64,000 bases of DNA from Heterodontus francisci (taxonomy: Eukaryota). Under the pieces are notes generated by a model that saw only the letters and a program-made list of their open reading frames with translations, searched no databases and was not told the origin of the DNA. Made by a program: the position numbers and the translations under genes. The stretch spans positions 74,696,078 through 74,760,077 of the forward strand of contig NC_090372.1 of NCBI RefSeq assembly GCF_036365525.1, in the 5' to 3' direction. Every line of letters starts with the position of its first letter. Within the stretch, counting starts at the first letter, position 1. Below, one piece after another: positions 1-64,000 of this stretch.

Positions 1-914
1 TTACAATTAAAATAGATGGCGAAGTTAACACCCACTTTATTAGTTATAAAGAGTCAGACTTTTGTATCGAAAAGTGATATTGCTTAGTTGATTTCGAGTT
101 TTGACTTTGTACAATTTGTTTCCTTTAGTAAGCAGGAAGTGATACTGGAAACGCTGAGTATCAAAAAAGACAGAAGTTGAAGTTTTCTTTGAAGTTCTTT
201 TGCATCAACTGCAACCTTCCAAAGGCAGACAGCTCTATAGCAGACATGTCCCTTGATATGGCCGACGTGCCCTAAAACACCATCGACTTTTGCTATTGAC
301 GCCAAACTGCATCTAATCATGTTGATTCTGAAGCAAATGCCTGTGACATTCTAGTCACGCGGCGTCAGCGGTTTGCTCAGTCAAAACAATACAAGGAAAA
401 TAGTTTAGTTTAGAAAGTTGATTCTACAATCTTGCATTTTTTCATTTCTTTACATTCCGCTTACTCGAGTATATTTATGTGAAATCAGTGAAATCTTTGG
501 TGCAATAATCTGAAGCAAAGCTTCAGTTGATGACAATGACTGTCTTTGGAGAGTGCGTTGTTTACATATATGTAAATAAGCAATTCAAGGTGAAAAGGTC
601 AGTGCTTAGATCTGGTATGTGTAGCATTTAACATGGCTTGAAAAGCTTCTTAAAAGACACGCAGATCCTTCCAATGAGCAGAAAACGTGTCCCATTTGAC
701 TTTTGATTCAGTTAGCTTGAACCTGGTTGAAACCTGATGATTTTCTCTGACTCCATGGCTTATCAATTAAAAAATCTAAAATAAGTTAAATGCATGTAAT
801 GTAAAAAGTACGCGGGCAATGATGGAAGAAAAAGTTTTAAACACTGTTTATGGAAAGGGAAGAGAAACGGCCACATACTTGATTATAATAGAGAAGCGCA
901 GCATTTTAATAGAA

Positions 915-920
915 TTTATT
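915..920 (-). terminator. Likely hoxa1 polyadenylation signal
   Basis: AATAAA about 870 nt after the stop codon. Confidence 0.55.
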
Positions 921-926
921 ATTTGG

Positions 927-933
927 ACCCGTA
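927..933 (-). promoter_or_regulatory. miR-99/100 7mer-m8 site in the hoxa1 3'UTR
   Basis: TACGGGT on the mRNA, 6 nt upstream of AATAAA (915-920). Confidence 0.6.
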
Positions 934-1789
934 AATTCTGTTCTGGATTTCAGTCACAGAAAATCTCAGAACCGTCTCAAATCACGTGCTGATTGTATAT
1001 AACATCTAGTCACACAGTAGAACTGATAAAACTCAGTAATGAGTAGGTACACACTGACAGCATTGTATCATGCAAAATTCCAGACACAAACCACAAGGAA
1101 AACAATCGTTTGGCTATAAATTACATTAACAGGTAGCTCATGACATCAAGTTCAACAGATATCGGAGTAAACGTGATCATTCTGAGGTATTTTAACAAGG
1201 TGCTACTGCTGGGCTTGAGACAACCCACGTACGTTTTGGAGGGGGACACATATTTAACATCTTTCAAATTTTACATAGCCCAGTGCAATGAAGTATATGT
1301 AATTTCTGTACATGTAACCTTCCCCAGTTTAAGGAGAGCTTCTCTATCGACCCAGCTCTGCTTGCTGCAAGTACAAGAAATGTTTTGCTTACACTTCGAT
1401 TCATTGATCACATTTTGTTTATAAAAACTCTACATCTACATCATATAATGGTCGCTTGACCCTGGCTTTCAGCATTATTTTTAGAAAATATTCGTAAAAA
1501 GATAAAACTCTTGAGAAAATATATACAACCAGCGCAGCTTACAATATATATGCAACACATTAAATTAAAATAGGACAATTATATTATACAGTAGTTGGTT
1601 CTTAGTGTAAACACTTTTGTAATAGTGCATCTCTGGTTCGTTTAGAGATTGACAGATTTTTGTTCCAAATAAAATATCTTTCTTTTGGTTTGTTTCCCAG
1701 AAATTTATATAGCATTACATCTTTCCCTTCTAACTTAAAACAACGAGCAAATTAAATAGTTCCTAATTTGGGCTTGTTTTCGGAATGTT

Positions 1790-2142
1790 TCAGCCTGAAG
1801 TATTAATAGTTTCTGAGGTAGATGATGATGGGGAGGGGGTCGATGAGGTAGAGTTACATTTGTCTGAGGTGTCTTCTGTGTTTGCTTCACTCCCAGGCGT
1901 GGCCGGAGAAGCTGAGGTAAGACCCTCCTTTTCCCGTTTTTTCTGCTTCATCCGCCGATTCTGGAACCAAATTTTTACCTGGGTTTCGTTGAGCTGGAGG
2001 GCAGCAGCGATTTCCACCCGCCTGGCCCGAGTCAAGTACTTGTTGAAGTGGAACTCTTTCTCCAGCTCCGTTAGTTGCTTGGTGGTGAAATTGGTTCTCA
2101 CCGTATTGGGCTGACCGGCAAAACCATACTCTCCAGCCTTTC
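1790..2142 (-). CDS. hoxa1: Hox-A1 coding exon 2 (homeodomain)
   Basis: Acceptor TTTAG|GA; [69 protein letters not shown] (labial/PG1 type); spliced protein 326 aa. Confidence 0.97.
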
Positions 2143-2572
2143 CTAAATCAGTAAAAAGAAGTCACAAAAGTCAGGGCAAATTTAGAAGACAAAATGTGAC
2201 AAGTGCTTGGGATTGCTGGGTTAGTTTTGCTGCATTGATAATCAATCATTGCCGTTCCAGTAGTTTGGAAATGTCTTGTCAGGAAAGCTTAAAAGGATTA
2301 CTCTACAACTGTTACACGTCATCAGCTAGCTGATGTTTAAATTATGTTTCACAGAATGCTGATAAGACTGGAAGAAAGAAATAGATCAAAGAAAAAGACA
2401 ATTTGGAGGAAAGGTGAGGCCATCAGACCAGCTTTAACAACATGCAACAGATAAAGATTTTTTACTCCAGTCTTTCACGCTTTGCTGTCACTTTTCCCAC
2501 CGGATTTGCTAGGATCTATTTTCACCTTACAATTACCTGTAGAAAGCAATGCACATAGAAAACTGAAATTAC

Positions 2573-3200
2573 CTGTTTTTGGAGGATTCCTCTTCACTTT
2601 CATCCAGTCAAAGGTCTGTGCTGGGGGAGGGGTCTCAGCAGACGGGGAGCAGCAGGCTTCCTGGTGACTGCCATGAACGGGTGACAGAGAGTGACAACCT
2701 GCAGCGAGGGCTAAACCCTGCTGTTCTTGCCCGTAAGGGTGATGGGGATATTGGCCTGATCCTACCATCCCGCCATAACTGTGGTGATGAGGGCTAATAG
2801 CTGAGGCAATATTTCCAGGGTAGACAGCAGGAGCACACTGAGGGTACCCTCCGTTGCCATCCGTCTCTTGATTCAATGAGTAGTGATGACTGTAGCCTGT
2901 GTTAAAGCTCTGTGCTGGGTAGCCTGCCCCACAGTTGGGGTGGGCACTGTAGGAGATGCCCAGGTTGTTGGGATGTGTATAGTTACTCTGGTGATGGTGA
3001 TGATGATGAGGAGGAGCACCTATTTGGACACTTCTGCTCACGATATAGCGGTCATCAGCGTTGCAGTTATTATTACTAACGGCACAAGACTGATAAGTTG
3101 TAATTCCTTGATCTGCATGGTAACTTCTGGAAGAGCAGGTCCCAGTTTCTCCGTTAATGATGGAATAATCTAGAAAGGAGTTCATCCTTGCATTGTCCAT
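2573..3200 (-). CDS. hoxa1: Hox-A1 coding exon 1
   Basis: [13 protein letters not shown]-terminus, poly-His, PG1 hexapeptide [14 protein letters not shown]; donor CAG|GTAATT at 2572; 628 nt, phase 1. Confidence 0.97.
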
Positions 3201-3357
3201 CTGTCACTGGGGTAAACAGCATATAAAGTGACTGTCCACCAACCTGGATGGCCCGTGCCAACTTGCCCACTTCCTCAATGGGGCTGAAAGAAAATGATAT
3301 CAATATACAGTGGTGTCGCCACGTGACCAAATTCGTCCAATCGCGGGGTTCCCTGCG

Positions 3358-3608
3358 AAGTTTGCATGTGATCGATCACTGTTTTAGTGGCATTTAAATT
3401 ACAAACGCTCTTCCATCAAGGTTACGCCATTATTAGCCCGCAAATGCATTATACTTCAAAGCATGCCCGGCAGAATGCAGCAGGGATGTGTTGAAGATGC
3501 AGGTACTGTTTCGCTCGGGTCTGCATTGCCATTAGAGTTACCGCGAATCGCGCGTCTACAATGGGGGCAATTATCCCGTCTTCTTCCGCACAGTAGCTTC
3601 TCTGTCAG
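3358..3608 (+). ncRNA. Candidate HOTAIRM1-like antisense lncRNA first exon
   Basis: Divergent from the hoxa1 promoter; AAGTTTGC..GTGATCGATCACTGTTTTAGTGGCATTTAAAT resembles the human HOTAIRM1 5' end (recall); donor CAG|GTAAGA at 3608/3609. Confidence 0.45.
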
Positions 3609-6600
3609 GTAAGAAAAGCCGCAGGATTAAATACCCAACAGCCAGGACCTAAACGGTTAAAGGAATGGTGTTTGTGTAGCGTCGCTCCACTGTGGAAAAG
3701 GAATCCGGTATTCCTCTCGAGTGTCTGCTGTAGCATTGTGTGTGAGCGGCGTTTTTTTCAAGCATAACTCGATGATATGTAGGTCGGAAAAGCTATGCAA
3801 AGCGAGTCTATGATGTGTCAGACCACTTCGTGCATTTTAATGAAAGAAAGTACAGGTAACTGCTACATTTCATTCAGGCATGGGATAGCCTGTGCATATT
3901 ATGAACTGATTCTACCCTTAGTGCTAATCCGTGCAACGTAATTGAAGACGACCCTCAAAACAAAGGGTAAAATGATTGATTGGATTAAGAGTTTTATGAT
4001 GTAAAGATTTGTATTTAAGTTGTGTGTGATATGGTGTGGGCTTGTAAAGGGAGGCGCCATGCCTTCACTGTGCAATAATGTCACAAGGAAGCGTGCAACA
4101 GCCTATCAAGGCCTGGCCTTTGCCTGTCCTCCGGTTTCTAGCTATTGGCATGGAAATGAGCAGCCTCTTCAATCGAATACAGGCTGGCAGGAGCATCCCC
4201 TCACTATAGGGTTACAGGCAGCCAAAGAGTCTTCTGTATTATATTGGCTGCCTGCCTTTATTCTGGTTGCAGCGGGAATCAGAGATTTTTTCCACACAGA
4301 TATGAATAATAACTCCCCTTGGCTAAGGCATAATGTAACCAAACGTGGTCGATTGGAAGGCGCTGCCGCCCATCTGTCAGCTTCCTGTAGAGTTCTCTCC
4401 GAGCAGTCAGGGTCGGTGCTGATTTGAGATCTATCTTTTGCACATTACAGAGTGACGTGGCTCAGGGTTAGATACAGTAATTTACTCGGATTAATTAATT
4501 ATGACAAACAGTGGATTACGGTCCTACTGTAAGCAAGCATTGCGGAATGGCGACCACACGTGGAACTTAGAGATTATTTCGGTTTAGATTTAGGCTTTGT
4601 GAAATTTGACAACTAATTCATGAAAGTAAATGTCCGACTAAGGTTTGTGAAATATTTTGAGTGAGTCTTCACAAATCACTTAACTGTAGTATTCCACAGC
4701 TCTTGAAGCGGAAATAGCTGATTATTGTTCTTTGTGGCCTGTGTGTGTTTTAATTATTAAACGGACTTCATGAGATTAGCAAAAATTGTCCAAAAGAAAA
4801 TGTAACAGGAGTGTTTTTTTTTCAATATATACTTCTGACCAATGGAACTTCTATCGACTGTACAGAATATGATGCTTTTACTCCGCGACCTATCTATCGA
4901 CTGAAGCTCAGTAAAGCTCCAGTTTTAACTCTCCAAGTCAGTAATACACTTAAGCAGACAAAACAAACACAGAAATGAATTGCAATTCACTCGGACAAGC
5001 ACAGGAAACCTTTTTGCAGAGTATAAAACATCTTTCGTTTCTGTGTGCTGTACCCTGAAAATTTATTTTTTTTCGCCTTGTATTAGACGGCAATTAGAAA
5101 TCATACTTTAGTGCATTTCCCCCTCTTTCCATATGCTCGTAAATTAGAACAAATGAACAGCTTCACTGTAACAATCCGCTCCGCCATCTTTATTTCCTGG
5201 GTCTGAACATTCACTGTAGCGGAAACTGCCCGCTGAAGAAATCTGGATTGGATCTTTTTTTAAAAAATGTCTTTAGTACTTTTCGGTTTGAATTCTGCAA
5301 AAAAAAACTCCTCCCTTCCCCCACTGGAATGCTTTCCTTAAAGTAGTTTTCCCAACTATCCCGTGAAATATCTGTATCTTTCCCCGCAACCCGTAAACCA
5401 AAGACTGACTTTTAGTATTTTAGGGTGGTTGCGGTCGCCATGCGCCATTGAGAATGGCCTGAAAGCCTGCGGTGCTGAGTAACCGGGCTTTCGGGGTAAA
5501 AACACATCTCCCAGTAAGCTGCCCATTATGTCATGTAAAGACTTGGTTAATAACGACAGGTTATCGACAATGTGTCACTATTTGCCCGTGCGGTTTGCTT
5601 TTAATAAGGAAGTATCGCTTTCCCGATACACAATACAGCAGCCTGATAAAGAAAGTAATAAAAACGCCTTAACACAAAACCAGTAATACAATGTGCAGTA
5701 AAAGTCCTTCCTATTATTTCCCTGCTTAATGATTAAACAATTGGAACTCCAGTCCAACAGTAACATCGTTGTAAATCCTTACGTGGTAAGTCCCAATTCG
5801 AACTGAGTGTCAGCAGCAGCAATAGAAAGCGCAGTGCTCTTTATAAGAAACAGTGAAAATGAATTACGACTCAACGCCTACAAGTTTCAAGCTGACAGGG
5901 GTTCCCCGGTCCAAGCAAATACGTAAGATGTTTTTTTGTTATGTACTGCTGCGATTGATCCATTTGATGACATTCTCATTCATAAAAGGGATTTGATTTA
6001 TGAGTTTGGGAAGAATTACCTCCAGAACCGTTCCTGTCACTGCTTACGCAGAAGCCCAACGTGTTTCAAACGACAACACAAACACATATGCACCGCTAGT
6101 TTCTGTTGAATCGAAATAAGTATTACAACAAGTTCTTCGGGGGAGGGAGCCTAGAGGGAGAGGAGGTGTTACAGGAGGATTAAAAGAGAATGGTTGCCTA
6201 AAAATCCTCATGCACAATAAGGATGCATTCCTACAGCTGTTATTTCATTTATACATATAGTAATGCACTAAACGCCAGAATATGCCTTGTGTTTTTATAA
6301 AAAGTGGGCCAAGATTTGAGATCATGTTTTCTGAAGACTTTTTCAAAAGGAAGATTGTAGCAAATTAAACATTTGTGCTGAATAGATTTTTGAAGAACCA
6401 CACTGACGCTCTCTCGAGCTCGCTTTTTTCTTTAAAATGTTGTGACTCTTAATTAAATAAAATCGGTTTTCCATATTACATTTCTAATGTACGATTTCTT
6501 AGTAAAATAATAAACTGCGTGATAATGCGGGAGTTTCTTAGGCCCAGCTGTTTTTTTTGTTGTTGAAAAAAGCAGGTTTAACGGCGCATGACGCAGTGAA

Positions 6601-7521
6601 ACATATGGGAATCTATATTGCAGATGATGACTGGCAGTCAGCGAGATAAGGAATAGAGGAATCAGCGTTAAAGATTAGCTACTGACATCAACAAATAAAG
6701 ACGTTTGTTTAGTAACAAGCACACATGGGCATGAACACTCCTAAACTTTTTTCCTTCTTTCCTAGATTTTCTGACTGGTGGCAGGTGTATCCATGGGGTG
6801 TGTACTGAAGAAGATTTTGCTACGAAATATTACTAATTTCTATATATAGCATTCTTTTTGCCTTTGTTCAGTTTGTTATATCAAAGTGTTAATATTAAAA
6901 TGTAGCGCCACATATTTTGTGTCATTTAATAAAGGCAATATTAATATATTTCCCGAGTGCGTGGCTCTGTGCCACAAACAGTTTCGGTCAAAGTTTTCAA
7001 ACCCAGCTTTATTGTTGTTTCTGTGGAGTCATAAATAAAGATCTTGGATTCTTTTATTCTTCTTCAATAAATGCTGATATGAAAAAAGTAAAGAACGAGA
7101 CTGACCAGACTGCTCAATTTTATTAATGCATTTATGTCAAAAAGAAATGAAATATTTATTAAGTGAAAATAGTCCTGAGAGAGAAAATGCTTCAGGATGG
7201 CTACCTGTAGCGTATAATATTTTGCTCTATCAAATTATTTATGACAATGTACCTTAAAATAATACGAAAGTGAAAAAGGGAAAAGTAGAGATTGGTCGAT
7301 TTCTATGCAATAATTTTCATGAGGGACCCATGTCTTGCTGGGCGACGAGTTATAAAATACGGGGCATTAGTCCAAAGACAATAACTAACTTTTGCATTTA
7401 TAGATGGGCCTCGAACACATTCAAGTTAATTGAAAGGAAAAAATACTGACCATTTGAAAGGAACTGAAGGAAAGAAAACGAATTTAAAAGAAGGCATATT
7501 CTGCTCACAGCGACTTTTCAG

Positions 7522-8261
7522 TTAGTAGTTCAAATGCTGCAAATCGATTGTGGTTAGAGTATCCGTAAAAAAGTCAAAACTGTCAGCAGAAAGATCCACA
7601 GGGCTGTCCAGGGACCCTGGTAAACTGGGCGATACTCCATCTGAAAGCTGTAAGCAGGATTCTGTGGAAAATACGTTAAAATCCTGTAAAGAAGGGACAT
7701 CAAGGGCCTCTGGACTGTCATTGTTCAAGCCAGCTGCACAGTTCTGGGCCATTGTTGACAGGCAGTTTTGAACAGTGGGTGACTGCTGATGAAAATGTTT
7801 TAGATTTTTCTCATTGCTGGGTAAAGGCGAAACTGGGAAACTTTGGGATTCTCCATTGTGTAAATTCTGCGCCTGCTGTTGAGTCAGTGCATTGGATTGA
7901 AAAGTATAGCCTTCCCTGTCCAAGAGAGCGCCTGTAACATTGTTGATGCCTTGCTCAAAGAGTGACTTCTCTTCGTCATCTTCAGTCTGTCCACTATCCT
8001 CCAAATTCTTAAATTTGCCATCGCCGTTTTGGTTTTCTTTGCACTGGGTCTGTCTTTTGTGCTTCATTCGTCTGTTTTGAAACCATACTTTCACTTGTCT
8101 TTCAGTCAAATCAAGCAAAGCTGCAATCTCCACCCGCCTGGGTCGACACAGATACTTGTTGAAGTGAAATTCTTTTTCCAGCTCCAAAAGCTGCGTGTTT
8201 GTGTAAGCTGTCCTTAACCTCCGCGATCCCCCACCTGTATTATCCGGAATTTCATGAGTTT
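7522..8261 (-). CDS. hoxa2: Hox-A2 coding exon 2 (homeodomain)
   Basis: Acceptor TTTGTAG|AA; [59 protein letters not shown] and C-terminal TIDLQHLNY; spliced 363 aa. Confidence 0.97.
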
Positions 8262-8536
8262 CTACAAATAAATAGAAGTGAAAAACAATAATAATAGTTT
8301 ACAGTCACTTGAACCAAAATTATATAAAATATAGACCATCCACTGCAACAAAATGGCCGCCTGAATGCAGTAAACCCATTGTTTCAATGTCTGCGGCTGT
8401 GGCGTCTGCCACTGGCTAAAATATTAAATATATTGCAAAATACACGTGCATCAAAGCCCAATCTTGTAGTAACGTTTACAACAGCCTTTCCACATTTGGT
8501 GATCTCTGCATCAGCTGCTTTACCATGAAAGTGCGC

Positions 8537-8629
8537 TCATCTATCACTCTTCATTACTGTCAAATATCAAAACTCTAAGATGGGGAGAGCACAGAAGGTC
8601 ATTTTCTGACTAGCTGGGCAAATAAATCA
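8537..8629 (-). promoter_or_regulatory. hoxa2 intronic Hox/Pbx plus Prep/Meis module (r4 enhancer-like)
   Basis: TGATAGATGA (8537-8546), TGACAG (8557-8562), TGATTTATT (8621-8629). Confidence 0.65.
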
Positions 8630-8770
8630 TCCTCCATTAAATAAGTTGGAGAAAGTGCTTCGATCTCTTAATTATTAACTAGCAACAAAATAAAACTGAT
8701 TAAACAATTCATGCAAATAAGCGAGTCTAAGTTAAGACAATAATTCGAAATGAAACGTCTTTGAGCTGAC

Positions 8771-9122
8771 CTTTCTGGGAAAGACAGGATGCTGCGGGTC
8801 CAGAAGAAGCAGGCAGGTGATTCTTCTTGGAGTTTTTTTTCTCTTTCATCCAGGGGTATTCCGGAGGTAGAGTCGCGGCTGGTAAAGGGCTTGTGCCATT
8901 TGGGCTCTGTTTTGGCCGGCTTTGGCGAGGGTGACTGCTGGGATTCAGGCTGGGGATGGTTTGCTCAAAAGGAGGAGGAATCACTGTCGAGTGTGAAAGC
9001 GTCGAGTTCTTGATTGATGAACTTTGAAATGTATCACCGACAGGGGGAAAAGATGTCAGGCACTCAGCAAGCGACGGCTGACTATTGATAAAACCAATTT
9101 CTCGTTCAAATTCGTAATTCAT
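8771..9122 (-). CDS. hoxa2: Hox-A2 coding exon 1
   Basis: [24 protein letters not shown] start (ATG at 9122), hexapeptide EYPWMKEKK; donor AAG|GTCAGC. Confidence 0.97.
9011..9020 (+). promoter_or_regulatory. Hox/Pbx site inside hoxa2 exon 1
   Basis: TGATTGATGA within coding sequence; a coding-exon Hox-Pbx r4 element is known in mammalian Hoxa2. Confidence 0.65.
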
Positions 9123-9199
9123 TGCCGTCTCCACAGAACGTAGGGGGAGAAAGTTAGGTGTTAGTTATTTTTTGGCCCGTTAAAAAAAAATAAATATCG

Positions 9200-9420
9200 C
9201 TGCTGTTTTTTTTTTCTAATTCACTGATTACAGCCGTATGGGGACCGTGCTACTATTAAACTATTGAATTCATGGAGACAAGGTTGAAATTGGACCGAAT
9301 TCGCTGTCACATGATTGCGTCTGCCCAATGACAATTTGGGGTTTAATCAAAAGAAGGCACTGTCTATGTGATTGATCCAAAAAGTCGGAGAGAAACGCCT
9401 CATTCAAGGCCAGCAGTGTT
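9200..9420 (-). promoter_or_regulatory. hoxa2 promoter/5' leader conserved block
   Basis: CACATG-N11-CCAAT (9308-9329), TGATTGAT (9369-9376); closely resembles the highly conserved mammalian HOXA2 leader (recall). Confidence 0.7.
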
Positions 9421-10704
9421 TTGATTTCCACTTTTTGATCCATCTTCCCATAATAAATGTGAAAAAGATTTTTGTTTTAAAGCTCGTGGAAATCAGCTCA
9501 TTCAGCCTTGCCTCTTTCTTTCTCTCTCCCTCTCTGTCTCCTGCACACTTGCTGGCTCCTCTTTCTCTGTGTGTTACCGACTGTCACGAAGACGACTTGC
9601 ACCTCACAAATCATCTTGCACCTAAATCTGACGCCTAGAGTCATTAACAAAGTAATCCATTAATCTTCAAAGTTTTGACACTGGACCCCAGAACCCAGCC
9701 ACATAAGAAGTTACACAGACGAAGCTACAGCCATTTGCTTCATGTTTTCGTTGGGATTTCGGTCTCCTTATTATTATATTTGTATAGTACTGGATATTCT
9801 TTGATTATTGTGCTGTACGAAGGCAATAATTCAAGCAGGAGGTCGAATATGGTGGTGATTCTGGATACTACACTTTTCTTATAATCGTTTGTTTATGACC
9901 AACGAAAAACGTAAAAGGCGTATCACTGAAGGTATTGTATTCTCTTGTGTTTTGTGAAATTTGTAACATCTAAAGATTAACTGCAAGTGAGAATAGATTA
10001 CTGTGTTTAAAACACACACGCACACATACATAAATATACACACAATCATATATAAACATATAAAATAAAACGAAACGGTTTTAATAAAACGAGAATTTGA
10101 GGGCATGGACTAAAATAAACTGTACGTTTTGCATCCACAAATTTCAATTTCTATTTCCTTTTAAAAAATGAACAGTACTTCTATCTAAATTGTGAAGTGG
10201 TGGGGTGGGGGCGGTTAAAGCTGTCACGATGCACTTATATTCGTTATGGCCGTGCAGTATTTAGTAAATATATTAGCACTTAAGAAAAAAATCCTTCACC
10301 ATCACGGAATTGTAAAGTGCTGGGATTTTGTTGAACTGAGTAAAATGGAAATAGCAGTGGTTTTCTTGGCCTCCGTTTTGCTTATACCGCAAACAAAGCT
10401 GTAAGGAAGTATGTGCGCTATCAATCTTGTTCGGCAAAAGGTCTGACAGCTTTTGGCCCCCAGAACACATTTAAAGCTTCTCTCTGCAATGTCGAATACC
10501 ATCAACAAGAGAGTGTGAATCCTGCTTGTTACTTTAAATGGTTACAGAAAATATTTTATTTATCATCATAGCATATTCAACACTACTGAACAGCAAGGGG
10601 TGAGTTCATAGAAAATATATAATCATTTATAGTAGCTAGCCTTCTTTCAAGTTTGAACTGTAGGTTTTCATGCTAAGCTACAAATGGAACGACCTTTTTG
10701 CAGT

Positions 10705-10795
10705 TAAATGGGGCTTTTGTATGTGAAATGTGTGTAGGTGTTGGCGTTCTGCAGATTTTCACAGCCTTTCAGTTGCAAGGGCATGTGGGCGAAAG
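10705..10795. promoter_or_regulatory. Candidate hoxa2 r3/r5 (Krox20/Egr2) enhancer
   Basis: Egr-like GTGTAGGTG (10732-10740) and ATGTGGGCG (10783-10791), plus BoxA-like ACAAAAGCCCC on the minus strand, about 1.6 kb upstream of the ATG. Confidence 0.4.
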
Positions 10796-13322
10796 CAAAG
10801 CCCATTTGAATCAAATTGTTGGCAACATAAAACGGAATGAAACATAAAATAATGTATTTTAAGATATAAAAATGCTGATTTTATTAATCCGTTTGCTGCT
10901 TGGAAAATTTAGGGAAAATACACGCATCCTGCTGAGAATGCTTCAGTTCTGTAACGCTTACGGCTTGAAGAAAACATAGAATCGCGTTCTGGGTGTTTAT
11001 ATACATAAGTAAATGGTAGTTAGATTGTCACTATTTTGTCAGTAAATCATTATTGTGTTCTGTGAGTAATTACGTGGCTTTATATTGTTTTTGAGAACGG
11101 ACATTTTAGCTGGTTGGAAATTGGAAGCGTCATTCTGAAATAACAGTTAAGGGAAAGTAATAAATATTGACTAAATATTACACTTATGTGGAATGTTTCG
11201 TTGCAAATTAATATTTGAAAATCTGGCAAACTTGCCAAATAACTTTTCAGCATTTCATTATGCAACCTTTCGGATCACGACTAAAACAAGACTTTTAAAC
11301 AGCGTTCTCTCGTTAATTTACGTGTACTGAACAGAAAGTTGGCCCTCGCGATAAGACCTCACAAAATAATTTCGTTCAATCTGAATTTATAAAACTTGTG
11401 CTTTATGATGGCTTATTGGTGACATGCAGTCTATGTTATGTTTAGGCTGCATCATTCGTTTCGTCAATATGCACTTTAATTGTATCACATTTAAAACATT
11501 GCTAGCTGAGTAAAGAAAGTCTCATATGTATTTTGGATAGGAAGATAAATTAGACAGCATGTCCTTTGGGAAGCTCTGACAGCGAGATGCCGACAACATG
11601 GCGTCTCCTTTCTCGGCGCTTAGGCTCTGCCACATGGAAATTAATTTTATTTTTTAAAAATGGAGTACTAAGTTTTCTTCTTCCTACTTTTCCACAATTT
11701 AAAAACCCTATGGATACAATTTGCAATCGGTAATGGGTTCTTTAAAACTGATCTTTGCATAATAAATTAATTACTGTCCACGCCATCTAGTCTCAAAATA
11801 TTATTTTTGAAATCAATAATCTAGATAAGGGAAAATTGTTAAGCAACGATCTTACGAATAGAATGGTACACTATCACTATATTTTTTACTTTTAAGTTTT
11901 ATTTGTTGGCGGGGAAATGCGCACTGGGACATTATATTGAAAAAGGTTTGGTCATTGGAATTAAAAGGAATATTTATAAATGTTGAATTGCTGAATATTT
12001 TACAGATCGTGTTTTGTATTTTTAACAGAACAGCTTACTGGTGAAAGAACAAATGTAAGGGAGTGAATTTTATCTGAAATCACGAGCACGTTTTAAAATA
12101 TAGGACATGCTAGCAACATTTTTTTTTAAATGGTTCGTTCGTACCTTATTTGAAATGGTTGAATATTAAGCGGTAAGTATTTTTTTTCAAAGCACCGGAC
12201 TCTGAACAGGCATGACCCATGTCTAATGTTTCATTTTAGAAAATTCAGCTAAAATTGTCCTTTTTTTTTTAGAACCGTGGCATATCTGGAATTTGTGTAT
12301 TCAGTAGCTGGAATTTTAAAAATATTTTCCAGTAGTGTTTCTAAATCAGATATTAACTTTAGTAATATCAAGCACTTCTGAATCCTGACGTTTTCTCCTC
12401 TTCTCTCCCTCTCTGCATGTACAGGATTCTTTGGAAAACGGACCGAGAAACGGCGGCAACAGTAATGTTTCTTGGCTGGCGAAATATTGTTTATCCAATG
12501 CAATAGCTGTACTTTTTATATGTACCTTATATGCATCTTGATCCAACCAACCATTATTAATAATAAAAAAATGAAGTTAGTAATGCCTTCTTGTAGATCT
12601 TTTTATTTCTTGCGTGGGGCAGAACTGGGTCCTTTTTTCGGCCTCAATAAATGCAGCATTGAAGACAGATGCAAGCCACATGATAATGGATGATGTTACA
12701 GTGTGGGGGTTGAAACACTTGGTTGTAGTTACACAACACAAAGGAAATCTGACTACAGGGCTGAGCGTTTTGCTGTGTATTGCAGAACGGGTTTACACTT
12801 CCGTAAATATTTTAGAAGAAAAACAGTGTAATATGTTTAATCTAAGTTAACATTACAATCAACACAGTATTGCTGACAAAAAAAATTTATTCGTCAGAAC
12901 TAGCTGTTCAATGGATATCTCATTTGCAGCATGGAATGCATACCTAAAACAAAATTGTGGCAATTTTGTGTTCCATTTTAAGAATACTACAGTTACAGAC
13001 TAAATCCCTTGTCTTGGCATTATTCCCACAATTGACCAAATTGCGTTTTTCATGAATACATTACTAACAGAAAACTACTTTTCTGTGTATTTTACAGGAA
13101 TTAAAAAAAACATATATTTACCATGACTTAAAACACAAGGCTGAACAGAACCAAGTAAATAGTCAATGTACAGTTCTCTTTATAAATATGTGTCAATGGG
13201 GATAAATAATATTTTAAACACTTAGAATATTCTCCTTTGCAAGAGCAAATAAATAAATTTGAATGTTCACCAGCATACACACATACTGAAAGATGGACAA
13301 GAACTCTTATTTGCCCAGGGAG

Positions 13323-13987
13323 ACCCTGTAAAAGCGCTTTGATCTTGTTTAACCATTCAATGTAAAGAAGTGCAATATAAACCATTTTACTGTTCCTCGC
13401 AAGGAAAAATAAAGCACGAACAAATTCACGTTTAAGTAATTTTTAGAAAATTTGTTCATATACCCTGTTCCATAAGAGTAGAAGATTATATATGCAAAGT
13501 TCTGTAAGCCTTAGTACTTCACTTCTACTACTGAATGCTAAGGCTGGTGTCCATGAAAACAACCACTAACCAGAGACAGAGCAATGCAAGCAAGGATCGG
13601 TTATCGATAGGTACATTACATGTAAACTATAAGGGTTGATACTAAATCAAAAAAGGAAGAGGGGGAAAGAGGGAATGTAATCATAGATAACATGACAAAG
13701 CATGAGAAAGTGATAGTCCACCAGGAGCTAACTGGTCCATTACAGATGGGTCAGCTTGGGAGCTTCCTGAATTCTTCCCTGAGACGGATGGTGCGAAGAA
13801 AGGTCTGTGTATGTGGGATGTGGGTCGCAAGGTCCATGGTGATGGTTGCTGGTCATTGGCCCTGCACCATTATAGTCCATGTTTCCAGAGGGAGGATGAC
13901 CGAGGTGGGTTAGGCTGAAAAGGGAAGGCCCAGAGCTCGGCATGGATTCCACAAAGTTTCCTCCAACATAGACTGGGCTACCCTGTA
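13323..13987 (-). promoter_or_regulatory. miR-10 target sites in hoxa3 (two in 3'UTR, one in CDS)
   Basis: On +: ACCCTGTA 13323-13330, TACCCTGT 13461-13468, TACCCTGTA 13979-13987. Confidence 0.75.
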
Positions 13988-14512
13988 AATGAGGAGTCCC
14001 ATAACCGCCATTGCCTTGAAGAGGATGCGTGTCATATTCAGGCGTCACAGCTGCCGTCCCAGCATACCTCTTCTGTGGAGGTGGGCAACTGTTTAGAGGC
14101 CCAGGATAAGACGTAGGGATAGCATAGGCGTTTTGATGAGGTTTGCTGAAGGACGTAGGCGAGTGCGGGTCGTATGGAGCACTGGTTGCCAAGGAATGCA
14201 TAGAGTTTGCATATCCTCCTGCAGCTGATGGTGGAATGGGGCTTCTGCAGGGCGACTGTCCTCCAGAGGATGTTAGCATGCCTTTCGCTTTCTGATCCTT
14301 TTTGTATTTCATTCTGCGATTTTGGAACCAGATTTTAATCTGTCTTTCAGTGAGGTTTAAGAGGTTGGCCATTTCGACCCTTCGAGGCCTGCAAAGGTAG
14401 CGGTTAAAGTGAAACTCCTTCTCCAGTTCCACCAACTGGGCACTGGTATATGCTGTGCGTGCCCTCTTGGAGGCTGGGCCCGGAGGACTTTTTTCTCCAG
14501 CCGAACTTTCAA
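13740..14512 (-). CDS. hoxa3: Hox-A3 coding exon 2 (homeodomain)
   Basis: Acceptor TTTACAG|TT; [38 protein letters not shown] and PG3 C-terminus [13 protein letters not shown]; spliced 410 aa. Confidence 0.97.
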
Positions 14513-15318
14513 CTGTAAATAAAGAAAACAATGATTAAATCTATTCATAGGCGTAATAGATGTTGAAAATAGGAAATATATATTATATAATTAACTCTAT
14601 GACATATTCTAATGTATTCTCAATAAGTTACGTTAACATATTAACCCCTATCATTAAAAGATTAATGGCTCATTCGCCATCTCCAAAAAACACAATTGTC
14701 ACTCCTTTGCCAAATTATTATACTTAGTAATGGAGGTATAACCATGCATAAGCCATTACTGGGTATTTCATTATTTAATATTGAAATCTAATGATTTACA
14801 TTTAATAAAGCAAAGCAGTCTTTTATTCAAGTACACCATTGAAATGAAATCCGAAACTACACTTTAAATTACATTGTTTAAAAGTTATTGCATCTTATTT
14901 TTTTTATCAGAACAATTCCAATAAAGATATTACGTTTTGAATCGGTCATGCCAAAACGATGCGCTAATTTGACCCAAGATGCAATCAGTAGAGCAGCCTT
15001 TTTAAAAAACCCGATGCACACCAATAGCATTGAATTGCCAAATTATACACATCTCTAATCATAGTCTTCGGGTATTACTTAGAAATGAAAACCGATTTCT
15101 TGTTACTTGAGCTATTTTACATACCGATACAAACAATCCACTTTGCAGTGCCCTTCCCCCCATTCCAAGGATTCCACTTGTTTATGTCACAATAGTACCA
15201 AACATGGTGAGAAAGATCATTTTCAACCGATTGGGTGATAACTAAGAAAACATTTTGAGCTATTTTATTATATGTTAAATATAAGTGATGATAATTCAAA
15301 TTTATTTCATGATTTTGA

Positions 15319-15596
15319 AATAAAAACAGAAAATGCTAGAAATACTCAGCAGGTCAGGCAGCATCTGTGGAGAGAAAAACAGAGTTAACGTTTCAGGTCT
15401 GTGACCAATCATCAGAACTGGGAAAACCTAGAGATGTAATAGGTTTCAAACAAATGAAAGGGGGAAAGGTGGGAAAAAGAACTTGCATAAAATCAATGTT
15501 TCTCCCTCCACAGATGCTGCCAGACTTGCTGAGTATTTCCAGCATTTTCTGTTTTATTTCAGATTTCCAGCATCCGCAGTATATTGCTTTTGCATG
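15319..15596. mobile_element. Short Penelope-like retroelement remnant (inverted pLTR fragments) in the hoxa3 intron
   Basis: About 65-bp inverted arms (15316-15381 and 15497-15561; 5 substitutions plus 1 indel); flanking direct repeat ATGATTTTGA (15309-15318, 15597-15606); internal hammerhead core. The arm sequence resembles an abundant shark/ray repeat (recall). Confidence 0.75.
15383..15419 (-). ncRNA. Minimal type I hammerhead ribozyme motif (possibly degenerate)
   Basis: Minus strand reads AGTT-CTGATGA-TT-GGTC-ACA-GACC-T-GAAA-CG-TT-AACT: both catalytic boxes, stem II, stem I AGTT/AACT and palindromic AACGTT in place of stem III. Confidence 0.65.
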
Positions 15597-16151
15597 ATGA
15601 TTTTGAGTCATGTTAACACCTGCAATCATGATTTATATGAAATATATAATTTCTATAACATTTATTGAAATTCCTCATAAACATATTCTGTGTCAGTACA
15701 AGCATGTCTGTATTTGCAACTGAAGCCCACAAATGCAAATCTGATATCTAAATATTAAGAAATCATTTCGACTAGTACAAGCAGTTCATGCCTCCAAATC
15801 CAGTTATCACTAGTTGATATTTTATTTTTATCAATCAGAATTGTGCGTGTGCATATTTTTCCATATTTGCACATGAGCAATAGTGCAAATCCAATCACAT
15901 ATGCATTGGTTATTAAAACTGAAAATTAGGTGAAGATTATCAGTTCCTCTCCAAAAACCTGGCCCTTAAGATATGTTTAACTATCCATAGGTCGAATATA
16001 GGTACGTTACCGAAGATTTATATGTGCATGTTATATAATTATATATATCTTTAGATCTATATAATTATAAACGTATACAAAAGCACTTAATACATAGCTG
16101 GTGTAATTTAAGTAAATATGGAGCTAGACTGGAGGAACTTTGTATGTATGT

Positions 16152-16260
16152 GGAAGAGAAATGGGAATGAGGGGAAGAGAGAGGGAAAGAGAGGGAGAGA
16201 GGTGAGGCACGGAGAAGGAGGGAGAGAGAGGAGAGGGGGGAGAGAGGGAAGAGGGAAAGG
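16152..16260. repeat. Polypurine (GA-rich) low-complexity tract in the hoxa3 intron
   Basis: About 110 nt of almost only G and A on the + strand. Confidence 0.85.
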
Positions 16261-16551
16261 CTGAGATGCACTCTCTCAACTGTTTCCCGGTAATGTGTAT
16301 TTTAAATTGCCTAACCTACATTTAGAAAATGTTAGTGTTTATGTTTATAAACTACTTGCCTAATCACTGACAATGGCCCATACGTTATTTCTATGACAGG
16401 GTTCCAGAATTATTGAAATGATTCAGTTGTTCAGATTTTTTAGAGATGAAGGCAATGACTATGCTGTTCCAGTAGCTCAATTATCAACTTTACCCACTGT
16501 AGCAATGACATGTCGATTGATTATCGAAAGGTAAGATAGGACGCTGTGTAC

Positions 16552-17011
16552 CTGAACTGGAACTGCTGGTTTTTTGCTTGGCGTTTTGGCGCGACTCTTT
16601 CATCCAGGGGAATATTTGTTTACTAATGGTGGCTTGTGAGGTAAGTGTAGGGTTTTTGCTTGTGCTGGACTGGGTCGAGTTGCTGCTGGTATTTTGGGGT
16701 GGTGAGACAGATGGTGGTGGTGGAGGTGGTGGAGGTGGTGGCTGCTTCTGTTGCTGTTGCTCTGCAATAACTGGGTGGTGGCTCGGTTGACTGGCACTGG
16801 TTCGCATGCAACTTTCATTGATATCGTTGGGTTTGTGATGGGGGACAGTGCCCGGTGATTGCAGAGAGCAGGCAGGCCGATGATAGTCGCTTTCCACGTG
16901 GGACGAAGGCGGATATTGCTGCTGACTGGCGTTGTAGTTAAAACCATTTGCTCCTTGGTATGTGTAACCACCGAAAATTGCAGAGCTGTCGTAGTATGTC
17001 GCTTTTTGCAT
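16552..17011 (-). CDS. hoxa3: Hox-A3 coding exon 1
   Basis: [12 protein letters not shown] start, poly-Q and poly-P tracts, hexapeptide [13 protein letters not shown]; donor CAG|GTACAC. Confidence 0.96.
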
Positions 17012-20000
17012 CTCGTTGTTTCCCAATATTTATTTCGCAAACTGACAGGGTCTTGACACCCTTATAGAATAACATTGGCGCCCTGTGTCACGTGACTCTT
17101 TTCTTCCAATGGCCTCTTCGGGTAGACCTGGGGTTACAAGAAACAAAACCATAATGGCGAAATGGTACAAATCCATCTTACTCTCAATAGCAACTGACAT
17201 GAAAAGCCATAAAAAGTGTGCAGCAATATTTAGTCTCATAGCTTAGCCCTGGGCAACCTGAGTATAACAGCAGTTTAAAACTGACTCTCAGCGGTAAATG
17301 CTCAGTACGGTTGAGCAACAAACGATCGGTAGCTGCAGATTCCAGCTTTATATTTTGTCTCATCGGGGAAATACAATACTACATAAGGGTTCATGTGAAA
17401 CATGGATTTCGGTAGGTTAAACTAGGAATAGACTTCTTGGATAGCTGAAAAGAGGAACCATTATGCGTGTATATCAAAACATTTTTTAAGCCAGTGGTTA
17501 CGGAGCGTTATGTGTATGTGTAAACTGCATTCAATTGCAAATATGTGATTCATTAGTTACATCTCAAGCGATCTAATGAGGTGAGATTTAAATGATGCAA
17601 TCACTGTGACGAGTTAATGATTTCTTAAAAAGTGAAACCGAAAGAAACCAACTTTAGCAGCTAAAACTTGCTGCAACGAAACACAAAAATATATCCAAGC
17701 TCTATGTTATGTATGGGTTTATTTTAATGTTACGTTTTAAATAATAACCAGCAGGTTAATTGAGGCGCGGTGTGTAAACGCTACTACTTTAAGTATCATT
17801 TAAAATATTGACAGATTTTGCCACTGTCTCTATCGTAGTGTTAGTTCGTATTTGTTCATTCCTCTCGTGTAATAGACACCACTGGTATTGCATTGAAGAT
17901 GTTTCTCTAGAAAAGCGGTTCGTTTTAAAATACTGTTCTGGTTATTTTCAAACCTGGGACGTAGAACAAGCATTCCAGTATGTGTACTACATTAAGTGCG
18001 CTGTGTTTGATAACATTGCATTTAAACTAATATTTGTTTTATCCAGACTGGCGGGCAGAAATGTCTTGTTTTTTGTTGGTTCCCCTTTTAACAGGTCACC
18101 ATTTGGTCTGGCGGAAATTTCCAAAGGTTCGTTTTACTGTTTGAATTCTACCTGCTAAAAGCATGATGGATCGGAAAGCACCAGGAACCTGAAAAACTGG
18201 CGTTCTTCTTTATGACCACGGTGTGAACTTTTCTTCCAACCGAACGATAATAGGCTCTGTCTCTGAAGCTGCTCTTAATTTGATGTATGGGGGTCACTGG
18301 GCCGGGGGAAGAGATGGGAGCCCAGCCTACAGAAAGGGCCTGCATCATGAGAAACCGGCAGCAAACAACACTATTCTATTCAAGTGTTTCAGTTAATTAT
18401 CATATTCCTAAAAATTCAGCAATCCTTGTATCGCAGTTAAAGAATAGTTTTAAACTGCATCACCCGTGGAATAAAAATCAATCGAAAGGACAACATAGAA
18501 TTGTCTTCCCATCGGATGTACAAAGCTTACTTTGGGCCTGCACATCTTTGTTTAATCTACAAAAATATTCGGATATTTTGTCACGAATGTACACGTTCTG
18601 TAGGTTCTTATGTATAGATCGGTTGTAATGAAGAGATTTTTCTTTATTTTTAGTAAGAAATATGGCCTAGTCGAGCAAACCATTGTTTGCTAGGCCTTTC
18701 TTTGCTCCAGTCACACTCATACAAAGGAAAATACACTAGTAAAACCAGCCCATCCATTTTGTGGGACTGCTAAGAAAATAGTTCAAGTAAGCAAAGCTTC
18801 ACTACACATTTTAAACCTGATCATTTCAAAATGTTTTCCGTGTGTTTTGCGCATTTTTTGACTGACCAAATGTCCTTTCCTAATCTTGTGCATTCCTATG
18901 TTTCTGTAAAACATATTTCGCAATATCCACTGCATATGACCTGAACTTGTAGCTGTCTTCAAGGCGACTGCATTTTTTAGAGCTGTAAGCGAAAGCGAAG
19001 CTGCTGAGGTCAGTAAGGGAGGGCAGAGTTGTGCTAAGCACAGATTTTAAATAACTTTTTTGTGTGTTTCTGAAACTGAACACTTGAAGCAACAGAAAGG
19101 GTTTGGCAAAATAATTGTAACGTCTTGCCCTTAGAATCTGCCATTGTTGTTATTCGGAGCACTTGATGTTCCAGAAACATTTTGTAAAGTTGAAACCATG
19201 AAATAATGAATGAAGTTGTCTGGTACTACGCCTGAAACCACGGGCCCCTGGATAGGTTTAACGAGGTTTTACCACCATAGGGGACAGTAACATAGAAGTT
19301 ATTGAATTATTGGGTTTTACTGTTAAGCAGTTGTCAATAATATGCTTTGTTTCGAGATATTCTTCCGACATTATCAGAACTCGTTCTGAAGCATGGGGAA
19401 AAAGTATTAGGAAAAATGCTGTGGTTTACTCATATTGTGAAAGATAGTTATTGGAAATCCTCGATAATAAGAGCTCACATAACAAAATTTTCCTTTGGTT
19501 TCTCAGACTTGCGTGTTGTCCGCCATTTTTCTTTCAACAGCAAATGCAACCTTACTCACCTGTGTAAACGCTATGCATCTAATTCTACGTGATTGTACCT
19601 CCGGATTTTGTAAACCAATTTCTTCATTGTTTTAATCTTTTAAAAAATAAATTCATCTTGGAGTACTATGCTTTCTCATTCTGTTAATGTTTCAGTATAG
19701 GAACGGTTTATGACTGTAAACTGACACATTTTATTGATAACACAAAAGCTATTTCACTCTGACATAAATATATTTTTTCACTACCAATCAGACAACACAG
19801 CAGAAGAAACTCTTTGTCTAATGGAGTGAAGTATGGAGTCCTGACCAACAACCTTTCCTCTACGTTAGATATTTATTAAATTAACGTAAACCATTTCTAA
19901 CTAATTATACAGATAAGCCCAAGCGTAAATGTATGTTTGCAAATAAAACTGCAGCCATAAACAGCCTTCCGCGTTCTCTACAACATCACGAAGGGTATGA

Positions 20001-20246
20001 AAGGTTAAAAAAAAAGTTGAAAAGAAAGTACTGGAAACCTGATTCCAGCAAAGGCAACTTTAAGGGTTTCTTAGTTCATGTGTATAGATGTGCCTCAGGC
20101 GGCATTGTAGGTAGTAATAAATTCACAAAACTTGGAAAATGTAGAGGAAAATATCAACAGCGCTTGAGAAACAGAAAATAGAAATAAAAGGCTTGAATTC
20201 GAAGCCTACGGGTATCAGTCACGATGTGAAAGGAAGCTATAGCATG

Positions 20247-20263
20247 TGAACTCTTCTTGAACC
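20247..20263 (-). promoter_or_regulatory. DR5 RARE upstream of the hoxa3 coding exons
   Basis: GGTTCA-agaag-AGTTCA, perfect DR5; Hox/Pbx-type TGATTTATGA at 20282-20291 nearby. Confidence 0.85.
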
Positions 20264-23200
20264 GACATTTAAGTCATATGGTCATAAATCACTGGGACAT
20301 AAACTCCGCCATTCACGAGTGATAGCCTATTTGTGTCCAGCTTACCTTAGCCTCTGACGATAGACGCAGACCACGGCACAATATTTTCAGATTCACCGGG
20401 GAAATCGATAAGCAGGAGTTTCAAAACTTCCAAATTAAGTGGAATGAAGGTAAACAGTTACTCTTATGCGCTTAAATTCACTCGTTGGCGACAACGGCAA
20501 ATGGGGTCAGGGAAATGGTAGAGCTGCAAAGAACTGGAGAGAAGGCTCTAGCTTTTGGATGGACAGCCCTGTGATTATGGTAGCGCGCCCTGGTCAGGGA
20601 GATAAGACTGCTATCAGCTTTCCTGGCTGCTCTTATCTAATACCAAAGAAATGGGGTATGTTTCTTATGAATATTGAATGCTAAAAGCGCGGATTTTAAG
20701 ATTGCTGTCTGGGAGTACTGAACAGACAGGCAGGGTAAACTCCCCCGAAACATAGCGTCACAAGTGAAAATTATGCAAATTAAGCAACGCGGAGGACACA
20801 AGCGCCCGGGTTTGGCAATCATTGAATCTTTACAATCATAACTTGAATCGAACTCGCCCTATTTCAATCAACTCACATTTTAATAATAATTATGTTAAGA
20901 TTATAATAAAGAAATACATTATTCAAATATGCGTTTAGTCTTCCCCATTAAAAGTACTGCCTGAACTTTTATTAACACCTTGTTGCAAAGAAAAGCCTTT
21001 GTTTGAGCAAGAGAATAGTGCGGAGGAAGTATGGCACACGGGTGAAAATAACAACCAGTTTCAAACAGGTTCAATTGGTTCTAAAGCAGAGCCAATTTTT
21101 TTAGTATTCAGATAACTAAAGGTGTTAACGATGCTGAAGCAAAAGTGTTTCAGGCACAGAAGTGAAAAGTTACACTTCAGAAGCAAACCCGAGGCAGAGG
21201 AGGCGAGGAGTGAAAGAGTATATGAGCGATAGTCACCCCTGATGCATACCAATGCTTCTGTCGTTTATGGCTACGTAAGATTTATGACTTCATGCACTAA
21301 GGCTGTAAACAGAGCACTAAAGAGAAAACACTTGCTCCTATCGCTTATTGCGATGCAACTGCATGAAAGGGGAAGCCAAGCAGCGTAGGAGGGAAGATAG
21401 GGGCAAAAATTCACTCGTATGCAACTTTTCAAGTAAGCCGCTCAATGTTCTATCTGTAGTGAAGTACTTTATTGTCAATGCGCAGCCCTCCACTTTTTTT
21501 TAAAGTGCTGACTCCCAACTTTTTCTCTTTCTCTTGAGATCGTAGGAAGGGGCAAAAAGCGCCAACGGATGCTGGATTTTAAAAAAAAACTTTCTATAAC
21601 TTAGTTTGGCTCAGGGAGTTTTAGATAAAAAGCGACTGGATAGACATTGAAAGCGTCCGGTTGATGCGAGCGTGTCTTCCAAAATCACTGCGAGGTTGTT
21701 GGGTACAGCGAACTAAAATACCGGATCAGAAATGTTTTACGCCATTCGTGATTGAGGACTTTCCCTGAAGCTAGTTGCTAAGTTTTACGAAGAGAAAGCA
21801 AACGAGGAGGAGAGAACGCTTGGTTTGATCGAAATGATAGATGTCATCCCTTTTTACAAGGTGTTGATATTTTATTGCAGCAGTCATAACTTCCATTTTT
21901 AAGATATCTTGCTCGACATTCGAAGACGATAACCAAAAGTTTACATTTCCGCCAGCCATCTTTAATACTTAAATATGTTATTTGCTATGAATTGGCATCC
22001 ATTTTACGACCTAGTATACATGCTGTATGTAATTTCCTCTGTGATTAATATATTTATGTTTATTTATTCAACTCTCCTAAAACCCACATGTAATTTACAT
22101 TGGAAAAGCATATTTCGGCCCTTTTATTAAATGCTCAGCATCACCGGCCGCCTGCACTGGGGATAATCAACATGACATCTTATAATGTTTGCATTTGGGG
22201 CTTTAAGCGACCATATGTATATATATATTTAAAATCATAATAGTACAGAAAACTCACCGAAAGTTTGTTCAGTCTCACTGAAAAGCCTCTGGTTGTAGAA
22301 ATGTTATTTACTATAAAGTCTGGAACGGAAACGAGAAACCATTAATTTCCACGGAGTAACAGAAAAGGCGTCGGAGAACTGAAAATCCCTGCTTTAAGTA
22401 AATCGACTAATTCTGCATAGATTATTAACGGACAGAAACTAATCTAGCTCCTTACATATTATAACATTCCAATAAGTCAAAAAATAATCTCTGAACTATG
22501 TTAAGTTTTTTGTGGAATATTGAACGAAATTTTTCAAGCCGAGGATTTATCATACACAATCTTGTAAATTTTCTGTGTGCCATCGCTAATAAGGTACTTT
22601 ATGTATGTAACTTTTTCGAATACATCTGTACTAATCCAACTTTCATTTGCTCTCCAACACTGTAAACCAATTGTATTATTTATGTCTGTTTTAGCCTTGT
22701 CAAATTTGCACCAAGTCTGGACAATAAATCAGAAAGAAACAGTGACGTGTAACCGAACTACAATTAAATTTTTAATGTATTTACCAAAAATCTTTTCCCA
22801 GTGTTTGCATTTAACTTTGGGCCGGCCGGGTGTGGTGGGGGGAACAGTAAAAACTGACGATACAATGCAAGAATTTAAATAGAGAAGCCAAATCCAGACT
22901 TCAACGTCCATTGAGGACATAAAAAATCAACTACAACAATATTTATACTCCTGTTGTACATTTTGCAACATAATAGTTTGCAAAGTAATGATATCCTCCA
23001 ATATAGTATTCCTATACGTGTAGCGTAGAACCAAACATATCGCAGAAATTAGCTTTGCTTATCCACAACGATTTTTTTTATCCGACCCCCACCCTCACGC
23101 CATTTGGTTTTATTTTACGCGATTGGTAGAATTACGGTAGGGTACTGATCTGGCTATCAATAATTGCCAATGTGATTTGTCATACATAAAAAGAAGTAAA

Positions 23201-26074
23201 GCATTCGTTAAAGCAGATTCCATTGGCACGGCTCTCCCAGCACACCGAAAACATAAATCAAATCGCAACACCCTGACCTTTGCTGAGCAGGACTCACTGG
23301 TGGGTGCAATTTTATATAACATTTGCACCCCCAGCATAACATAACGAGTCTCTTTTCCAGCCTTTTATTCATCGCGCATACATTCTTAAAAAAATGGCAG
23401 CATTGGTTTAGGTTTTATCGCCTTTTAATTTATTTCGTTAAATTCTCCAGACCATCAGTACTCCAACGCAATGATGGCCTGCTAGTAAATAATCCCCCTG
23501 ATTCAACCTGCTTCATGCCTTACATTAATCAAATACTACCGCTGTAAAGATGAACAACTAGGGGCAATTTTTAGGCAACAATCTTTTTTTAAAAAATCAA
23601 CCTTTGGTGAACTATCTTAATTTTGCACAAAATCACTGTAAGTCACATATAGAAACATAAAATTTAATGCCATCCATTAAGCGATGGGATTCATTGAGAT
23701 TTCAACGCACACTTAGTAACGAAAAACCTAATAGCCTAATTCCATAGACGTTGCAATTCACAAACTAGCCGACTAGATTTCTAAAATGGACGAAGAACCA
23801 TTCATTGGAGCATATTATATAATGAATAAAATGTCAGAATAAGTACATGTACATTTATGCCCATGTGATACATAATATTTTTTATTAACGGCTAGTAAAA
23901 CCAAATATATTGGCGTCAAGTTTTTATTTGATAAACGTACGATGTTTTGTTTGTATATATTCGGACCGAGAGCGGCCATTGACAGGATTTCAATATTCGA
24001 TTGTTCCTGTTTTAAGGAACGACATATGCATGTAATTCGCACAGTTTTCTGCAAAATAACTTTTTTGCATTTACCATATGGAGAGAAAACATTATTGGAA
24101 ATAGATTATGTGCCGAAGCAAACAGAAAAGAGGAATCTAAGCGTGTTCTGGCACAATCTGACACCCGTAAGCCTTTCCACTGACCTTTGCCTTGAACAGC
24201 AATAACTCACCATATTAATGAACAATCAACGGAAGTATTTGAAATACCTCAAAATAAAATCCATTCCGCTAAATGCAGCATCTCTCCCTGCTCGCATATA
24301 TTCCTTCATGTGAAATCCTGCGCCCAGAGTGCAATCTCTTTAGAAGAAAATAGCTGGCTCTTAACAGAAAGTGGAAAAGCGTAATCACAGCCGAAGCCAG
24401 CATAGGTCTCCGATCCAAATGCCACAATAATGCGCTGTATTATGTGCTCACGTGGTCATACGTCAACTTAAATCCTTTTATTTGAATTTGAGAGATAATT
24501 AAAGGAGCACCTTTTTCGGCAAAACCTAACTTTTTACTCAACAAAACCTAAGAAGTTTCTTAAGCAGAGTTTTGTTGGTGTTGCAGAAGGTTGCTCCTCG
24601 ATAATTCTTTGCAGGAAATCCACGATAAGGTAAGTTGTGTCGTCTGTATTTCATAGTGTGAAAGATCTCTATCCGGAGCCTGTAGACTGAACTACTTGGA
24701 ACAGATGCCTAGCAGTTTGTAGCGCATTAAAACCCGGAACGGGAGTTTAAATCGACCTATGAAGAAGGGAGTACTTCACATTTTCGACCAAAACAGATAG
24801 ACAAGCAGAGAAGCCCCACAGTTGTTAAGCTTCCACGCGAATCTCCCTTTTCAGAGCGTGCTATTGTACTGGGCTTGCTTAACACCCACACGTTACACCA
24901 TGCTAGTTATTGAACCCAGAAAAGGTTTATAATTACCTGACAAAGGCAAAGCAGTGTCATAGAAAGCTTAGGTGATTTTAGTGAGTATAGCACAGGGTGA
25001 GGAGTGTACTTGACAGCGATGTAATGATTGTGATTTTTTTTCCAGTGGAATCGTAAATCGTGTCTATAGGGACCCTCATGCGAAATGTGTGCTTACACGT
25101 TTTCTGCCAATTGAGTGATGCATGGAATTTCTTGTGGAAGAAATAGATTCAGTGTAATATATGTTAATAGCTATGCAGAACCATTGATGAAAAAAATGGC
25201 CAGTGTGTATCTTTATGTAATATAAATCTCTGGGTCACAGGGTTGTTTCTCTACGGGATGTACCTTACTTTAGCACAACACCCATTGAAAGTTTGGGGGC
25301 AAAGAGACAGTATAAATGAAAATATCAATACACCTACAATTTCCATATGACTGAAGCTGTTAAAAACTCCATTTCATGTAAGAGGTTCGAAATTAATATC
25401 TCTATTCTAAGCACGTAAATTCTTCAATTTACATTTAATTATAAAACGTTCCTTCCTCGTTTATGTTCTGACTAGAGCAGGGTCCCCTCATTCTGTTGCT
25501 TTTACTTACTCTTGCCCCCTTTACTTCCACCCTTTCCTTATACTTATTGTTTTTTTTCTTAAACATTTCTGAAAATGGTTTTATTAATATTCACTGAAAT
25601 CTGTTTTGCACAATATAGGCACGTTTTCTTTAACCCCCATTCTGACAATTGTTTAGTGCCACAAATTATAGAAAGTTGCTTTAAATGTCCCACTCTAAAG
25701 TTTTAGGAAAACTTGCACTCACTAAAAGTTTTGGGCTCGACAGCTAAGTATAGCCGCTAATGAATTGGATAAAATATAATCGTTACAGTAACTTTAAGTA
25801 TCAGAGTACGCAAGTAAGGCGAGTTTATTGATGTCACAACATCAGAAAAGTTTCGAAAGGTTATACACACTCCATATTTTTCACTCTGAACTAAATCCGT
25901 GGAATCATCTTCCAAAGGCTACAGTTAAACTTTCAACGCCCAGAGTAAAACATTAATGAATAATTGATGAACGGCACGAAGTGAAGTTCGATATTTTAAC
26001 GCTGAAGCTATTTGATGTACACACATGTATGTATAAATATATGCACATATTTATATGCACACACATATCTAAAC

Positions 26075-26140
<66 letters not shown>
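26075..26140. repeat. (GATA)n microsatellite
   Basis: About 16 perfect ATAG units; explains the spurious IYLS-repeat ORF. Confidence 0.97.
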
Positions 26141-29100
26141 GGGTGGAAGTACAGAAACCTACGCCAGGTTTCTTCGCAATGTGCAAGAAACCTTATGAAA
26201 TTGGGACTATTTGGTCGACTATTCGGCGACCAAAATTAGAAGATATCTTTAAGACACTGTTTTTGAGGAAGTAGAATCCACAAAGGCAATAAATCGCTAT
26301 TACAGCTCACAGATACATCTTGAGGCTAATTTTTTTTAAAGTTAAATAGTCTTTCTGTTCCAGCAACTAATGGATATTTTTGCTTTAGATATTTTTATAA
26401 TGCCAGCACGAACTTTGAGAAAATACAAAATTCAACCTTAAAAGGTTCGAGGACATAGCTATAACCGATCTGAGCATTATAACGATAGGAGAATCCAAAA
26501 AAGGGCCATCGGGCTTGGCGATAAGCAATGACTTCTCTTTACTTAGGTCAAGTTTTGAGCCATTAATTACGAATTGGGCTTCAATTTATCCTATGTGCAA
26601 ATAAACAGAGCTACAAATAAGTCTTATAACTTACCTGAGAATTCAGCCAAATCCAAACCAGCCTCAAAGGACAGATAAAGCCTGCTGTGAAATTGGTAAT
26701 GTGCTTTAAAGGGAGAAAGTTTCAACGCACACTGGAGATTCTACATTTTCCAAACTATCCGGCTGTTTTAAATATATTGCTCTGTGTTAAGTCCGGGTAG
26801 CTTCCCTTTCAGCAAAGCCTTTTCAAATCAGAAAGGCGGGAGAAGGAAGTTTCGCTCCTTAATACTGAATCGGCGCCCTGCAAATACTGAACTGTTTGCC
26901 TTATTGGTTTATGCAGACGTCTGGGGTACTGGTTTTCTGTGAGATCTATGCATTAAAGAGAGAGAAAAAAAACAGCTCGGCAAACAAGCAGGGCCAAATC
27001 GAGGGGGAAAACCTTATGGAATCCGTTCACGTGACTTAAAAATAATTGTTAGCAGAATCTGGATCAAATCTGGTTATTAGGTACATACAATAAAGTTTCT
27101 GTGGTTCATTGTTAGGCTTGTATGCTTGCAAACTGGCATTGCATTTATGCGGTGTTGATTTAGGAAACAGCTGCAGCAGTCTTGAGGAGAGCTAAGTCCC
27201 AATGCATTACGAAGGTAAGGAGGAAGCCGTATAGCAGGGCACAACAAATGGGGTTTGCACGTTAAGCACTAACCACTACTGAACGTTTCATTTTACTCTT
27301 CATTTACTTTTTTAAACATCCATTTAGATATTAGTATGTAGCAAACGTAAAACTGCATTAAAGGAATTATTGTCTTAGAAGCGAACGATAAGATGTTTTT
27401 TGGTGTTCAAACACAATTAAACATAATTTCGTTCACTTTGTTCCCTAGAACAAATAAGCTCTAGGTGGAACTATTAGTTTCCGAAGCTGGTAAATAAACT
27501 TAAGAAACAGGATCTGGTGCAAGATTTAGGCTGACGCTGATCTGAATAAAATTAGAGTGCTAGCTTGGAGCATTAGAAAACGTTCCAACAAACGATCGTT
27601 TTCTTTTAAATCTAAATTATATAAACTTTAGCAGAAACTATCTGAAAAATAAATCAGCCAATTATCAGTAAAATTCTGTTTGTTTTCATTTTAAGAGTGG
27701 CCCTGCAAGAAACTCAGTTCTGCATGCGGGTGCAATTGACAACCCCATCACAACAAAGCATTAAGACTGAGTAATTTATTGCACTTCTCCCTCCATGTAA
27801 TAAAACTACCTTAGTTATCAAACGGCACTTTAAACTAACCAGAAAATTTGAGCTTTCTTACCAATCCGGAACTTCAAACACTATTTACTGGAATTCGCTG
27901 CGGGCAAAATGTTACCTTTAACCAACATATTGTTCAATATACTGTTCGTGGTGTGGTGAGCAGATTAAAGGTGCCTATGCCGCTCTACTTTACACTCCTA
28001 TCCTTAGTCGATTCTTACTTGTGAATTCATTCTCTTTATTAAAAGGTTGCTTTTTAAAGAATATTTAGATGTGATTTTCATTTTCATGCGCTATTAACGA
28101 TATCACACCCAGAACTCCAATTCGTACTGGGTTTCTAGCGTCGTAACTCGAGAAGGTTGAAAATAAATAATTATTTTTAAACCTTGCTTTTTGTCTTTTG
28201 ATAAATTGCAAATTAAATCCGAAAGTCCGTGTAGTTAGACATTTGAACTAAACAGAAAGATGGGGAAACCGAATAGCGAGTGCTTCTTCGATTTTTCTTG
28301 TCAGTCCCGTAATAATAAAACAAAAAAATCTGATATATTTTACGTTCACTTCCAGGCAAGAGGTTACAGACCTCTTCACTGTATTTTATTGATTACTACT
28401 GTAGATTTGGGTGTTAGCTTCGATGTGTAAAAGTAAGCAGGATAAAATTGCATGCTATCGTTATAAATACAGATATTGAGAAAGGCTGCATTGAGGTAAC
28501 ATTTGGTTCTTATAAAAAATAAATAGATGGCTGTACAAAGCATGCCAGCATTCAAATATGGGTGCAAGCATTTTTATTTTGGCAATCTGTATGACAACAA
28601 ATTGACATCCCCCTACACGGTTGCATTATATCTTTTAATAATCTTTTCCCCAGCCAATTTTGCCTTTCAAATTTTATAGTTGAAAATGAAGAATATTTTA
28701 TTTGGTAGTATTACAGGGAAAGCTGTCTTCCCTTTAAAAATGATAATTATTATGTTCTATTTAAAATAAATCAAGCTTTATGTTTCTAGCTCCAGTGAAT
28801 TCTTTGAGGTTGCTGTGAACCCCTAACAAAGGAATTACCCTAGGCTTTTGTTCCCTTAAATAACCACCGGATTGACACTCTCAAATGGCTCCATGACTAC
28901 CTTTTGCAGCTGGGTAATACATTTCAACGTGGAAGGAATAAGCTCTGCGGAGTGTACGCAACCTCTCATCTTGTAACAGGGTTGGAAAAATAAATTACAT
29001 TTTCATTTAGTGTTCGCTGATTCCGATGAACTGCCGAACCAAACCACCTGTTACACTAAAATAAAACGAGTCCACCTGAAACCAGACATCCGATTTCAGC

Positions 29101-31817
29101 AGTGCAAGCAAAGCAAAATGTTTTACCTCTTAATTTCGGATTCTAGGCCATCTCAATGCCCAATTAGACTATCCTGGACCGAGTCTTGTTTCTGGATAGA
29201 GACAGTCTAAACCTAAAAGGAGCACATTTATTGTCATTAAAATAAAGCATCGTGAATCGCTTGCCAAATAGTAACTCATAATGTATTTGTGTTGCTCTTG
29301 TTTTAGGAGGTGGATCCAATTACAGACCTGTTTTATTGGAATGTCAGCCCGGAAGCTGAAGACATTGTACCAGCCGTTATACTATTGCAATTATCTTGTT
29401 TTGATTGATCATAGCCAATAGTAAGAATAATAAAATGTACTTCACTGGAGTGATGAGACATTTAATTAACTGCTATGTACTTTTACTAATGATCTTTTAT
29501 TGTAAATATTAGAAGCGGTACTTAATTATGAGTGCAAACAATGCACGTTTCTGGATGTACTTTCATCAGGTACCAACATCCAATGCATTTATTAAATAGG
29601 AGCAAGATCTTTGCGAAGAAAAAAATGCATTCTTTCACCAGCACAAATTGTCTCCAAATGGGTTCAGAGTTTATATCAGCAACACTATGGAAATAAATGA
29701 ATACAATATTTCGACAATAAGCAAGGCCGGTAATTTATCCTAAAACACAACAATAAAGACAGGTGTTTCTGTACACTCTTTGGTCTTATATGTATTATCC
29801 GGCTCATAGTTGTATATTATTTCCATGCATAAGACAAACAGTACATAGCCAGAACAAGTGCTGCACTTTGCACAGAATTATATATGTTAGTGCATTTGCT
29901 GGAGCACCATAACTCTGACACTTATTGTAAATCGCTCAAATTAATGAATCATAGAGGAATTTAGCTTATGCCTCTTTATTTCCAAACGCTGCTGCCTACA
30001 GTTGCCTCTCAGCCCTGCGCATGTAAGAGATGGTGATTTATTAACGACAGGAAAATTGAACAAAGCAGCACAGCTACACCGTGGTATCCAGGCATACATA
30101 CTGTGAACTAGAACATCATCATATGTGTTTGTATTTGTTGCAATTAATCATGAAAAAATCTAAAATATTACTGACACGCGAGAGACTGACTAAACACCAT
30201 CACAGACATGCCGTGATTTAAATCTGAATACTAAAGGGCGCTATTCATCACATTTTTGACAGTATTAAGAAATAAAAAATTGTAAAAACATTAACAAAAT
30301 AAAGCACGGATCATAAAGACACAACTCACCACAATTCTTGCCTGATTTGTGCCTCTTCCTTTTCTGAGACAGGTCTTCCAATTATAGACTTATTTTTAAG
30401 GAAAGTTCATTTTCACATCAGACTGAAACAGATCTAGTGCGAATACTGACGACTACATATCTATTCCGGACCGGCTGCATTAATTATTTAATGAGTCACG
30501 TGACTAGGGAGATTAAAATTTCAATACATACACAGAGGAGACGCGTGACCCTTTATCTTGGAGTGTGGAGTTTTTTTTCTCTTTGCGTCCCTTCTTAGTT
30601 GAATCTTTATTGCTGTGGCTTTCTTTTAGTCTTTGGATGCTTCCTGGTAAGTGATAGTACAAAAATGACTGGCCTGTGCTGATCCCAGATTTGACAGGTC
30701 TGCCATTTGTGTCACCTATAGTTCGAACTTCCTCAGTCCAATATTCTTGGACATTTCTTCAAGCTGTCTTTATTGTCCGCCTGACAGTTTGATATTGAAG
30801 CTCAGTATTACGGTACCCCGCATATATAACAGTCACATGTAAGGCTAACTCTTTCATATATGACTTTACATCCCCCCAAGGCTGCTAAATTTGACACTGA
30901 ATCGACCCTCACTAGCCACAGTCGATATTTTATTATACCACTCAAATGTGTATTAGTTTTTGTATTGTATCTGGTATTTGAGAGCCCACGATTACCATAG
31001 TGCACAGACTAGTTCTTTTAAGGGTGACAACGAACATTGTGTTGTACAGACAGTCGATTAAAAAGTAGATCCAGTGAATTTAATGGATGGTGGCAATCTC
31101 GCTTGCTGTTTTAGTTGTGCTTTAAACTCTTAACTGTAGTGTTTTGAGTTTGATGAAATCATACATTTTCACATGCGTTTACGTGCTTATAATGAACAAA
31201 ATAAACGTGGCATGATTTTATTAATTCAATTACTTACAAGTTTCCAAAATGCTTTCTACAAACAGCTATGAGCGCAGATAGTTTCGAGAAAGCAAGCTTA
31301 TATTTGATAGAAAACATGCCAGTAACTCTATTCAATAATCAGAACAATAGCGTCCCTTTAATAGGTGAATTATCTCGCTGAAACAAGTGAAGGATTGGTT
31401 CCATTCTTTTAAATCGTGACGACCATTAACTACAAAAATGTTATTAACTAAACCGTTTAAAACATGCATTGTTTCTTGCCACGCACAAGGGCTGCATTTA
31501 AACAGACTTTTGCAACTTACGTATAAATCACCGCCAAGTACTCTTTACACAAATTCATACCATACAGTAAAACGCGCTATATATCTAATATATATATATA
31601 TAAACTTTTCTCTAAATATCGCCATATGCTTAAGCATGAGTTTCCAAAAAATGCTATTTGGATTTTTATAAGATCTTTTTTGATAACAAGGTACATTCTT
31701 TTAGCCCCTTTCTGCAGGCATAGGAAATGGTGGAAAGAGCACTGTCCATCTTTTTAAAGGTCAAGGGTTTGAGGGGTCAGTCTGCACCGCTAAAAGCGGC
31801 TAATCGGTCAGAAAATC

Positions 31818-31834
31818 TGTCCTCTTGGTGAACT
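31818..31834 (-). promoter_or_regulatory. DR5 RARE 3' of hoxa4
   Basis: AGTTCA-ccaag-AGGACA; position and sequence fit the conserved Hox4 3' RARE class. Confidence 0.75.
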
Positions 31835-34426
31835 CGCTCTAGTTGCCCAGCCATTGACAAACAATGCAACTTTTTATTACAAAAGACCGTTCGATTTACA
31901 ATAACTAAAAACATCAAAGAGAAAGAAAATAAAGATGCAAACGGATTTTCATTTGCTAAAGGAGCCCAAAGCTTTATCACACAAAGGATAAGTTTTAATA
32001 AACTTGCCCTTTCCAAAACTGGCTTGGAATACAGTAAATTACCTTTTGCCTTTGACAATATGTGTTTATAATTTTCTGTGGTAATAAAAAAAACATCCAA
32101 CAAGAAACTGCAGGACTGTTCCAAGGGGAAAAGCATGATCTGCGTCGAAATGGTCACATTTTATTCAGGAGAATCCAATGTGTCCACACACACTTTTCCA
32201 AAAGAACGCCCTTCAGACTTGCTGTTGAAGTATACAAAGAAGTATTTATTGAATGAGGTGATTAATGATTCTGAGCAAAATCTGGTATTTTCAATCTGTT
32301 TAAAATTCCTTTTACAGATAAGCAAGCACGACTGCCTAATGGGGAGAATTTTCTCATCGTACTATTCTTTGTCTTTCTATATACTTTTGCAGTCGTCTTA
32401 TAACTATTATACAAAACACGTTTCAGAACATCTATCCTTGATAATGCTAGCAGTTTTTGTTTGCCATCTGTAAAAACAAAATATTTGTACAGCTCGCAGC
32501 AAAATTTATATTTCTCTCTAAAGGAGCTGAAATGTGGGAAATGATTCTATTTTGTTATAGTCCCTATCGAAAGTTCTGACTAAATTATTTGTGAGAAATT
32601 TTGCATAATTGCAGAGTATTTCAGTTTTTAGCAAGTTTTAGGAGGAAATGTATCCAACGTATTTAAATAGTGTAAGTATATTTCCTCATCGCTAACGTGG
32701 TGCATTCTGTGTTTTGATATTGTTTGTATTTACTATCTATTCTATTTGAAGAGCAAAAGAAATGCCACGAACGAAATTGCTGCTGTGAGTTTTAAATGGA
32801 CATAGAGATGTAGCAAAATCGATAATATGTTTTTGTCGAAGTGCATTTTTTGTTGTGCAAAGAAACCTCCGATGTACACTACTTTTTCAGGAACACTGAT
32901 ATTTGTGCTGTCTTCAAGCAATCAACAGCATTGACCATATAAGAATTATCATCGTCCCAATGCTAGAAGTCACTAGCTACAATTTTATGTTCAGTGAAGT
33001 AACTCTTATTTAATTGTTTAGCGCCCCTTTCCCCAAGATTAACAAAATGGAGTCATAGTGTATATTCGAATATTTAGTCCTGCTGTTTCTATTTTATTGG
33101 CCATATATTACAAGCAACAAAATAAACAATGATTGTATTTTTATATTTAAAGTGTCATTGCCACATTAAATTCTGTAATGCATAAGAAAGCACAACAGGA
33201 TGCAAAGTCAAATTAAAAATAATCCCACATGATTACACTGCATCAGGATCAGACATAGAGCGTCTAGGGCTGTAAAAGGCCGTGTTCGCCACCTTTATAG
33301 ATGCTTTATTATTTGATCCCCTCACATTTTACTGCATTATTTACGACTTGGTGACGTAGAACTTGATGTGGAAAGGCTGTAGAAAGATCAATTGTAGATC
33401 CACGCAGTAATTTATCCTCTTTCGCTCAGTTATTCTTCAGAACCACACGAAATATTTTGCAGTGGGGCTTTTTAAAAATGGTTTCATTTTGAAAATAAGA
33501 ATATGAACAAAAATATAGTCAAAACAAATCAGTTAAATCCATAGCCACGTTTTGGAGTCGGAAAAGTAATTTTCTGTGTGTTCGCGAAATCCTGACTGGA
33601 AGTAAATTGTACACATAAGAATTGAGATAGTCCATGAATTAATATTTTATTTAAAGCCCGGGGCTTTATTTTTACACTGTAATTTATGTCTTTCGTTTGA
33701 GCAACATTTGGCACTGCACATAGCACACTGAAATATTCACAGAAAAATACACAAATCTTACCAATGATTTGTACGGTTTCGTCACAGTTTGGACTGTACC
33801 AAAATTGTTAAATATATAACGACTCGTTTGAAATCTCTGGATAAGATCCTTGCACATTTGTTATACTGATATCAGTAACACAACTATATAGAGGATACAG
33901 GTTTGAAATAAAAACACCATAAATAACGCTGGCGACATAATTTATTTCCTATATATGTAGCATCTGGACAGTTTATTTGCTCTAAAACCATTTTCAACAT
34001 CCACACATATTGCTGCCTTTCTCATTTTCTAAAACAGATTAATTCTTAAATTCTCACAAATATTCCAACAGACTACACTAGTTGAGATTATGATGCTTAC
34101 ATTTCCTCACAATATCTATTATTCACAGTCCTTTTCTCTTGTTGCTTTGAATATCATGGAAGAAGCCACTTTGACAGAACCTAGTATCGGTTCATGTGGA
34201 GGTAATGAAGGATGCAGAATGTACCCAATCAAACAGAAAACACTTTGAAAGTCTGCAGAGAATGGGTGAACACAATAGAAATGCTTGTCTCTTTTGGGGT
34301 TAACAGCATCTACCCTTGAAAAAAAATTCTCACTGCAAGAAATCCCTCCACATTCAAGTCAGTTATGTGGCAAACATATTTTGGTCCAAACTATGTTGTG
34401 GGAGAGGGGTTGGAGAGTCGAAACAG

Positions 34427-34752
34427 CTATAGGCTTGATGAATTTGGTGCTGAACCATCTGGCTGTGGGCCCTGGGAGGATACTTGTGTTTGCTGGCTTG
34501 TAGAAGATGATGAGCTAGCAGAACGCATCTTAGTGTTAGGCAGTTTATGATCTTTCTTCCATTTCATCCTTCTGTTCTGAAACCAGATCTTCACCTGGCG
34601 TTCAGACAGGCAAAGAGTGTGTGCAATCTCAATGCGTCGACGCCTGGTTAAGTAACGGTTAAAATGGAACTCCTTCTCCAGCTCTAAGACTTGTTGTCTC
34701 GTGTAAGCAGTTCGAGACCGTTTGGGCTCTCCTCCAGTGTAATTTGGGTTCA
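34427..34752 (-). CDS. hoxa4: Hox-A4 coding exon 2 (homeodomain)
   Basis: Acceptor GCTCAG|TG; [29 protein letters not shown]...[11 protein letters not shown] (Dfd/PG4 type); spliced 247 aa. Confidence 0.97.
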
Positions 34753-34960
34753 CTGAGCAAAACAAAAAGTAACCAAACATAAATACAGATACAGCCACGA
34801 ATCTGACAATGGGATTAGATGCACGTGAATGAAGGTTCTAAAAGACAAGAGTTTTTTCAAAGTGTTCTGACAACGGAGAACAATCTACTGCAATAAAATG
34901 GCTCTGGGTATTTAGGTTAGAAAAGCATCAAAGACACATGGCCAGGAGCAAGATCCAGGG

Positions 34961-35016
34961 CAATGAAATTTATGGGCGCTGTAATTACCGACCTAACAGT
35001 TAGGTGATCGTAAATC
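34961..35016 (-). promoter_or_regulatory. HB1-type homeodomain-binding element in the hoxa4 intron
   Basis: Minus strand GATTTACGAT...TAATTACAGCGCCCATAAATTT; internal inverted repeat ACCTAAC-A-GTTAGGT (34991-35005). Confidence 0.7.
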
Positions 35017-35101
35017 TCATGAAAGGGCTAGTTACAGAAAGGGTTCCGCACATCCGATTTCAATTGAATTTTAATTGTTTCAGTTAGCTTTAGTTACTTA
35101 C

Positions 35102-35519
35102 CGGTGGTAACGTGAATTTTCTTCATCCACGGGTAAACTATGGGCTCTTTGCTGAGAGTACCTTTCTGGGCAGTGGGATTTTTCGCATTCTGGCTACACA
35201 AAGCTGGTGTGGCTACTGGGACCACTTCACAAAGCTGATTCTGTCTCGGTATGTGATTTTGGAGGCTAGCCTGCGACTGCACATGACCCCTTTGCGACAT
35301 GTCTTGGTTGCCAGTGCCTTGGACATTGTTGAAGCTGTAGGTCGGCTCTGGGTAGTTTGATTGTGGGTATAGTGCCTCATGATGGAATCCAGGGTCCCGC
35401 GGCCGCTCGTAGTATTCAGGAGATTGGCTTGGTATGTAGTTATTTTGAGAATATTCCTCACAAGGTGGAAATTTTGGCTCAACGTAGTTGGAGTTTATCA
35501 AAAACGAACTCATGGTCAT
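35102..35519 (-). CDS. hoxa4: Hox-A4 coding exon 1
   Basis: MTMSSFLINSNYVEPKFPPCEEY start, EPIVYPWMKKIHV; donor CCG|GTAAGT. Confidence 0.97.
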
Positions 35520-38481
35520 TAATTTCTGAAGTGCAAAATACTAATTTTTCTCGCGTTGTCGTTTTTCTGTTCCATAAAACCCTCCTACTTGCTGTCAAGT
35601 GTATAAAGTTAGCTGTTCATGTGATGTAAGCAGCCAATGGGGTGAGTGGTTGTGGGTCCCGGATAAGGAAATACACCAATGATGAATGCATGGAGTCCAG
35701 TCAAAAATTCCATATTATCACTCAAAATCTCGTTTCCCCTGAAATTATGTTGTCGCATAGAAAGAAAAAATTGGAACAATCAGGACAACACTAATTTTAA
35801 AATCATCTAAAATGGGTAATGATGTTATGATGTTTTATCGAATGCAAATATTTGCAAATGTGTGTTGCCGGCGAAAACATCACAAGATAGCATTAAATAG
35901 AGATCTGCTACTGTCTGAAATAGTTTACTCCTCTGAAAATGCTTCCCTGCAAAACATCATGTTTCAGTGCTTTCTCGGGGGAAAATTAAGACACTTGGGA
36001 ACATAATTACGAGAGTTCAACGCACTCGCTTGTCCTTTCTAGTGTGAAGATGCTGTCAAAGGCATTCTAAGATTCATCGCTTACAAGAAGAATTTCCATA
36101 AAATTGCGAAAATACTTGGTTTACTTTAATAAAACACAAACATTTTCAAGTCTTAGATAAGACCGAATATCTCTTTGCAGAAGTTAATACAAATTCAAAG
36201 TATATGCCGAGGTGTTAAATAACTAAGGCAACATGAGAGGATTTTGTCCATTTGCTGCATATATATTACACAAACGTTATGTAATCAATTCAGAGTCTTG
36301 GCGGAATAAGTTTGGTTTAAAATTTACCATCATTTAATTGTTCGATTGTAGTGTGGTTTGTCTAATGAAATGTTCTCCTGCTCGATTTTTAAAAAGATCT
36401 GCTTTAATTGATCTACATAAAATAAAATGATAGAAACGAACATTTTATTAGCCGAGATACCCAATAAAAGTAGATACTGATCTATTATCTATTTAAAAAA
36501 TGCACAAAACACAACTATTCAGTAAAACGATTAATTTGAATGGAAGTCTATTCTAAGGCATTTAACACACGTTTTGTATTGTATATTTGAATTTTCAACC
36601 AAAACTGCTCATTTCAACCACCCTGCATAGCTAAATGCTGAATGCATCAACTATATTTCAGGTGATTCTACCATATTCACACGATTGTTATGTCAATAAA
36701 TGCAACCGTTTCAGAAACACAAAACACGCCAGCAATAATTGATAACGCATTCTAATGTTTGCTTTCTTTTTCAGGAGGCAAAAATAACCTGGCGTTAAAA
36801 TTTGCAAGCTAATTAGCTTGTCATATTAGTTAACGTGATTAAAACTACATCATGTTTTGTGTTTGAATTAATATCTACCCCAACCGGCACGCAATGTGAA
36901 ATTGGCCAAATAGAAAAATGACAATTTAGGTGCACTGCACGTTATTTCTTCAAAGTAGTCATATGCAATATGCCTTCTTCCCTGAAATATAATCGATTCT
37001 CAACATGAGTTCTTGTCAATCAAGGACGGATCATAAAACCCTGTTTTAATGTTTGGACGATATAGTGCATCGGGACACACAAGCTAACATTTCATTAGAA
37101 TGAACCCTCTTCAACCATTACAACACATCGTTTGTAGGGTACATTTACCAACCTACCCTGTTTTGCTGCTCAGTATAATCGTCCATTAGAATGCTTTCAA
37201 CTAAATATCTAGCAGCAAAATCAATTGACTTTCGGTGTAATTAACAGATGTTTATTTCCACTACTCACTATGGAAGGGGGCAATGTTGGAAAGATCTGCA
37301 TGGAAATAGCCTTAATATTTTGTACGATTTTATTTTATTCACCAAGAACATCTTGTGTAAATGTTTATATTTAGATAATTCATAACATATAGTTTAAAAG
37401 GTTACAAACAGTCTTATAATGTAAACGGGTCCAAATGATTTTACTAAAAACTCTATTTTCGTAAAATAAAACTCCCATAAAATTCAACTTTCCAAAGATT
37501 TGTTGTTTTCTTTCCTTTGACAGGCATGGTGTGCATCGTTTTGCTCTGACCACGTAACTTGCCTGTAAATAACGCAGTCGAGTAATTAGCTGGGGCAATG
37601 TGTGTATTTGAGCGCTTTGTAGAAAAATAAAGGTTCTTTATTGCATAAACATAAGGCATTACTGGGGACGAGCAAATGCAGGTCATTCGCCTCTGCAGTT
37701 TTTTTTCATAATAAACAGAGATGGAGCCAGGACCCCCAAGTGATACCTCGCCTGCTTTTACATTTGACATTTTTACTGCAAGGGTAGATTTACAGCCATT
37801 TTAAAGCGAAGGGCAAAGATAGCGCTTTTTACGACATTTCCAAAACGTGTATGTTTTAAGAGCTGATATCAAATTTATACTTTAGAAAGTGTCGAGATTA
37901 TGAAATCGGTTTTACATAAAAGATTACCCAAGTTATGAAGCACTTAGGGAACATTTATTTCGCGGTTTGATAAATCAGAAATTAGACTTTACCAGTTTAC
38001 ATTCTCCTTCGAACAGCAAATCAGTAGTTTAGATGATAAAGAGTGTCATAATTTCTTCATTTACCGTCTGAATCCGTCAGCACTGCTTAGGATTTATCAG
38101 ATAGATTGTACCATGATGAAAATGTGATTGTTTTCCAATTCTATCTGGGACATATGGTTAAAACAGCCGGTGTCCGACTTACAAACAAAATAAAACAAAT
38201 AAAATGGCATATTTCGAAGATACATCTTCGAGCAGGCCTGCACCACATCCCACAGAGCTGCACAACTGTGCGTTTATTGGACTTCAACATGGGAAGCAAA
38301 ACAAAAGATTTTATTCAATGAAATGAGATTTCGTAAGGGATACGCTAACCTAAGTTTGGAAGTGACCGAAAAGTGACACCGTGTGCGTTTTGTTTCTTAT
38401 TAATCTTATACATTGACAGTCTTTGTTAAGTAACAAGGCGTGCCATTCGTGAGGCGACATTTTCATATTTGTTAGACGCGG

Positions 38482-38498
38482 TGACCTGAATTTCACCT
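38482..38498 (-). promoter_or_regulatory. DR5 RARE 5' of hoxa4
   Basis: AGGTGA-aattc-AGGTCA about 3 kb upstream of the hoxa4 ATG; same class as the Hoxa4/Hoxd4 5' RARE. Confidence 0.85.
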
Positions 38499-41400
38499 CG
38501 GCCTTGGACTTAGCCATTTCTAAAAGGCCTATAGTGCTCTTTCAAATACCAGGGTGTTTTGCCCAGGTCATTACCTTTGTGGAGGGGAGAAACTAGGCAA
38601 AATGCGTGGGTTCTATGCAGTCCTGAGTGATTCAATAGCCCACTCGGTAACCGTCTTTAAATGTTTGTAAATAAATGCTCACGTTTACTAGTAAAAATCA
38701 ATAGATTTGTAATGTTTTGTTTGACGATTCGCAGAAAGCAATTAAAGTGGAAACATACTGAATAATATTTAACGGCTTCTGTGATTAGACAATTTGTTTT
38801 TGGAATTTGAAATTAATTTAACTTGCAAAAAAGTTACACAAAGGGATGCCTTGTTTTACCAATACATCTGCATTTCATTTCAAATTCTACTAATTGGTGC
38901 CTTCAACCGTGTGCTCTAGGTTTCCAAACTTACACAGGCTGCGGATTTTTGAAAATCGAATTATAAAATAATTTTATTTTAAAGCAAATATATTTTAATA
39001 TTCAATTTTCAGTTTTAAAACCGTGACAGCATCTATATTTGTTTAATTTCATCAGTCTAGCGACATTAATCAATAGTGTTACCGCTTAGGAATACGTTTT
39101 AATGTCTTACAAACTATTCTGGTAACAAGTGTCAAATTAGCAAAACGAAATTATTCGTTTGAAACAGGATACCCATTTTTCTTAAGAAAAAAGAAAAGTC
39201 AGATTATGTATAATGAACTCATTTTCCTCTTTCTTCTTATCTTCGGTTCTATATAAAATGCAGTACACCTCTTTCATCTAAACCCACGACCTTTCTACCC
39301 GTCCGTCTATTTCTCTGTCAGTCTCTCTCTCTGTCAGGCTCCCTATCTGTCCATGCATACATAGATGCTAAAGTCTGTATATTAAAGCAATATTGTACAT
39401 TTCAAGTGGAAAGCGATATTTTGGAAAATGTTACATGGGCTCCGAATAAAGATGGCTTCTTCACCTATTGAATAATGCATTAATGCAGCATAAGATATTA
39501 AAGGATTGGTCTTTTGTTAACTTTTAGTATATGATGTATATTTTGAAGAGCTGGTAATAAACATTATTTTCGTTTGTCTCTGCAAGTTATGTTTTTTTAT
39601 TTATTGATCCATTACCGGTGTGCTAATTATTATGTTTTTGAAGGCACATATTCTCCAGTTCGACAGAGCAGAAGAACAATAGCATTGCCCTACGAAATAG
39701 ATATGAGATTTTGTATCTTGTAACTCGCAATTTGCCTAATATAGCGAATAAAGTGATATAACATTCAAACTAGGTGAGCTCATATGGTTTTACACTTTCT
39801 TGTAGCATCTTTTAGTAAAGTGCATTTGCCTTCTATCTTGATTGCAATTAAATGGAAAAGGTGCAGCAAAATTATTGCATTTGCTATCAACTGTTACATC
39901 CTGGTTGCAATAATCTGTGAGGGGTTCAGTGCCACAAATAAGATTTGCCCTTGTTCTGCACGCTAAAATCTCATAAACCTTGTCGCATGGGTTTCAGTCG
40001 TTTTCTTTAAACATCAGGAGGCACAGTTAATATTCAATTGTAACACTTTATTTACATTAGGAGTAAAGTTATCGTGGGTGTTATGCTGACGGATTTTTAT
40101 ACCATTGTTGAAATGTATTTTGGCAGTGAGAAAATAAGAGGGAAAGGCGCAGTCGGATAATTATTAATATGAATAAGTGTTTGGGGACCTTAATAAATGT
40201 TATTTCTGCATTTTAAATAAGGAACTTTCTTTTCAAATGCTAGACACTATCGCTGTGAATCTGAGACTATTCTTGAACCATTTAAACGGAACTGAAAGAA
40301 ATACAAAATCGGCTCTATATATTCCAAATTAGATGATTTAAACTGGATCTCAATTCAAACATATATACTTTTGAAATGTTCATTAATTCTAAATTAGCAC
40401 CGGAGATTCTACATGTTTAAAACAAATTCAGAATGTGGGGAAATGTCTGTGAATGCAAGTCTAAATGATGCGGAGTCACATTGCTGTTTGGTGTAATTCC
40501 GCAGACGGGCTGCTGCTACATTCTAATCTCTAAAAAGCGACATTCGACACAAATAAGGCGTTCGCCTTAAGTAAAACAATTCGATTTCTTTTTGTGAGAA
40601 AAGTCCCTTAATTTTCTGTACAGTTTCTGAAAGTTTACCTGCTGCCTATACGCAGCAGATAGAAAAATTACCGTGGCCGATTTTTCAAGATGAAATACAA
40701 CGTGTCTCGATCATGAAAAGAATATTTTTTTTCTTTCCTTTCGTCAGTAATTGAGGTCGTTCAGTCGCTCGGGTTCACCTGGAGTCCATAGTATGATACA
40801 CGAGTAACTCAAAGCTATTTTATCTTTTGTGCTGATAGTCAAGATCGCGCTATAACATTGACATCAAACTCTGTCTGAGCAGATGATTACAAGTCGTGCA
40901 AAACGTAAACTTTTGACCCTCAACTTTTTGACCTACAGTTGTACCGCCCTACCAACCACCGTACAGGGAGCCTTTTTTCAAAGCATTACTGAGGACTGAA
41001 ATAATATCCCCTTTCGTTCACTATTTTCATGATGTACTGCTAATTTCAGGTCTGGGAATGCTGAAGTCACCGTCCCCATCCCCCTTCTCGTCCACCCCCA
41101 CCCCGTTACCGTCCCCCCACCCTCCCCTGAGTGAAACTTGTCTTTAATCTCAAAAATGGCATGAACCTCAACTGTCTGCAAGCTGTTTATTCAAGTGCTC
41201 TTTTATTTAGTTGGATATGCATTAGTGGGTAAGTTTTTACTGCAACTGCCAGCCGATGCAATTATAAATAGTATAGCAAACCAAAAAAACGCATTAAGCT
41301 TATGAGTCCATTTTAATATTTCCGTCCTTTTCTGTTGCACTGATAGAACAATGGATGCGTGAGCTCCCAGTCCATGCTAATACAATATGACTGTGAACTT

Positions 41401-44400
41401 GGTCTAAAGCGAGCTCTGCTGGTGAGTCGCAGAGTGTGCAGATGCATTTTCTTGTAATCTCTTTCCAGAACACATTCCCTCTTAGGTTTAAGCACGAAAA
41501 GCCTGAGAATAACAAAATAACCCACCATACAAGTTGTATATTTTGGCACAAATGGGAAGGGTGGTGCCTATTTTGTTTTATTATTGTGCCAAAGACAGAA
41601 TATTTAATGCCACTCCTCTTAGAAAAAATGTACAATATTAATTAGCAGCTATCGCAACTTCAATTATTAGATGAAGCAATAACAAAAAAATGAAGACGGA
41701 GAAAATATTTGTTTTTAAATTTGCTTTTATGTATTGCTTCTACGTGCAGTTTCTTTAAAAGGTTAGTTCCAACGTGTCCATTCCTTCCTCAAGAGAACTA
41801 TGATGTTGACTATTGCAAATACATAAATACGCAATTCATATTGTTATGATTACTGTTATGTAATAATATGTTATTCAGAGAAGTACTGTGCTGCTGGTAA
41901 TTCCTTTTGTTTTGTTTTTAGGAAACGATCTGTCTCTGATAACAAAATAAACAGAAATAGATTTATTTAGTGGGTTCATGTGTTTTTTCTCCCCAGTCCA
42001 ACTATAATTTGATAGAATGATAGCAACACAATTCTTCTGTGCATTGCAGTATCTTGCATTCAAGTAAATACAGCAGTTCTTAATGAATACATTCCCAGAA
42101 GACTTAAGGAGTCCTCTATTTGTGCAAGGTCATGATGCAGTTAAAACTTCAGTGTTGAGAAATTCATAGCAGACAATCTAGTAATAATTTTGTAATGTTT
42201 GCCTGCTGAAGATCAATTCATTTCGTAAATGGTGAGGACCAAAGGATATTATGTAAAACAAATGTAAGAAATAAATGTAAATATGACAGAATCCTTGAAA
42301 CCCATACAAGTATATTACTTTCTGTTATATTACTTGCTGTTAAAAGCCTTCAGAGCAATGTTTAGAATGCAGAGAATTCCATAAGAAGCTCCATGATAGC
42401 TGACTAGATCGCTAAAAGTCAGATACAGTAAATATAATTGAAGCACAAAACCAGTGTGTAAAATATATATCCAGCTTGATTATTAGGTAATATGAAAATG
42501 ATATATTAGATTGTCATATGCATAACGATATTGCTACACATGCATTTCTATTTCCCTTGTAGTGATTGAACTGTAACATGTGTTCATATACAAATGAAGC
42601 AGCATTAGTGCGTCCTCCTTTTAGTTATTTTACCGCACTAATGAACGACAAATCAATTATCTGTTATTTTGCTCAGAAATAGAAAACCGCAATGCTGCGG
42701 GACCCCCTAAATTCGCTGAAAGGGGGCCCAAGAAGATTCATCACATTTTCATGTAGTATGCAGCTGCTCAGGTTTACAACTAGGAAATTGTCTTAAACTA
42801 ACATTACTGCTGTGGGTTTGTTGAAGAAGCTCCTTTGCAAAGCTCAGTGAAAATTCTATTGTGTCAAAAAGACAAACCAGCATTGGTTGCAATTGAAAAA
42901 ATGTGTTGCCCTTTCTATGCCCTTAACACAGACAAAACGTAAGCACGTCGCATTCCAGATTTTATGGCGACCACATCTTTATTTCACTACTCACAATTTT
43001 TTATTTGGTTTATACTTGTATTTTTCCAAGATACACTTCAGAGAATTGTTGGCAAACCGGTACAGTAGCTGTTTTTTAAAATTTTAAACACTGATTAATG
43101 AGGTGGCATGTTAAAGGGTAGGTACAGATATGATATGTGATTGCTCTAGATTAAGTACCTCAACCAAAACTTTGCCAGTAGCTTAATTTAAGAAAGAGAA
43201 AAGACCTTGCATATACATTTAGACTGGCCAATCAGATTTATAATTGGTAGGAGAGATTTTTGAGGGGAAACTGAATCACTGCAATTTTATATTAAACCCT
43301 CTGTTATGACAGAAATTGAAGAATATATTGATAATTTATGCTTGACCTATGGAACGGACAAGCTTTACACAACAGATCATGTCTTTCTTTCGTGAAGAGG
43401 CTTCTTGAGGAAGCATTTGCAAAATGCACCCCATAAAAAACCTTTCGTCAAAAATTGCATCAGTTTATCCACGTTAGGTGGCAGTCCCAACCATAGAAAA
43501 ATATCTTCTGAAAGATAATTCTGCACAGTTCTCTTCAAAAGAATTGAACTCCCACCCCCACCTCCCACCCACACACGCACAGCTTACTTACTAAATGTTT
43601 ACTAAATGCAGAAACAAGACAATTTCTACGTTTGGGGAATGCATAGCTGCTTCCTTGATGAAAGAGAAGTCAGGGATTCAGTACTTCTAGAAAAGAAATC
43701 ATACTTTATCTTTTCATCGGTTCCCACAGAATAGCTACACTGTGTATACGTATACGATTACGCAGTTTAGATAAACATTTACACGTTTAATCCTTTGAAT
43801 ATACATTGTGTCTCTCGCTAGCACCACGTTCACCCACCTCCACCCCCACCCGCACCCACCCCCATCCCCACTTTGGAGTTATAAACTGAAAAGTTTTAGA
43901 GACTTCAATGAGAAAATAAATACATTAAAAGTACAAACCTTTGTGCAAGTTGAAACGAAATAATGTATTATCAATAATGTTTAGGAAAACAATTACAAGT
44001 AAATCAATTGCAAATCTTTTAACTGAAATATAATGTTAGCCTGAATGCCACTCTAGCACTGAGTGAAACTAAAGATTATTTTGTCTTGTTATAAAAGGTA
44101 TTTAAGTGATTTGGACAGATGATATATTAAACTGTCATATTTAAATGTAAACTGATACAAAGGAAATCACAGCAGATTGACGCGATTGACATGGCCGATC
44201 CGGAACTGCTGTCCTGATATTGGGGCTGATTTCCTTTATTTACTGTTGGGTCTTTATAGCACATCGTAAAATGGGCCTAATTGCAGTGGAATGTTTTGAG
44301 TGGAAGTTCTGCAGGGTAATTGCTTTCTACCCTATTATCCCTTCTAAACATGTTATCTCCACTGTCTATGTCATAGGTTGGATTTGTCCATATAGAGAAA

Positions 44401-45654
44401 AATTGAATACGCAAATAAACTAAGGAGCATCTTCCACATTTATTAAAATTTGCATTTGTTGTTTCGAAACACTATATTTTCAAGCCGTAAATTATACATG
44501 CACGTCTCCATATACACACTAGACTAGCGGAAGCTTCAAAGAATGAAAAGCCGGCCATAAAGTTTATGGTTCGTCAGTCCCAACTGTGGGAAACCTGCAA
44601 TTCACCAAAAGCAACGTTGGTGTTACAACAGTCAGATTTAAAGTTGTAGTAACTCTTCCGCTGGCTGTATTTCAAAGGATTTTTTAAACTTTCAAGAGTG
44701 TTTCTATCGCACATATACCTCATTCCAAGCTTTTTGAATTCGGATTTTTATGTTCTTCTGCGTTAACATATTCATTTATAACACGTGTACTTTTATTCCT
44801 CAAGAGAATGCTGATTGTCGCCATAAAAGTTTTAATTTAAAATAAGGAGGGGATTGTTTGGATGCGTGAAAGAATGCATGTAATACATTGTATGGTACCT
44901 TAATCAGCTCGTGTGTGACGACAGAAGTTATGTTGTAACACTGAGCGCCAAGAGCAAGTTGCTAACGGTACACAATAAGCATTAAAGTTGCCCTGCAACT
45001 TCCCAAAATACATGCTAATTAAGACATCTGAAAATATATACTTTATAAGTGAACCAACTGGAGACAAGAAGCATAACTCACACCTCAAGCAAAACACAAA
45101 TAAACAAATAAAATTAAACAATAGAGCTTGCAGGAAAAGAAACGTGAAAAGGAATAAGAATGATCAGCCCCACATAATAAGATAGTGGGCAATGAAAATT
45201 CATTGAATATCTTCGAAAAACGTGCAACACATAAAATGTTTAACATTGGAACCCACTCGTCTCTCTAAAAGTTATTTCTTTTCTAATCTTGCCCATTCAA
45301 ATTTTACCTGACGTATAAAATAGAATCTCGATACCAACACAGAAAGGAACCAGTCAGTAATTTACTCAGACATATTTCTGCCTCAGTGCACTCTGGGTGC
45401 TGTTTAAGGCCCATTTTACTGGGCCAAATTTCCTCGTGAAAAGTAATTAATATTTCAACAAAATTTACCTTGGCTTGCAAGAAAACGCAACTTTCCAGTA
45501 CACTGGAGTTGTGGAGCTGTGGATAATCCTCTGTAGATGAAAATTAGCCATTTGAGTGCCCTGTCTGCACACGCAATCTGCAAAGGAACCAAATGAAGTC
45601 CAGCGTCAGTGAGATTATATGTTATGTAGAATATACTGTTGGTTGTCAACTCCC

Positions 45655-45830
45655 CAAAACCATAAAACTTACTTTAATGACACCACGTGATTTTTTATAG
45701 CCAGTGAGGCTATCAGTCTGTGCTATGGATGATTTTACGATCTAATTCATAGACAAAACCCTATTCATTTGGCACCCAAATGTCATAAAGCCGGAACTGA
45801 GGTGTATAAAAGTTTATTGATTATAACTTT
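45655..45830. promoter_or_regulatory. Conserved Cdx/Hox-site cluster 3' of hoxa5 (mesodermal enhancer/promoter-like)
   Basis: CCATAAAA, CACGTG (45684-45689), TTTTATAG, TGATTTTACGA, GTCATAAA, TATAAAAG (45805-45812), TTTATTG. Confidence 0.6.
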
Positions 45831-46591
45831 AAAGGACAAGCACTCACTAAGCAGAAGGGTTAAAAGTGCTGATCCCCCTTGCTGTCAGGAACTAAGAGGC
45901 GAACTTTCTGTGCTGCCTTCACGCGGTAAGTAAAGTTAACTCTATAAAGTGAAAAATACCTGTTGAGAAACATTTGCGCTACACTTTGGTCGAACGTGAC
46001 TAACGCCTACCTGCGGAACAAAGTGGTTGAAGTGCTTCAGGGTTCACTTTTTCCTCAGACCAAGACTATAGAGTTTTCGAGAAACCATGTTTATAAAGGG
46101 AGTTAGTGCAAGTGCAAGAAAAGCAGCAGCAACAAAGAAATTGGATTTTAGCAGGAAATGCGAAGTTTAGCAAACTGTGTCGAAGTGCGCAAAAGACAGG
46201 GCGCATGGAATAGCACTACAAGAGGCGAACACATTTACTTCGAATTGCGTAAATATGCCAAATTACAATAGAGAACCACGTTTAAATACTGTATGTACTA
46301 ATTCTTATTGAATTCCAACATTTGCAATAACCAAAATTTAGAAATTCTGTTTGTTGAACGTGCGACTTTATAAGTTTGCGCAACTTGATTGCCTGTCGTA
46401 AACGCAAGATTTCCATCTGGAGGAGTGATGCAAAGTCTTACAGATTAGGACAAACTTATTGCTTTTCGTGAGAGTTTTGGACTGAATCTATAATAAACGG
46501 AAGTATTCGAAACAATTGAATTCACAAGACAACAGACGCAACAGAAATTCTTATCTGTGAGGCTAAAGTCCAGGAAAGTTACTATAGAAAC

Positions 46592-46597
46592 TTTATT
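46592..46597 (-). terminator. Likely hoxa5 polyadenylation signal
   Basis: AATAAA about 700 nt after the stop codon. Confidence 0.55.
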
Positions 46598-46827
46598 TTA
46601 ACTTCCAGTCAGTTTTAAAAACAAATACAAAAGCTCATCACGAATTTCTTAAACTGCCAGTCTTTTAGGCTTTATATTTATCCTTTGTCACAAAAAACAT
46701 ACATTGACGCTGCGCTAAGAGCCACTTATTGGAGTTCGTGCAAAGTCATACAAAGGCACAGCATAGACATACAGTTCAAAGTCATAAATATCCTTCACAA
46801 AATTCACTGCTCACTAATAACACAGAA

Positions 46828-46834
46828 TAGGTAG
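46828..46834 (-). promoter_or_regulatory. miR-196 7mer-A1 site in the hoxa5 3'UTR
   Basis: CTACCTA on the mRNA, between the stop (47292) and AATAAA (46592-46597). Confidence 0.55.
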
Positions 46835-47291
46835 CATTTCAGTGATTTTAACACTACGATATCAATTACAGAAGACAATGGCCTGAAATTAAATACGTAT
46901 TGCAAGCTTGGAGCTATTTTGACATTTAGCAACACTAACACGTACATATACTTGTTTGCAGAGTGCAACACATAATTACATTTTTACTGGACGATTTTAT
47001 ACAGTTACTTCAAGTAACACCGCTTGTATTAATATAAATAAGTTAAACAGCTATAATTCACAAGGCTATCCTACTCCTACAACATTGTTGTTACTCCTAG
47101 ACAACATACTGTAAGCAGATTACTTGAACAGGCAACAGTACGACCAGAAACAGACTAACGATTCAAAGATTGGAATACGGCAACATGGAAATGATTTTCT
47201 TCATAGAAGTAACACAGGAAAAGAGTTTTGGAAGTCAGTACTGTATTGACATTATGCTAATTGGTCAGCTACTGCCCAGTACTTCTATTGA

Positions 47292-47720
<429 letters not shown>

Positions 47721-48015
47721 TTAACTAGAACTAAATGTTGAAGTATGCATTTGGGCAAAGCTGACCCATAATAAACCACACCTTTTTCAATCTATCAATT
47801 CTTATTTACTCTTGCATTTCTGATAGGAAACTAGACACCTTATTAATACATACCCCACCACCCAAATGGTTCCAAATATAATAACAACTTTTAAAAATGA
47901 TGACGCTTACAGAGATATTAAGGAGCATTAGAGTGTATATTTAGCGTTTTGATTTGCAACATCCAGAGTAATTTAGGGCTCCATTAATGCAAAGATAAGA
48001 GAGGAGGGATTTTAC

Positions 48016-48592
48016 CGTGACTTATGTGCAGTTTTCGCATCCAGGGGTAAATCTGAGGCTGCTGTTGTGCTGTGCTTTGCCCGTTCTGTGAACTTGGAGG
48101 GTCGCTGCTTGCCGGGGTGTCATCCTCAGTACCAGGCGACGTGCCAACCCCATCTCTACTGATGTGACTGCTGCTGCTGCTGGAATTTGAGGAGGTAGTT
48201 GGGCTTGCTATGGAGTTTTTGATTCCGTGGTGGTTGTCGCCAGCAGACGGACTGACCACGGCGGAGCAGGGCAGAGGGTCAGGTGAAGGAGAGGATGTGG
48301 CAGGTTGGTTGTACCTGGTGTCTGCTCCTGCTTCTGGTCCTGCTGCTGCTGCTGTTGTTGCTGCTGCTGCAGAGTAGCTTCGAGATCTTTCACTGGCATT
48401 AAAGTGGTTAGATGCTGGACGACTAATGCTGAGATCCATCCCATTGTAGCCGTAGCCGTACCTGCTGGAATGCATCGTTGCAGAATCCCTGTATTGCTCG
48501 CTCACCGAGCTATGATCTCCATAATTATGTAACTGGTAGTCCGGGCCATTTGGGTAGCGACCGCAGAATGAGTTTACAAAGTAAGAGCTCAT
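48016..48592 (-). CDS. hoxa5: Hox-A5 coding exon 1
   Basis: [29 protein letters not shown] start, [13 protein letters not shown]; donor ACG|GTAAAA. Confidence 0.97.
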
Positions 48593-48639
48593 TTGATTTT
48601 TTTATTTATTTATTTTTACTTGATTTGTGGCTCTTGGTC

Positions 48640-48820
48640 GCTTGTGCGTCTAGCACCCTGCACAATTTATGATGAATTATGGAAATGACTGGGACATGTA
48701 CTTCGTTCCCTCCTACGTAGGCGCCCAAATATGGGGTACGACTTGGAATCACGTGCTTTTGTTGTCCAGTCGTAAATTCTCGCTGATGACCTCTAGAGGT
48801 AAATCCGTGCACTGTGATAC
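48640..48820 (-). promoter_or_regulatory. hoxa5 promoter conserved block
   Basis: CACGTG (48750-48755), TCGTAAA, palindrome ACCTCTAGAGGT; closely resembles the ultraconserved mammalian HOXA5 promoter (recall). Confidence 0.7.
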
Positions 48821-48910
48821 AAATTGGAAAGTTGCGTGGAAGGAAGAACGTGGGGCACGCGCACGGGGGCGCGCCGACGGCTCCCTGTAGTAGCTTTGGG
48901 TTGTCCTTGC

Positions 48911-48924
48911 GCGCCACCCTCTGG
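48911..48924 (-). promoter_or_regulatory. CTCF-like site between hoxa5 and hoxa6
   Basis: CCAGAGGGTGGCGC, 12/14 match to the CCASYAGRKGGCRS core, in a CpG-rich patch at the position of the known a5|a6 boundary. Confidence 0.6.
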
Positions 48925-50569
48925 AGACTGAGGCTATGGATCCTGTGGTTCTGATGAACGGGGCAATCGGCCTCGGGTCGAATTAAGGCTACCACACATT
49001 TCAAACGTAACCGTTACATTTCGTAGAATAAATCACATAAACCAATGTGGAGGACATCTTTCAAAAAGCAGATCCACGCCAGACAACGGTATATTTGTTC
49101 AATCCCCAAGCACAGATTTTTTTTATGTGGCTATCGCTGACAGTGTTACAAATTGGGCTTGAGGTTTTCTTGTAACTGATCTGTTTTGATTTTCTTTTTT
49201 AAAATCAAATTTAATTTTAGTTGTTATGCGTTTAGTGTTTTTCATACGCCTTGGCTGTCATCGCTGATTAGTTCAGGGGGAAATGGTATTGTCCAGCACC
49301 AAAGTGCCATTTTTTTCATACGCTACGCTTTTTAAAATTCTGTTTTGTCCGTATCGGTCATAGTATTGGAGTTTTATTCGCGCATTTGTGGAAATTTCGA
49401 GCGCATCGCAAACCTAAACTATCAAACCACTCTCAGCTTTCTTAAAAATCATGTCACGTATATTGAAAATGCGTTTAAATCGTTCATGCTAAACTAGAAC
49501 CCCTTTTCCGCTGGTAAATAAACGTCGCCTTGTGCCTAAATTTACATGGAGACAATTTCTTTACCAACAGTTTTGTGTTAGTTCGATTAGGAAGAAAGGC
49601 TAACAGTATCTAACAAAAGAGAGTCCACTTTACAAATAGTCATTCACTTAATCAAAACAAGAGCTTTGTGTCCGATACTGTTTCTAGGTTTGTTAGAATA
49701 AACATTTTGAAGATTGTTTCATAATTTAGCCGCGGGTTCAGCTATGTCTTTAGTTGTGCATTTAGTGAAAATTGCCGTATTTAATGGACCCAGAAATTAA
49801 ATAGTCATTCCTACCACGTATACTGTCTTTTTTCTCTCTCTGAAACAAGGACATCTACCGATCAATTTCACAGTGCTAAGTTTCCTTTCACAGCTTATTT
49901 AATACAAAAAGTTTTCGGCAGCTTTAATTGAAGGCTAAACTCTTAGAAATTGGACAGCTTATTTATATATATATTACTGTATATATTTAATATATATTTA
50001 ACAAAGTCTTATTCGCATAATTTCAATTTATGAGCGATAGCTTCTAGGCTGGCTTTATTTGTCCTACGAATGTCAGGTCAAAAGCAAAAGTAGAGAAAGC
50101 ATGGCACAAGCTGATTGAACACTGCGTCCTCTTAATTACACAAAAACAAAAACAAAAAGGAAGATTGAGATAAAATATTGACATATACAATACAATAGTT
50201 AACAACAGCAAATGTTCATTATTTGGAGACTGTCAAATTATATCTACGAAGAAAACTATCCATTGAAACAATCAGAATACGTTTGTGGAGTAAATCATCA
50301 CATAGTAACGACTATAGAAGCAGAAACATTCACACTTCACATTTATAAAACAATTAATCCTAAATACCGTATAATTATAGTATCCCATGGAATGCAGAGT
50401 TATTTGAACACTTGCTCTACCACTTAAACATTGACAGAAGCTCAAAGAGAGGGGGAACGAAAACAAACAGAAATACGAATATTTTCTCTGCACTGTTTAG
50501 CAGAATGAGCACATAATAACTCACTACCAAACAGAAAGGCCCAGACTAACTTCTTTCGAATTCGCGCTC

Positions 50570-50932
<363 letters not shown>

Positions 50933-51033
50933 TTAATGTAATAATTAACATATACATGCACTCTTTACGTAAAGTTGGAAGTAAGTGTCTGCATCTCAAG
51001 TTTTTAAAATTATTTTCCTCTATAAATACTCAC

Positions 51034-51463
51034 TAGAACTTGAATTCATTCGTTGCATCCAAGGATAAATTGGAGTACTGTACTTCCGGTCGTTTCCTTC
51101 TTCACTTAAAATTTTGTTTTGCGCACAATCTGGTTTGTAATGTTGGTCTGAAGAGAAGAAGTCATCCTGGGCTCTATGCTTTCCACTACCGGATGGCGAA
51201 ACACTGGCTAGATCCTTTTCAGGATAAAAACAAGAAGCTCCATAATCATACGATGCACGATTGCAAGCTATTACTGAGTTGGATTGTTGATAATAACAAG
51301 GTGACGAGTAACTCTTGTCCTGGAGCGTCGCTGCCCCATAGGAAGCTGGAAAGTGCCTTAGAGCATCATACCCCGTTGTATAGAGTGGGATCTGTCCGAG
51401 GAAGGAGTCCTGGCCACTGGGCAGTGAAACAGGGAAAGTAGGGTTCACAAAATACGAACTCAT
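51034..51463 (-). CDS. hoxa6: Hox-A6 coding exon 1
   Basis: [24 protein letters not shown] start (ATG at 51463), [10 protein letters not shown]; donor CTA|GTGAGT. Confidence 0.96.
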
Positions 51464-54400
51464 TTGCTCCACACTCTGTAGTAATATGATTTGTTATGTA
51501 TTAGTACACAATGTGGTTTAGCTATTAGTAGTCATCGAGGTGGTTTGTTTCAGGATGGCCGAGCGCCAAAGCGACAGCAGCAAATATAACCAGCTGATCA
51601 GTCTCTGGCCAATAGAAACTGACTCTGGTTCAAAAAACTCCCTGGAGATCCGGCGACTGAGCTAGCAAAGTTACAAACAACCAAATCAGTTCTGAACTAT
51701 AACAGAGGTGGTTCTGATAGAATATTATTGGTCCAGTAAGAATACAATAAGGTTACAGGATATAGTTATGCATGCATATATTATATAACTTCTCATATGG
51801 AAATATGACTGTGCATTACGCATCCAACAATAGCCAGATCAACAATGATTAGAAGACAGATGATAGAAAATGGAGGGTAATAAGAAATAAATCAACAAAT
51901 CATTAGTTCTGTAGATGTGCGTTCTAGGTAGACGCACAGGACAGATTAGATAGGTAAATAACAGTTGTAAGAATAGAGTACTAATTCAGCTTTCCATTTG
52001 AATTTTTCATTTTTTACAGGCACAAGCTTCCTTTTGTTAGCTCGTGTAGACTAGTTGAGAAACATCAGACATCAGTCTTTCTATAATATGTTTCTCTGTC
52101 CATTTTAAACTCGGTAAAGAACAATAGCGTCTACAAGTACTGAGACCCACAACAGCAAGTGTCCTTGAATTCTGCATTCAGTAAATCCATACTGGTAAAA
52201 GAAAAATAAATAAGGTGATGATAAGAGCATATATTCAGGGAGATGATTTATAGATTTAATTTTGAAATTCTTATAAAGAAAATCCCAACAGAAAAGCGCA
52301 ACGCGATATCTCAGCTTTAAAAGATTTCACAGTAATTGTGTGTGGGAGTAATTGTTATTGCACCAGCGCTCTTCATTAAAGCATGCAGGCATATACATGT
52401 GCATTTAGTATACAAACGCCACAGTACTTATATAGAAAAGTATTTAACCAACGTTCACGGGGTTTATTCAAACGGCCAAGCGATCTGCAAACACACAAAG
52501 GCTGGATTTTATACTTGATAAGCCTGTATATGGCTCCCTTCCATCAGAATGTTGTCTTAATTGCATACGATTGCAATTCGCTAATACTCCCCAAATCCCA
52601 ACTTCGATTTTCCATAATTGCTTACTGTTAAGGTTTTATCGACCATAAAATAGTGGAGTGTTTCTTTTGGAATAATTAGGCATTTTTGAACATCTCGATG
52701 GAGACATTTGTGTTTTGGAATAACAGGGCATTTACTGCGCCCTGAGCGCGGCATCAGCTCGTAGTGAAAGGACGGAAGCCAAGGGCTCCTTTCTAAAGAT
52801 CTCATCATCTCATTAGGTTTCCTTTCCTGTCAACAATGGTTACATCACATACTGAAGTATCTAGGTTACTGTAAACAATACATATATATGATAAGTATGT
52901 TTATATATTTTAAGTCGGGAAATGTTTAAGCACTGTAGTAAATAATGTTATAGCACCTATAATAGAACTTGAAACATACCAATTATAGGGCTATAATTGC
53001 AAATTAAGGCGAAATATGAACGCGGTTGTTTAGTAGTCGGGCAACTTTGCATTTTGATTGTTAAAAATGTCTACTTGGGATGGATGCCACTTCATTGATG
53101 ACAAGTTGTTACAATTCCACGAGTCGGTTAATTTTCGGTCCTGAAAGCTTATACCTGTCTCTCTTTCCTAATTATAGACTGACTAAAAAAAAACAAAAGC
53201 CGGCCGAAATCACAAGCTATATCTGTTCGAAGTGTGAGTATAAATGCAGCACAATTTATGGAGGAAAATGTGCAAGAACACGCCAGTTCGATACCTCTTA
53301 ATGAAAGGCCGACGCTTGCCGCTTTCCTCAGTTTCTGCCCTAAAGCCTCTTACCATGTTTTGTAATTTGTGCTTTTTCTTCTAATTGTACCTAGCATTTT
53401 AATAAATTCGAAGTTTCCTCATCAATGTTGAATCTGTTCTGTTTATGATTTTCTTTACATATTTTTAGTTTTCGTTTATTCGTGACATTCATTACACAAA
53501 CGTGAAGATTTGATTTTGAAGCCCCCACAATTACTGCACTCTTATAACGGAGAATCTTCACACAAGTTAGTGTGGTGCATATGACCGAAAAACAGATGAG
53601 TAAAAGGTGATATTGAAAGATGAAAAGGGCACAGCTATTACTTTCCAATTAGGTGAAACGGCTAATAACCACTTCACAACTGCGGCTGCATCATGTCTTA
53701 GGAAAACTGAAAAAAAAACAAGACAATATAGAGTGTGAACACACTGAGTGGGGTAAATGGCTACTGAAGAACCCATAGAGTGTATTAAACAATAATTTGA
53801 TCTATATTTATCTATTGGACGGAAAACAACGCAGAACAATTTGAACTTTTTAATCACTAGTGTACACTTTGATATATTTTACAATTCATTTTTTAAAATT
53901 ATCATGGCACCTTCAGAAAATACAGTACCAATTTATTTTTCTTCCACGCTCGCTTGCAGTTAATTAGGAAATGGTGTGCAAAAGGTTAAATGCTGTCATT
54001 GCGATTTATTCTTTCCGTTGACGTATTTGTATTTCCTTGCAGATAGCAAAAACTTCCGAATGATAATATAAAATAATATATTGTGAACAGATTGAATCTG
54101 GAATTCAATGTAATGAATTTTCGCATCGTTGATGTAAGAGAATGTCAGTCATTTTGAAAAAAAATCAGATTATTGTAAAATCCACAAGTATGTAAATTAT
54201 ATTTTATTTTGTCGTTAATAAGAGGGGATTTCCTGACCAAGTCTTATTTGTTCCTGGGGTAATCAGGACTGATGCAGCCTAATTAGTTACTGCGGATGTA
54301 ATTCCAGTCATAAATAACTTCTACTTCTCCTGACCTATTAGATATAATTGGGGCCTAGTTTGGAGTCTGATGAAGAAAGATTCTACAAAATAACAGCATT

Positions 54401-56850
54401 TAAACATGCATTTAAACCACTTACCTCATTCTGCAGAAATAAAGCAACACAACCTCTTTGAAATTGTAAATTGCGAGGCCATGTTTCAAGATGGCAACCC
54501 ACCTGGCGCGTTATATCATTGCAACGCTCATCTCTCGTTAACAAGTTGTCGCTTTTTAAACTACAATTCTTGCAAGGAAGCAGTATAAATTTCCAATTGC
54601 TTTGTTGTAACTGTAACAGCTTCCAATGATCGAATGTTATTGCAGTCTCTAGTTCGTCAGAGTTGTATTTTTAAGAGATTAAAATAAGTGCAGTACTTTA
54701 CCACCAGAAAACGGGCCTATTCATAACACTCTCGATTAATCGACAACACTGTTTCTTTGTTACACATGTTTAACTTCAGGGTTAATTCAAACTCTTAAAT
54801 TCGAATTCATGTTTATTTTACTCTTATACCGGTAAATAAAATCTCGAATAAAACTCTTTGTGGCGTCTTGAATATGGGTTATTATAACAGTTTAAGAATA
54901 TAATTAAGGAGGCTTCGTAGATTTATAGTGAACGGGTTTAATATTTCTCAGTTTTTTTCTCAACAATCACAAACTGACTTTTAAATTTAATTGGCTGCTT
55001 CTAACCATAAATGCGCTCATATTTTAGCTTCTAAGTTTTGCTTTAATATTAACTATTTACTAACGATCAATCAGGATCCAATAACTAATTGTGGGGAAGT
55101 ATTGCAGATGTACAAATATTCAACTCAAAGGCTTTGTATGTTCTTACTGACATACCGAGCGTACAGTTCACAAGGGTGGTGGGGGTTATCATTCGTTTCT
55201 CAGTGCAGTTCAAAGCCCGTGGTTACAATCATTTTAAATTTAAACAATTAATTCCATGTAAATAAGCTCTAAATGTCACTTTAATCGAGTTCAGTGCATC
55301 CAGGTATTATGAAAGCAAAATGCTGATTACTGGACTAGTCCACAAAGCAAAGGTTAATTTAAGAATGCAAGTCAACCAGTTTATCAGCAACACATGATCT
55401 GGAGACGCTGCGCAGCAGTAACTCAAGTTTGTCCACACTCCAAACACACGGTGGCAGCAACGAGTCCAAAAAGGACAGCAAACATCAATATCCACGGGCA
55501 CACATACACACATTTTCAATCAGACAGGACTAATTGTCTCAGTGCCGGAAAGACAACCTCCGTGTTATGCAAAAACCTGTTAAATTTACATGTCCGCATC
55601 CGAAATACGATGTTTTTGAACATTTCTCACTCTTGAGCAACATCAGCACAGAAATAAACCACAATTACGCCTCCCAGTTAAACGCTAGCATATAACCTTG
55701 AATGTACGGCGTGCATTTGATAGCTATCAGATCATTTGCCACGAAAATAATAAAAATATTTTTAAAGTACGCAGTATCTTAACGAAAATTATGCGTTGTA
55801 AGAATGACGATTCAAAAGAAATAAATCACTTTTTCAGCGAACGACGGTCGTCGCTATCGCTGCAACCACGCGATTAATTGCAGCTGAAATAAGTGTTTTC
55901 TTTCACCCCCATAAAATCTTCAAAATCTTGCGTTAAAACGAGACATATCTTCAGGATTCCCGCTATATGACAATTAAAAACTTAATCAAGGGATGTGTTT
56001 TACTTCTTTACATTTGTTCCTTATGCTAAACACGTTGAACGAACAAGACGGTTGTTGATCAAATCAACCAGAACGTACGACGTCAAAAGGATTATTCACA
56101 CTCTTGTGAAAACAATTATATTTCAAAAATTCAAATACATAAAAAATGCCTCTAAAAATTGTCAAATTATTTTAAATAAGTGCTCAACAAATACTACATT
56201 TCGAGTTAATACATTCGAAAGGTGGTCGTCACTTTTTGCATCATATCATTCAACTTTCACAAATTAAAGATCTTTAAAGAGCAGATTTTACAATAACTTG
56301 TTTAAAAGGCAATTTTTGATTTTTGCAGAGCTGCAAAGCTGAGAATGACGAGTGGGCCTTACCTTGTCGCTGAGTCTATCTGTCGGCCCGTCTATCACGG
56401 GCTCTGCACAGACCGTGTGTCGTATTTGCTGAGCCCCAGTGTCAGTGTTTGCAGAGCCCGTGCTACTTTGACAGCTGTCCGTTCAGCTCCATCCCAGGCC
56501 AATGGCTCTCGCATTCCGCCAGCGGCATTTGGTGACGACTTGCTGGAAACTGCCCTGCGGATCACAGCCGGCGCTTTTTAATCCAATGCTCCACCTTCCG
56601 TGGAGGAATTCGTAGCTGCCAGCCATGAGACTTGTGCTGAAAGCTTGAATGCATTGAAGCTCCATAGGCAATAATCACTGCGCTGAGAGGGGGAAAAAGA
56701 ACAAAATATGCGTTGAAAAAGCCCGCAAGCTCTCACATCCGAACCAACACGCGCTTACACAAGAATGCAGCTCTATAGTCGCAAGGGAAATTATAAAAAG
56801 TTCATGTTCACGGTTACACTCCACATGACTTTCAGCGGCCAATGGAAAAA

Positions 56851-56930
56851 CCGAACAACTCGTAAAGTTCTATTGCAAAGTTGTAAATTTTCATAAAACA
56901 ACAACGGATTTATGACATTTCCCCATGACT
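56851..56930 (-). promoter_or_regulatory. Conserved inter-cluster element between Hox7 and Hox6 (H8/7-6 four-cluster-sequence-like)
   Basis: Minus strand ATGGGGAAATGTCATAAATCCGTTGTTGTTTTATGAAAATTTACAAC...TTTACGAG; dense Cdx/Hox sites; identity from recall. Confidence 0.6.
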
Positions 56931-58066
56931 ATTAGGAGGCAGGTCCTAGACGCCATTTTTAACAAAGAGACAAGTTAAAATTGTGAAATTATTAAAGATT
57001 TTTTCCGCGGTTTAAAAATAAATTTCCAGTTTCTGAAGTCACGTTATCATGATAATAACACCCGGCTGAAATTTGTGCTTTTTAAAAAGCAAAAGTCATT
57101 ATTGTTTCTGCACTCAGCCTGTTATTATAACAGATCAATTCTGTTGTACGTATAATCGCGTCTATTGTATCGATATTTTTTTCCAGTTTACTCGTTTTGT
57201 GAATATGCTACAGTTTAAAAAATGGCCGTAAGCTCGCCCAATTGTGTGATCTAGCTACAAGTTACAGTGCCGCACTGCATACAGATCATATAAGATCTGC
57301 GCTTGCCCGAAAATTCGTTCAAAGCTCGGCGATGACAGAGCGACTTGGCTATTTTTATTCCCCATTTCAAATATTTTTTTTTACTGAAACCGGATACCAC
57401 ACTGGACTACCCTCTCATTTTTTCCATTTTTCTTCGACTGCTTTCAAACGGAAATATGAGTACGATCAGGCATTGGATCCAGATTCGAATGTATTGCGTT
57501 CGGATATTGCTTTGTTTAAAAAATAAATAATCTTGCCAATTATAATCGAAATTACGCAATTTTAATAATCGATTTCTCATATTCAGTTTTAATCAGTACA
57601 ACGTTTGCCTATTTCGTGTAGAAAAACTATGTATCAATGTGTTTGTTAAAAATCAGATTAGAAGGCACTGTGGTGTAGAAATAATTATATATTACTTTTG
57701 TAAAAGCTTATATTAATTGCTGTTATTACTGATGTTACTTTAGCCTTTATAACGAATCTTGTGCCCACTCATTTGGTGGTAACTGCTCAGGCAAGAAAGC
57801 GAGACCGTGTTTATTCAAGCACCGTTTAATGTTTCTGAATTTTGTTTGCCTACTGAGACTCCATTCAAAGTATACATGGTTGGAACGAATACATGTATTT
57901 CAAATAGATTGCACCTTAAACTTTTAACATCGGTTATTGTTTAACGACACATACACAGATTACAAAGCAAACTTTCGATTGACACCACACTGAATATGGA
58001 ACCACAATATATCCAGTCGACGATGCAGTTCGCATTTTCTATTATTACATTTGGTTATTAGATACT

Positions 58067-58072
58067 TTTATT
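58067..58072 (-). terminator. Likely hoxa7 polyadenylation signal
   Basis: AATAAA downstream of the last miR-196 site. Confidence 0.45.
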
Positions 58073-58315
58073 TTATAATTTAAACAGTACACATGTATAA
58101 GACAACTGATACAATATACTTAAAGAAACACAATTACATCATTCAGTCATACATGGTTTCTTTGAAATCTTTAGCAGTATATATTTTAATGCCATCGATC
58201 AAAAAGAAATAATACAATTTCCCCCTTCTAATACGACTTTTTTTTTTGCTTTTTACGATATGTAATTAAGCACAGTGCGTAACGATTCCATTCGCTTCAA
58301 ACGTAAACCGGCATT

Positions 58316-59334
58316 TAGGTAGTTATCACTATTTTTGCATTATAAAGTGGTTATATACGCACCTCATTAAAAAAAAACACATACATCAGTATATAGTTCA
58401 CATTTTTACTCTCATATTATGGTACTGTTTTAAGAAGTGCGAAAAGTCAATACTCCCAGAACAACACTTTTTCCATAGAAACGAATGTTAAATTAAAACA
58501 TTTAGGTAGTTTCCATAAACGTGCAAGATGTCCACTATTGTGGTTTAGGTAGTTACATTTCATTGCTATGTGAAAACAGAAAACGTTTTTATTCTGTTAA
58601 TCGAACGATATATCTCTGAATTAAGTGGCACACTCAGAGAACAATTAAGAAAGAATGTAGAAAATGATAGAAACAAAGAATTGAACATAAGTAAACTATT
58701 TTACTCGTCGAGTTAGCTTTCTGTCAGTTCTTGCACAATATGGTCGAGTGGCTCAATACTTGACGTCTGGACTGGAAATGAGTAACCACCATCACAGTAT
58801 TTTTATATTGTGAATAGTAAGCAGAAATACTTTGAAATATATGAAGAAGACACGTTAGCAGAGGTAAAATAAGTTTGAGAAATAGCTCAGTGCATGATAT
58901 ATTTATATCACATAGTGCTATAGTGAATTTTACATTACATAGATTACAACAATGGTTACATTTTGTTTTATCGGCGATCATTGTGCTAATCGTTGCACTA
59001 TTGGAGATTCAGAATCCGAATCCAATTCCCTTTATTTTAATAACGGAGAACAAGGGTTTCGAATTTCATTCAGTTTCATTTTATTATTACGGAGCAAAAG
59101 TCTTAATTAAACTAGAGAAAACAAGCATTCCATTGTTTTTCCTGTGACATCTGCAGACAAATGTTCTAAAGCCTACCGTTTTCATTTTATTACTGAAAGC
59201 ACGGATTCTGAACCCAATTCCTATATTTCTAACTAATGTTGGTAAAGATTCTGATTTTTTTTTTTGACTGAAACCAAAATCAGAGAACTTTAAATTCATG
59301 ATTTCGGAAGAACTTATTAAAACATATAGGTAGT
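58316..59334 (-). promoter_or_regulatory. Four miR-196 8mer sites in the hoxa7 3'UTR
   Basis: ACTACCTA on the mRNA (TAGGTAGT on +) at 58316-58323, 58503-58510, 58546-58553 and 59327-59334. Confidence 0.85.
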
Positions 59335-59455
59335 ATATGAGTGCTAGTGCACAGCATTTTTGTAATAGTCCAATAGTGTGGTTAGCTGGTCAAATGTCAG
59401 CTATGGCGGCTGAAGAACAACTTTATTAGCACAGTTCAAGATTCAGCTGGAAGTC

Positions 59456-59749
<294 letters not shown>

Positions 59750-60473
59750 TTAGAATATGCAAGTAATTCGGTCAACCTATTAATGCCCTTTCTAACTTTC
59801 TCTCGTCTATCTCTGCTCTTTCATAACTTATTAAAATGTCTGTGGCTGAGCAAAATATTCGAATGCCAATTGTTTGGTTTAAGGTGTAAATAAGCATTTG
59901 GGTTCGCAGCGGGATCTTCTTCTGGTAGAGCATTTAAAAATTAAAGTTATTTCCCAAGGTTCAATGGAAGTCAGTGTGTGTTCTTAGCTATTGGTTTCTG
60001 TCCAAGCCGGGACTCACAACGTTATTTCACCGGTGATACAAGACAGCAATGTTAAACTTCGGACACAGAAATGACAGGTAACTGAAATCTTAAGCTTGCA
60101 TGTATGTTTTTTCATGTGTGTTAGATTCTAACGCCAGCAAGTAAAACCCCAGATCCTCTCTGATGGTTAGAGCTCCTGTACTATAAAACCAATGTGGTGC
60201 GTTTTATATACCAACCTGCATCTACAAAAGGGAAGCTTTATAAGGGCCCAGAGATCTTTCTCGAGGTGAAAAACAAAAAAGAATCTTCAACTCCATGACC
60301 TTGCTTTATCTGTAAACCTATTTTGGACCTGGAATATATCATTCTACATTTACTCAAGGAATATCCGGTTTTCCCGCGTATCAGTAAAAGAAATGTTCTT
60401 ATTTGGTGTTGATAAAAGTGGGTAAACAAGCAATATGTGAGTTGCTGTTAACTTTAAAGGAGCGGAAGTCGAG

Positions 60474-60526
60474 TGCTTTTACGAGGATTGTACTGATTAA
60501 TTGTGCAATAAAAGTTTTATGATTGC
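60474..60526 (-). promoter_or_regulatory. HB1-type element in the hoxa7 intron
   Basis: Clustered TTTTACGA, GATTAATT, CAATAAA and TTTTATGA Hox/Cdx sites. Confidence 0.6.
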
Positions 60527-60670
60527 TATCTACATACAATACCACATGCGTTTGAGGAACTGTTCCTCAGCTATCATTAAAACCCTTAACTACCTCCAGG
60601 ATGTACTGGCACTCATTTTAACTGGTCATTTGCACGTTTCTCATAGCTATGTTACATTTATGTCCCATAC

Positions 60671-61064
60671 CTGCATTCCTCATCCAGGGGTAAATCCGGA
60701 AATTGCTCTCTGCTTGAGGGTGCACGTTTGTCTGATCCAATTTTTCGCAACCCTGTTTGCTCAAATCGCTGCAAAGAACTGGAATATTCTGGTCTAAGGC
60801 AGAGCAGCGCAGGTTGTAGGAATCTGAATTTAGATTATAACCTGTGTTGTACATGGTAGGGCCGTGATAGATTGCACTGTTAACATTGTACAGCCCGGCC
60901 ATCGGGGCTGGGAAGGCGCTGGCGCCCGCTCCATAGCTGGATCTTTGTGAGTTGGTAGCAAAGGCGCAAGAAGTTGCTTCTGTAAAGCCACTCGCGTTCT
61001 GGAAAACGGATGTCCCCGCCGTATATTTGGGAAAAAGAGCATTCACATAATACGACGAACTCAT
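60671..61064 (-). CDS. hoxa7: Hox-A7 coding exon 1
   Basis: MSSSYYVNALFPKYTAG start (ATG at 61064), NFRIYPWMRNA; donor CAG|GTATGG. Confidence 0.96.
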
Positions 61065-62070
61065 AATTTTGTCTGGTGATTTGTTGGCCAAGGCTCTTCA
61101 GTGTCGGTTTTACGAGATAGCGTGATATATGGCAGCATTACACCCCCGATTTACACCAAACACCCATTTTCCTTCAGTCCGACTTATTTCTATTCACGTG
61201 ACCCGACCATGTGATCCCGTCCCCCAATAGCATTCCACATCACAGGTGGTAAATAGCATGTTATCCGATTATTTTCGAAATTAAATTGTGAAAAAATCAT
61301 ACACAATGTTTTACAACATTATTAATGTGTAGATTGTGCAACTTTAAAAGGTAAGTATCTTCTAATAATTACTTTACAAACCACTGTCCCACATGCAAGT
61401 GAAGGCTTTAAGGTTGCAGGTATGTTTCCAACATTTTTGAAAATAAGATGTATGATGAATTTGGAAGTGTGTGTAATGAAACGGTTACTGGACATAAAAC
61501 ATGAGACACTGCATTTATTTAGAAATAAGAATTTTTTATGAGTAGTAAGAGCTCGATGGTCGCATTGGATTAATATTAAGGATCATTCTACCCTTTGCGT
61601 TAAAAAGAAAAGGTTTAAATGGTTTCAACTAAAGGAAGCGAGCACTTCCACTGTTTCTCCCCCTCCCTGTCGAGTTGTTTGCTGTCTTGCAGTACCATGC
61701 AATCACTGTACAATACTGGAGAAACTGTAGCCCTGTTGAATTAATTGTCAATACACATGTAATCTCTAGATTATAGAATAATCTGCGTGGTTTTATTGAG
61801 GACTACAGATGCAAATTTGATATTGCAGCAGCATCGTACAGGGCGGCTCTGTTATTAACTCGTTTTTTTAACATTCAAGCCTGTTTGTATATTGATTTAT
61901 AAAAATGCACAATTTCACTTTGGAGATTAGCACGTTTCCTCTGACGGGTTTCAGTGCAACAGCTATTCCGTGGAAACCTTTTGGAGTTGCTAAGTAATCT
62001 GATTAGAACCCCGCAGGGGATTTACCCCGGTATCATTTCCTCCTTCTGTTTTACAACTTTTTTTTCTCTT

Positions 62071-62103
62071 CCCCCCACCCCCCCCCCCCCCCCCCACCGC
62101 CCC
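62071..62103. repeat. Poly-C tract
   Basis: C-runs of 6 and 18 with short interruptions, preceded by a T-rich run. Confidence 0.9.
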
Positions 62104-63754
62104 ATGCTCTCGTAAGATCACAGAACTTGTCTCCGAAGCTGTTGTCCACAATTCCCTTCCAAATTGTCCAGTTACTCTACTTAGGTTTTTGGTTTCTTTC
62201 CAGCGGATCAGTTGCTTTTATGTGCAATGTTAATAGGTATACTTGTCGGTTTTATATGGAGAAAAGGAAACCCAGTATTTACAACAGATATACAGTCTTG
62301 CAACGATGCACCTGGTACGTTGACATTAAAGGGTTATTACAATAAAATATGTTTCTGCATTTCCGTCTGGGGTCCTTTAGGAAACATTTTCTCTAATATT
62401 AGGATATGTTATTTTCTTTTGATCTCTGGAGTCTCCTCTAGCAAGTCACAATCCTTGTGCTAAGCAGACAGGCTTTGCACCAGCGGGGGTGTTTTATCAG
62501 GAGATTATTGCACTACATTCGTCCCTCGCTCTTAAAGAAAAATCTTTGATATAAGCTGCAAAACTGTCTGCAATAACCATGTTTCCTTTACATTCCAAAA
62601 TCGAAACTGTGCGCAAATCTACATGTTCTGGGAAGCGCTTGAGATTACGCTTTGAATGCTCAACTTTTCCTACATCACAATATATCCGAAGCCGAGGTAT
62701 CAAAGATTTTACCAGACCTAACGGATGACCTTAAAATGTTGAGAGTTTAAATAAAATTTACACCATTACAATCCACAGCGAGCGGTTGTGTCGAGCAGAA
62801 GAGGCGCGTATTATATATAGTACCAACCTTTTTAAAACCATATTTTCCAGGTCTGAAAATTTCCCCACTGAAAATTGGTTACCGCTCTCGATTGCTCTTT
62901 GATTACAAGGAAAATAACTCCGATGAAAACTTGAGAAATAAAAATCGAAGGAAGGGGGAGAGTGGAACAAAATGCAATATAATTGAACGATTACCAGTAA
63001 AGTCAACGTTTCATTCATGAATTTCTAGTTCAATAATAACAAAAGAACGCTGTTAACTGAAGCCAAACGCATGCTACGAAAACAGATGCTCCGCAAAACC
63101 TCCAAAATCTTATTTTCTAATAATATGAAACAGATGTCTGGGGAAGCTGATTTTTCACTTCTATTTTGCTCTATATTTCGCCATTTCTCCGGGCTGTAAG
63201 CTTTCTCGCACAGCTGGCCTACGTGCATTGCGACTGCAGGGCCCCAGTTACACATATTTATAAATAAAATACAAATTACAGCATTTTATTGTACACTTTA
63301 ATTACTCGTGAATGTCATTGTCACCGTTAAATAAGACTTTACTAATAAAACATTGACACTAACGCACAAGGTTTATTTAGCAACAATCGCAAATGCTTAT
63401 TTTCTTTTATTACCAGGGATCTAATGATGTATTGGTCACAGCGCCATATTAACAGCTCGAACTGGGGAAAATATAGAAACAAAGAAAACGAAACATTTTT
63501 AACATGAATTAATAAATTATTATGGTTGCAACTTCAAATGTTACCGTATATTTTTTGCAACAAAATACAATTGAATCGTATGGATGGTCAGTAAACCATG
63601 GTGTCTTCATAAATCGAAGAGTTTCAAACTATGTCTTCTCATCCACAACTGGAGAACAAGGAGAATACTAAAGGAAAAACATCTGATAAATATGCAATTG
63701 CATAAAATTTCTCATTTGTGTAGAAAGATGGATAGATCGATGGGTAGGTAGGTT

Positions 63755-63777
63755 GATAGATAGATAGATAGATAGAT

Positions 63778-63838
<61 letters not shown>

Positions 63839-63841
63839 GAT
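63755..63841. repeat. (GATA)n microsatellite, interrupted
   Basis: About 21 units with two interruptions. Confidence 0.95.
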
Positions 63842-64000
63842 TATGTTGCCGTCATAGCGTTATGTTTTGCAGAAATTTAAATGATAATGGCAGATTTCGT
63901 AAATTCGGAAATCCGAGTTTCTTCTGTTCTTCAGGATAGGGCTATATGCCCCATGATTTTTTTTTAAACTCTTTCTATCAGATTATTATTAATGTTATTG

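Follow-up and report, generated by a model that had tools for sequence, protein, structure and literature searches.

A motif with the conserved boxes of a hammerhead ribozyme lies in the intron of a shark Hox gene, in the orientation of the transcript, and raises the question of whether it cuts the Hox pre-mRNA. Here we examine the motif within the window, which is the whole 64-kb stretch of DNA analysed. We consider it highly probable that this hammerhead belongs to an abundant and likely Penelope-like repeat family, is carried as a passenger of a fold-back insertion within the hoxa3 intron, and likely leaves the RNA uncut.

The hammerhead motif and its host gene

Positions are those of the window.
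13740..14512, − strand: hoxa3 coding exon 2 with homeodomain and DUF4074, from the open reading frame and domain matches
14513..16551, − strand: hoxa3 intron, 2,039 nt, GT..AG, host of the insertion, from splice-site reading
16552..17011, − strand: hoxa3 coding exon 1, from the open reading frame; start at 17011, GT donor at 16551
15383..15419, − strand: minimal type I hammerhead, boxes intact, first stem II pair (15407/15395) U-U, predicted cut 15387/15386

The gene is on the − strand, its GT..AG intron runs from 16551 to 14513 and exon 2 carries Homeodomain and DUF4074 matches; hence, the motif is indeed sense and intronic, as a sequence-only reading of this DNA had it. The predicted cut is 1,165 nt from the hoxa3 donor and 874 nt from the acceptor.

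On the − strand, positions 15419 to 15383 read AGUU CUGAUGA UU GGUC ACA GACC U GAAA CG UU AACU, letter for letter as reported before. Stem I is formed by 15419-15416 and 15386-15383 (4 bp). The CUGAUGA box occupies 15415-15409 and is followed by UU at 15408-15407. Stem II pairs 15406-15403 with 15399-15396 (4 bp) and is followed by U15395, the GAAA box (15394-15391) and the GUU triplet, with the predicted cut between 15387 and 15386. Our own search thus returned the boxes, stems, triplet and cut at the positions proposed earlier. The palindrome AACGUU, suggested to replace stem III, is also present. However, its outer A and U are the core positions A14 and H17 of the established numbering, and therefore the helix able to replace stem III in the active fold is only the 4-nt ACGU (15391-15388).

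The CUGANGA and GAAA boxes, the NUH triplet, helices I and II and a palindrome in place of helix III make the motif a minimal hammerhead (min-HHR) of type I, the kind described for Penelope-like elements (PMC4209133), in agreement with the earlier assignment. The purine-pyrimidine pair 10.1-11.1 of the min-HHR is absent in the hoxa3 copy (U-U) and present in its repeat family (A-U). In the metazoan Penelope consensus it is G10.1-C11.1 (Cervera and De la Pena 2014, PMC4209133). Helix II of the hoxa3 copy has 4 bp, or 5 once the pair of the family is counted.

To estimate chance occurrence we used a type I descriptor that requires the two boxes, three or more pairs in each of stems I and II, an NUH triplet and stem III as hairpin or palindrome. 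It matches a single site on both strands of the window, 15383..15419. Dinucleotide shuffles gave any match in 4 of 300 cases and a palindromic stem III in none of the 300. The hammerhead motif is real and not due to chance. No second core for dimer formation occurs on either strand of the 64 kb, and the inverted arm described below starts after the cut site, which bears out the earlier statement that a partner in cis is missing. The Rfam check proposed with that statement turned out negative: hammerhead families are absent from the one match at the gathering score and from the 11 matches at E up to 10. A motif lacking helix III is presumably not expected to fit these covariance models.

Fold-back anatomy of the insertion

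15308..15318, no strand: left target-site duplication copy, sharing its last 3 bases with the element's short end
15316..15496, − strand: main 5′-truncated copy of the element end, in hoxa3 sense; resemblance to the family extends from 15316 to at least 15481
15316..15381, − strand: left inverted-repeat arm, 66 bp, 91% identical to the right arm by sequence comparison
15497..15592, + strand: inverted, more deeply 5′-truncated copy of 96 nt, without the hammerhead core; arm 15497-15561
15560..15592, + strand: one-sided tail of ~33 nt, ending at the family's long end (15591/15592)
15593..15606, no strand: right target-site duplication copy, containing a 3-nt tandem duplication

The motif had been placed in a repeat copy. 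This holds, but the frame of that copy, a fold-back insertion with arms, tail and target duplication, had been missed. The insertion spans about 15319-15592 and is a 275-base hairpin-shaped remnant with the hammerhead in its loop. Its main copy, ~180 nt in sense orientation, holds the hammerhead and stops at the family's short end (15318/15319). The inverted copy begins 5 nt past the equivalent of the cut site, and loose contig ends lie before 15497. The arms fold with z = −12.2. The target duplication is 10 nt exact (15309-15318 versus 15597-15606), which 59 of ~20,000 random pairs reach, and becomes 11 nt when a 3-nt slip is allowed. No empty site that would confirm it was seen among the contigs listed for four sequencing runs.

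A start of the inverted arm at the ribozyme cut was also considered and is not adopted: the arm begins 5 nt further on, and no pile at the cut is seen among the listed loose ends.

The arms differ at 15356 versus 15522, a position at which the family commonly has either letter (at 15356 the alternative makes up 41-76% of depth). This one site is a weak hint of separate template RNAs for the two arms. The 66-bp intronic helix (15316-15561, −) is a candidate for A-to-I editing or small-RNA processing, and it covers an AATAAA at 15558 of the pre-mRNA strand.

The repeat family in public contigs

Contigs of four public runs (X1, X5, X11 and X18) were aligned to 14800-16100 at 80% likeness. The data are contigs throughout, and thus depth is no copy number. 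The source-like run yielded 98,707 aligned contigs and the runs of three other organisms 7,980, 38,662 and 52,347. In the source-like run nearly all contigs lie on the element, while each flank is represented by one contig at a depth of ~8.5. The run with 7,980 contigs is RNA-like, a label that is a guess, and its cover of the intron is not evidence of expression, since contigs show neither ends nor strand.

In each of the four runs, loose ends pile at 15316/15318/15319 and again at 15591/15592. Two 3′ ends, a short one and a long one ~33 nt away, characterise the family. Depth falls steeply toward its 5′ side. No other fragments of the family were found elsewhere in the window. Pattern scans returned 16 viral and 45 metagenome loci, which are unrelated and none of which matches the element by blastn at E 1e-3, as well as 5 loci in the bacterial collection. 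The arm pattern returned 0 loci in the viral collection. The viral, metagenome and bacterial collections yielded no family loci.

The contigs also show what the family's hammerhead looks like. On the RNA strand, position 15407 is A in 75%, 72%, 80% and 92% of summed depth (X1, X5, X11 and X18), and 15408 is A in 98.6%, 97%, 87% and 95%. The family thus reads A,A where the hoxa3 copy reads U,U, and therefore the first stem II pair (A10.1-U11.1) was privately lost. This confirms the suspicion that the U-U at the base of stem II is damage, with A in 72-92% (15407) and 87-99% (15408) of family depth over the four runs. Stem II also shows a pair-keeping G-C to G-U change at 15396 (53% in X18, 32% in X11), and the loop base 15400 varies in the family. 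Changes in stems I and II were read from a per-column table, in which two-sided changes are not readable.

In X1 the hoxa3 copy departs from the family majority at no fewer than 2 of the motif's 37 positions. The corresponding lower bounds are 3 of 67 for the left arm, 5 of 62 for the stretch upstream and 1 of 96 for the right copy. By this comparison the hammerhead core appears no better conserved than the arms. The intact 13-nt core needs no selection, since about half of such cores stay intact at 5% drift. In the loose ends before 15497 in X11 and X18 the G of the palindrome is replaced by A (agreement 0.47-0.49). Such a change is expected if the CpG has decayed in many of the copies in organisms C and D; the hoxa3 copy keeps the CpG.

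Probable membership in the Penelope-like elements

Insertions of endonuclease-bearing (EN+) Penelope-like elements are described with an inverted 5′-truncated copy, a one-sided tail of 30-40 bp and an 8-10-bp duplication (PMC8557442, PMC3846280), and a hammerhead in the terminal repeat is described for Penelope-like elements (PMC8557442, PMC3846280, PMC11167929). The hoxa3 insertion shows the adjoining inverted 5′-truncated copy, the one-sided ~33-nt tail, the two 3′ ends, the short target-site duplication and a hammerhead located in the terminal repeat, in a family that is dispersed and of high copy number. Hence, by its anatomy the repeat family is likely a Penelope-like element.

The likeness to Penelope/Poseidon, Neptune and Nematis lies in the strong 5′ truncation, inverted copy, tail and duplication (PMC8557442, PMC3846280). 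Unlike the elements described there, the hoxa3 remnant keeps only the terminal 180 and 96 nt, without an ORF that would name the clade. A further close parallel is the Poseidon PAc of Anolis carolinensis (Frangieh et al. 2024, PMC11167929). Here too a hammerhead lies shortly upstream of two neighbouring 3′ ends and the target is AT-rich. The Anolis element was shown to have two start sites of reverse transcription, to which the two family ends correspond; these ends lie ~69 and 102 nt from the cut site, as against an initiation region 85-92 nt past the cut in PAc (PMC11167929). Unlike the remnant, PAc is active and has an ORF, whose ATG starts at stem II, whereas the putative frame here starts inside CUGAUGA (PMC11167929).

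This frame of 32 codons (15317-15412, −) extends from the AUG of the CUGAUGA box to the element end and may open the element's ORF. As a query the 32 residues gave 4 matches among 1.84 billion proteins, none with a reverse transcriptase (RT) or GIY-YIG domain, and a 41-residue query gave no matches. Like frames occur as spurious proteins (P0001, P0002 and P0004). Two of the four matched proteins, which are unrelated spurious ORFs running through other family copies, read LMKG against LMIG in the hoxa3 copy, in line with the family's AA. Membership rests on anatomy, because no reverse transcriptase or GIY-YIG gene is tied to the family.

Could the repeat instead be a MITE-like or retrozyme-like non-autonomous unit, moving as a whole hairpin? 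Inverted arms with a target duplication do look MITE-like, the protein searches gave no RT link, and retrozymes have been reported from one cartilaginous fish. On the other hand, unequal arms, a one-sided tail, a depth that falls steeply 5′-ward and two 3′ ends point to 5′-truncated reverse transcripts rather than to a unit whose ends are fixed. Hammerhead-bearing units in tandem, as in retrozymes, were not found, and the motif is not in a tandem array. We regard such a unit as improbable and proceed with a Penelope-like remnant, whose history may be proposed in steps, the first two by analogy with the Anolis Poseidon work.

Step 1: The element's protein would nick AT-rich DNA, and reverse transcription would start at two neighbouring internal start sites, one per strand.

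Step 2: Both reverse-transcription products would be cut short and joined head to head, with the fold-back as the outcome.

Step 3: After insertion the hoxa3 copy drifted by ~5%, which includes the loss of the first stem II pair.

Step 4: In the pre-mRNA the arms would zip into the 66-bp helix, leaving the hammerhead in the loop, in an alternative fold, and the whole would leave with the intron.

Does the motif cut hoxa3 RNA?

The hammerhead had been taken as a potential cleaver of the Hox pre-mRNA, in cis or in trans with other copies. Predicted misfolding and a drift equal to that of the arms speak against this part of the sequence-only reading. In equilibrium folding the probability that stems I and II are formed with the core open is 1.9e-2 for the bare 37-mer and 3.2e-4 within the element. 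With the family's letters in the element it is 7.2e-4; family letters are thus disfavoured too, and the model gives no means of telling live copies from dead ones. In the fold of the whole intron the arms pair at 0.96, while stem I reaches at most 0.006 and stem II at most 0.02. Co-folding of dimers gives non-hammerhead minima for the hoxa3 copy and for the family letters alike, and is therefore not discriminating. With a partner in trans, the intermolecular ACGU helix contributes −1.7 kcal/mol.

Minimal hammerheads are described as not cleaving as monomers and cleaving weakly as dimers (PMC4209133). The hammerhead of the Anolis element cut in vitro only with the element's protein; it was dispensable for insertion in vitro, and no read ends were seen at its cut site (PMC11167929). 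Help from the element's protein could override the predicted misfolding.

One may ask whether the motif cuts the hoxa3 pre-mRNA occasionally, by ACGU pairing with a family transcript or with the help of the element's protein, and so lowers or tunes Hoxa3 output. All catalytic positions and the CpG of the palindrome are intact, and the family is plentiful in the RNA-like run (7,980 contigs), so partners may exist. In vitro the protein of the Anolis element switches on its hammerhead (PMC11167929), and conserved intronic hammerheads exist in amniotes. Against this, the first stem II pair carries the private U-U, misfolding is predicted and the intermolecular helix yields only the −1.7 kcal/mol given above. 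Moreover, GUU is not among the two fastest triplets, the motif has no excess conservation over the arms, and RNA ends at the cut site were not observed even in the active Anolis element (PMC11167929). Occasional cutting of this kind is, in our judgement, very unlikely, and we give an equally small chance to any cleavage of hoxa3 pre-mRNA that matters.

RECK-type hammerheads of amniotes are likewise type I, sense and inside an intron; they are canonical, have tertiary contacts and are conserved across classes, whereas the hoxa3 motif is minimal, damaged, in a repeat and, compared with its family, not conserved above its surroundings (PMC6155905). Cleavage of hoxa3 pre-mRNA by the motif would mean a ribozyme with a Hox transcript as its target, yet the evidence argues against this. 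What we have is a genuine hammerhead of a familiar type, with slight damage, at a location that is mildly unusual. As it stands the finding has little weight: remnants of this type are very numerous, and only the position in a Hox cluster sets this one apart.

A candidate splice acceptor behind the motif

15365..15388, − strand: candidate acceptor-like signal from sequence, with a branch-like YUNAY, 15/16 pyrimidines and CAG

The passive remnant also holds a splicing-like signal. The A of the candidate YUNAY is 15385, at −21 from the AG, and overlaps the cut site and stem I. Upstream of the AG ending at 15365 there are 15/16 pyrimidines, as against 13/16 at the true hoxa3 acceptor and 10-13 at the best acceptor candidates before the seven homeoboxes. 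The intron has 87 AGs; of those that follow a pyrimidine and lack another AG close upstream, this one ranks first by this crude count. If it were used, translation would stop after 156 residues and the homeodomain would be lost. In predicted folding the mean unpaired probability of the tract and AG is 0.01 with the inverted arm and 0.51 without it.

The insertion might hence be dead as a ribozyme and still not neutral: it would have brought a strong cryptic acceptor into hoxa3 in sense orientation and survived only through pairing of the inverted arm over the tract and AG. This adds to the explanation as a passive remnant and does not replace it. The tract is the richest in pyrimidines of the ranked intron AGs and has its YUNAY at −21; the arm is transcribed first, and the arms pair at the 0.96 noted for the whole intron. 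However, the idea is post hoc, the pyrimidine count is a crude score, and fold-backs are a usual product of Penelope-like elements anyway. Among the 6 rows listed for the RNA-like run there is no pile of loose ends at the acceptor. We consider masking of an acceptor possible but on balance unlikely.

A family-wide form of the idea is somewhat more doubtful still. Here the cut site and stem I would overlap the branch point of a strong 3′ splice site, so that splicing and self-cleavage would be mutually exclusive in RNA of the element itself. In a sense copy within a host intron the acceptor would start a poison exon, and the fold-back arm left by integration would hide it. In D. virilis Penelope an intron ends beside the hammerhead, on the 5′ side of helix I (PMC4209133). 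If true, masking would link the Penelope hammerhead with splicing in a testable way, account for the fixation of a retroelement remnant within a Hox intron and predict that fold-backs are in excess among sense intronic copies across the genome. It would also be a simple rule for which retroelement insertions are tolerable in a tightly constrained gene. A literature search, with subscription papers and supplements mostly outside its reach, found nothing on an acceptor behind a hammerhead motif or on a shark Hox-intron hammerhead.

Age of the insertion and the HoxA setting

One contig of the related organism B spans the left junction (15053-15376), with 266 nt of flank and 58 nt of arm, and ends before the motif. 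The flanks of organism B differ from the window at 16 of 597 bases. As this contig crosses the junction, the hoxa3-intron insertion likely predates the split from organism B. Among the contigs listed for organisms C and D (79% and 48% of these runs), none bridges the site and no joint skips the element. In the source-like run the left-flank contig enters the arm unbroken and the inner contig has a depth of 8.0 versus 8.5-8.6 for the flanks; both fit a homozygous insertion.

The hoxa3 homeobox is the third of seven homeobox copies in the window. Rfam places HOTAIRM1 conserved region 2 between hoxa1 and hoxa2 at 5810-6026 (+, 125 bits), and hence the cluster is HoxA. Hox clusters of jawed vertebrates have few interspersed repeats (PMC2746220). 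An insertion common to organism B within a cluster that usually excludes repeats allows for selection. Rare interspersed repeats are nevertheless present in chondrichthyan HoxA, as here; an example is a piece of SacSINE1 (Mulley et al. 2009, PMC2746220). In skate HoxA a suggested stem-loop consists of two opposed repeats with many matches in cartilaginous fish (PMC2746220). Unlike the present locus, those described in the accessible text of this paper include no named Penelope-like element, hammerhead or hoxa3-intron repeat (PMC2746220). Penelope is among the repeats listed for lizard Hox clusters (PMC9498476) and for the chaetognath Hox region (PMC2997562).

Scans of the sequence for bacterial promoters and terminators and for tRNAs gave nothing informative. 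Simple repeats in the window comprise a purine-rich tract in the hoxa3 intron (16152-16256), the poly-proline codons of hoxa3 exon 1 (16712-16741), two GATA arrays (26075-26140 and 63721-63841) and a CTG array (48322-48370).
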